Positions 1-64,000 of a stretch of 64,000 nt of DNA are shown piece after piece. How positions within the stretch are numbered: position 1 is the first letter of the stretch; each line of letters begins with the position of its first letter. The stretch covers positions 155,286 through 219,285 of the forward strand of contig JAEESU010000010.1 of NCBI GenBank assembly GCA_016290095.1, written 5' to 3'. Under the pieces are notes generated by a model. It did no database searches and was not told the origin of the DNA. It saw nothing but the letters and a program-made list of their open reading frames with translations. Origin of the DNA: Clostridia bacterium. GTDB taxonomy: Bacteria > Bacillota > Clostridia > TANB77 > CAG-508. Position numbers and translations under genes: made by a program.

Positions 1-2
1 AA

Positions 3-479
3 ATATATGATTCTATTTTGAGTATTAATAATTTAAAATTTGATGATAATATTGAAATAGAAACTATTTGTTCAAGAAATAACGATACTATTATAATTAG
101 TGAGATAAGTGCAAAAAGTGACTCTGATTGGATTAGAATTACAAATGTTAATGAAGAACCTATAAAACTTAACCATTATTATTTAACAGATGATATACAA
201 AATTTGATGAAATTCAGACTTCCAGATATAACACTAAATAATAAAGAATTTATTACGATTAATGGTAAAAAGAATTATTATGCAGTTGGAGACTATATTT
301 GTAATTTCAATTTGAATACTACAGAAATAGTATATTTATATGATAGAGAGAATGATACAATAGTAGATAAGCTAGAAATTCCAAGAATGTCTAAACATGA
401 ATCTTATGGTAGATATTTAAATAGCACAGTTTTCAAATTTTATAACAATTCTAGAAATCAGAGAAAAAATTTAAAGTAA
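3..479 (+). CDS. C-terminal fragment of a larger protein (lamin-tail-domain-like segment); 5' end lies outside the window
   Basis: The reading frame stays open to base 3 upstream of the listed TTG. The motif 'DWIRITNVNEEPIKLNHYYLTDD' resembles an LTD fold. A hairpin terminator follows at 485-517. Confidence 0.4.
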   Translation: MYDSILSINNLKFDDNIEIETICSRNNDTIIISEISAKSDSDWIRITNVNEEPIKLNHYYLTDDIQNLMKFRLPDITLNNKEFITINGKKNYYAVGDYICNFNLNTTEIVYLYDRENDTIVDKLEIPRMSKHESYGRYLNSTVFKFYNNSRNQRKNLK

Positions 480-525
480 TAAAAAGTTGTCTATAAAAAT
501 ATAGACAACTTTTTTTGTTAAACAC

Positions 526-554
526 TTGACATATCTGGGGGTTGAGCATATAAT
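526..554 (+). promoter_or_regulatory. Consensus sigma-A-type promoter (TTGACA-17-TATAAT) upstream of sigH
   Basis: ttgaca at 526-531, a 17-nt spacer, then tataat at 549-554; both hexamers are perfect. Confidence 0.6.
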
Positions 555-593
555 AGCTTTAGTTTCAGCAATAAGGAGGATTTAGCTTAGAAA

Positions 594-1235
594 ATGTCTA
601 ACAAAATTTATATTTTTGACAACAAATATGCAAAGTTTTCTGATGAAGAACTAATCGAAAAAATTCGATTAGGTGATTTAGAAGCGCAAAATTATTTGTT
701 GGAAAAATATAGATACTTAGTTAGCATGAAAGCAAATCGCTTCTTTTTAATTGGCGCTGAAAATGATGATATGCTACAAGAAGGAATGATTGGCCTTTTC
801 AAAGCAATTCAATCATTTGATTTAGAAAAAAACAATTCTTTTAAAACTTTTGCAAACTTGTGCATTGAAAGACAACTAATAACCGCTATTAAAACTTCAA
901 ATAGACAAAAACATATTCCACTTAATTCATCTTTTTCATTAAATGTATCTGCTTTTGATGAAAATGATGATACAACAGTAATGGACGTATTAGATACAAA
1001 ACTTGTAGAAGATCCACTAGATACTATTACGAAAAGAGAATATATGCAATTTGTAGAAGAAAGAATTCAGGAAAATTTAAGTTCATTTGAAAAACAAGTT
1101 TTAGAAAAGTATATACAAGGAGAGAGTTATGTTGATATTGCTGAAAAACTAAACTCTCCTGTAAAATCTATAGATAATGCAATTCAAAGAATTCGTAAAA
1201 AAGCAATTAAATGTTTCAATAGTAATGAAGATTAG
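594..1235 (+). CDS. sigH: Sporulation sigma factor sigma-H (Spo0H)
   Basis: Collinear with B. subtilis SigH: 'YLV..KA..FFLIGAE.DD..QEGMIGLFKAI' in region 2 and 'KHIPLNS' and 'KSIDNAIQRIRKK' in region 4. The protein is 213 aa. Confidence 0.85.
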   Translation: MSNKIYIFDNKYAKFSDEELIEKIRLGDLEAQNYLLEKYRYLVSMKANRFFLIGAENDDMLQEGMIGLFKAIQSFDLEKNNSFKTFANLCIERQLITAIKTSNRQKHIPLNSSFSLNVSAFDENDDTTVMDVLDTKLVEDPLDTITKREYMQFVEERIQENLSSFEKQVLEKYIQGESYVDIAEKLNSPVKSIDNAIQRIRKKAIKCFNSNED

Positions 1236-1259
1236 TATAATCTTCATTATCTAAATTAT

Positions 1260-1335
<76 letters not shown>

Positions 1336-1423
1336 TAAAAATGAAATAGGATTAGGAATTAAAGTTTGCATAGAAATAAGTAAACAACTTAAGGATAGAA
1401 ATGTTTTATAATAAATTAAATAA

Positions 1424-1462
1424 TTCCCAGTATATAATTTATACTGGGAATTATTTAATTTT
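1424..1462. terminator. Bidirectional rho-independent terminator (sigH/tRNA on the + strand, membrane protein on the - strand)
   Basis: Stem ttcccagtata / atactgggaa with T-rich tracts on both sides. Confidence 0.6.
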
Positions 1463-2072
1463 CTCTTGTATATGTTTTTTTATCATTTTCATTTAATAGT
1501 GTAGTTTCATTTATTATAATAAATGAAACATTTTTTTCATTTTCGTTTACATCTTCTTTTTCACTTTCAGGTGGTCCTGGTGGAGCATATGCTTCGGAAA
1601 AAGTTACTTTTAATTTATTTCCTTCCACAATATACGTCCCTTTATAAATTGCTAGTGTATCACGTGTTACATTGCCATTTGAAAAATAATATATAGCTCC
1701 GCTATCAGAATATTCAATAACATCATTCTCACAATATTTTCCTTCAACAAATTTTATACTAGTCTCTATATTTTGATTTTTTATAGAATCTTCAGATGAT
1801 TTATTTTGATCTGAATTAGAATTATTTGTAATATCTTTAGAGTCATTTAAAGAACTAATTGTTTCAGAAGTACTATTTATCTTTTCATGTAAATCACTTA
1901 CAGTTTCATTTAAGCCGTTTATTTGTGCTTGTAAATTATCTAATTTTTTTATTTCAGTATTCTTATCATTATTAAGTTTATAAATAAGTACTCCCATTAC
2001 AATTATTGCAATTATGGCTAGTATTAGGAAAAAAGTTGATAAACTTATCTTTATTGCATTCTTTTCTTCCAT
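1455..2072 (-). CDS. Membrane-anchored hypothetical protein (N-terminal TM, coiled coil, extracellular domain)
   Basis: ORF with a hydrophobic N-terminus 'FFLILAIIAIIVMGVLIY', then a coiled-coil stretch, then Ser/Asn-rich sequence. Confidence 0.4.
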   Translation of the reverse strand: MEEKNAIKISLSTFFLILAIIAIIVMGVLIYKLNNDKNTEIKKLDNLQAQINGLNETVSDLHEKINSTSETISSLNDSKDITNNSNSDQNKSSEDSIKNQNIETSIKFVEGKYCENDVIEYSDSGAIYYFSNGNVTRDTLAIYKGTYIVEGNKLKVTFSEAYAPPGPPESEKEDVNENEKNVSFIIINETTLLNENDKKTYTREN

Positions 2073-2390
2073 TTTCTCACCTCGCTTTATTTTGTAAATA
2101 ACTTATATAACCATATTTTATCAATTATGCTATTTTTTTACAAGAACATTTGAAAAAAATTGAAAAAATATAAAAATTGTGCTAAATTAAAAACAATAAA
2201 TTGAATTATATAAGAGTAATTGAAACAAAGTATGCCATTTTTTCGTATACCTATTTTGCAATCGCTCCACAAAAGTCTTACAGACTAAAGTAGCTTGTAA
2301 GCTTTTTTACACATGTTAATTTTAATAAAAAATAATATCAATAAACATATATTTATGATAAAATAAAATAGTATTCTAAATAGGGAGCTT

Positions 2391-4178
2391 TTGTTTATGG
2401 ATTCAATAAAAAATCTAAAGAAAAAAGCTAGAAGTATAATGTTGAAAAACTATTGGTTATTACTTTTCACTTGTATAGTAGTAGCCTTTTTTGGAGTTGA
2501 ACTTGCTGATTCATTAAATGTATTTTCTATTAATCAAACAGCAATTCAAGACTTAATTGATGTTTCAATTGTAATTAATGAAGGAAAATTTGACCAAGTA
2601 AGTAAACAAGTCTTTGATGAACTTGAAGAAACTAGAGTAAATACATATACAGACACAATGAGTAGGAATAAAGGCGTTTTTGCAGGAATAATAAATTCAG
2701 TTTCTAATGGTGTAATGTATTATAAAGTTATCCAATTTTTTAATACATTTTCAGGTTCAAGTAATATCTCACTAGAAATTATACTAATAGTAGTTACAAT
2801 TGTTTATTTAGCTATATGGTATTTTATTAAGAATACTTTTAAAGTTATATATAGAAGAATATTTTTAGAGTCAAGAATTTACAAAAAAATATCAATAAAT
2901 AGATATGTGTTTTTTTTAAAGATAAGAAAGAATATTAGAGTTGCAAATGCGTTATTTATAAAATTAATACTTTTAGTTTTATGGAGCTTTACAGTATTTG
3001 GCTTATTCATAAAGATGTATTCTTATAAATTAGTTGAATTCATCTTAGCTGAAAATCCAGATATTAAACCAATTGATGCGATTAAATTGTCTAAAAAGAT
3101 GATGAAAGGACATAAATGGGAGGCATTTAAATTAGATTTATCATTTTTAGGTTGGGAGTTAATAGCATTAATTACATTTGGATTATCTAAAATATTTATA
3201 TCTAATATGTATAGAATAGCGACACAAACAGAATTCTTTGTAGAAGTAAGAAGGTTAGCTTTTGAAAATAATGTTGATAATATTAATTTATTAAATGATA
3301 AATATTTATATGAAAGGGCAGACAAAAATATTATTAATGAAAAATATGCTGATATAAAAAATGACATGGAAAATAACTCATATGCAATTCCAAAAATGAA
3401 AGGAATTTTAGTATTTATAGAAAACATGTTTGGAATTACATTTGAAGGAACAAAAGCAAATAGAAAATTTGAAGAAGAACAAATAGCAAAATTTAATCAC
3501 GAACGTTATCTCGAAATTCTAAATGGGGAAATTTATCCAGATAGATTATTTTCTATAAATATTCACGAAACTAAAAACAATTTAGGAACAATTAACTTTT
3601 TAAAACGTTATTCAGTTTTAACATTATTATTATTGTTTTTTGCGATTTCATTTGTTGGTTGGGTTTGGGAGGTTGTATTAATATTTATACAATCAGGTGT
3701 ATTAGCCAATAGGGGAGTTTTAATAGGACCCTGGATTCCAATTTATGGTTATGGCAGTTTAGCTGTATTAATGTTTGGTTATAGATTTAGAAATAAGCCA
3801 ATTAAGGAATTCCTTTTTATAATTATTATTTCTGCAATAATAGAATACATGACATCTTTTTTGTTGGAACTAAAAACAGGATTAAGATGGTGGGATTATA
3901 CGGGATGCTTTTTAAATATAAATGGAAGAATATGTGCAGAAGGCTTGCTAGCTTTTGGAATTGGTGGGCTAACAGTTGTATATATTATTGCACCAATTTT
4001 TGATAATAAATTAAAAAAATATAATAATTATTTATTATCAATAATATGCGTAATTTTATTAATCTTTTTTGGAATTGATAATATTTATTCAAATAAAAGC
4101 CCACATATCGGAATAGGAATAACAGAAACAAGAGAAGAAAACATTAAAAAAGTAAAAAGCGGAGGATATAATGAATAA
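2391..4178 (+). CDS. Polytopic membrane protein with a C-terminal DUF1113-like domain ('ABC-transporter type IV' family; PF06541 from memory)
   Basis: The C-terminal 170 aa (GW.WE...NRGVLIGPWIPIYG...EY.TSF..E...RWWDY...NINGRICAEGLLAFGIGG) are paralogous to ORF 31358-32329. The N-terminal 400 aa are multi-TM. The likely start is the ATG at 2397. Confidence 0.5.
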   Translation: MFMDSIKNLKKKARSIMLKNYWLLLFTCIVVAFFGVELADSLNVFSINQTAIQDLIDVSIVINEGKFDQVSKQVFDELEETRVNTYTDTMSRNKGVFAGIINSVSNGVMYYKVIQFFNTFSGSSNISLEIILIVVTIVYLAIWYFIKNTFKVIYRRIFLESRIYKKISINRYVFFLKIRKNIRVANALFIKLILLVLWSFTVFGLFIKMYSYKLVEFILAENPDIKPIDAIKLSKKMMKGHKWEAFKLDLSFLGWELIALITFGLSKIFISNMYRIATQTEFFVEVRRLAFENNVDNINLLNDKYLYERADKNIINEKYADIKNDMENNSYAIPKMKGILVFIENMFGITFEGTKANRKFEEEQIAKFNHERYLEILNGEIYPDRLFSINIHETKNNLGTINFLKRYSVLTLLLLFFAISFVGWVWEVVLIFIQSGVLANRGVLIGPWIPIYGYGSLAVLMFGYRFRNKPIKEFLFIIIISAIIEYMTSFLLELKTGLRWWDYTGCFLNINGRICAEGLLAFGIGGLTVVYIIAPIFDNKLKKYNNYLLSIICVILLIFFGIDNIYSNKSPHIGIGITETREENIKKVKSGGYNE

Positions 4179-4797
4179 GGAAATTATTAATTTTTATATA
4201 TTGACAAATAAATTAAAACAAAAAATTCGTACAGGCTGGATGGAAATAGGAATTTCAGAAAATAGATTAGAATCTGTTGCTGAACACATTTATGGTTGTT
4301 TAATGTTAGCAATAGCTATAGATAGTGAATATGAATTAAATATGAATATGTATAAAGTTTTAAAAATGATAGCTATGCATGAGTTGGAAGAAACAATTAT
4401 AAAAGATTTTACATTAAGAGATGGAATTACTAGAGAAGAAAAATTAAAATTAGGAAGAGAAGCTGTCTATAAAGCCACAGAAGGATTAATAAAAAAAGAA
4501 GAAATACGCTCATTGTTAGATGAATTTAATGAAAGAAAAACAAAAGAAGCTGTATTTTGTTATCACATAGATAAAATTGAGTGTGATTTTCAAGCAAAAA
4601 TATATGATTTACACGGAAGTTTTAAACTAGAAAAAGCATTAGAAGATTTAGCATACTTTGGAGATGATGCAGAAAGAGTAAGAAGAGAAGCTAAAACCGC
4701 TAGTGATGTTTGGATAGAGTTTGATAAAAAAAGATATGAAGATGATGAATTATTTAAAAAACTAATTATTGACATACAAAACATAAAAAACATATAG
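4171..4797 (+). CDS. HD-domain phosphohydrolase, YfbR-like 5'-deoxynucleotidase family
   Basis: 'RTGW....ESVAEH......A.A' and 'MHELEE...D.T' match the YfbR-type HD fold pattern. Confidence 0.55.
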   Translation: MNKEIINFYILTNKLKQKIRTGWMEIGISENRLESVAEHIYGCLMLAIAIDSEYELNMNMYKVLKMIAMHELEETIIKDFTLRDGITREEKLKLGREAVYKATEGLIKKEEIRSLLDEFNERKTKEAVFCYHIDKIECDFQAKIYDLHGSFKLEKALEDLAYFGDDAERVRREAKTASDVWIEFDKKRYEDDELFKKLIIDIQNIKNI

Positions 4798-4806
4798 GAG
4801 GTAGTT

Positions 4807-5979
4807 ATGGCAAACATTAATGATTATTTACTTTGGCGTGGAGACATCAAATTTTCAAATGACTTTCCTTTAAATGAAGTAGATGCAATGATATTAGGCC
4901 GTTTTTCTTATTTAATATTTAATAAGATCAAAATGGAAAATAAAGAAACAATAGAATCAATATACAATAAAATGAAAGATTTTAATAATGATGAATTTAG
5001 ATATAATGGTGATAAAGAATTAATTACTAATTTAGCTAAAAGTACACGCTTCAAAAATATGATGGTAACTGATTTCGTTGAAATTAAAGATAGGGATATT
5101 GAAAAACAATTTGGAGCAATTACAATTCATTTACCAAATAACGAAATGTACATATCCTACATAGGCACAGATAGTAGTATATCTGGTTGGAAAGAAGATT
5201 TTAATATGTCTTTTATGGAAAGTGTACCTTGTCAAATTTCTGGAAAAGAATATTTAGAAAATATTTCAAAAAAATATCCTTTAAAAAGAATAAGAATAGG
5301 TGGACATTCTAAAGGAGGAAATGTTGCAATATATTCAGCTATAACAGCATCTAGCATTATTCAGAAAAGAATTATAAAAGTATATAATTATGATGGGCCT
5401 GGTTTTAGTAAAAACATTATTGAAAAATATGAAAACAATGAAGTTGTTTCTAAAATAGAAACATACTTGCCACAAGATTCAATAATAGGAAGAATTTTGT
5501 ATCATAAAGAAAAGAGAACAGTTATATTAAGTATAGAAAAAGGCATTTTACAACATGATATTTTTTCTTGGCAAGTTTTGAGAGATGATATAGTTAAACT
5601 TGATAAGAATACTGATAGCAGTGAAGATATTGATAAAACAATCACAGAATGGCTAGAAGCCACTACGTATGAACAAAGAAAAGCTTTTATTGATGGAGTA
5701 TTTGAACTATTCTATTCAACAGAAGCAAATACTTTTGGAGAAATGTCAAAAGATTTTTCTACTAATATACATATTGTAATGAAAAAATATAAAGGATTTT
5801 CAAAAGAGGAAAAAGATACTATAATAGAAATGATAAAAAAAGCAATTAATTTCTATTTAAGTAATGTTAGTGAAAGAGAAAAGAAAAAAATTAACATATT
5901 AAAAGAAGAGTATACTTTAAGAGGAAGAGCAAAAATTGAAGAATTAGAAAGAAAAATAAAAAATAATAGGAGAAACTAA
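4807..5979 (+). CDS. Alpha/beta-hydrolase, Mbeg1-like (DUF2974) lipase-like protein
   Basis: Nucleophile elbow 'GGHSKGG'; overall architecture typical of DUF2974. Confidence 0.5.
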   Translation: MANINDYLLWRGDIKFSNDFPLNEVDAMILGRFSYLIFNKIKMENKETIESIYNKMKDFNNDEFRYNGDKELITNLAKSTRFKNMMVTDFVEIKDRDIEKQFGAITIHLPNNEMYISYIGTDSSISGWKEDFNMSFMESVPCQISGKEYLENISKKYPLKRIRIGGHSKGGNVAIYSAITASSIIQKRIIKVYNYDGPGFSKNIIEKYENNEVVSKIETYLPQDSIIGRILYHKEKRTVILSIEKGILQHDIFSWQVLRDDIVKLDKNTDSSEDIDKTITEWLEATTYEQRKAFIDGVFELFYSTEANTFGEMSKDFSTNIHIVMKKYKGFSKEEKDTIIEMIKKAINFYLSNVSEREKKKINILKEEYTLRGRAKIEELERKIKNNRRN

Positions 5980-5980
5980 A

Positions 5981-6736
5981 ATGAAATTAATATCATGGAA
6001 TGTTGCTGGTTTTAGAGCATGTTTAAAAAAAGGATTTGATGAGTTTTTTAAAAATATTAATGCAGATGTTTTTTGTATTCAAGAATCTAAAGTGCTTCCT
6101 GAACAGTTTGAATATTTACCTGATGGTTATGAAATGTATTTAAATTCTGCTGAAAGAAAGGGATATTCTGGTACATTAGTTTATTCTAGAATAAAACCAT
6201 TAAGCGTAACTTATGGTATGGGAATAGAAGAACATGATCATGAAGGAAGAATTATTACATTAGAATTCAATGATTTTTATTTGGTAACAGAATATGTACC
6301 AAATGTAAAAAGAGATTTAAGTAGATTAGATTATAGAATGATATGGGAAGATGATTTTAGAAAGTATTTGAAAAATCTTGAAAAAAATAAACCAGTTGTA
6401 ATGTGCGGAGATTTAAATGTTGCGCATAACGAAATTGATATTAAAAATGCAAAACAAAATATTGGAAATGCTGGTTTTACATATGAGGAAAGAGGAAAAT
6501 TTACAGAACTTTTAAATAGTGGATTTATAGATACTTTTAGATATTATAATAAAGATGTTGAAAAATATTCTTGGTGGAGTTATATGGGGGCGGCAAGAGA
6601 AAAAAATATTGGATGGAGAATAGACTATTTTGTAGTATCTCAAAATATCATTGATAAAGTAACAGATACACAAATATATGATAATATAACAGGAAGTGAC
6701 CATTGTCCTATTGGAATAGAGATTAATTTGAAATAG
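5981..6736 (+). CDS. xth: Exodeoxyribonuclease III (AP endonuclease)
   Basis: 'MKLISWNVAGFRA', 'CGDLNVAHNEIDIKN', 'WW.YMG.ARE.N.GWRIDY' and a C-terminal 'GSDHCPI'. The protein is 251 aa. Confidence 0.9.
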   Translation: MKLISWNVAGFRACLKKGFDEFFKNINADVFCIQESKVLPEQFEYLPDGYEMYLNSAERKGYSGTLVYSRIKPLSVTYGMGIEEHDHEGRIITLEFNDFYLVTEYVPNVKRDLSRLDYRMIWEDDFRKYLKNLEKNKPVVMCGDLNVAHNEIDIKNAKQNIGNAGFTYEERGKFTELLNSGFIDTFRYYNKDVEKYSWWSYMGAAREKNIGWRIDYFVVSQNIIDKVTDTQIYDNITGSDHCPIGIEINLK

Positions 6737-6792
6737 TTGCATTATTTAAGAAAATCCTATATAATATACAATATTTAATAAACTGGAGAAGA

Positions 6793-7350
6793 ATGATGTT
6801 ATTAGCACTAGTCGGAGTAACAGGGGTAGGAAAAACATATTATAAAAATAAAATAGCAGAAGAATTAAATTTTAAAAATGTAAATACTATTAGAACTAGA
6901 AAAAAAAGAGCTGGTGAAGTTGCTGGAAAAACGGGATTATTTATGACAGAAGAAGAGGTAAACGAGCTAGATAAACAAGGAAAGATTGCATATAAATTCA
7001 AAGTTTTTGGTGGAGAATACGCATATTTATCTGACGAGATTTATTCTAAAGATAATATGGTATTTGAGATGCACTATACTACTATATATGATTGGAAAAA
7101 AGTAAGACCGGATATAAAAACTATTTACATTTTGCCTAAAAATATTGAAATTGCAAAAAATAAAACAAGAGAAAGAAATTTAGAACCTGAAAAAGAAAAA
7201 GAAAGACTTTTAGAAATCGAAGAACATTATAATAGAATAATGAATGATGAAGATTTAAGAAATCAATTTGATTATATAGTTTATAATAATTATGATGAGA
7301 ATTCTGAATTAGAAATAATAAATTTGGTAAAAAAAATAATACAAGAATAA
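6793..7350 (+). CDS. Guanylate-kinase-family P-loop kinase (paralogue; not necessarily the housekeeping gmk)
   Basis: P-loop 'GVTGVGKT'; 'TIRTRKKRAGEVAGKTGLFMTEEE...G...K...FGGEYAYLS' parallels GMP-kinase 'TTRPPRPGEVDG.DY.FV...F......G.FLE.A...GN.YGT'. Confidence 0.45.
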   Translation: MMLLALVGVTGVGKTYYKNKIAEELNFKNVNTIRTRKKRAGEVAGKTGLFMTEEEVNELDKQGKIAYKFKVFGGEYAYLSDEIYSKDNMVFEMHYTTIYDWKKVRPDIKTIYILPKNIEIAKNKTRERNLEPEKEKERLLEIEEHYNRIMNDEDLRNQFDYIVYNNYDENSELEIINLVKKIIQE

Positions 7351-7365
7351 TGAAAGGATTTTGAT

Positions 7366-8211
7366 ATGTCAAAAAAGTTTTTTACAACCGATGAGGACTA
7401 TAATAAAATAATTGAAAAAGCATTAAAAGAAGAATATGGAGATACTATAATTAAAAATATTAGTTTAAACCCTACTGGATGGACAAATATTGTTTATGAG
7501 GTTTCTACAAATCAAGGTGATTTTTTCTTTAGATTTCCAAGAGATCAATTTTGGGAAAGGACAATTGTGAAAGATTATCAGTTTGCAAAATATATTAAAG
7601 GAAAAACAAATTTTAGAACTGTAGAACTAATATTAAAAGAGAATGAAGGAAGACCTTTTTCAATACATAAAAAAATTCATGGAACTCCACTTGCAGAAAA
7701 AATGAATGATTTAAGTGATGAAGATGTAAAGAAGGTATGTAGTCAAATTGCTAAGTTTATGCACGAGATGCATAGCTTAGATTATAATCCAGATGAAATA
7801 TTTTCAATAGATAATATAGGTCTTAATTTGCAAGACTTCATTACTGAATTATTATCATTACATGTTTCTGATGAAGATATAAGATTTTGGAGTAAGGACA
7901 ATTTTAAAATAGCATCAGATGATTATTGTTTAGTGCATGGAGATTTAAACTCAAGCAATGTATTACTTGATGATAATAATAATGTTACTGCTATTATTGA
8001 TTTTGGCTTTGGAGGATTTGGAAACAAATATTTTGATATTTCTAGAATAATAGGTAGATGTCCTGAAAACTATAAATCTGAAATTGTAAATAGCTACGAG
8101 CAATTTGAAAGAGCTGATTTAAATAAAGAAGAAGTAGACAGAAATATAAAAATATGGAGTAACATAGATAATGGATATATCAATTATATGAGATCAGTTA
8201 AAATAATATAA
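7366..8211 (+). CDS. Phosphotransferase, APH / choline-kinase-like family
   Basis: Brenner motif 'LVHGDLNSSNVLL' and 'IIDFGFGGFGN'. Confidence 0.65.
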   Translation: MSKKFFTTDEDYNKIIEKALKEEYGDTIIKNISLNPTGWTNIVYEVSTNQGDFFFRFPRDQFWERTIVKDYQFAKYIKGKTNFRTVELILKENEGRPFSIHKKIHGTPLAEKMNDLSDEDVKKVCSQIAKFMHEMHSLDYNPDEIFSIDNIGLNLQDFITELLSLHVSDEDIRFWSKDNFKIASDDYCLVHGDLNSSNVLLDDNNNVTAIIDFGFGGFGNKYFDISRIIGRCPENYKSEIVNSYEQFERADLNKEEVDRNIKIWSNIDNGYINYMRSVKII

Positions 8212-8288
8212 AAAAGAAATTCTTTTAAGAATTTCTTTTTTTGACAACTTTATTTCTGCTGAAGAAGACATAAAGGAGATGTTTAACA

Positions 8289-9224
8289 ATGATAATTAAT
8301 ACTGGAATGAGAACAGATATACCTGCTTTTTATTCTAAATGGTTATTGAATAGAATAAAAGAAGGATTTGTGTATGTTAGGAATCCATATTATAAAGAAC
8401 AAGTTACAAGATACAGTTTATCACCAGATGTTGTAGATTGTTTAGCGTTTTGCACTAAAAACCCACACCCTTTAATTAGTCATTTAAATGAACTTGATAA
8501 ATATAATCAATTTTGGTTTGTCACAATTACACCATATGGGAAAGATATTGAACTTAATGTGCCTGATAAAAAATTAGTCATTGAAGATTTTAAAATATTA
8601 TCTAATCACATTGGAGTGGATTCTGTTGCTTTAAGATATGATCCAATTTTTATTAATGAAAAGTTTGATGTTAAAATGCATATAAAATGCTTTAAGAAAT
8701 TATGTGAAAATCTTAAAGGTTACACACATGATTGTACAATTAGTTTTCTAGACTTATACGAAAAGGTAAAAAGAAATGCTCCAGATTTAAGACCACCTAA
8801 TGAAGAAGAACAAAGGCAAATTGCAAAAGAATTTGCTGTAATTGGAAAAGAGAACAATATTACAATACATGGATGTTGTGAAAAAGAATTTTTAAGAGAT
8901 TATGGAGTTGACATTACCGGATGTATGAGTCAAGAAATTGTTGAAAAAGCAATCCATAATAAATTACACATTCAAAGGAAACAAAGTCAAAGGCCAATAT
9001 GCAATTGTGTGCTTGGAAATGATATTGGAGTTTATAATACCTGTCCGCATTTATGCAAATATTGCTATGCCAATGCTAATTCTGCATTAGTAAAAGAAAA
9101 TGTAAAAAAGCACAATTCAAATTCACCATTCTTAATTGGCAATCTAGAAGAAGGAGATAAGATAACAGAAGCTAATCAAAAAAGCTGGATAAAAGAAGAA
9201 AGCAGTCAAATTAGTATATTTTAA
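8289..9224 (+). CDS. DUF1848-like protein with a C-terminal Cys cluster (CNC...CPHLCKYC)
   Basis: The N-terminal 'MRTDIPAFYSKWLLNRIKEGFV' pattern, and 'CNCVLGNDIGVYNTCPHLCKYCYAN' containing a CxxxCxxC. Confidence 0.4.
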   Translation: MIINTGMRTDIPAFYSKWLLNRIKEGFVYVRNPYYKEQVTRYSLSPDVVDCLAFCTKNPHPLISHLNELDKYNQFWFVTITPYGKDIELNVPDKKLVIEDFKILSNHIGVDSVALRYDPIFINEKFDVKMHIKCFKKLCENLKGYTHDCTISFLDLYEKVKRNAPDLRPPNEEEQRQIAKEFAVIGKENNITIHGCCEKEFLRDYGVDITGCMSQEIVEKAIHNKLHIQRKQSQRPICNCVLGNDIGVYNTCPHLCKYCYANANSALVKENVKKHNSNSPFLIGNLEEGDKITEANQKSWIKEESSQISIF

Positions 9225-9315
9225 TAAAAATCTCGTTTTAAAAGCGAGATTTTTTGTTGCCATATATTATAAAAAATGATAAAATTCAAAAGAATAAAAA
9301 TTAGAGGGAGAAGAT

Positions 9316-18863: not shown

Positions 18864-19955
18864 ATGAAAATAGGAATTGTTGGTTTACCAAATGTAGGAA
18901 AAAGTACTTTATTTAACAGTATTACAAAAGCAGGAGCAGAATGTGCAAATTATCCGTTTTGTACAATTGAGCCAAATGTCGGAGTAGTTGCTGTTCCAGA
19001 TGAAAGATTAGAAAAATTAGCAGAAATGTATAATCCACAAAAAGTAACAAATGCAATAGTTGAGTTTGTTGATATTGCAGGACTTGTAAAAGGGGCTAGT
19101 AAAGGAGAAGGGCTAGGTAATAAATTCCTTTCACATATACGTGAAGTAGATAGTATAGTTCAAGTTGTAAGATGCTTTGAAAATACAAATATTGTTCATG
19201 TTGATGGTTCAATTGATCCAATTAGAGACATTGAAACAATAAATCTTGAATTGATTTTTGCAGATTTGGAGACAATAGAAAAAAGACTAGATAGAGCAAG
19301 AAAATTATTGAAAGCAGATAAGAAGTATCAATTTGAAATTGATACTTTAGAAAAAGTAAAAGAACTACTAAATAGTGGTAAATGTGCTCGTACAATTTCT
19401 TATACTGATGAAGAAAAGGACGTTTTAAAAGAAGCATTTTTACTGACATTAAAACCAGTATTATATGTTGCCAACATATCTGAAGATGACTTAAATGATG
19501 TTTCTGCTAATCAAAATGTTAATAAAGTAATTGAATATGCAAAAAAAGAAGATGCAGAAGTAATTCCTTTATGTGTAAAAATTGAAGAAGAATTAAGCGG
19601 ATTAGATAAACAAGATAAACAAGAAATGTTAGAGGCATTAGGATTAAATGAATCTGGATTAGATAAATTAATAAAAGCAAGCTATAAATTATTAGGATTA
19701 ATGTCATTTTTAACTGCAGGAGAACCTGAGGTAAGAGCTTGGACAATTAAAATTGGCACTAAAGCACCACAAGCTGCTGGGAAAATTCATTCTGACATTG
19801 AAAGAGGTTTTATCAAAGCAGAAGTAATTTCATTTGATGATTTAATGAACTCTGGAAGTATGGTTCAAGCAAGAGAAAGAGGCTTGGTTAGATCAGAAGG
19901 AAAAGACTATGTAATGCAGGATGGAGACATTGTTTTATTTAAATTTAATGTATAA
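18864..19955 (+). CDS. ychF: Ribosome-binding ATPase YchF
   Basis: 'MKIGIVGLPNVGKSTLFN', 'NYPFCTIEPN' and a C-terminal TGS-like domain. The protein is 363 aa. Confidence 0.9.
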   Translation: MKIGIVGLPNVGKSTLFNSITKAGAECANYPFCTIEPNVGVVAVPDERLEKLAEMYNPQKVTNAIVEFVDIAGLVKGASKGEGLGNKFLSHIREVDSIVQVVRCFENTNIVHVDGSIDPIRDIETINLELIFADLETIEKRLDRARKLLKADKKYQFEIDTLEKVKELLNSGKCARTISYTDEEKDVLKEAFLLTLKPVLYVANISEDDLNDVSANQNVNKVIEYAKKEDAEVIPLCVKIEEELSGLDKQDKQEMLEALGLNESGLDKLIKASYKLLGLMSFLTAGEPEVRAWTIKIGTKAPQAAGKIHSDIERGFIKAEVISFDDLMNSGSMVQARERGLVRSEGKDYVMQDGDIVLFKFNV

Positions 19956-19957
19956 AA

Positions 19958-20006
19958 TATTACAATAATATTACAAAATTACATTTACATTACAAATGTA
20001 CAAATG
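19958..20006 (+). repeat. Array of short direct repeats (TTACA(A) x4, with a tandem TACAAATG x2) in the upstream region of ORF 20078
   Basis: Read directly: ...aTTACAataataTTACAaaaTTACAtTTACATTACAAATGTACAAATGg... Confidence 0.4.
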
Positions 20007-20077
20007 GAAGAAAAAAGTATTGCATTGAAAAATGCTATATGTTAAAATACGAATAGATGTTAAGAGAATAGGGAGAG

Positions 20078-20479
20078 ATGAGAATTATGTTAAGTTCAAA
20101 GAAAATTTTAGTTAGTTTAGTTGTTATAACACTTTTAGTTGTTACGTTTGGAAGTATTAATTCATTAGCTACTTCTATTACAGCAGATGTAAATTCAGGT
20201 AACTCAGTTGGAACGATTACAATTTCAGGAAATACAGCAGCAAGTGGTACACAAACAAATACTGCTGAGAATAATGTAGTAAATAATACAGCAAATAATA
20301 CAACAAATAATGTAGTAAATAGAATAACAAATTCAAGTTCATATAACACAACAAATACAAATAGTGTAAAATCTTCATTACCATATGCTGGAACAAATTC
20401 TAGTGTTATATTTGTTGTTATTGCGCTTGCAATTTCTGCTATATATGCTTATAGAAAAGTATCAGATTATAATGTATAA
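20078..20479 (+). CDS. Small secreted Asn/Thr-rich protein with a sortase-type C-terminal sorting signal (LPYAG variant)
   Basis: Signal peptide, 'NNTANNTTNNVVN' repeats, then 'SLPYAGTNSS' + hydrophobic stretch + 'YRK' tail. Confidence 0.5.
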   Translation: MRIMLSSKKILVSLVVITLLVVTFGSINSLATSITADVNSGNSVGTITISGNTAASGTQTNTAENNVVNNTANNTTNNVVNRITNSSSYNTTNTNSVKSSLPYAGTNSSVIFVVIALAISAIYAYRKVSDYNV

Positions 20480-20504
20480 TTAAATGAATTTAAAATATTT
20501 TTTG

Positions 20505-20537
20505 AGGTACACCATCTGGTGTACCTTTGATTTTTTT
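20505..20537 (+). terminator. Rho-independent terminator
   Basis: Stem aggtacacca / tggtgtacct followed by ttgattttttt. Confidence 0.7.
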
Positions 20538-20557
20538 AGAAAAATGCATAAAATATG

Positions 20558-20586
20558 TTGATGTTTGGAAAAATATTTGATATAAT
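20558..20586 (+). promoter_or_regulatory. Sigma-A-like promoter with extended -10 (TTGATG-17-tgaTATAAT)
   Basis: Read directly; lies about 80 nt upstream of the ORF 20666 start. Confidence 0.5.
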
Positions 20587-20665
20587 GCAAACATTAATAT
20601 GAAAAGTATACAAAAGATGCAAATAAAATTTATTTGTGTCTTTTTTTGTTTTAATATAGAAAGGA

Positions 20666-23284
20666 ATGAGAGAGTTGTTATTAAGTAAAGCGTTTGAAAA
20701 GAAAAAAATAATATGTTTTATATTAGCAATTTCAATAATAGTAGGTCTTTTAACATCTGCTTTTTATCAAAATAAAAAAAGTGTAGCAACAGCTAATATT
20801 TTATTTAAAAATAACAATTCTCAAAATGAATTTGTTTTAACAAAGAATTTATTTAATACTTATTGTGAAGTCTTAAAAAGTAAGTCTACTTATGAGGAAA
20901 TTATATCAAATCCAAATTTTGCATACGAAAAAAGTGATTTAAAAGCTATAAGAACCAAAGATTCAAATACAATCAGAATAGAAGTAAAAAATCAAAATCC
21001 TAATACTGCAATAGCAATTTTACAAATTATATTAAAAAATTTTGATAACAGTATAAAAAATATATATGAAGACATAGAAATAGTAACTATTGAAGAACCT
21101 AATATAGACAGAGAAATTAACGATAGAAATGTTTTTTTAATTTTATTTATATTTCTTATACTAGGAATTGTAATTTCAATTATATATATTTATGTTTTAA
21201 TAATTCTAGAGAAGAAAATCAATACTTTGAAGGAAATAGAATCAGATATAATGCTAAAACCACTATCTGAAATTCCGTTAAACAAAAATAAAAATCAGAA
21301 GTTACTTAATGAAGAAAACAAAAATAGTAAATATTTAAAAGAATTTGATAATTTAAAAACAAATATTCAATTTTTGAATTTTAGTGATGATAAAAAGAAA
21401 ACATTTTTAATAGCAAGTCCGTCAAAAAATGAAGGAAAATCATATATAGCTGCTAATCTAGCAATTACTTATGCACTTGCGGGTAAAAGAGTAATTTTAA
21501 TAGATGCAGATATGAATATTGGAATGCAAAGTAAATTATTTAATATTCCTAACAATCTTGGATTTTCTAATTATTTAGCAAATTTAAATGAAAATGGGAT
21601 AGAGAGTAATGAATTAATCAATAAATATATAAAAGAAACCTCAATTAAAAAATTGAATATTATTACATCTGGAACAATACCACCAAATTCACAAGAATTA
21701 TTATCAAATAATAAAATAGAGCAATTGATAAAAGACTTAAATGTGTTTTTTGATATCATAATCTTTGATGGTACATCTATTTTGGATAAGGCAGATTCTC
21801 TTATATTATCTAGACTTATTAGTTCTACTTTGCTTATCTCTACGAGAGGAAAAACAAAAAAAGAAGATTTATGGAGAGCTAAAAAAGACATTCAAAATGT
21901 TGGTGGTACAATCTTAGGAGTTGTATTAAATAAAACAAAATTAAAAGAAAATAAGTCAGAGTCAAAAGCCAGAAAAATTATAAATTTTATAAAAGACAAA
22001 ATCAAAAAGCTTTTAGCTAAAAAGGAAATAAAATTACTTCCAGAAGGAGAAATGCACGAGAAGTCAGATAATACAGAAAATATTGAGCAAGTAGAACAAG
22101 AAGAAAACGAAGAAGTTTTAACTGAAACTTTACCTGATAAAACAGAAAACAAATCAGAAGATAAAGTAGAAAATCATAATGATAAAAAAGATGAAATAAT
22201 TATTGTTGATGATTATGGTATACAACAAGAGTTTTCACTTGAAACAGATAATGATGAGACCCAAGAAAATAACGAAGATAATGTTGTAGATCAAGCAGTG
22301 TTAGATGAATATTTAAAAGATGAAAATATTTTACTAATTATTGTTGATGCTGAAAGAGCATTTTGCAGAATGTTTGGTAAAAATTGTTTTATAGAAAAAC
22401 CAATTAAAACTATTAGTGCAGATAAAAACGGAAATAGTCAATATTATTCAAAAGAGTTTCTTAGAAAATGTCATAATAAATTCAGAAATACGTATGCTTT
22501 ATCAGATGATCAAATTAAGAGAGTTGATGTTTTGATATATTCTATTTTGAGGGAATATGATGATTCATTATGGACTGACAAGAGAATTGAGTCTTATAAA
22601 GCAGAATCATATGTGCAAATAATGGCAAGTACTTATGAAAGACTTATTGATGAAACAGAAGAAGAATATAATCTTCGTTGTAAAAGACTAAGAAAATTAG
22701 CATTAGCAAAGTCTAATATTGATATAGAATATAAATTAGACAATTTATGGAAATTTAATAAAATGAAGCTAAAAGATAAGTTTATTTTACAAAAATATGC
22801 TAAAGAAATTGAAATTGATTATGAATTCAAAACAGATTTTGAAATTAAAAAGAGTAGAGAAAATATTGATTTCTATAATAAAATTTTTGAAGAGACAAAT
22901 CATTTTGATGATTCAGCAGGAAAACATAGTGCCGAAGAAAGTGTAACAGAAGAATTATTAACTAAAATTAAAGAAAAGAATATGCAAGAAATTATTAACT
23001 CTGATTCTGAGAACAATGAAGCTTTAGCAGAAGAGCTTAAAGAAAAACATAAACAGTTCAAAAAGGAAAAAGAAAGAATTGATAAGATTGAAAAACGAAA
23101 AGCAAAAATAGAAAAAGAAAAGGAAAAGAGAAATAAGAAAAGAGAAGAAAAAATACGTTCTCAGCAATTATTAAGAGAGCAGAGAGAATATGAAAAGGAA
23201 AAGCAAAGAGAAGAAGCAAGGATTGAAGAAGAACTATTAACAGATAACCTTTATCCTAAAACAAAATTTAACAAAGATTTATAA
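20666..23284 (+). CDS. Fused Wzz-like (polysaccharide co-polymerase) / BY-kinase-like P-loop ATPase with a long acidic coiled-coil C-terminal extension
   Basis: Two TM segments flank a periplasmic-type segment. Walker A 'SPSKNEGKSY', A' 'VILIDADMN' and B 'IIIFDGTS' are present, as is 'TSGTIPPNSQELL'. About 480 aa of additional KE-rich sequence follow. No C-terminal Tyr cluster was seen. Confidence 0.55.
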   Translation: MRELLLSKAFEKKKIICFILAISIIVGLLTSAFYQNKKSVATANILFKNNNSQNEFVLTKNLFNTYCEVLKSKSTYEEIISNPNFAYEKSDLKAIRTKDSNTIRIEVKNQNPNTAIAILQIILKNFDNSIKNIYEDIEIVTIEEPNIDREINDRNVFLILFIFLILGIVISIIYIYVLIILEKKINTLKEIESDIMLKPLSEIPLNKNKNQKLLNEENKNSKYLKEFDNLKTNIQFLNFSDDKKKTFLIASPSKNEGKSYIAANLAITYALAGKRVILIDADMNIGMQSKLFNIPNNLGFSNYLANLNENGIESNELINKYIKETSIKKLNIITSGTIPPNSQELLSNNKIEQLIKDLNVFFDIIIFDGTSILDKADSLILSRLISSTLLISTRGKTKKEDLWRAKKDIQNVGGTILGVVLNKTKLKENKSESKARKIINFIKDKIKKLLAKKEIKLLPEGEMHEKSDNTENIEQVEQEENEEVLTETLPDKTENKSEDKVENHNDKKDEIIIVDDYGIQQEFSLETDNDETQENNEDNVVDQAVLDEYLKDENILLIIVDAERAFCRMFGKNCFIEKPIKTISADKNGNSQYYSKEFLRKCHNKFRNTYALSDDQIKRVDVLIYSILREYDDSLWTDKRIESYKAESYVQIMASTYERLIDETEEEYNLRCKRLRKLALAKSNIDIEYKLDNLWKFNKMKLKDKFILQKYAKEIEIDYEFKTDFEIKKSRENIDFYNKIFEETNHFDDSAGKHSAEESVTEELLTKIKEKNMQEIINSDSENNEALAEELKEKHKQFKKEKERIDKIEKRKAKIEKEKEKRNKKREEKIRSQQLLREQREYEKEKQREEARIEEELLTDNLYPKTKFNKDL

Positions 23285-23316
23285 TGAGATTAATTTTATT
23301 TAATCTCATTTTTTAT
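23284..23316 (+). terminator. Rho-independent terminator
   Basis: Stem aatgagatta / taatctcatt followed by a T-run. Confidence 0.65.
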
Positions 23317-23383
23317 TTTAAAAAACTTGAATTTGTTTTTATATATTTATATAATATAGTCAATTAATTTAGGAGGTTTGGAT

Positions 23384-24715
23384 ATGGAAGAAAATGGTAA
23401 TCTTGAACGAATTGATCAAGACTATATCGCAATAAATTTTTTAGAAAGAACAGATAGGAAAAAAGATTTTGCAATAGATGTTGATGGTATAGCTCCACTA
23501 GAAGATTATATTAGAAGAAAACAAGAAAAAGAAGCAGAAGAACAAGATGTTGAAGGACAAGAAGAAATGCAAACTTCAGGAGCTTTAGTTATTCCTATAA
23601 CATTTGCAAATGGTGATACAATGGATTTAGTAATTGGAGAAGATTGGCTAGAAATTGCAGGAATATATTCAAGTAAAGATGGACAAACGACAGAAATTCA
23701 ATTGTCACCTGAAATACAAAAAAGTATTTTAAGAGAATCAACAGGAGTTCAAGGAAAAATTGATGCTAGTATGATTATCTCTACATTGACACCTGGTACA
23801 CTTGAAGAGCTACAAAGAAGTATTGTTGATGAAAACCTCGTGCCACAAAATAAGGAAGAATTTGCTCAAAGAGTAAATAGTAAATATCCTAATCTTGTAC
23901 AAGTATCAGAAGATACAGAAGTAACACCAGAAGAAATGGAAGAAAAAGAAGAGGAAGCAGAAGAAAAAGTTGAAACTTTGCCTGAAGAACTTAGAGATAG
24001 AATAGCAAAAGTATGTGCAGAAAATGGATTAGATATAACTTTATTAAGAGAAGCATTAGAAGCACCACCAAGAGATTTGAATGAGCGCCTAGATAATACT
24101 GGATTTCAACCTAATGGTTCAAATGTGTTTTTGCTAAGATTTGGAAATAAGGGATTTGATGCCAATGGAAATGATAGAATAATAATGGTTCAGGATTCAT
24201 TACAAATTGATGAAAGGCAATATGATAGTATGATGACTGACTATATGATTGAACATAGAGGAGAAGATCCTGCTAAAGAGAAAGGACATAGACACACAAT
24301 AATTTATACTGATATAGATGGTAATACTACTACTCAAGAACTTCATAAAGAACCTAGAGATTTAACATATGAAGAAAAAGAATTAATACAAAAAGAACTT
24401 GAAAAATTACAAGAAGCAGCAAATGGTGTCAAAAATAATCCTAATATTTCTAAAGAAGATAAAGAAAAATTATTTATGCAAATAAATGATAAAAGAAAAG
24501 CTTTGTTTGAAAGATATGGAATATATCCAAATCTTATTATGGAAGAAATGGAAGCAGATCAAGACACTTTAGAAGAAAATGTTGGAAAAACTGAAGAACA
24601 AGATGAACAAGAAAGACCAGAACCAGATATAGATAATGAGGATAACGGAGAACATGGTTTTCCAGAGTTAGGGGAACGTGGAGGATTTCCTTTTGGAAAT
24701 CATAGATTATTTTAA
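23384..24715 (+). CDS. Highly acidic hypothetical protein
   Basis: ATG at 23384 is preferred, 7 nt after AGGAGG. Glu-rich; no recognisable motif. Confidence 0.45.
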   Translation: MEENGNLERIDQDYIAINFLERTDRKKDFAIDVDGIAPLEDYIRRKQEKEAEEQDVEGQEEMQTSGALVIPITFANGDTMDLVIGEDWLEIAGIYSSKDGQTTEIQLSPEIQKSILRESTGVQGKIDASMIISTLTPGTLEELQRSIVDENLVPQNKEEFAQRVNSKYPNLVQVSEDTEVTPEEMEEKEEEAEEKVETLPEELRDRIAKVCAENGLDITLLREALEAPPRDLNERLDNTGFQPNGSNVFLLRFGNKGFDANGNDRIIMVQDSLQIDERQYDSMMTDYMIEHRGEDPAKEKGHRHTIIYTDIDGNTTTQELHKEPRDLTYEEKELIQKELEKLQEAANGVKNNPNISKEDKEKLFMQINDKRKALFERYGIYPNLIMEEMEADQDTLEENVGKTEEQDEQERPEPDIDNEDNGEHGFPELGERGGFPFGNHRLF

Positions 24716-24731
24716 ATAAAGGAAGTAGAAT

Positions 24732-25412
24732 ATGGGAAAACTATTTGTAATTGACGGAACTGATGGAAGTGGAAAACAAACTCAGTTTGATTTATTAAAA
24801 GAACATTTAACAAAAGATGGGATAGACTATAAGACAGTAAGTTTTCCAAATTATGATAGTCCATCTTCATCACTTGTTAAAATGTACTTATCAGGTGAAT
24901 TTGGTGAACACGCAAATGATGTTAGTCCTTACATTGCTTCAACATTTTATGCAGCAGATAGATATGCCACATATATGAAGGATTTAAAGGAATATTATGA
25001 AAATGGTGGTATTATTTTAGCAGATAGATATACAACAGCTAACATGGTACATCAAACAGGAAAAATAAAAGATGAAAAAGAAAGAGAAAAATATTTAAAT
25101 TGGTTATTTGATTTAGAATTTAATATCTATGGATTACCTGTTCCAACAGAAGTGTTTTTCTTAAATATGCCACCAGAGAAAGTTAAAGAGCTTATTAAAA
25201 ATCGAGAGAATAAATTTACTCATTCCGAGAAAAAAGACATTCATGAAAGAGATGAACAACACTTACAAGATGCTTATAGTGCAGCATGTAGTTTAGTTGA
25301 TAAATATGGATGGAATGAAATAAAATGCGTTATAAATAATGAAATAAGAACTAGAGAAGATATTCATCAAGAAATTTATAAATTAGTTCAAAAAGAAATA
25401 CAAAAGAAATAA
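24732..25412 (+). CDS. Thymidylate-kinase-family (dTMP kinase-like) nucleotide kinase
   Basis: P-loop 'IDGTDGSGKQTQ' and a DRY-type motif 'ADRYTTANMVHQ'. The protein is 226 aa. Confidence 0.6.
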   Translation: MGKLFVIDGTDGSGKQTQFDLLKEHLTKDGIDYKTVSFPNYDSPSSSLVKMYLSGEFGEHANDVSPYIASTFYAADRYATYMKDLKEYYENGGIILADRYTTANMVHQTGKIKDEKEREKYLNWLFDLEFNIYGLPVPTEVFFLNMPPEKVKELIKNRENKFTHSEKKDIHERDEQHLQDAYSAACSLVDKYGWNEIKCVINNEIRTREDIHQEIYKLVQKEIQKK

Positions 25413-25426
25413 ATTCGAGGTAAATT

Positions 25427-27061
25427 ATGCGAGGTAAAATAGTTAACTTATGTTTAGGATTCTTAAATTTACTTTTTGGCAGTTTAATTATTTTATATAC
25501 AGTTAAAGTGCCACAAGACAAAACATTATTAACTGTTCAAGAAGGCTTTGTAGTAAAGTATATATTAATGAGTATTTATGCTGTAATGTTCATTATTGCA
25601 TTTATTGATTTATTACAAAGTCATAATCACAAATCAGATACTGTTTTTAATGTTGGATATGTAATCGGAACATTTGCTATAAGTTTTATATTTATAAAGC
25701 AACCATTTATAGGCGCTTTTAGTATCATATCTGGTATAATTATTTTGTTTAAAAGTTTAAAAGAAAATTTGATTGAAATAGATAGTACATTTGCAATATC
25801 TGTTTCAATAGTATTAATGGCCAGCGTAGCTATTATTGGATTTTTCTCATTTAATTATTCTTATTTTGGTCAAAGAATAAAAAATAGAGAGAATAAGAAT
25901 GAGTTAAAATATAAATCAGATTATTTTAAATATATTACAGAATTAGATATAACAGATGTTTATATTAATGTAAAACGAGATGGTAAATTTGGATACATTA
26001 ATCAAAGGGGAGAAACTGTAATTGATTTTAAATATGATTATGCTAGCCCTTTTGTTAAAATTATAGCATATGATAAAACCTTTTATATTGCAATGTTTTG
26101 TGAAGATGGATCAACATATATTAAGCTGAAAAATGGAAGAGATGTATTATCTTACCGTTCAGAATCTGCAGATGAAAATATAGAAGCAAAAAAAGAAGAA
26201 TTGGAAGATATATATTATAATACATTAAAGCAAGAGAACCCTATAGAATATGAGATTCCAAAATACTCTGTTGTAAAAAATAGAGTACCAATATATCCAG
26301 ATAATGAAGATGAAAATATAAAAGTATTTAATTATAATGCAGAATACAATATTGTTGTTTCTCAGTCAAGCATGGGAAAAAGTGATATATACGAATTAGT
26401 AAAAAAAGATAATGATAGTATTAGAATAACATTAGATGCAGATAATTTAGATTATGATGATAATTATTTATATCTGTTTGAAAATGGTTATATTCCATTT
26501 TATGAAGTATCAAAAACTACACAAGGTTGGTTCACAAATTATGGCAAGAAAAATGAAATGACAGGAAGAGCACAAATTTTAGAATATTTTTATGATAACA
26601 GGATAATTTTAAAGAATTTTAAGGATAATTCTATTTATTTTTCAACACCAACTGGAGAAAAATTATCTGATAATTATTATGATATTTATATTTGTGGTGA
26701 TGGAAGATATATTGTAAAAGATGATGATAATTTCTTTAAAGTCATTGATAATGACTATAATCCAATATTTGAAAAGAAGTATGCTGTTATTGATACACGA
26801 TTCGTTTCACAAGGATTATATTTAACATTAAACTCTGTTGATAATATAAAATTTGATGATTATGGATATGCAATTATGAACTGGAATCTAGTTAATTATG
26901 CAGGCGAAGAAATAGCAACAAATATTGAATATATATATGATATGGATTTAAAAATAAATAAAGTGAAAAACATAGATGAAGACAACTATCTATTGTTTGT
27001 AAATCAGCTAAAAGAACTAAATGGTGACTTTGTTGGAAATAAGTTTTATTTAAAAAAATAA
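25427..27061 (+). CDS. Membrane protein with C-terminal WG-containing beta repeats
   Basis: Four N-terminal TM segments, then repeats of the 'KFGYINQRGETVIDFKYDYASPF' type. Confidence 0.45.
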   Translation: MRGKIVNLCLGFLNLLFGSLIILYTVKVPQDKTLLTVQEGFVVKYILMSIYAVMFIIAFIDLLQSHNHKSDTVFNVGYVIGTFAISFIFIKQPFIGAFSIISGIIILFKSLKENLIEIDSTFAISVSIVLMASVAIIGFFSFNYSYFGQRIKNRENKNELKYKSDYFKYITELDITDVYINVKRDGKFGYINQRGETVIDFKYDYASPFVKIIAYDKTFYIAMFCEDGSTYIKLKNGRDVLSYRSESADENIEAKKEELEDIYYNTLKQENPIEYEIPKYSVVKNRVPIYPDNEDENIKVFNYNAEYNIVVSQSSMGKSDIYELVKKDNDSIRITLDADNLDYDDNYLYLFENGYIPFYEVSKTTQGWFTNYGKKNEMTGRAQILEYFYDNRIILKNFKDNSIYFSTPTGEKLSDNYYDIYICGDGRYIVKDDDNFFKVIDNDYNPIFEKKYAVIDTRFVSQGLYLTLNSVDNIKFDDYGYAIMNWNLVNYAGEEIATNIEYIYDMDLKINKVKNIDEDNYLLFVNQLKELNGDFVGNKFYLKK

Positions 27062-27098
27062 AGTAATTAATTATTTAAATTTTAATAAAATGGTTAAA

Positions 27099-27135
27099 AT
27101 AAGATAGAACTTTTAAAGTTCTATCTTATTTTTTA
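27099..27135 (+). terminator. Rho-independent terminator
   Basis: Stem aagatagaactt / aagttctatctt followed by a T-tract. Confidence 0.65.
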
Positions 27136-27148
27136 GGAGGATATTTTA

Positions 27149-27322
27149 ATGAATACAAATCAAAAACAAAAAATTAATTGTTCAGTTGTATCTTGCAAAT
27201 ACAATGATGTAAATTCAAAGATTTGTGAATTAAGTCAAATCGAAGTAAAAGCATGTCCAGGTTGTTCAAATGGAACTGCTGAGGAAGAATCAATGTGTGG
27301 AAACTATAAGCATATTGATTAA
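27149..27322 (+). CDS. DUF1540-type small cysteine-rich protein (57 aa); absent from the supplied ORF track
   Basis: AGGAGG 8 nt upstream. Translation: MNTNQKQKINCSVVSCKYNDVNSKICELSQIEVKACPGCSNGTAEEESMCGNYKHID. Confidence 0.6.
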   Translation: MNTNQKQKINCSVVSCKYNDVNSKICELSQIEVKACPGCSNGTAEEESMCGNYKHID

Positions 27323-28324
<1,002 letters not shown>

Positions 28325-28327
28325 AAG

Positions 28328-28364
28328 AAAGGCGAACTCTTTAATGAGTTCGCCTTTTTTATTT
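28328..28364. terminator. Bidirectional terminator (fba / smpB)
   Basis: Stem aaaggcgaactc / gagttcgccttt. Confidence 0.7.
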
Positions 28365-28799
28365 TAATATTCTTCTTATTTTCATTTCTGCATCTTTTTT
28401 TGCAATAACTTCACGTTTATCAAAAAGCTTTTTGCCTTTTCCAATTCCAAGTTCAATTTTTACTTTGTTTCCATTAAAATACATTTGAAGTGGAATAATA
28501 GAAATTCCTTGTTGTTTTATCATTCCAAATATTTTTTCGATTTCTCTTTTATTTAATAATAATTTTCTTGTTCTTAGCGGATCTTTATTATAGATATTAC
28601 CAAATTCATATGGACTTATATGCATTCCTATAATAAATGCTTCACCATTTTTTATATTCACATAAGTATCTTTTAAATTAACTTTTCCAGTTCTAACAGA
28701 TTTTATTTCTGTACCAGTTAAAACTATTCCAGCTTCAATTTTTTCATTAATTGTGTAATTATGATATGCAGTTGGATTCTTTGCAATTATTTTTTCCAT
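28359..28799 (-). CDS. smpB: SsrA-binding protein
   Basis: 'NKKA.HNY.I.E..EAGIVL.GTEIKS' pattern, 146 aa, basic C-terminal tail. Confidence 0.9.
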   Translation of the reverse strand: MEKIIAKNPTAYHNYTINEKIEAGIVLTGTEIKSVRTGKVNLKDTYVNIKNGEAFIIGMHISPYEFGNIYNKDPLRTRKLLLNKREIEKIFGMIKQQGISIIPLQMYFNGNKVKIELGIGKGKKLFDKREVIAKKDAEMKIRRILK

Positions 28800-28866
28800 A
28801 TTAACTCCTTAAATAAATCATATTTAATATAACATAATTTTATGATTTAAGCAAATAATAAGAAAT

Positions 28867-29442
28867 ATGAACCAAATTATATTTTTAAATAATAGATGTA
28901 AATTTGTGTTTAAAATACAATTATTTATTTCACTATTATTAATAATATCAATATTATTAATATATTATTATAATTTGAAAAATTCTGAAGAGCTTGAAAG
29001 AATTTCTGGTTTGATAAAAAACAATGCTAATATATTAGACATATATCATATTAAAAACGACAGCTATTTTGGAAGATTAATAATTGAAAAGATTGGACTA
29101 GATTATATTGTATTCGAAAATTTTTCAGATGATTTGTTAAAAATATCTCCATGTAAATTTAGTGGCCCTAGTTTAGGAGAATGTGGAAACATTTGTATAG
29201 TAGGACATAACTATGAAAATAAGAAATTTTTTAGTGAAATTGAAAAACTAGAAATTAATGATGAAATTCTAATAGACAATTTAAAAAATAAGACATATAG
29301 ATATATCGTTTATGAAAAAAATGAAGTTGATGCAAATGATTTTTCAATAACTAAAAGTAAAAAGAAAACTGAATTGACACTGGTTACATGTAATAATACT
29401 AATAATAAAAGAATTATAATTAAATCATTTGAAAAAAAATAG
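28867..29442 (+). CDS. Sortase (class B/D-like transpeptidase)
   Basis: N-terminal TM; His motif 'ICIVGHNY' and the catalytic-Cys motif 'LTLVTCNN'. Confidence 0.65.
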   Translation: MNQIIFLNNRCKFVFKIQLFISLLLIISILLIYYYNLKNSEELERISGLIKNNANILDIYHIKNDSYFGRLIIEKIGLDYIVFENFSDDLLKISPCKFSGPSLGECGNICIVGHNYENKKFFSEIEKLEINDEILIDNLKNKTYRYIVYEKNEVDANDFSITKSKKKTELTLVTCNNTNNKRIIIKSFEKK

Positions 29443-29506
29443 TGTTTTTGATTGAAAAAAATGTAGATAAAATGTATAATATAAATAATTTTGGAGGAGA
29501 TAAGAA

Positions 29507-31309
29507 ATGAAAAGTTTAAAAAAAGTAATTATTTTTTTGTTTTTAGTTCTAATAATAGTTGCTGGATTAGCAGCATATGCATATTTTCAAACTGACTTAC
29601 TAAAAACGCCATATCAATTATTTGATAAATATTTTAACAATACTGTAGAACAATTAACAAACTACAGTTTTAAACCATATGATGAGATAATTAAACAATT
29701 AATGAATAGTAATTCAGAGACAGTAGTTTATTATCCAGATTCGACAAATACATTTTTAAAAACAACGCTTGATACAGATACAGATGGTAATACATCTGCA
29801 GTCGTTGAGTATAAAATGGAAGGTGCAGAGGAACCTCTAAATGTTTATTTTGCCGGCTCAAAAGATGCAATTGGAATAAAGATAGAAGAATTATATGATA
29901 AATATATAACTATTGAAAATAGAGATTTAAACAAAGCTTTGGAAAATTCAGAAATTTCTATAGTAGATGAAGATGCTGTACCAGAAAGCATTCCAACTCT
30001 AACTGAAGATGATATGAATACAATAAAACAATTATGTGTTGAATATAAAGAAAAATTAATATCAAAGTTTGATGAAAAAGAATGCTTTATAGCTGAAAGA
30101 AATGTTGATACTGTTGTAGGAACAGAAGTTGTAAAAACAAGTAAATATACCTTTAAAACAACCAAAAAAACTCTTGCCTCAAATATAGAAAATGTTTTAG
30201 AAGAATTATGTAATGATAGTCGTTTTAATGAATTATACAAAAAAATGTATAGCAAAGAAGCAACAGAATTTTTAGAAGAATATAAAAAATCTGTAGAGGA
30301 AAATAAAAATTCTGAAGATGCTAATATAAGTATTTCTTTTTATGTATCTGATAAAAGAACTGTAAAAGCAGAAATCAATTATAATGAGTCAAGTGTTACA
30401 TTATTAATCAATAATACAGAAATTGCAATTAACATGACTGGTATGGAAAATGATTATAACAATATTACTTATGATAGTGAAATTAGAGTTGAAAATACAT
30501 ATAATGGAAGTACAGGAGATTTGATAGTTTCTGCAACTAAAAAGTACAATAAAACAGATGAAAGCTCAGAGTATTATACAGATTCTTATTTTAATAGTTT
30601 CTCAAATTATGAAGATTCTTATATTAAAATTATATTAAGTACTTCAAATAGTAATTCTCAATATAAATCAATTTTGAAATATGTTACTGAAGAAAATGGA
30701 GAAGCAGAAAATTTAATAGAAATGGATATTAATACTAATGCAAATATTACAGTTGAAAAAATTGATTCATCAAATTCCACAGTAATTAATGATTTCACTA
30801 GCACTGATTATAATTCGTTAGCAAATGAAATAATTTTTAAAGGATATAGCTATGTAGAACAAAAACCAAAATCAACTTTAGCTATAATATTATCTAAGTT
30901 TTTTGGATTAAATACAACTTTAGATTTTAGTGATGATGATATGATGGATTATTCTGAAGAAGGTTATCTTGAGGAAGATGATCCTTTAATGTTAGATGAT
31001 GGAAATCTTTCATTAGATTCAAATAAATCTAAAATTGAAAGCGAATTGACATCAGCAATAGGAAAATGTTTATCTGATTATCAAATGGCTACTGTATCAA
31101 ATCCAAATGCAAATATTAATGATTACTTAAATGTAGACAATATTAAAAAAGGATGCAGTGGATATACAATTCAACTTTTAGAAGGTGGAACAACATTAAA
31201 ATGTACAATGAACTATGATTTTTCTGTTTACTATGCAATTATGACTTTTGATGGATTAAGTGTAAAAAGCGTAGATGTATATACAGAAAATGAATATCGT
31301 GAATTATAG
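29507..31309 (+). CDS. Membrane-anchored extracytoplasmic hypothetical protein (600 aa)
   Basis: N-terminal TM 'VIIFLFLVLIIVAGLAAYAYF'; terminator at 31315-31346. Confidence 0.4.
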   Translation: MKSLKKVIIFLFLVLIIVAGLAAYAYFQTDLLKTPYQLFDKYFNNTVEQLTNYSFKPYDEIIKQLMNSNSETVVYYPDSTNTFLKTTLDTDTDGNTSAVVEYKMEGAEEPLNVYFAGSKDAIGIKIEELYDKYITIENRDLNKALENSEISIVDEDAVPESIPTLTEDDMNTIKQLCVEYKEKLISKFDEKECFIAERNVDTVVGTEVVKTSKYTFKTTKKTLASNIENVLEELCNDSRFNELYKKMYSKEATEFLEEYKKSVEENKNSEDANISISFYVSDKRTVKAEINYNESSVTLLINNTEIAINMTGMENDYNNITYDSEIRVENTYNGSTGDLIVSATKKYNKTDESSEYYTDSYFNSFSNYEDSYIKIILSTSNSNSQYKSILKYVTEENGEAENLIEMDINTNANITVEKIDSSNSTVINDFTSTDYNSLANEIIFKGYSYVEQKPKSTLAIILSKFFGLNTTLDFSDDDMMDYSEEGYLEEDDPLMLDDGNLSLDSNKSKIESELTSAIGKCLSDYQMATVSNPNANINDYLNVDNIKKGCSGYTIQLLEGGTTLKCTMNYDFSVYYAIMTFDGLSVKSVDVYTENEYREL

Positions 31310-31357
31310 TATTTAAAGCTGAGGAAATATCTCAGCTTTTGTTTTGTAGGAGTTTAT

Positions 31358-32329
31358 ATGATTAGATATACAGAATATTTAATTTTAATATTTTTTGTTT
31401 ACTCTTTTTCAGGATGGTTTATGGAATCATTTGGTGGAATTTTTAAAGAAAAGAAATTTATAAATCGAGGATTCTTAATTGGACCATATTGTCCAGTTTA
31501 TGGAGTTGGTGTTGTTGGAATAGCAGTTGCTCTGGGAAAATATCAAAATGATGTGCCAGCATTATTTATATTATCTATTGTGTTATGTGGAAGTTTGGAA
31601 TACTTTACAAGTTTTATTATGGAAAAACTATTTAATGCTAGATGGTGGGATTACCATAACAAAAAGTTTAATATTAATGGAAGAATTTGCCTAGAAACAT
31701 TAATTCCTTTTGGAATAGTGGGAACAAGCACTATTTGTATTATAAATCCTAAATTATATAGTTTATTTGATAAAATTCCTGATTTTACTTTAAATACTAT
31801 TTCTATTGTTCTATCAATTTTATTTGTTATTGATTTTATTATTTCATTTTGCATTATCGCAAGTTTTAAAAATTTAACATATACTAAAAGAGATAATACT
31901 GAAGAAATTAGCAATAAAGTAAAAGAAAAGACTGAAGAAATAAATGAGGCTGTATTGGAAAAAGCAGAAGATACATTTATGAAAATGGAATCTAATGCAA
32001 TTCACATGTCAAGGAACCTAAAAGTAAGAAGACTAAAATTAGAAAGAAAAGTAAGGTTTACCAGAAAAAATATTCAATTAAAAACAACTAAACCTTTAAG
32101 AGAACTTTCTGTTGGATTAAAAAATAGAAAAGATATTATTCTAAAATCAATTATTGATAATAAAGAAAAGATTAATGACCAAATAAAAACAAGCCAAAAA
32201 GTAATAACATCACAAATTATTGAAACATTTAAGAAAAGATCTATATTATCAAAAAGATTAATGGAAGCATTTCCTAGAATTTCAATAAGAGGTTTTAAAG
32301 ACAAAGATAATAATAATTTGCAAAAATAA
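31358..32329 (+). CDS. DUF1113-like ('ABC-transporter type IV' family; PF06541 from memory) membrane protein with a basic coiled-coil C-terminal tail
   Basis: 'GW..E......NRGFLIGPYCPVYG.....EYFTSF..E...ARWWDY....NINGRICLE.L.PFGI.G' is paralogous to the C-terminus of ORF 2391-4178. Confidence 0.5.
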   Translation: MIRYTEYLILIFFVYSFSGWFMESFGGIFKEKKFINRGFLIGPYCPVYGVGVVGIAVALGKYQNDVPALFILSIVLCGSLEYFTSFIMEKLFNARWWDYHNKKFNINGRICLETLIPFGIVGTSTICIINPKLYSLFDKIPDFTLNTISIVLSILFVIDFIISFCIIASFKNLTYTKRDNTEEISNKVKEKTEEINEAVLEKAEDTFMKMESNAIHMSRNLKVRRLKLERKVRFTRKNIQLKTTKPLRELSVGLKNRKDIILKSIIDNKEKINDQIKTSQKVITSQIIETFKKRSILSKRLMEAFPRISIRGFKDKDNNNLQK

Positions 32330-32377
32330 AAAAAATGTGCTAATATAATTTAGTCTTATTGAAAGGAGTATTCTATA

Positions 32378-32812
32378 ATGGATAATGATGAGAAATATAT
32401 TGAATTAATTTGTAATGGTGAATTTAATGCTGTTCCAGATTTTAAAATTGGAGAATTGTTTGAATCATTTTTTGATAATATTAATTATAATGTAGTAAAA
32501 GAAAATGAAGCGGTTTTTGTTGATTTTACAGGAGATGCTATGTGTGATGATGAACCATGCACAATTATAATTAGGTTTGTAATTGATAAAACTGTTGAAG
32601 AATTTGAAATTAAAGAAGTAAAAGTAAATAATGATATATTAGAGCAAGATGAAATTATGGATTTACTTGAAGATATTGCTTATGTTGGCGGAGCAGTAAT
32701 CGATGATGAAGATTATTATTGTGATAATAATTGTAGCAATTGTAGTCATGACTGTGGATTTGGAATAAACAAAGACGATGATGAAGAAGATAAAAATGAT
32801 GAAAATGAATAA
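32378..32812 (+). CDS. Acidic hypothetical protein with a C-terminal CxxC cluster
   Basis: ORF with a good RBS and the cluster 'CDNNCSNCSHDCGFG'. Confidence 0.4.
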   Translation: MDNDEKYIELICNGEFNAVPDFKIGELFESFFDNINYNVVKENEAVFVDFTGDAMCDDEPCTIIIRFVIDKTVEEFEIKEVKVNNDILEQDEIMDLLEDIAYVGGAVIDDEDYYCDNNCSNCSHDCGFGINKDDDEEDKNDENE

Positions 32813-33079
32813 TTTACAAAATCATACTCAAATGTTCACACAATTTTCACCCAAAAAAATTTTTTAATGATATAATACAATTACATTAATGAATAAAACG
32901 AATTAATGGAAGGTTTAGGTGATATTATGGATGAGCTTGAAAATATAAATTATGATTTTTGTAATGATACAAGTGATTCTTATTTTGACGATTAAATTTT
33001 GAAATAACTAGTTTATACTAGTTATTTTTTTGTAACCAAATTTTCTTTCCTTAATAAAATATATTAAGGAGGAAGTATT

Positions 33080-33235
33080 ATGTTTTTTTGTAAATTTAGA
33101 AAAATAATAGCTGGTATATTAATAGGATTCGGAATAGGAACATTATTAGTATTATTTCTTCCTCCTGTTGCATGGATTTGTATAATTGGAATTGCAACTG
33201 TTGTTGGAGGTATAAAATATTTACTAGGAAAATAG
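33080..33235 (+). CDS. 51-aa two-TM small membrane protein (not in ORF track)
   Basis: AAGGAGG 7 nt upstream. Translation: MFFCKFRKIIAGILIGFGIGTLLVLFLPPVAWICIIGIATVVGGIKYLLGK. Confidence 0.45.
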   Translation: MFFCKFRKIIAGILIGFGIGTLLVLFLPPVAWICIIGIATVVGGIKYLLGK

Positions 33236-33320
33236 GAGGAAGTATGAAGATAGTAGTTAAAAAAGTTCCAAAGTTTTTAAGAGGTTTTGTGAAACTTGTA
33301 TTTGGAATTAAAGATACATA

Positions 33321-33360
33321 AAAAGTAGCTACTTAAAATAAGTAGCTACTTTTTATTTTT
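33321..33360. terminator. Bidirectional terminator (palindromic stem)
   Basis: aagtagctactt ... aagtagctactt is self-complementary, with T-runs on both sides. Confidence 0.65.
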
Positions 33361-33372
33361 ATTATATTAAAA

Positions 33373-33579
33373 TTAAACAGCTCTTTGAACTTTTCCAGAA
33401 CGTAAGCATTTTGAACAAACTGAAACTCTTTTAACTTCACCATCAACAACAGCTTTTACTGTTCTTAAATTTGGTCTTACTGGTCTAGTTGATCTTTTGC
33501 TTATGTGTGAACGAGTAATACTTAATTGTTTACCAAAGCTTGTTTCTTTTCCACAATATGCACATTTAGCCATTTTCAA
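33373..33579 (-). CDS. rpmB: 50S ribosomal protein L28
   Basis: 'MAKCAYCGK....G..VSHS..R..R...PNL..V...V.GE.KRV.VC..CL..GKV.R' is collinear with L28. The true start may be the second Met (33573). Confidence 0.8.
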   Translation of the reverse strand: MKMAKCAYCGKETSFGKQLSITRSHISKRSTRPVRPNLRTVKAVVDGEVKRVSVCSKCLRSGKVQRAV

Positions 33580-33734
33580 AGCACCTCCATTAACCTTTAA
33601 ATAAACTGACTATTTAAAAGTATAGCATAAACGATTTTAAAAAACAAGAGATTTTTGAAAAAATAATAAATTTTTAAAAAAATCTTTTAATATATTATAA
33701 GTAATGATAAAATAATTTCAAATAAAAGAAAAGG

Positions 33735-34676
33735 ATGATTTTTATGAAAATAATTTTAAAAATAATTTTACTTATAATTTCACTTATTATAATCACAGAA
33801 GGATGCATATGTGCATATCAGTATTTTACAGAAGGTGTTGGAATAAAGGAAGTTGCAAAAGAACCATTATTTACATTAGAAAATTATCCAAAAGTAGATG
33901 CGTCACTTGCTACACAACCTTTAACTAATGCATTTATTAAATATTTTACTGGAGAAGAAAATATAACAGATGAATATTTAGATTACACTAATACACATCC
34001 GGGATACTTAAGATTAATAGATGGAGAAGTAGACTTAATTGTAGTAACAGAACCTTCAGAAGAAGAATTGGAATATGCAAAAGAAAAAAATGTTGAATTA
34101 GAAGTAATTCCTGTTGTAAGAGAAGGATTTGTGTTCTATGTAAATCATAATAATCCTGTTAGTAACTTATCTTTAGAACAAATACAAGATATTTATTCTG
34201 GAAAAATTAAAAATTGGAAAGAAGTGGGTGGAGAAGATGAAGAAATAAGAGCTTTCCAAAGACCGGAAAATTCAGGAAGTCAAACAGGAATGTTATCTCT
34301 TGTTATGAAAGATAAAAAACTAATGACGCCACCTAAAGAAGATTTAGTTGAAACAATGTTTGATATAGTTGATTTAGTTTCAAGCTATGATAACGGCTTA
34401 AATTCAATTGGATATTCATATTATTACTATGCTACTACAATGTTTGATACAATAGATAGTGAAATTGCAGATAGAATAAAACTATTAGCAATAGATGGAG
34501 TTTCTCCAAACAACCAAACAATTAAAGCTGAAGAATATCCACTTGAAACAGCATATTATATTGTAATTAGAAAAAATGAACCAGAAGGTAGTAACACAAG
34601 AAAACTTGTAAATGCAATGCTATCTGATGAAGGACAAAGAGTTGCAGAAGGAGCAGGTTATGTCGGAGTTAGATAA
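33735..34676 (+). CDS. PstS-family (PBP_like_2) periplasmic-binding-fold protein, orphan
   Basis: Collinear with B. subtilis PstS ('ATQPL', 'IKNWKEVGG', 'IGYSYYYY', 'LAIDGVSP'). The GSGTG phosphate loop is not conserved, and no pstCAB is adjacent. Confidence 0.5.
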   Translation: MIFMKIILKIILLIISLIIITEGCICAYQYFTEGVGIKEVAKEPLFTLENYPKVDASLATQPLTNAFIKYFTGEENITDEYLDYTNTHPGYLRLIDGEVDLIVVTEPSEEELEYAKEKNVELEVIPVVREGFVFYVNHNNPVSNLSLEQIQDIYSGKIKNWKEVGGEDEEIRAFQRPENSGSQTGMLSLVMKDKKLMTPPKEDLVETMFDIVDLVSSYDNGLNSIGYSYYYYATTMFDTIDSEIADRIKLLAIDGVSPNNQTIKAEEYPLETAYYIVIRKNEPEGSNTRKLVNAMLSDEGQRVAEGAGYVGVR

Positions 34677-36069
34677 GGAAAATGAAAAGAAGAGAAGTGG
34701 CCCTAAAATACTTTTAGTAATTGTCATAATTTATTTTGTTTTAGCTTTAATATTCACATTATTCTCAATATACTTTTATAATCAAAACAATATAAGTTTT
34801 ATTAAATATGTGACAAATTTTGTAAAGAATAACAAAATTGAAAAAACACCATTAAATGAAAAATATGCTTTTAATAATATTGAAATAACCGAATGGAAGA
34901 GTAAATTAAGAGAAAATGATATTGTTGATGGCTATTCAAGTGAAATGACTTATGTTGAAATATCTGGTTTAAAGGATAAAAATGTACAAAATAAAATAAA
35001 TAATAAAATAAAAGAAAAAGTAAGAAGTTTTGTATCACAAGAGGAAATATTAGACAATAACATAGTCAATGTTAACATAAATTCTTATGTATATGGAAAT
35101 TTTTCAAATATCTTATCAATATCAATTTCAAAATATATAACAAAATTTAAAGAAAATCCAGTAGACGAATATGATGATTACGAATATGAAGATGAAATTG
35201 AGTCATTAAATTTTAGACTAGATACAGGTGATGAAATAGAATTTAAAGATGTATTTACAAAAGATGCTAGCATAAAAAGAATTTTGTCTCAATGTGCTTA
35301 TAGAGATTTAGCTTTTGATTATGGTATGTATCATGTTTGGGATAATATGGATGAAGATACTTCCGTGCCTAGCATGGATAATGTGGATTATTCACATGTA
35401 GAAAGATTAGTTTATAATTTAGTAAATGAATTTAATAATGGAAAAAGCTTTCCATTCTTTATTCAGCCAAATGAAGTCTATTTCATTTATGATAAAAACT
35501 ATATTACTATCAATTTAGCAGACTATAGTGATTATATTGGTGTATATGAAATTGTACCAAATGATTCTGATTTATATGAAAAAGGTAATTTAGAAAAAAA
35601 AGATTATGTTTTTGGATATCCATATATAAGTTCTTTTGTGTATAATGATAAGGTTAATTCAAATACATATTTAATAATAAATTCACCATATAATAAAAAA
35701 TATAGTGAAGAAGAATATAATAGTTATTCTAAAACAGTATATGAGTATTTAGATGAATTAAAAAAATATATAGAAGAAAATTCTAAAAAGGATGATAAAG
35801 CTAAAATATATATAATAAGTTCAATATATTTAGATGAGGAGAATCAATTAACTTTTTATGGTGAAAAAATGGTTATAGATTCAGAAGAGTTAGACGATAA
35901 AGATATTGAAAACGTTCTAATTGAAGCATGTAAACAATCTCCTGAAGGAGATAGTAGCCTATCTTTCTACTGCTTTATAGATACAAATGATGTATATTGG
36001 TTTAACGTATATGACAATAATTATACAGAAGAAAAATATCAAATAATGGACGAAAGTATTGAAGAATAA
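34660..36069 (+). CDS. Membrane-anchored extracytoplasmic hypothetical protein, translationally coupled to the PstS-like gene
   Basis: ATG at 34660 with a GGAG site upstream. Overlaps the upstream stop by 17 nt. TM segment 'ILLVIVIIYFVLALIFTLFSIYF'. Confidence 0.45.
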   Translation: MSELDKENEKKRSGPKILLVIVIIYFVLALIFTLFSIYFYNQNNISFIKYVTNFVKNNKIEKTPLNEKYAFNNIEITEWKSKLRENDIVDGYSSEMTYVEISGLKDKNVQNKINNKIKEKVRSFVSQEEILDNNIVNVNINSYVYGNFSNILSISISKYITKFKENPVDEYDDYEYEDEIESLNFRLDTGDEIEFKDVFTKDASIKRILSQCAYRDLAFDYGMYHVWDNMDEDTSVPSMDNVDYSHVERLVYNLVNEFNNGKSFPFFIQPNEVYFIYDKNYITINLADYSDYIGVYEIVPNDSDLYEKGNLEKKDYVFGYPYISSFVYNDKVNSNTYLIINSPYNKKYSEEEYNSYSKTVYEYLDELKKYIEENSKKDDKAKIYIISSIYLDEENQLTFYGEKMVIDSEELDDKDIENVLIEACKQSPEGDSSLSFYCFIDTNDVYWFNVYDNNYTEEKYQIMDESIEE

Positions 36070-36138
36070 GCGAGGATTGACTTTTTGAAAAAATGTAGTA
36101 TAATAAATAATAGAGTTTAAATAAGAAGGGAGAATGTT

Positions 36139-36444
36139 ATGTTAGCCAAATCATGGAAAAAAATTTTACTAGCTATATGTGTTATTGCTTGTATATATAA
36201 TGTAATGGCAAAAATAGTTAATAGACATTCTTTAGAAGAAAACTTAAGAAGTGCAAATGATGGAGAAACTGTATTTAATTTTTCAAAAGAAGAAAAAGAA
36301 AATGTAAATATGGTAGAAGAAACATCTGCAACAAACATTATTAATACTACTATATCTGAAAATGTAGTTGAATCAGAACAAGTTAACAAAGAGGAAAATA
36401 ATGGATTTTTGAAATCATTATTCAATTTTCAGTTTTTATTTTAA
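36139..36444 (+). CDS. Small membrane-anchored hypothetical protein
   Basis: Good RBS (aagggag) and a near-consensus promoter (TTGACT-16-TATAAT at about 36079-36106). Confidence 0.4.
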   Translation: MLAKSWKKILLAICVIACIYNVMAKIVNRHSLEENLRSANDGETVFNFSKEEKENVNMVEETSATNIINTTISENVVESEQVNKEENNGFLKSLFNFQFLF

Positions 36445-36522
36445 AATACTTGCATTTGAAAATAGAATGTGTTATTATATAAAAGATTGTTTTTAAAATG
36501 TTGGAAAGAGGTGAAAATCTAC

Positions 36523-36723
36523 ATGAAAAAAGAATTACAACCAAATTATACAGCTTCTAAAATAATATGTGCTTGTGGAAATGTCATAGAAACAAATTCA
36601 ACTAAACCAGAAATGAAAGTTGATGTTTGCTCTAAATGTCATCCATTTTGGACAGGAAGCTTAAAACAAAACACTACAGGTGGTAGAGCAGATAAATTTA
36701 AGAAAAAATATGGTATTGCTTAA
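36523..36723 (+). CDS. rpmE: 50S ribosomal protein L31
   Basis: 'MKKELQPNY......C.CGN..........VD.CS.CHPF.TG' with a CxxC...CxxC zinc ribbon. The protein is 66 aa. Confidence 0.8.
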   Translation: MKKELQPNYTASKIICACGNVIETNSTKPEMKVDVCSKCHPFWTGSLKQNTTGGRADKFKKKYGIA

Positions 36724-36763
36724 TTGTTTTAGGTAGTATTTAAAATAAAATTTATTGCGCAAT

Positions 36764-36795
36764 AAAAAGTCTAGCTATGAGCTAGACTTTTTTAT
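36764..36795. terminator. Bidirectional terminator
   Basis: Stem aaaaagtctagct / agctagacttttt. Confidence 0.65.
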
Positions 36796-38007
36796 ATTTT
36801 TAATAAAGTAATCCAATTAATTAGAATCGATTCAAAAGTATTATAAAAATTTATTTTATCTATATCTTTACTTGCAACTAAATTTACACTTGCTATTTTT
36901 TCATCATCCAAATAATAATTAGACTCTCCAAGGATATCATTTTTACGAATTGGTGCAGATATATTTTCATTTATAGTAATTTCTTGAGTAACTTCTTTAT
37001 TATTATTTTTGTTAATTACAATTCCAATATCATTTTCATACACTATATCAATATTTTTTTCTACACCTTTTTTAATAGGAATATTTTGGACAAAATCATT
37101 TTGTTTAGCTAAAACCTTGTAAGAATAAGTTGTAAAACCATAATCTAAGAGAAGTTTGGCTTCTGAGAATCTGAGTTTAGGAGTTGGAGCTCTTAAGACA
37201 ACAGCGATTAAGGATAAATTATTTCTTGTTGCACTAGCTGATAAGTTGTAAAGTGCAAGAGATGTAGATCCAGTTTTTAGACCAGTAGCACCCTCATATG
37301 TCCTAATCAGTTTATTTGTATTTACTAGTTGAGATTTACCATCTCTTAAAGTGTCCATCCAAATTGTTGTATATTTTGTTACATTAGGATATTTATTCAA
37401 TAATTCTCTTGACATTAAAGCAATATCAAAACTGGAAGTAAAATGTCCATCTTCATCTATACCGTGACAGTTTTTAAAAGTTGTATCTGCCATTCCAAGT
37501 TCTTTGGCTTTATCATTCATTTTTTGAACAAAAATTTCTTCACTTCCAGCAATAAATTCTGCCATAGCAACTGTGCAGTCATTAGCACTAACAACACAAA
37601 TAGCTTTTAACATTTCTTCGACAGTTAAGCTTTCTCTTGAGTCCAACCAAATTTGAGAACCTCCCATTGATGATGCATTCTCACTACATGGTACAGACAT
37701 ATCTAATGTAATCTCGTTTTTTTCTAAGGCCTCCATAATCAATAAAAGCGTCATAATTTTAGTTACACTTGCAGGTCTTAATTTTTCATGAGAGTTTTTT
37801 TCATATAATATTTTTCCGTGTTGATTGTTCAATAAGTATAGCACTCTGTGATTCTAAATTTAAAAAGTCTTCTTTATATGTTTCACTATTTGTTTCAATA
37901 AATAAGTTATCATGATTCCATACAGGAATATCGAAGAAAGTATCAGCAAAAGAAGTAGTTGTTAAAAGCATAATAAATAATATTAGAGCAGAAATTGTTT
38001 TTTTCAT
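36792..38007 (-). pseudogene. D-alanyl-D-alanine carboxypeptidase (DacF/PBP5-like serine peptidase S11) interrupted by a 1-nt frameshift
   Basis: The signal peptide plus '...SAILIEQST' (ORF 37801-38007) and 'GKILYEKN...PASVTKIMT...SAND...KTGST' (ORF 36792-37844) are in different frames. Removing one A from the A5 run near 37823-37829 joins them. Confidence 0.6.
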
Positions 38008-38183
38008 AGAATATCCTCCAATAAAATAATTTGTTTATAAATTATATGAAAAAAATACAGAAGTATTCTTTAGTAAAATAGTAAAACTTTTTAATAAAAA
38101 ATCTTGTATTATAAAAATTATTTGTATATAATATGGAAAGATTGTGAAAAAATATCAAATCTTGGAAAGGGGATTAATTATAA

Positions 38184-39332
38184 ATGGAAAATAAAATTAA
38201 GAAGGTTGCTATTTTAACAAATGGTGGAGATGCTCCTGGACTTAATGCTGTAATTAGAGCTATTGTAAAAACAGCAAGAACAAATGGAGTAGAATGCTAT
38301 GGTTTTATTGAAGGTTATAAAGGACTATTAAATAACAATTATGTTAAACTAGATTTACAAACAAATGCATCAGGACTACTTATAAAAGGCGGTACTATTA
38401 TAGGGACTTCAAACAATACTAATGTTTTCAATTATAAGGTGGTAAATGAGGACGGAACAGTAGAATATAAAGATTTATCTGATGTTTGTGTACAAAATAT
38501 TAAAGATGATGGATTTGATTGTTTATTTACATTAGGTGGAGATGGAACTCAAAAATCAAGTAGAGATTTCTCTTTAAAAGGAGTAAAATGCATTGGTGTT
38601 CCAAAAACTATTGATAATGATGTTGCACACACAGATCAAACATTTGGATTTGACACAGCAGTATCTGTTGCTGCTGAAGCATTAGATAGAATACATACAA
38701 CTGCAGAATCTCATCATAGAGTAATGGTAGTAGAAGTTATGGGTAGATATGCAGGATGGCTTGCATTAGAATCTGCAATAGCAGGAGGAGCAGATGTTGC
38801 ATTAATTCCTGAGATTCCATATGATATTAATAGTGTTATAAATAAAATTAATGAAAGAAGATCTAGAGGAAAAGAATTCTCAATTATTGTTGTTTCTGAA
38901 GGAGCTAAACCAAAGGATGGAGATATCACAATTAAAGCAACATTGGATCAAGGTGCAGGATTAGATAATATTAGACTTGGCGGTATAGGAGACAAGCTTT
39001 CAAATGATATTGAAAGATTAACTGGATATACATCTAGAAATACAACTTTAGGATATGTTCAAAGAGGTGGAACTCCATCTGCATATGATAGAATCCTTTC
39101 TACAAAATATGGATGCAAAGCTATGGAATTAGCATTAGAAGGAATATTCAATGTTCTAGTTACATATAAAGATGGAAAAATGAGCTATGTTTCTTTAGAA
39201 GATGTAGTTGGTGCAAATAAAGTTGTAGGAGCAGCATCTGGAAATACTAAAGAGTCTAATATAAGAAAAGTTCCTATGGATTGTGATTTAATAAAAATAG
39301 CAAGGGATTTAGGAATGAGTTTAGGTGACTAA
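38184..39332 (+). CDS. pfkA: 6-phosphofructokinase (long form)
   Basis: 'KVAILTNGGDAPGLNAVIRAIV', 'LGGDGT', 'PKTIDNDV', 'MGRYAGWLAL' and 'HVQRGGTPSAYDR'. Confidence 0.85.
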   Translation: MENKIKKVAILTNGGDAPGLNAVIRAIVKTARTNGVECYGFIEGYKGLLNNNYVKLDLQTNASGLLIKGGTIIGTSNNTNVFNYKVVNEDGTVEYKDLSDVCVQNIKDDGFDCLFTLGGDGTQKSSRDFSLKGVKCIGVPKTIDNDVAHTDQTFGFDTAVSVAAEALDRIHTTAESHHRVMVVEVMGRYAGWLALESAIAGGADVALIPEIPYDINSVINKINERRSRGKEFSIIVVSEGAKPKDGDITIKATLDQGAGLDNIRLGGIGDKLSNDIERLTGYTSRNTTLGYVQRGGTPSAYDRILSTKYGCKAMELALEGIFNVLVTYKDGKMSYVSLEDVVGANKVVGAASGNTKESNIRKVPMDCDLIKIARDLGMSLGD

Positions 39333-39344
39333 TTATAATTTATT

Positions 39345-39376
39345 AAAAGAGTTTACATATGTAAACTCTTTTTTTG
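39345..39376 (+). terminator. Rho-independent terminator
   Basis: Palindrome aagagtttacatatgtaaactctt followed by a T-run. Confidence 0.65.
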
Positions 39377-39461
39377 TTAAAATGCTTGATTTTTCTAATT
39401 GGTGTGGTATAATATAAAGGCTATTGTTTAGAAAAGTAAGAATTTTGGAGGAGTTAGAATA

Positions 39462-49443: not shown

Positions 49444-51027
49444 ATGACATATACAGATCCAGTATTTTTATGTGCATTTCTACCAATTGTAATTTTAATC
49501 TATAATGTACTGCCACAAAAACATAGGTGGGGAGTACTATTAGTTTCAAGTTATCTATTTTTCTGGTCTATAAGTAGTAAACTTATAATATATCTACTTA
49601 TAACAACAGGAATTATGTATGTAGCAGGACAATGGATAAATAAAGTACAAGGTGAAAGAGACTTAAAATTAAAAGAAATAGAAAAAGAGCACAAGAAAGA
49701 AATTAAAGCTAAATATAATAAAAAAACAAAAAGTATAGCAGTATTATCTACTATACTTTTACTAAGCATGCTTATTGTTTTGAAGTATTCTAACTTTTTA
49801 GGAACAAATATAAATTCATTATTTGGATTCTTAAAAATTCCAGTAAAGCTAGCAATACCAAAATTCTTAATGCCAATTGGAATTTCATTTTATACATTAC
49901 AAGCAATATCTTATCTAGTAGATGTTTATAAAGAAAAAATAAAAGCAGATAAGAATTTAGGAAGGTTAGCATTATTTATAAGTTTCTTCCCGCAAATAAT
50001 GGAAGGACCAATTTGCAGATATTCAGATACAGCAGAAGATTTGTATAATGGTAAAAAAACAACATATACAAGTTTAACATTTGGCACACAAAGAATACTA
50101 TTTGGAATGATGAAAAAACTTCTAATAGTAGATAGAATAAATCCGGTAATCATCGAAATATTTGATCATTATCCAAATTACGATGGCGGAATTGTAGCAA
50201 TAGGAATGGTTTTATATACACTACAATTATATATGGATTTTTCAGGAGTAATGGATATTGTAATCGGAATAGCAGAAATCTTTGGAGTAAAAATGCCAGA
50301 GAACTTTAAACAACCATTTTTCTCAAAAACAATTTCAGAGTTTTGGACAAGATGGCATATTACACTTGGAACATGGTTTAGAGACTATATATATTATCCA
50401 GTATCACTAACACAAAAATGTAGAGATATAACAGCAAAAGCAAGAAAGAAAATTGGAAATTACTATGGCCCATTAATAGCAAGCATAATAGCACTATTTT
50501 GTGTTTGGGCTTGTAATGGATTATGGCATGGAGATGCATGGAGCTTTATATTCTTTGGAATGTACCATTTTGTATTAATAACAATAGAAAGATTAACAGA
50601 GCCACCAGTAAAGAAATTATTAGAGAAAACAAAAATAAATTCAGATGCATTCCCATATAGATTAATGCAAATGATAAGAACAACAATATTAGTTTTTATT
50701 GGGGAATTGTTCTTTAGAGCAAAAGGATTAAAATCAGGACTAAATATGTTCGGGAAAATGGTTTTTAACTTCTCATTTGCTCAATTTGGAAAAGTATTTG
50801 AAATGGGAATTGATGTACAAGATATAGTATTAGTAGGAGTAGTTGTAGTTGCAATTACAATAATAAGCATATTAAAAGAAAAGAAAATAGATATAAGACA
50901 ATCAATAGCAAATAAAAATGTATTTATAAGATGGACACTATATTATTTGTTAATAGTTGCAATCATATTATTTGGAACATATGGAATAGGAATAGTACAT
51001 CTAGATCCAATATATGCTAATTTTTAG
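49444..51027 (+). CDS. MBOAT-family membrane O-acyltransferase (DltB/AlgI-like)
   Basis: 'FWTRWHITLGTWFRDYIYYPV' contains the MBOAT catalytic His motif. Polytopic; starts 1 nt after the carrier-protein stop. Confidence 0.75.
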   Translation: MTYTDPVFLCAFLPIVILIYNVLPQKHRWGVLLVSSYLFFWSISSKLIIYLLITTGIMYVAGQWINKVQGERDLKLKEIEKEHKKEIKAKYNKKTKSIAVLSTILLLSMLIVLKYSNFLGTNINSLFGFLKIPVKLAIPKFLMPIGISFYTLQAISYLVDVYKEKIKADKNLGRLALFISFFPQIMEGPICRYSDTAEDLYNGKKTTYTSLTFGTQRILFGMMKKLLIVDRINPVIIEIFDHYPNYDGGIVAIGMVLYTLQLYMDFSGVMDIVIGIAEIFGVKMPENFKQPFFSKTISEFWTRWHITLGTWFRDYIYYPVSLTQKCRDITAKARKKIGNYYGPLIASIIALFCVWACNGLWHGDAWSFIFFGMYHFVLITIERLTEPPVKKLLEKTKINSDAFPYRLMQMIRTTILVFIGELFFRAKGLKSGLNMFGKMVFNFSFAQFGKVFEMGIDVQDIVLVGVVVVAITIISILKEKKIDIRQSIANKNVFIRWTLYYLLIVAIILFGTYGIGIVHLDPIYANF

Positions 51028-51042
51028 AGGAAGGAAAAAGGG

Positions 51043-51990
51043 ATGAAGAAATTAATCTTAAGATTTATAATTTTTATATTAATACTTTTCATAATTCTTT
51101 TAATTTTGTCACGCATTTTGCTTCCAAAAAATAATACGGATGAAGCCGGAATGAATAATAGCAGAGCTATGAAGATATTAGGAGAAGAATCTGGTACTGT
51201 AGATATGATTGTATATGGAGATAGTGAAGCATATGCATCAATTATTCCATTACAACTATGGAATGATTATGGATATACATCTTTTGTATGTGCAACATCA
51301 GGGCAAACACTTCCAGACTCATGTAGAATAGCATATGATACTTTAAAGAATCAGAATCCTAAAATTGTTATATTAGAAGCAGATACAATTTATTTGAGTT
51401 CAGAAATTTCTGTTCCAGTCTCAAGAGTTTTATATGAAATTCTACCAATAATGGAATATCATAATAGATGGAAAAGCTTAAGCTTAAATGACTTTATTGG
51501 AAAAATAGAACATACAGGAAGAGATTCTAATAAAGGATATTATTATTTATCAAAAGAAGAACCAGCAGATGATAGCAGATATATGGAAGAATCTGATGAA
51601 ATAGAAAGAATACCACGACTAAATAAAGTCTATGTAAAATTATTAAAGAATTATTGTGAGTTAAAAGGGGCAGAATTTGCAATAGTAAGTGTACCAAGCG
51701 TTAATAACTGGAATTATAAAAGACATAACGCTTTAAAACAATTTGCAGAAGAAGAGGGAATAGAATTTATAGATTTAAATGAAAAGAAAGATGAAATACA
51801 AATAGATTGGTCTAAAGAAACAGCAGATAAAGGAGATCATGTGAATTATCCAGGAGCTAAAAAAGTAACAAAGTATTTAGGTGAGTGGTTAAACAAAAAG
51901 AACATTTTAGAAAATCATAAAGAAGATATAAATTATAACTTTTGGAAAGAAGACTTAAACATTATTATTTCAACAGGAAATTATTATTAA
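51043..51990 (+). CDS. DltD/AlgX-like SGNH-type membrane-anchored protein
   Basis: N-terminal TM, a 'VYGDSEA' (GDS block I) motif, and 'DKGDHVNYPG' (D..H block V-like). Confidence 0.5.
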   Translation: MKKLILRFIIFILILFIILLILSRILLPKNNTDEAGMNNSRAMKILGEESGTVDMIVYGDSEAYASIIPLQLWNDYGYTSFVCATSGQTLPDSCRIAYDTLKNQNPKIVILEADTIYLSSEISVPVSRVLYEILPIMEYHNRWKSLSLNDFIGKIEHTGRDSNKGYYYLSKEEPADDSRYMEESDEIERIPRLNKVYVKLLKNYCELKGAEFAIVSVPSVNNWNYKRHNALKQFAEEEGIEFIDLNEKKDEIQIDWSKETADKGDHVNYPGAKKVTKYLGEWLNKKNILENHKEDINYNFWKEDLNIIISTGNYY

Positions 51991-52013
51991 AATCTCATAT
52001 AACAAGCAATAAA

Positions 52014-52042
52014 TTGATTTTTAATACAAAAAGTGATATAAT
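52014..52042 (+). promoter_or_regulatory. Sigma-A-like promoter with extended -10 (TTGATT-17-tgaTATAAT) in front of GC islet 2
   Basis: Read directly; lies about 70 nt upstream of the ATG at 52114. Confidence 0.45.
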
Positions 52043-52113
52043 TATTGTATCCGGAATTACCCAGGTTGGTTACCACGTAAACACATCAACAAAGGACAGA
52101 GAGGAGCGTTCAA

Positions 52114-52692
52114 ATGAACTACGTGGAATTCTTGATGATGGTGCTTGGTAGCATCTTCAGTCTGCCCGTTAAGGGTATCATCTACGCTGAGGAGCAGTTT
52201 CTCCAGTGGCACATCGTGCTCGGCGGAGTCTACCTTCAGCGGCTCATGCCGACGATCATCACAATCTTGGCGATTTACTTCGTCATCATGACGGTGTTCG
52301 CAAATCGGCAGCATCCCTTCCACGGCGGACATCACCATTTCGGGAACATCCTGCATCACATTTGGCGCTTCGTCGTCACTATCGTGTTTGCGTGGTTTTT
52401 CCTGCTCTATGGTGTCGTGGCTGGGAACAACGAACAGGCACAGAGGAGTGCCACTACGACCTACACTTATAGGAGACGGTTTGGTCGTATGTTCGAAGGT
52501 GTGAATACCTTCACGCGTGTCTCCCTTCATTTCAGGCTCGGCAGATGGTTGTACAACATCCTCTACCGTGTCCTGGGGCACATTCCTGCTCTGGAACGCA
52601 ACGCGCGCGTCCACCGGATTGTTGCCTTGACCATTGCTTTGGTGATCTGTCTCTGGGGTGTGTGGAATATCCCTTATGACCTCACTCACTAA
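52114..52692 (+). CDS. GC-anomalous (~52% GC) four-TM membrane protein with a His cluster (HPFHGGHHHFGNILHH); unknown family
   Basis: AGAGGAG site 8 nt upstream. GC3 in this frame is about 70%, against about 50% at codon position 1. A GC-rich terminator follows immediately. The flanks are about 27% GC. Confidence 0.55.
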   Translation: MNYVEFLMMVLGSIFSLPVKGIIYAEEQFLQWHIVLGGVYLQRLMPTIITILAIYFVIMTVFANRQHPFHGGHHHFGNILHHIWRFVVTIVFAWFFLLYGVVAGNNEQAQRSATTTYTYRRRFGRMFEGVNTFTRVSLHFRLGRWLYNILYRVLGHIPALERNARVHRIVALTIALVICLWGVWNIPYDLTH

Positions 52693-52699
52693 GGCATAT

Positions 52700-52743
52700 A
52701 AAACACCATATCGATGTGAATCGAGATGGTGTTTTATTTTTTT
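52700..52743 (+). terminator. GC-rich rho-independent terminator
   Basis: Stem aaaacaccatatcga / tcgagatggtgtttt followed by attttttt. Confidence 0.7.
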
Positions 52744-52803
52744 CTTGAATTAAAAAAATATATATAATATAATTACCTAGGAATAAATATAAAGGAGAAA
52801 AAA

Positions 52804-53991
52804 ATGTACGAAGTATACGCTGATTTACATATTCACATAGGAAGAAGTGAAAATAATAAACCTATAAAAATAACAGCAGCTAAAAGCTTAAATTTTGCAA
52901 ATATTGCTAAAGAATGCTATGAAAGAAAAGGAATAAATTTAGTAGGAATTATTGATTGTGCATCACCATATGTTATAGAAGATATTGAAAAATTCCTAAA
53001 GACTGGTGAAGCATATGAAATAGAAGATGGTGGAATAATATATAAAGACAAAGTTTGCATTATTTTAGGAAGCGAAATAGAAACTGCTGAAATTAATGAT
53101 GATGGGAAAACAGGAAGTGCACATAACTTATGTTATTTTCCAAAATTATCTGATATAAAAGCATTTTCAAATGAAATGTCACATCATATAAAAAATATAA
53201 CTCTAAGTTCTCAAAGAGCTGATATTTCTGCATATGATTTAATTGATATTGTTGAAAAATATAATGGAGTTTTAGTACCAGCACATTGTTTTACACCTTA
53301 TAAAAGTTTTTATGGAAACTGTACAAGTTCTTTAAAAAGAATTTTTAAAGAGAAATATGATAGAATACCTGCTATAGAATTAGGATTAAGTTCTGATACA
53401 TTTTTAGCTGACAAAATAAGTGAACTTGAAACAAAAACATTTTTAACGAACTCTGATGCTCATTCATTACCAAGAATAGCAAGAGAATATAATAAAATGC
53501 AACTAGGTGGAATAAGTTTTAAAGAGTTTTTAATGTGCTTAAAAAACGAAAATGGAAGAAAAATATTAGCTAACTACGGATTAGATCCTAAACTTGGAAA
53601 ATATCACAGAACTTATTGTGAAGTGTGTGGTAAAAGAATACCAGGGATAGCACCTGTTACAAGATGCGATACTTGTGATAGTAGAAATATTACTATGGGC
53701 GTTTATGATAGAATTGAGATAATTAAAGATAAAAAAGAAACAAAAAGTCCAGCTACTAGACCACAATATATTTATCAATATCCATTGACATTTATTCCTG
53801 GAGTTGGAGGAAAGACAATTGACAAATTATTAGATAAGTTTGGAACAGAAATGACAATCCTTCACAAATTATCAAATGATGATATTGAAGCTGTAGTAGG
53901 AGAAAAAATAGCTAAAAATATCATTGCTGCTAGGGATGGAAAAATGCATGTCATCGAAGGCGGTGGCGGAGTTTACGGAAAAGTGGAATAA
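52804..53991 (+). CDS. PHP-domain protein with a CxxC...CxxC zinc finger, endonuclease-Q-like
   Basis: N-terminal 'ADLHIHIGRS' PHP metal-binding motif, 'NSDAHS', Zn finger 'CEVCGKRIPGIAPVTRCDTCDS', and a C-terminal HhH-like 'IPGVGGKTIDKLL'. Confidence 0.5.
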   Translation: MYEVYADLHIHIGRSENNKPIKITAAKSLNFANIAKECYERKGINLVGIIDCASPYVIEDIEKFLKTGEAYEIEDGGIIYKDKVCIILGSEIETAEINDDGKTGSAHNLCYFPKLSDIKAFSNEMSHHIKNITLSSQRADISAYDLIDIVEKYNGVLVPAHCFTPYKSFYGNCTSSLKRIFKEKYDRIPAIELGLSSDTFLADKISELETKTFLTNSDAHSLPRIAREYNKMQLGGISFKEFLMCLKNENGRKILANYGLDPKLGKYHRTYCEVCGKRIPGIAPVTRCDTCDSRNITMGVYDRIEIIKDKKETKSPATRPQYIYQYPLTFIPGVGGKTIDKLLDKFGTEMTILHKLSNDDIEAVVGEKIAKNIIAARDGKMHVIEGGGGVYGKVE

Positions 53992-54019
53992 ATCTTACAT
54001 AGTTGAATAGAATTTTTGC

Positions 54020-54628
54020 ATGAGAAAGATTCTATTCAACTATTTATTATTAAACAAGAAAAATTTTATAATTTTATTAATTTTATTTTTTATTGGAGTA
54101 GGTTTGGGGATTTTATTAATTAACTACTCTAGTCAAGAAGGGAAAATAGAATTAAACAATGAAATAACACAAATAAGAGATATTATTAAGAATTCCAATG
54201 AAATCAATTATTTAAATCTATTTAGATTGAGTTTGCAAAGAAATTGCACGATTATACTTATAGTTTGGTTTTTAGGGTGTACAATAATTGGTGGAATTCT
54301 TATCTATTTTTATATTATTTATCAAGGTTTTCTTATTGGATATACAATTTCAGCTTTTATAGCGGTTTTAGGAATTAGAAATGGAATTATTTTTTCCGTA
54401 GCTACATTATTATTACAAAACATTATTTTTCTGCCAGCATTATTTCTGGTAGCAGAAAAAGGTATAAAAGTGTACAAATCAATTTATACTAGATGTATTA
54501 ATTTAAAAGAAGAATTAGTGAAACATACTTTAATTATGTTGATTTCAATTATGTTATCTACAATATCAAGTTTTTTTGAAGTTTATGTTTCTATTAATTT
54601 TCTAATGTTTTTTAAAGAAATTATTTAA
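54020..54628 (+). CDS. spoIIM: Stage II sporulation protein M
   Basis: Collinear with B. subtilis SpoIIM ('LILFFIGVGLGILLIN' vs 'IVLFLIGVIFGAIIVN'; 'LLQNIIFLPALFLVA' vs 'VFPQNFIMVPAFIIMA'). Adjacent to xerD, as in Bacillus and Clostridium. Confidence 0.65.
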   Translation: MRKILFNYLLLNKKNFIILLILFFIGVGLGILLINYSSQEGKIELNNEITQIRDIIKNSNEINYLNLFRLSLQRNCTIILIVWFLGCTIIGGILIYFYIIYQGFLIGYTISAFIAVLGIRNGIIFSVATLLLQNIIFLPALFLVAEKGIKVYKSIYTRCINLKEELVKHTLIMLISIMLSTISSFFEVYVSINFLMFFKEII

Positions 54629-54722
54629 AAATACTTTACATTTTTTAACATATTTGATATAACATAAGTGTCTTATGTAAATTAAATTTATATAAAATAA
54701 AACATATATGGGGAGAGCGCAA

Positions 54723-55601
54723 ATGGATAAACAAATTAAACTTTTTTTAGAATTTCTTGAGAATGACAAAAAACTATCACTTAATACTTTACAATCATAC
54801 AAAAGAGATATTATACAATATCAAGAATACATGGATAAAAATGGTTTAAATTATTTAAAAGTTGATCAAAATGATATAAATGAATATTTTGAGGGTTTAA
54901 AAGAAAATGATAAAAAAACATCAACTATATCAAGAAACTTAGCTACAATTAGATCTTTTTATCAATATCTTTTAAGAGTAAAAAAGATAAAAAAGGATCC
55001 AACAATTGGTGTTCAATCTCCAAAAGTTCAAAAGAAGGTTCCTAATATTTTAACAGCAAAAGAAGTGGAATTGCTATTAGATCAGCCTAAAAATATAGAT
55101 TTAAAAGGTATAAGAGATAAAGCAATGCTTGAATTTGCATATGCTACAGGAATGAGAGTTACTGAAATTATTTCATTAAACATTGAAGATGTTAATTTAA
55201 TACAAAACTATGTAGTATGTAATACAGGTAAGAAAAGAAATATTCCATTAGGGTCAATTTCTGCAAGAGCACTTGGAGAATATATTGAAAAAGCAAGACC
55301 AATTTTAATTAAAGATGAAAATGTTAAAGCTTTATTTGTCAATATAAATGGAAAGAGATTAACAAGACAAGGATTTTGGAAAATAGTTAAATATTATAAA
55401 GAACAAGCTCATATCACAAAAGATATTACACCACATGTATTAAGACATTCTTTTGCAACACATCTTTTACAAAATGGAGCTGACTTAAAAGCAATACAAA
55501 CAATGTTGGGACATTCTGATATTTCCTCAACACAAGTTTACATGCAATTTCAAAATGAAAATTTAAAAGACATTTATAAAAAAGCTCATCCAAGAGCATA
55601 A
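54723..55601 (+). CDS. xerD: Tyrosine recombinase XerD (chromosome dimer resolution)
   Basis: 'HVLRHSFATHLLQNGADLKAIQTMLGHSDISSTQVY' RHRY box. Start set at the ATG after the ggggagag site. Confidence 0.85.
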   Translation: MDKQIKLFLEFLENDKKLSLNTLQSYKRDIIQYQEYMDKNGLNYLKVDQNDINEYFEGLKENDKKTSTISRNLATIRSFYQYLLRVKKIKKDPTIGVQSPKVQKKVPNILTAKEVELLLDQPKNIDLKGIRDKAMLEFAYATGMRVTEIISLNIEDVNLIQNYVVCNTGKKRNIPLGSISARALGEYIEKARPILIKDENVKALFVNINGKRLTRQGFWKIVKYYKEQAHITKDITPHVLRHSFATHLLQNGADLKAIQTMLGHSDISSTQVYMQFQNENLKDIYKKAHPRA

Positions 55602-55602
55602 A

Positions 55603-55637
55603 ATCAATCCTCAACATTGGTTGAGGATTATTTTTTT
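55603..55637 (+). terminator. Rho-independent terminator after xerD
   Basis: Stem aatcctcaac / ttgaggatt followed by atttttttt. Confidence 0.7.
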
Positions 55638-55713
55638 GAAATGACTTGATAAAAAAAAATATTATGTGTAAAATAATATTGTTAAAACAAAAGTTAAAAA
55701 TTAGGAGGAAAAT

Positions 55714-55980
55714 ATGAATAGCCAAAATGGAACAACACTAGTTGCCTTAATTGTAGTAATGTTTCTAATGTTAATTTTAGCAGGAATATCTATTTCTCTT
55801 GTAGTTACTTCAGACCAACAAAAAGGTAATCAAGGAGTTAAAACGTCAGTTCCTTTAATAATAGATGATATAGAAGAACCTTCTACTGAAAATACAGAAG
55901 AAATCGAACAAACAGAAGAAAATAATATAGCTGAGAATTTAGAGGATAATAGTATAGTAGAAAATACTGTGGTTGAGTAA
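55714..55980 (+). CDS. Small membrane-anchored hypothetical protein (pilin-like N-terminus without the canonical prepilin motif)
   Basis: AGGAGG RBS; 'TLVALIVVMFLMLILAGISISLVV' TM; acidic C-terminus. Confidence 0.4.
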   Translation: MNSQNGTTLVALIVVMFLMLILAGISISLVVTSDQQKGNQGVKTSVPLIIDDIEEPSTENTEEIEQTEENNIAENLEDNSIVENTVVE

Positions 55981-55981
55981 A

Positions 55982-56464
55982 ATGTTAAATATTAATATTA
56001 TATGTGTTGGAAAGATAAAAGAAAACTACTTAAAAGATGCAATTAATGAATATTCAAAAAGATTATCTAAATATTGTAATTTAAAAATTATAGAAGTTTC
56101 TGATGAAAAATTACCTGCAAAATTAAATGAAAGTACAATAACTGAAACCAAAGAAAAAGAGTGCTGTAAAATTATGGAACATCTTAAAAAAGACTCATAC
56201 GTATTAGCGCTAGATTTATTAGGTAAAGAGTTTTCATCAGAACAATTTTCTGAAAAAATAGAAAACACAAAAGTCAAAGGATTTAGTACTATATCTTTTA
56301 TTATAGGTGGAACTCTAGGATTAAATGATTCTGTAAGAAACAGTGCAAATGAATTAATAAGTTTTTCTAAAATGACTTTTCCACACCAATTAATAAGAGT
56401 GTTTCTTTTAGAACAGCTATTTAGGGCTTTTAAAATATCAAATAATGAGACATATCATTGGTAA
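55982..56464 (+). CDS. rlmH: 23S rRNA (pseudouridine1915-N3)-methyltransferase RlmH
   Basis: 'MLNINIICVGKIKE.YL...I.EY.KRL' and 'LSFSKMTFPHQLIRVFLLEQLFRAF' are collinear with B. subtilis RlmH. Confidence 0.85.
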   Translation: MLNINIICVGKIKENYLKDAINEYSKRLSKYCNLKIIEVSDEKLPAKLNESTITETKEKECCKIMEHLKKDSYVLALDLLGKEFSSEQFSEKIENTKVKGFSTISFIIGGTLGLNDSVRNSANELISFSKMTFPHQLIRVFLLEQLFRAFKISNNETYHW

Positions 56465-56496
56465 AATGCTAATTTAAATTAGCATTTTTTATTTTG
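56464..56496 (+). terminator. Rho-independent terminator after rlmH
   Basis: Stem aaatgctaatt / aattagcattt followed by a T-run. Confidence 0.65.
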
Positions 56497-56511
56497 AAAT
56501 TTTAGATCAAT

Positions 56512-56540
56512 TTGACATAATATTCGAAAAATATTATAAT
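56512..56540 (+). promoter_or_regulatory. Perfect-consensus sigma-A promoter (TTGACA-17-TATAAT) driving GC islet 3
   Basis: ttgaca at 56512-17, a 17-nt spacer, then tataat at 56535-40. It is followed by a short hairpin (gccagtaaatctggc) and a GGAGG RBS. Confidence 0.55.
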
Positions 56541-56590
56541 TAAAGTATGCCAGTAAATCTGGCAAATAATTTATTGGAGGTATAACCACC

Positions 56591-57403
56591 ATGACAATCC
56601 GGAAGAGTACACTGGTTCTAGTAGCTGTGATTCTGGCTATCGCCACATTCGCTTGCACTGCATGCGCATTGGCCGATGACTATGAATACAACTGCGTAAT
56701 TGTCGATTTTATCGACGCAGCAAACATTCGCGACACTGCAAACAAGAACAAAGTGCTGGGCTCTATTCCAGCAGGAACACCAATTTACGTTGTTGAACCT
56801 GGAACTTTCTTTTCTAAAGTCGAGTACGAAGGTTGCATTGTTTTGGTTTTCACTGAATATATCCAAGAGATTGAACCAGGAACTGTTTTCCATAAACCGA
56901 AAAAGGCTCCTGAAAAGCTTTACACACTTGAAGGCACTACTCCATATCGGGTAAAACTGAACATGGGAACGTGGATCAATGTGCGAAGGTCAAAGAGTCT
57001 TGATGCTGGTTCGTCTGGCCAGCTCTATCGTGGCGATTTCGTCTATGTTCGGAAGATCACATCTGACGGCTGGGCGACAATCATCTACAACAATCGTGCA
57101 CGGTATATTGAGAGCAAATGGCTTGAACTTGTGACTGATGAAATGGAAGTTCTCGAAACTCCGGTCGGAAGTTACAAACTGGTAAATCCCAGAAATGATG
57201 GAACGCACACTGTGTATCTGCGTAAAGAAGCATCGGTGTATGCTGATATCCGAACCAAAGTAACATTCGGTACTGTTGTTGAGGTCCTGGAGGACTATGG
57301 TGCATGGGCATTGGTAAACATTCCTTCGATTGAAAAACAAGGCTATATGATGACGTTCTACATGGAGCCTTACGAGGGAGAAGAGATCACTGCCAACAAT
57401 TGA
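56591..57403 (+). CDS. GC-anomalous (~46% GC) secreted protein with three bacterial SH3 (SH3b-like) repeats
   Basis: Signal peptide '...ACALA|DD'. Three repeats of the '.N(I/V)R......(V/L)G......V.V.E..G.WA.V' type (ANIRDT..., INVRRSK...DGWATI, VYLRKEA...YGAWALV). Own promoter, RBS and GC-rich terminator. Confidence 0.55.
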   Translation: MTIRKSTLVLVAVILAIATFACTACALADDYEYNCVIVDFIDAANIRDTANKNKVLGSIPAGTPIYVVEPGTFFSKVEYEGCIVLVFTEYIQEIEPGTVFHKPKKAPEKLYTLEGTTPYRVKLNMGTWINVRRSKSLDAGSSGQLYRGDFVYVRKITSDGWATIIYNNRARYIESKWLELVTDEMEVLETPVGSYKLVNPRNDGTHTVYLRKEASVYADIRTKVTFGTVVEVLEDYGAWALVNIPSIEKQGYMMTFYMEPYEGEEITANN

Positions 57404-57433
57404 ATACTCCAAGAAAACCACTGAAATATGTGG

Positions 57434-57470
57434 ATTCCGGGCTGCTTTGCGGTCCGGAATTTTTATATTT
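57434..57470 (+). terminator. GC-rich rho-independent terminator closing islet 3
   Basis: ttccgggctgctttgcggtccggaa followed by tttttatatttt. Confidence 0.65.
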
Positions 57471-57532
57471 TATTTCCTTGCCTAGAAAAATATTATATGA
57501 TATAATTTTTTTGGATTTTTAGGAGAAGTTTT

Positions 57533-64000: not shown

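Follow-up and report, generated by a model that had tools for sequence, protein, structure and literature searches.

Positions 52046-52737 of the window (the whole 64-kb stretch of DNA analysed here) form a transcription unit of 52% GC inside a genome of 27% GC. We refer to this unit as islet 2; it is one of three GC-islet units in the window. The host, originally described as a Clostridium, belongs to an uncultured MAG lineage of the Clostridia, and not necessarily to Clostridium sensu stricto. GC content per 200-nt window was 0.50-0.535 over 52100-52699 and 0.25-0.29 in the flanks. By segment, it was 0.12 in the promoter, 0.46 in the inferred 5' untranslated region (52046-52113), 0.52 in the coding sequence, and 0.14 in the spacer following the terminator, so that GC enrichment covers the transcript from its inferred start up to the terminator. 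GC1, GC2 and GC3 of the coding sequence were 0.52, 0.35 and about 0.69-0.70, respectively. The non-islet ORFs picked in the window had GC3 values of 0.07-0.18 (median of all 59 ORFs 0.136) and the four islet genes had values of 0.41-0.70, a bimodal distribution indicating that the islet composition is not due to chance. The original prediction of a GC outlier (approximately 52% GC and 70% GC3, with flanks of approximately 27%) was therefore borne out by window GC and ORF GC3, and its account of a cassette complete with promoter, strong ribosome-binding site and terminator was a correct reading of the anatomy.

A sigma-A type promoter was predicted at 52014..52042 on the plus strand, with a -35 element TTGATT (52014-52019), a 17-nt spacer and TATAAT (52037-52042). 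The -10 element is extended by TG at 52034-52035, and the promoter scores 10 of 12 matches. TTGA...TGnTATAAT was invariant across 7 aligned loci, and pattern matching or visual inspection identified a promoter of the sigma-A extended -10 type in 13/13 loci; judged by these matches, 52014-52042 would function as a sigma-A promoter. Immediately upstream on the plus strand (51995..52013) is a promoter-proximal element, TCATATAACAAGCAATAAA, which aligns with the sequence upstream of the -35 element in the related loci L001 and L015. This element travels with the gene despite a differing upstream neighbour, which is DltD-like here and rluD in L001 and L015. The 5' leader (52046..52113, plus strand, approximately 65 nt, 46% GC) was placed using a transcription start inferred from the -10 position. 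The fold of the window leader was not above chance (z = +1.18), suggesting that the ribosome-binding site is accessible; leaders of relatives had a GC content of 0.32-0.46 versus 0.12-0.24 further upstream. The Shine-Dalgarno sequence AGAGGAG (52100..52106, plus strand) is located 7 nt before the ATG, and GGAG-type sites are present in all relatives. A 5'-stabiliser hairpin is not universal, being seen in several relatives and absent from the window leader. The intrinsic terminator (52698..52746, plus strand) consists of an imperfect 18-bp hairpin followed by a T-run, the arms (52698-52715 and 52720-52737) being 18 nt each and 94% complementary. In L001 and L015, the stem shows compensatory substitutions (CACCAT/ATGGTG to CTGCCGT/ACGGCAG) and the inner ATCGAT-GTGA-ATCGA is kept. 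The AT-rich extended -10 promoter, the AGAGGAG site and a terminator right after the ORF had all been proposed beforehand, and each was located where expected.

The coding sequence (52114..52692, plus strand) specifies a 192-aa orphan membrane protein, as determined from the ORF list, codon-position differences and family alignments. Differences from L001 at the three codon positions numbered 31, 21 and 102 (pN 0.12, pS 0.77), and dN/dS was 0.04-0.33 where computable; the ORF is under purifying selection. The motifs WPxKGIIYxEEQ, AWxxLxYG and SLHFRLGRW, together with LWGVWxIPYDLTH at the C-terminus, are kept in 32 family sequences, with the reading frame maintained down to approximately 30% identity and residues G21, E26, W94, G100, H139, G143, R144 and P187 invariant or nearly so. 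About four hydrophobic segments were found, in agreement with the predicted number of transmembrane segments and indicating a polytopic protein, and the AF2 model (pLDDT 89, pTM 0.75) has a predicted architecture of four helices plus a beta-hairpin. The family comprised 12 clusters among 5.8e9 proteins, and another search gave 30 matches among 1.84e9 representatives, of 125-213 aa except for two weak repeat matches. The exact window protein was found on one NCBI contig only. Searches of Pfam, PHROGs, NCBIfam and PADLOC profiles with the window protein and all 12 family members gave no credible family, and the PDB and fold searches with the islet 2 protein gave no match, so that the profile and structure searches suggested originally provided no assignment. 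The islet 2 protein belongs to a very small and hitherto undescribed family of polytopic membrane proteins of approximately 190 aa, restricted to uncultured Clostridia, mostly from the gut, whose DNA is very AT-rich (20-29% GC).

Between helices 2 and 3 is a His-rich loop, HPFHGGHHHFGNILHH (residues 67-82; 52312..52359, plus strand). The loop itself is as originally described, but a reading as a metal-binding cluster was not upheld for the family, in which the putative ligands vary: residues 67-82 are His-rich in some members and rich in Arg/Gly/Ser in others (RVLRGASG in P0011). It is also the lowest-confidence region of the AF2 model, and the sole near-invariant His of the family is H139, within SLHFRLGR. 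From these alignments, the His cluster appears not to be the function of the family, and may be a lineage-specific feature.

An antisense ORF of 210 aa (52057..52689, minus strand) is also open in the window genome, and in that genome only. It had been dismissed as an artefact of composition, and this proved correct: the frame is broken in all eight relatives tested (longest stretch 46-129 codons) and the ORF had no match in Pfam. A conserved antisense gene was rejected on the basis of the broken frames.

The compositional shift affects both bases and amino acids. At third positions of family members, A was 0.06-0.36 versus 0.46 in the host, and T was 0.24-0.45 versus 0.40, A thus being depleted more than T. 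Lys is replaced by Arg, with R/(R+K) values of 0.76-0.94 versus 0.19-0.35 in host proteins. Most family members have near-uniform third positions, and no conserved synonymous sites were found.

Approximately 20 loci carrying the gene, from independent studies, were examined. A homologue with 79-80% identity is located at the same EndoQ-like (downstream) junction in L001-L004, four independent assemblies of one related genome, and a homologue is also found upstream of the EndoQ-like gene in L015-L017. In L005 and L022 the homologue is in the clpX-rluD neighbourhood, and more distant members occupy either this same neighbourhood or a second fixed site. The gene sits between housekeeping genes. 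No empty cognate site was seen among the loci recovered in this non-exhaustive search, and examination of the cognate locus in relatives, as had been recommended, thus revealed a resident gene. Flanks were 20-29% GC throughout, with gene GC at 0.34-0.52 and GC3 at 0.23-0.70, one of the loci being a 1-kb contig with a flank too short to judge. The gene-flank junctions recur in assemblies made independently (ENA, Logan and NCBI) from different samples, and the junction sequences (promoter element, terminator and promoter of the next gene) are conserved between species. The 0.7-kb unit, for which a BLASTN search had been proposed, had no match in plasmid and phage collections, and a viral contig scan for the family was likewise negative. 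Searches for scars of insertion, in the form of direct or inverted repeats on either side of the islet, gave AT-rich chance matches only. No integrase, att-like repeats or tRNA were found at the islet borders, nor any tRNA gene in the fetched related loci; the window contains one tRNA. The xerD-like gene that lies 2 kb downstream belongs to the conserved core, with 98% identity to its L001 counterpart. Since the gene is GC-rich in every AT-rich genome that carries it, its odd composition is maintained, and it is not a recent foreign or artificial insert. Neither origin put forward in the original prediction was supported: very recent horizontal transfer from a high-GC donor is at variance with the conserved junctions, the low-GC flanks of the loci examined and the lack of any donor or mobility trace, and an engineered or contaminating insert with the lack of plasmid or phage similarity and the shared junctions in independent assemblies. 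Islet 2 is best explained as a native, vertically inherited, monocistronic gene.

The persistence of this composition was compared with the decay expected from the host. At host 4-fold sites, divergence between the window and L001 was p = 0.42, with saturation at 0.54. Under the host substitution process, about half of the excess GC survives per lineage since the window-L001 split, and 0.34 or less for deeper window splits. As only about half or less survives, a GC3 of 0.70 would need an ancestor with greater than 100% GC3, according to a test that leans on the F81 model and parsimony. Neutral decay from one ancestral transfer cannot yield a GC3 of 0.70 and was rejected. With L015 as outgroup, the window lineage showed 12 AT-to-GC versus 1 GC-to-AT synonymous changes, so that GC3 has apparently risen in this lineage. 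The spread between lineages is wide (0.23-0.70), with the lowest value in L005. Near-identical copies differ at 0-2 sites, too few to polarise recent SNPs. GC-richness is a maintained trait of the family and not the fading trace of a transfer. The two other islets of the window are also conserved as GC islets in relatives and show the same behaviour.

Family mRNAs were found to fold in excess of expectation on the sense strand. When the minimum free energy of the coding sequence was compared with synonymous-codon shuffles, z ranged from -0.55 to -7.06 over 12 members (mean -3.3, 12/12 negative), versus a mean z of -0.2 for six host genes in the same test (Mann-Whitney p = 0.0004), these AT-rich controls being imperfect for the z-scores of GC-rich genes. 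The antisense strand of the family members gave a mean z of -0.9 (paired p = 0.0005). In the window gene the excess is marginal (z = -1.76; 9/200 shuffles fold as well), and L005, with the lowest GC3, shows none (z = -0.55), while the copy of islet 3 in L001 gave z = -6.6. Whole-transcript folding against dinucleotide shuffles gave z = -4.9, -6.9 and -2.9. No fold common to the family was detected: the RNAalifold consensus comprised 14 pairs at -4.2 kcal/mol, its covariation term being near 0 (0.06), and the pairs shared between minimum free energy structures were confined to short local hairpins within conserved amino-acid motifs. As there is no family-wide conserved structure, the target of selection would be foldedness in general, for which proof would be difficult.

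The explanation we favour, at somewhat less than an even chance, is diffuse RNA-level selection on a native, vertically inherited gene for an mRNA that is compact, rich in GC and poor in A. A weak diffuse pressure of approximately 2-3 in 4Nes units per site would act on the RNA along the whole transcript, favouring G and C, disfavouring A, and opposing the extreme AT mutation bias of the genome. The resulting mRNA would have a fold roughly twice as stable as that of host mRNAs, and more stable than when its own codons are shuffled; it would presumably have a long lifetime and offer little access to the AU-directed RNases of Firmicutes. We infer both the role of RNA selection as the cause of GC-richness and its physiological effect from composition and folding. 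If selection on the RNA maintains the composition, islet 2 would be an unusually clean case in which synonymous, untranslated and Arg-for-Lys choices are driven by a property of the transcript, and because such selection works against a measurable mutation bias, its strength would be directly estimable (approximately 2-3, 4Nes).

Alternatively, the gene could have been imported repeatedly or recently from unsampled GC-richer donors, replacing the resident copy by homologous recombination in the conserved flanks; the very recent transfer originally suggested is the single-event version of this idea. We consider such import unlikely. With alleles arriving repeatedly, each lineage would be at a different stage of amelioration, and the GC3 range of 0.23-0.70 does resemble such stages. 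The codon usage is like that of a 45-55% GC Firmicute, CGG being absent from the window's 17,667 host codons yet accounting for 11 of the 809 codons of the four islet genes. Islet genes are also more diverged from L001 than their surroundings (80% and 63% amino acid identity, versus 74-98% for the flanks; 4-fold divergence d4 of 1.5-1.8 versus 0.8 in the host), the 12:1 ratio of AT-to-GC changes would make the window copy fresher than that of L001, the slot around rluD varies slightly, and the second site belongs to another clade. However, no GC-rich context, phage, plasmid or viral contig carries a member among the approximately 20 loci and approximately 30 clusters in 1.84e9 representatives. 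In rank order of identity, the islet protein follows its neighbours RluD and ClpX; homology between lineages extends to the AT-rich promoter, the leader and the terminator, and the borders lack integrase, att-like repeats and tRNA. Import would also have to account for two unrelated islet families that persist likewise in the same window, and leaves the sense-strand-specific folding excess unexplained.

A local, non-adaptive GC-ward process, either GC-biased gene conversion at fast-evolving loci prone to recombination or a transcription-associated bias in mutation or repair in very strongly transcribed units, is in our view improbable. Such a process would raise equilibrium GC and the substitution rate with no advantage to RNA or protein. 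The enrichment is indeed diffuse, affecting every codon position as well as the leader, synonymous sites are unconserved, and the borders match a transcription unit with a near-consensus promoter. Synonymous divergence above that of the host is expected for a bias B of about 2-3, and the 4-fold divergence of the islet fits weak directional pressure and biased mutation or conversion equally well. Conversion tracts, however, are unlikely to end exactly at promoter and terminator at three unrelated loci and in many lineages. Known transcription-associated damage, in which cytosines of the non-template strand are deaminated, shifts composition towards AT and away from GC, and presumably highly expressed host genes in the window stay at a GC3 of 0.07-0.12. 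A mutational process also predicts no sense-only folding beyond codon shuffles.

Gating of translation by rare codons (CGG, CTC, CCC) or rare tRNAs, as a mirror of bldA/TTA, is a still poorer prospect. Codons avoided by the host would make translation slow or tRNA-gated, for example through the tRNA-Arg reading CGG. CGG, CTC, CTG and CCC are nearly absent from host genes, and the islet 2 gene contains 4 of the 11 islet CGG codons and is entirely without ATA, TTA, AAA, CAA and GTA; each family member has 1-4 CGG codons, all aligning with Arg. Reassignment of CGG was rejected because the aligned columns are Arg. No rare codon is conserved in position, CGG being scattered over 20 columns, and a programmed CGG stall was rejected for this reason. 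CGG is also found, though rarely, in core genes of related genomes (e.g. at a conserved Arg in RecG), showing that it is decodable and not reserved. The untranslated leader is GC-enriched as well, and the near-uniform third positions of most members do not resemble a targeted set of rare codons.

As GC islands in AT-rich genomes are usually structured RNAs, and whole-transcript folding exceeds that of dinucleotide shuffles, a structured non-coding or dual-function RNA with a secondary or spurious ORF was also considered; it is largely refuted, and very improbable, given the codon-position signature, the conservation of protein and frame, and the lack of conserved secondary structure or covariation. 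Rfam at the gathering threshold gave one tRNA elsewhere in the window and nothing at islet 2, and at E up to 10 there was no credible match within 51900-52850. An assembly chimera, contaminant or engineered insert, which the sharp composition break and the single NCBI contig with the exact protein might suggest, has a negligible chance of being correct given that junctions conserved between species recur across independent assemblies (ENA, Logan, NCBI) of separate samples, with no vector, plasmid or phage similarity.

Islet 2 can be set against several known systems. Lawrence and Ochman are said to have proposed in 1997 an amelioration model for horizontally acquired genomic islets. Islet 2 is like such islets in being short, deviant in GC and codon usage, and a lineage-restricted ORFan between core genes; unlike them, it is at fixed sites in diverged relatives, without donor or mobility signature, and its composition is undecayed despite saturated synonymous divergence. 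Katz and Burge reportedly described in 2003 that bacterial coding regions are under selection for mRNA secondary structure, and the islet coding sequences similarly fold better than synonymous-codon shuffles on the sense strand. In several members, however, the effect is far greater (z -4.5 to -7), and the islets shift whole base and amino-acid composition on a 27% GC background; the stability is predicted. Stabilised Firmicute mRNAs include those with the aprE and ermC 5' stabilisers and the cryIIIA STAB-SD, and the islet shares with them a strong Shine-Dalgarno sequence and a strong terminator, with 5'-proximal hairpins in several relatives. In Streptomyces, TTA codons, read by bldA, are virtually absent from housekeeping genes and concentrated in a few accessory genes; the islets concentrate host-avoided codons in the same manner, but with a mirror-image composition that involves all codon families and the leader, and no rare codon keeps its position in the family. 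In AT-rich Firmicutes, genes for structured RNAs (rRNA, tRNA, RNase P, OLE, ROOL/GOLLD) are likewise GC islands bounded by promoter and terminator with strong predicted folding, whereas islet 2 is protein-coding and under purifying selection, with no Rfam match or conserved fold. Finally, Lassalle et al. reportedly described GC-biased gene conversion in bacteria in 2015, with effects of a few percent of GC3. The locally raised GC3 and substitution rate of the islets are similar to this, but the islets go from 0.12 to 0.4-0.7 GC3 and their borders are those of the transcription unit.

A literature search for conserved GC-rich genes in AT-rich Clostridia found no relevant prior description. GC and codon outliers are routinely scored as recent transfers, and the extreme outlier described here is native and conserved; such genes would therefore be systematically mis-called in AT-rich MAGs. 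It is possible, though we hold this only tentatively, that very AT-rich gut Clostridia carry dispersed, lineage-specific GC-islet genes (40-52% GC, A-poor and highly folded) as a result of selection. If so, selection would overcome an AT mutation pressure that ranks among the most extreme known in free-living bacteria, and these lineages would have a separate class of mRNAs that resist nucleases and are long-lived (or gated by rare codons). Such mRNAs could supply proteins required while ordinary AU-rich mRNAs are either not produced or broken down, for example in dormancy or sporulation, upon toxin RNase activation or under phage attack. Islet 2 itself adds a new membrane-protein family without known relative, for which the predicted structure is confident (pLDDT 89). 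The two other islets in the window encode unrelated, orphan families. These families behave like that of islet 2, and the three are candidates for a shared physiology in this uncultured gut lineage.

Islet 2, the transcription unit at 52046-52737 that carries a 192-codon ORF for an orphan small membrane protein, has a GC content of 0.50-0.535 over 52100-52699 against 0.25-0.29 on either flank, confirming the sharp compositional break of the original prediction. The promoter, ribosome-binding site and terminator described there were all found, on the plus strand. A promoter of 0.12 GC (52014-52042; TTGATT, a 17-nt spacer and TG-n-TATAAT) precedes an inferred leader (52046-52113, GC 0.46) containing the ribosome-binding site AGAGGAG (52100-52106), and the 192-aa coding sequence (52114-52692; GC 0.52; GC1, GC2 and GC3 of 0.52, 0.35 and 0.69) is followed by a terminator hairpin (52698-52737; terminator region GC 0.36), a T-run and then a spacer of 0.14 GC. 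The overlapping minus-strand ORF (52057-52689) is, as had been suspected, an artefact, since it is open in the window genome only and its frame is broken in 8/8 relatives tested. Using a simple gene call across the whole window, GC3 was 0.07-0.18 in every ORF picked outside the islet loci and 0.41-0.70 in the four genes of islets 1-3, giving a bimodal distribution.

Islet 2 is a genuine protein-coding gene that is conserved. Among 5.8 billion proteins searched, its family comprised 12 clusters (100% to 38% identity), and profiles searched exhaustively against 1.84 billion representatives gave only 30 matches, all of 125-213 aa apart from two weak repeat matches. The window copy and that of its closest relative, L001, differ at 31, 21 and 102 first, second and third codon positions, respectively (pN 0.12, pS 0.77), and dN/dS is 0.04-0.33 for other pairs within the family. 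The motifs WPxKGIIYxEEQ, AWxxLxYG, SLHFRLGRW and C-terminal LWGVWxIPYDLTH are kept. Residues 67-82, the His-rich loop, vary across the family, leaving the loop's proposed role in metal binding unsupported at that level. An AlphaFold model built with 32 sequences is confident (pLDDT 89, pTM 0.75) and predicts four long helices, a beta-hairpin (114-136) and an Arg-rich amphipathic helix (138-154). The family had no credible match in Pfam, NCBIfam, PHROGs or PADLOC, and no similarity of islet 2 to plasmid, phage or viral sequences was found. Within the invariant WPxKG motif lies a tiny hairpin, (G)CCC-NNN-AAR-GG(G/C), at 52163-52174 (codons P18-G21) and at the matching position in relatives, where 7/12 lineages retain CCC, a Pro codon that is very rare elsewhere, while other synonymous sites are randomised.

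The family gene occurs in MAGs labelled 'uncultured Clostridia bacterium' or 'Lachnospiraceae bacterium'. In four independent assemblies (L001-L004), an 80% identical homologue lies immediately 5' of the same 395-aa PHP/HhH (EndoQ-like) gene, with xerD, rlmH, an islet 3 homologue and truB further downstream. Elsewhere the gene lies between rluD and EndoQ (L015-L017), rluD and NUDIX (L005), or clpX and rluD (L022), and in a second clade between SBP_bac_5 and spoVS (L007-L014, L019-L021). Across these loci the islet protein, RluD and ClpX rank alike in identity, the pattern that vertical descent predicts. The promoter-proximal element, promoter, leader and terminator are homologous in relatives, and differences between relatives in the terminator stem are compensatory. 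In the window, the EndoQ-like gene (52804-53991; 95% identical protein in L001) has its own promoter (52745-52773) beginning directly after the islet 2 terminator, a junction kept in L001, L015 and L024. Its product combines weak PHP-associated and helix-hairpin-helix matches with a Cys-rich stretch (CEVCGKR...CDTCDS) that by eye is zinc-ribbon-like, an EndoQ-like architecture. On the other side, a cluster of host-type composition (46748-51990) separates rluD from islet 2 and is an insertion relative to L001 and L015, in which rluD adjoins the islet. It resembles a Dlt-type carrier-protein-dependent acylation system, and its five genes encode an AMP-binding ligase, a PLP decarboxylase/racemase-fold protein, a carrier protein of 76 aa, an MBOAT (DltB-like) protein and a 315-aa protein that is DltD-like by position and matches GDSL/SGNH weakly. 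The motif TTTACATAA recurs in or just 5' of the family-gene promoter in the second clade and distant members (L007, L011, L019-L022, L025, L026), forming the -35 (TTTACA) at some loci and lying within the spacer at others; it could be an operator or mere promoter drift.

The GC-richness is a family trait and not a fading import. Flanks are 0.20-0.29 GC at all loci examined, leaving out L028, a 1-kb contig with a flank too short to judge, while the gene is 0.34-0.52 GC (GC3 0.23-0.70), and the islet state is also found in members only ~30% identical. The earlier suggestion of recent transfer from a high-GC donor, or of an engineered or contaminating insert, was not supported. Divergence between the window and L001 at host 4-fold sites is p = 0.417, saturation for that composition being 0.538. 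An F81 process with host parameters predicts that only about half of any excess GC would survive per lineage since this split, and <= 0.34 for deeper window splits, so that the present GC3 of 0.70 would require an ancestor above 100%. When L015 is taken as the outgroup, synonymous changes were 12 AT-to-GC and 1 GC-to-AT in the window lineage, and 6 and 18 in L001. Together these results imply either some force that keeps GC up or the return of alleles, time and again, from a pool of donors. Such repeated import, from donors not yet sampled, is the foremost alternative, although an unlikely one. Databases of 15 billion proteins show no sign of the pool it would need.

Conversion or mutation biased locally towards GC could also hold GC up, and is rather improbable. 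The enrichment starts at the inferred transcript start, takes in the untranslated leader and stops at the terminator, and these limits point to the transcript as the target, not to codons or an arbitrary DNA tract.

Gating by rare codons, the mirror image of bldA control, would fit the 11 CGG codons among 809 islet codons, against 0 among the window's 17,667 host codons, but appears quite doubtful: no positionally conserved rare codon was found in the islet 2 family, and the enrichment is diffuse, with near-uniform third positions in most members. The window copy has an A3 of only 0.06. Leu and Arg shift to CTN and CGN codons, and Lys is nearly replaced by Arg (R/(R+K) 0.76-0.94 vs 0.19-0.35 in host proteins). 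Recoding of CGG was rejected, as CGG columns align with Arg. A single conserved CGG in the RecG N-terminus (GPNR) of related genomes L011, L019 and L020 indicates that the codon is decodable there. Other codons scarce in window host ORFs (CCC 3, CTC 8, CGC 7) are all common in the four islet genes.

Folding was compared with synonymous-codon shuffles holding protein, codon usage and GC content. The 12 family coding sequences gave z = -0.55 to -7.06 (mean -3.3) and six host genes of similar length -1.6 to +0.9 (mean -0.2; Mann-Whitney p = 0.0004). Reverse complements of the family coding sequences averaged -0.9 (paired p = 0.0005), and the excess is therefore sense-strand-specific. Whole transcripts gave z = -4.9, -6.9 and -2.9 against dinucleotide shuffles. 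The window's own copy has a marginal excess (z = -1.76; 9/200 shuffles fold as well), and any deviation of its leader from chance is towards less folding (z = +1.18), leaving the ribosome-binding site open. A structured or dual-function RNA might be read into this folding, but is very improbable, with no Rfam match at islet 2 and no conserved fold found in the family. An artefact or engineered insert, at odds with the gene's recurrence in relatives, can practically be dismissed.

The best-supported reading is that islet 2 is native and monocistronic, and that weak, diffuse selection would keep its transcript GC-rich, poor in A and compact. By our own calculation from third-position and 4-fold-site values, mutation bias would be ~7-15 to 1 towards AT, and a GC3 near 0.5 would then need ~ln(bias) = 2-3 in 4Nes units, a pressure under which the AT/GC exchange rate at islet 4-fold sites is expected to be somewhat higher, as observed. 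The putative benefit follows from established Firmicute RNA biology: AU-rich single-stranded RNA is the target of RNase Y and RNase J, and an mRNA that is folded and GC-rich would be expected to persist for longer. Islet 2 is a conserved compositional island that encodes a protein and would be actively maintained, which is more interesting than the original suggestion.

The window's two other islets behave like islet 2. Each islet is an orphan restricted to its lineage and has promoter-like and terminator-like sequences of its own. Islet 3 (region 56550-57450; ORF 56591-57403, 45% GC, GC3 0.44) encodes a 270-aa protein with SH3_3 domains that by eye, from its N-terminus, looks like a lipoprotein or secreted protein; a perfect TTGACA-17-TATAAT promoter lies on its 5' side and a GC hairpin terminator on its 3' side. 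Only 4 relatives were found in 5.8 billion proteins. The L001 homologue occupies the same rlmH-truB slot with GC3 0.41 and only 63% amino acid identity, and its mRNA is far more stably folded than codon-shuffled versions (z = -6.6). Islet 1 (16030-17200) comprises tandem paralogues (27% identity, E = 2e-20) of 161 aa (16087-16572, GC3 0.42) and 186 aa (16582-17142, GC3 0.41), without a Pfam match, with a promoter-like site upstream and a hairpin terminator at ~17192-17216. Only 2 relatives were found in the same number of proteins; the pair recurs in L030, a 24% GC genome, in the same slot between DNA_alkylation and acyl-CoA synthetase genes (GC3 0.37/0.40). Related genomes harbour further GC-enriched stretches or small ORFs (L021 4361-5140; L005 8501-8749 and 58-780; L022 7821-8303), among them an 82-aa Cys-rich ORF that lies between clpX and rluD in L005; with GC3 0.27-0.41 in 26-28% GC contexts, these are candidates for more islets of this type.

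Follow-up and report, generated by a model that had tools for sequence, protein, structure and literature searches.

In CpAcp and in phage endolysins, SH3b repeats serve to bind the cell wall (PMC8470621, PMC8179006). The C. perfringens autolysin Acp and the endolysin Psm of phage phiSM101 (PDB 4KRT) carry them as tandem wall-binding repeats (Pfam SH3_3), together with a catalytic glycosidase domain. In the NlpC/P60 endopeptidases with SH3b, such as BT_1314/BACOVA_00612 'dipeptidyl-peptidase VI', the B. cereus YkfC-like BCE_2878 and Trichomonas NlpC1/2, the SH3b domain helps to position the substrate for the attached cysteine peptidase. The SH3b targeting domain of lysostaphin and ALE-1 and the GW modules of Listeria InlB and Ami belong to other SH3b subfamilies (SH3_5 and GW), and they always anchor another functional domain.

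The window, which is the whole 64-kb stretch of clostridial DNA analysed here, encodes a triple-SH3b protein that has neither a glycosidase domain, its identity to Acp and Psm being about 15%, nor a peptidase. The gene is real. With expression signals of its own, it occupies the space between rlmH and truB. The features are as follows.

56463..56488, + strand: perfect 13+13 nt inverted repeat (100% complementary) followed by a T run, directly 3′ of the rlmH stop codon; putative rlmH terminator
56512..56540, + strand: sigma-70/SigA-type promoter TTGACA-17-TATAAT, 12/12 match
56548..56564, + strand: leader stem-loop of 6 bp with a GCCAG/CTGGC core, beginning about 8 nt past the -10 box
56576..56580, + strand: GGAGG Shine-Dalgarno read from the sequence, 10 nt before the ATG
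56591..57403, + strand: CDS of the predicted secreted triple-SH3b protein, 270 aa, stop codon included (ORF list, Pfam, orthologue alignment, structure model)
56591..56674, + strand: predicted Sec (SPase I) signal peptide, aa 1-28, cleavage between ALA and DD (sequence by eye, and model)
56687..56869, + strand: SH3b domain 1, aa 33-93 (Pfam, structure model)
56939..57130, + strand: SH3b domain 2, aa 117-180 (Pfam, structure model)
57167..57370, + strand: SH3b domain 3, aa 193-260 (Pfam, structure model)
57432..57472, + strand: intrinsic terminator with a 14-bp GC-rich stem (57432-57462), a 3-nt loop and a T run
57478..57506, + strand: separate truB promoter TTGCCT-17-TATAAT with extended TG

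The protein and its expression signals

Pfam SH3_3 (PF08239) matches the protein in three stretches, with 53.1 bits (cut-off 27, E = 3.5e-14), and the best stretch, residues 207–243, is located inside SH3b domain 3. The AlphaFold model of the 270 residues (pLDDT 85.9) displays three beta domains, and each of the three repeats has the SH3-like small beta-barrel fold. The signal peptide, the three SH3b domains and short linkers use up the whole length in the model. No catalytic family was found in the protein with Pfam, NCBIfam or PHROGs. The original prediction of a 270-residue signal-peptide protein with three SH3b repeats and no catalytic domain was confirmed by Pfam, NCBIfam and the model, the repeats themselves having a profile match well above the cut-off. 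The protein was rejected as an endolysin or autolysin, since a peptidoglycan hydrolase domain (amidase, muramidase, NlpC/P60, M23 and similar) is missing.

The amino terminus consists of MTIRKS, a hydrophobic helix (residues 3–29 in the model) and the ALA-DD site, and the cleavage motif AxA followed by D/E is kept across orthologues. Judged by eye and from the model, the protein is probably exported. The coding sequence is under purifying selection, with a dN/dS of 0.05–0.12 in the orthologue pairs for which it is computable. The protein evolves faster than the adjoining housekeeping genes (dN 0.14–0.46). In itself it is ordinary, one more protein of the SH3b wall-binding kind, and unusual in being without an enzyme.

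The consensus promoter, the 5′ hairpin, the GGAGG ribosome binding site and the GC-rich terminator of the original prediction were each found, and a self-contained cassette running from promoter to terminator is supported. Perfect TTGACA-17-TATAAT matches occur only twice in the window, versus 0.10 expected from shuffles, and both hexamers of the cassette promoter are invariant in 5/5 species. The GGAGG is conserved in the orthologues, and compensatory changes preserve pairing of the leader stem (GCCATG/CATGGC, ACCATGC/GCATGGT). The terminator structure is retained with covarying stems in the orthologous loci L001, L007 and L009. The same three loci have an equivalent of the rlmH-end hairpin, differing in sequence, and conserve the truB promoter. 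The repeat at 56463..56488 would act as the rlmH terminator and insulate the cassette from upstream transcription. The truB promoter is absent from the genomes in which rlmH and truB are 7–14 bp apart; once the insertion had come between the two genes, truB required one of its own. Taking these signals as a whole, we infer that the cassette is strongly expressed.

The leader stem-loop is a putative 5′ stabiliser of the mRNA. Alternatively, the palindrome in the leader DNA may be an operator. An Rfam search of positions 56300–57700 gave no credible structured RNA. A 5′ structure combined with a strong Shine-Dalgarno site is a known stabiliser design in Bacillus (PMC3997798). The common feature of the aprE leader stem-loop, ermC and cryIIIA STAB-SD is a stem-loop at or near the 5′ end with a strong Shine-Dalgarno, and a stem-loop near the 5′ end with such a site was reported to stabilise whole transcripts (PMC3997798). 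The likeness of the present leader, as read from its sequence, is positional and structural only. The features that may be invoked for a long-lived mRNA are the consensus promoter, the 5′ hairpin, the strong Shine-Dalgarno, a GC-rich body poor in AU-rich entry sites for RNase Y and the 14-bp terminator stem.

Probable insertion at the rlmH-truB junction

The Pfam labels at an orthologous locus identify the gene 5′ of the cassette as SPOUT_MTase (rlmH) and the gene 3′ of it as TruB_N/TruB_C_2 (truB). Comparative genomics of this interval, which had been proposed as a check, confirmed the location and supported an insertion, with orthologues in place in relatives and an empty site, rlmH and truB being 7–93 bp apart, in the seven nearest outgroup genomes. 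At least four further species-level lineages have orthologues with 50–80% amino acid identity at the same site. The loci compared were L001, L007, L008, L009 and the window, plus the partial locus L093, the only further orthologue from a scan of JGI metagenomes. The flanks are 76–92% identical in nucleotides among the orthologous loci, and the gene order at all of them is xerD, a small gene, rlmH, SH3 and truB. The gene was found in every sampled member of the subclade. The original prediction implied a recent islet, and this idea largely falls. Five or more species-level lineages have the same gene, with the same composition and at the same position, which makes it an old, clade-wide and vertically kept gene.

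The simplest history would be a single old insertion, followed by vertical descent and some recombination between lineages. Gain rather than loss at the junction is favoured by parsimony, applied without a resolved species tree. The SH3 gene tree conflicts with the xerD/rlmH tree for L001, and therefore the inheritance was not purely vertical. The adjoining truB gene shows unusual polymorphism within a single species. The xerD-like recombinase located 1 kb upstream was rejected as an islet integrase because it is also present in all the empty-site genomes; it is the housekeeping xerD. There is no tRNA target for the cassette, the sole tRNA of the window being at 1260–1335. Neither mobility genes nor convincing flanking repeats were found; the only repeat is one of 13 nt that is common to the two promoters.

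Distant homologues with the same cassette layout (27–35% identity) reside at other loci in other genomes (L095, L096, L097). The promoter layout recurs in L096 and L097, and there a hairpin at the same leader position is formed by unrelated sequences. Relatives of the same architecture, 245–296 residues long, also occur in other Clostridia MAGs. The nearest relative outside the clade, P0010, has 39% identity and an unrelated context. When representative genomes of GTDB were scanned with the orthologue alignment, no donor lineage came to light. A phage or plasmid origin was rejected: searches of PHROG and of plasmids with the SH3b protein gave zero matches, and the phage matches were only two, both weak (24–26% identity). 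The donor search suggested at the outset thus ended without a donor, a phage copy or a plasmid copy.

The window holds two other GC-rich islets, said to have the same layout as this one. The general layout is indeed common to them, but islet 2 differs, with a GC3 of 0.69 in the window and 0.49 in its L001 orthologue. Islet 2 was rejected as a displaced RNase P RNA; it has no Rfam match and displays coding periodicity. In outgroups, rnpB accounts for the GC peaks 5′ of the PHP gene. A neighbouring secreted protein of 556 residues (58758–60428) was rejected as a paralogue or source of the SH3b gene, hhalign giving no relation.

Base composition at synonymous sites

Genes of atypical GC are routinely taken for recent horizontal acquisitions whose anomaly should fade with time. 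The SH3b coding sequence has a GC content of 0.445 and GC1/2/3 of 0.51/0.39/0.44. The flanking genes have a GC of 0.24–0.26 and a GC3 of 0.12–0.14, and, outside the other two islets, every further window ORF of at least 120 residues has a GC3 of 0.07–0.17. Across five species the GC3 is 0.38–0.47 in the SH3b gene versus 0.07–0.15 in the flanks. The gene uses codons that the host does not: its codon fractions are 0.31 for CTG, 0.20 for CGG and 0.44 for ATC, and CGG, CTG and CCG are unused in sampled host genes. The distant homologues L096, L097 and L095 have a GC3 of 0.50, 0.47 and 0.63, with flanks of 0.15–0.19, 0.12–0.25 and 0.38–0.44, respectively.

The original prediction implied that the GC anomaly is a decaying donor signature, a reading that four-fold sites contradict. 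The p-distance at these sites is 0.65–0.77 for deep pairs, and the saturation level of the gene itself is 0.73–0.74. G/C is present in both lineages at a fraction of 0.154 of the sites, which agrees with 0.39 squared (GC4 is about 0.39). At the 78 sites carrying G/C in two deep lineages, the base is identical in 39. A stationary composition gives an expectation of 0.50 and passive amelioration one of 0.83–0.98, and the departure from the latter has P ≤ 1e-3 for two non-overlapping pairs. The test covers five species, with 59–97 four-fold sites per pair, non-independent pairs and a simple F81-type model. The composition of the gene is stationary, G/C being fully reshuffled while GC4 stays near 0.39. 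Because the same base is found at 39/78 sites, against at least 83% under passive amelioration, the GC excess is not a vanishing remnant of transfer.

Parsimony polarisation of the SH3b substitutions displays no excess of GC to AT changes; it is only supportive because, as the flank control indicates, the method is strongly biased toward AT to GC changes in skewed, AT-rich sequence. Within one species (L007, L091, L092) only 16 coding sites vary, too few to polarise. Translational selection was rejected as the cause of the high GC3, since the native highly expressed genes tig, clpP, clpX, ackA, pfkA and fba have a GC3 of 0.07–0.12. Such genes are not rich in GC3, and therefore a selective explanation must be specific to the cassette.

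Explanations and relation to known systems

The explanation that combines a wall-binding secreted protein, a single old insertion and an actively kept mid-GC composition is, as a whole, rather probable. The hosts would form a small clade of uncultured, spore-forming gut Clostridia of about 26% GC near Candidatus Scatovivens. The cassette would have entered rlmH-truB once, in the ancestor of this clade, as a unit comprising the upstream terminator, the consensus SigA promoter, the 5′-terminal hairpin, the strong Shine-Dalgarno, the GC-rich CDS, the strong terminator and the new truB promoter. Since then, purifying selection would have acted on it during vertical inheritance, and lineages would have exchanged it at least once. 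The product would be exported by Sec, lose its signal peptide and then most likely bind non-covalently to the cell's own peptidoglycan or wall polymers. The mid-GC steady state would result from a force acting in place against the AT-biased mutation of the host, not from the leftover of a recent transfer; the candidates for this force are selection acting on the mRNA or the DNA and GC-biased conversion.

By analogy, the function is most likely that of an abundant, non-catalytic wall-associated protein, with scaffold, shield or adaptor as candidate roles. Binding of the triple-SH3b protein to peptidoglycan or wall polymers is expected from the behaviour of the SH3b family. Since the protein has no enzyme attached and is apparently designed for very high expression, it may count among the major surface components of the host cells.

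An islet from a high-GC donor, decaying passively toward the host in parallel in all descendant lineages, would account for the atypical composition and the empty site in relatives. Parallel decay also yields a similar GC3 at all tips, the third-position divergence of the flanks permits a calculated ancestral GC3 of about 0.6–1.0, and islet 2 seems to lose GC in one lineage. We nevertheless hold this history to be very unlikely. It predicts the same ancestral base at 83–98% of the G/C-G/C sites, where 50% is observed, and the four-fold p-distance of 0.65–0.77 exceeds the model maximum of about 0.67–0.68, even with a 100% GC ancestor at four-fold sites. The Muto-Osawa relations are the yardstick for consistency among GC1, GC2 and GC3; the values of 0.51/0.39/0.44 mutually fit a genome of about 40–45% GC, GC3 not being ahead of GC1 and GC2. 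Two further clades have the same GC excess at other loci. Also improbable is an unseen pool of about 45% GC (phage, plasmid or other bacteria) that repeatedly replaces the resident copy by recombination at the conserved ends (promoter/leader and terminator), so that each species would hold a recent import. The codon usage noted above makes the CDS in every respect like a mid-GC Firmicute gene, and the tree conflict at L001, the polymorphic truB and the occurrence of the same cassette at different loci in other genomes agree with such imports. However, relatives above 50% identity are confined to the rlmH-truB context among 5.8 billion clustered proteins and 1.84 billion representatives searched, and the PHROG, plasmid and phage searches offer no source beyond the two weak matches. 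Moreover, the leader and promoter are clade-specific and far more conserved than the CDS, and therefore each replacement would need to break exactly at the CDS borders.

The same anatomy might serve another role. One possibility is a decoy or immunity factor, masking SH3b-binding epitopes of the wall from phage endolysins or bacteriocin-type lysins that act from outside; another is an adhesin for host glycans or neighbouring bacteria. The missing catalytic domain, the predicted export and the strong expression signals suit such roles, as does a dN above that of the housekeeping neighbours, which is expected of a surface or interaction protein. SH3b-like repeats are able to bind teichoic acids besides peptidoglycan (PMC8179006). 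Against these roles, the low dN/dS does not suggest an arms race, and the neighbours are rlmH and truB, with no partner lysin or immunity context adjoining; we consider them unlikely.

Under the preferred reading, that of an old insertion with an actively kept composition, the compositional persistence and not the protein is the point of interest. In a genome of about 26% GC, the SH3b gene stays at mid-GC through saturating synonymous turnover, and so do its distant relatives at other loci. We tentatively propose that the tri-SH3b cassette is a compositionally autonomous expression unit, in which a gene-specific pressure holds GC3 20–35 points above any host genome. The strength of this pressure would be a logit of about 0.9–1.75 across four different hosts. 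Mechanistically, the version that hangs together best is selection favouring an mRNA of unusually long life that resists RNases, the alternative being GC-biased gene conversion at a locus prone to recombination. The roles of selection and biased conversion in bacterial GC content are still debated (PMC2936535, PMC2936529, PMC4450053). If confirmed, the cassette would be a clean natural case for asking whether mRNA/DNA selection or biased gene conversion is able to prevail over a strong mutational bias toward AT at one gene. If the pressure is general, other GC-rich, self-promoted islets in the reduced genomes of gut Clostridia could be of the same class, and atypical GC would be an unreliable clock for horizontal transfer.

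Among known proteins, the group of SH3 proteins that stand alone or nearly so ('SH3 domain-containing protein' / YraI), of B. cereus EntA-type wall-binding proteins and of TIGR04211 SH3_and_anchor (YgiM) is also secreted or anchored and dominated by SH3b. None of them has a demonstrated function that can be transferred to the window protein, which scores far below the NCBIfam cut-offs for TIGR04211 (YgiM) and EntA (20.5 vs 65 bits and 16.8 vs 560, respectively). Horizontally acquired genomic islets, for which Lawrence and Ochman reportedly put forward the amelioration model, resemble the cassette in atypical composition and codon usage, in the empty site in related genomes, seen here in the outgroups, and in having their own expression signals. 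In contrast to them, the window cassette is without mobility genes, a tRNA or convincing flanking repeats, and it is clade-wide, old and stationary in composition.

The SH3 cassette and its product

Three short GC-rich stretches lie in the window of about 26% GC. The third is a cassette holding one gene with three SH3b repeats (the SH3 gene):

56512–56540, promoter, a perfect match to TTGACA-17-TATAAT
56548–56564, leader hairpin, 6 bp
56576–56580, GGAGG site
56591–57403, + strand, SH3 coding sequence, an 813-nt ORF for 270 residues
57432–57462, terminator 3′ of the SH3 ORF, a 14-bp GC-rich stem with a T run

The gene is flanked by rlmH (SPOUT_MTase) and truB, as labelled by Pfam at an orthologous locus. 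The original prediction described this stretch accurately, since the ORF, promoter, hairpin, GGAGG, terminator, composition and both neighbours are all present. Perfect TTGACA-17-TATAAT promoters number two in 64 kb, with 0.10 expected by chance; the other (526–554) lies upstream of ORF 594–1235.

An exact 13-nt direct repeat, GAAAAATATTATA, occurs at 56526–56538 and 57485–57497, 959 nt apart, once in the spacer/-10 region of the SH3 promoter and once in that of the truB promoter. It is kept only loosely in other species. The repeat could be left from a duplication of the promoter at insertion, or have arisen by chance where promoters are AT-rich.

Pfam SH3_3 matches the 270-residue protein in three stretches (53.1 bits, cut-off 27). 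The AlphaFold pLDDT is 70.9 with five sequences and 85.9 with a 17-sequence family alignment; the latter model contains an N-terminal helix (residues 3–29) and three equivalent seven-strand beta domains (residues 33–93, 117–180 and 193–260). Read directly from the sequence, the N-terminus (MTIRKS followed by a hydrophobic stretch and ALA|DD) fits a Sec/SPase I signal peptide, and an AxA|D/E motif is kept among orthologues. No catalytic family was detected by Pfam, NCBIfam or PHROGs. The wall-binding modules of CpAcp and phage endolysins are SH3b repeats, some of which bind teichoic acid (PMC8470621, PMC8179006). From these matches, the model and the literature we infer an exported, non-enzymatic, putative wall-binding protein. 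The proposal of a secreted SH3b protein is borne out by the SH3_3 matches, the three modelled domains and the Sec-type N-terminus.

About 1.3 kb downstream of the cassette, a native-GC gene (58758–60428) encodes a 556-residue protein that has a signal peptide, several copies of a 'GW'-type motif, a C-terminal membrane anchor and a weak SH3_2 match. It shows no relation to the SH3 protein by hhalign. The next genes (60425–61432 and 61445–62623) have orthologues in L001, a related lineage, that carry Peptidase_S66 (LD-carboxypeptidase) and Acyl_transf_3. The neighbourhood thus looks cell-wall related.

Orthologues and the age of the insertion

Among 5.8 billion clustered proteins, only four clusters of homologues were found at 52–63% identity. 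Every homologue with readable context (loci L001, L007, L008, L009, L091 and L092) shows the same gene order: xerD, a small gene resembling a pilin, rlmH, SH3 and truB. Flanking genes differ by 8–24% in nucleotides, so the loci are separate species-level lineages. GC at third codon positions (GC3) of the SH3 gene is 0.38–0.47 at all of them, versus 0.07–0.15 in the neighbours. Neither the -35 nor the -10 hexamer varies, compensatory changes preserve the leader hairpin, the terminator stem covaries, and truB's own dedicated promoter is conserved.

L090 is the window's own strain in a second assembly (NCBI GCA_016295045.1). It is 99.94% identical to 56574–58287, with one 1-bp indel that splits the SH3 gene; the public cluster representative, P0009, is therefore a truncated 146-residue version.

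The pilin-like gene between xerD and rlmH (55714–55980) encodes 88 residues that weakly match the N-terminal methylation motif of type IV pilins (N_methyl, under cut-off). It evolves quickly, with 55–82% amino acid identity between species. Response to immunotherapy has been associated with a conserved pilin from the uncultured TANB77 clade (PMC11680825).

A scan for xerD in GTDB representative genomes yielded 80 related loci from uncultured gut Clostridia, none of which holds an SH3 homologue. Record titles include Candidatus Scatovivens, Candidatus Merdicola and Clostridium sp. CAG:273, CAG:508 and CAG:567, all of which we take to belong to GTDB order TANB77. In the seven closest loci with both genes together, rlmH ends in TGG-TAA and the truB ATG follows after 7–93 bp, and the claim of an insertion is upheld. 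The simplest history is a single insertion of the cassette in the subclade ancestor, followed by retention. The original prediction had implied a recent foreign islet, and this part fails, as orthologues of the same composition occupy the same site in separate species-level lineages. The original prediction named as its refutation the same gene, composition and position across the genus; the orthologues largely answer to this, yet the gene is still an insertion.

Two outgroup genomes carry a native-GC gene of about 498 residues at the rlmH–truB junction (L020 10195–11734, L021 16510–18077), which looks like a DHH-family (NrnA-like) phosphoesterase. The junction has thus accepted insertions more than once.

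Purifying selection acts on the SH3 gene (dN/dS 0.05–0.12 for pairs with estimable dS). It evolves faster than xerD, rlmH and truB (50–80% versus 72–98% amino acid identity). L001 is closest to the window in xerD and rlmH, yet groups with L007 and L009 in the SH3 gene; this conflict indicates at least one recombinational exchange between lineages. Within one species the coding sequence is not hypervariable (16 of 792 nt differ, a lower rate per site than in truB). Between L007 (4399–5277) and its conspecifics L091 and L092, truB differs by about 6%, rlmH by about 1% and SH3 by 2%, and L091 and L092 share a block of SH3 variants against L007 (L007 4045–4090), which suggests local recombination.

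Composition of the SH3 gene over time

The SH3 coding sequence has a GC of 0.445 and a GC3 of 0.44. In all other window ORFs of at least 120 residues, the genes of the other two islets excepted, GC3 is 0.07–0.17; these include trigger factor, ClpP, ClpX, acetate kinase, phosphofructokinase and aldolase. At fourfold degenerate sites, GC is 0.39 in the SH3 gene (A 0.28, C 0.19, G 0.20, T 0.34) versus 0.02–0.11 in the flanks, in all five species.

The GC excess is maintained, not fading. Under passive decay from a GC-rich ancestor, sites that are G/C in both lineages would mostly be retained ancestral bases, and should therefore be identical in 83–98% of cases; the fourfold distance should not exceed about 0.67–0.68, even from an ancestor with 100% GC at those sites. 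The observed fourfold p-distances of deep pairs are 0.65–0.77, which is saturation for the gene's own composition (0.73–0.74). The fraction of sites with G/C in the two lineages is 0.154, the square of 0.39, and 39 of 78 hold the same base, where the stationary expectation is 0.50. These values differ from those expected under passive decay. Two non-overlapping pairs give 10 of 21 (P = 1e-3 if the prediction is 0.8, P = 1e-6 if 0.9). The G/C positions have thus turned over completely at an unchanged GC level. This requires frequent AT-to-GC fixation, although host genes are almost free of G/C at such sites. Parsimony polarisation finds no excess of GC-to-AT changes in the SH3 gene; this counts as weak support, since the flank control shows the method to be biased. 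The evidence for a long-term, family-wide upkeep of the composition is internally consistent, and it draws on few metagenomic sequences and a simple model of substitution.

The other two islets are:

16087–17142, islet 1, a tandem pair of GC-rich ORFs (161 and 186 residues) that resemble each other, GC3 0.42 and 0.41
52114–52692 (L001 2779–3351), islet 2, a GC-rich ORF of 192 residues, GC3 0.69

The islet 1 products match no Pfam, NCBIfam or PHROG family. They look acidic and cytoplasmic and share a W-x-FCF-x-K motif; a strong hairpin terminator follows at about 17185–17215. The islet 2 protein is His-rich, without a known family, and probably a membrane protein; the GC richness also gives rise to a long ORF on the other strand. 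Its L001 orthologue has 79% protein identity, a GC3 of only 0.49 and, downstream of an extended -10 promoter, a 5′ hairpin. Among fourfold sites, G/C in the window stands against A/T in L001 at 23, and the reverse holds at 7. Unlike the SH3 gene, islet 2 may be losing GC in one lineage.

In outgroups, GC peaks upstream of a PHP-domain gene are RNase P RNA (class A, 250–279 bits; L010 6138–6490, L011 7378–7727, L018 4492–4837). Nothing in the window (1–64000) reaches the gathering score for it, so rnpB lies elsewhere in the genome or the gene order differs.

Distant relatives and possible causes of the GC excess

A profile search against 1.84 billion representatives recovered proteins of the same architecture, of 245–296 residues. 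DNA was examined for three.

Relatives of the SH3 protein at other loci
P0011 (L096), 35% identity, between comEA and a dCMP deaminase gene, GC3 0.50, flanks 0.15–0.19
P0012 (L097), 34% identity, after comEA on a 30% GC contig, GC3 0.47, flanks 0.12–0.25
P0132 (L095), 27% identity, in a 41% GC Clostridia MAG, GC3 0.63, flanks 0.38–0.44

In both L096 and L097, TTGACA-17-TATAAT is followed by a spacer of about 8 nt, a stable 5′-proximal hairpin unrelated in sequence, then an A-rich stretch, GGAGG and the ATG; the terminator is GC-rich. L095 has TTGACA, a TACAAT -10 box, a GGAGG site and at most a weak possible hairpin, a 4-bp stem seen by eye. P0011 and P0012 are 45% identical, with a fourfold distance of 0.66. 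The GC excess over each host is of similar logit amount, about 0.9–1.75. With layout and GC excess shared, promoter, leader, coding sequence and terminator behave as one entity. P0011 and P0012 (L096 882–1772, L097 5001–5891) carry an extra C-terminal Cys-rich tail, e.g. CVCGTESCTCGAEDCDCG, which the window protein lacks; it may bind metal or form disulfides.

Bacterial mutation is AT-biased, and a genome-wide push toward GC, by selection or by biased gene conversion, has been proposed (PMC2936535, PMC2936529, PMC4450053). Here a single gene shows the GC-raising effect. One candidate considered is GC-biased conversion at a locus prone to recombination; the tree incongruence supports recombination there, but the GC-rich segment coincides sharply with the coding sequence, which fits poorly. 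Codon usage resembles that of a mid-GC Firmicute (CTG 0.31, CGG 0.20, ATC 0.44), and the gene has codons never used by sampled host genes. Repeated import from an unseen mid-GC pool is disfavoured, since no close relatives outside the clade, phage copies or plasmid copies were found, and the leader, specific to the clade, is more conserved than the coding sequence.

Selection could instead act on the transcript. In Bacillus, an occluded 5′ end combined with a strong SD site stabilises whole mRNAs (PMC3997798), and RNase Y favours AU-rich, unstructured RNA, with GC depleted around its cleavage sites (PMC11780869). By these precedents, the 5′ hairpin, strong SD, GC-rich body and strong terminator would be coherent as a 'long-lived mRNA' design. 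The SH3 protein adds a new member, of putative function, to a well-known domain family. The unusual feature is the long-term, family-wide upkeep of a mid-GC coding sequence and a conserved high-expression layout in very AT-rich genomes.
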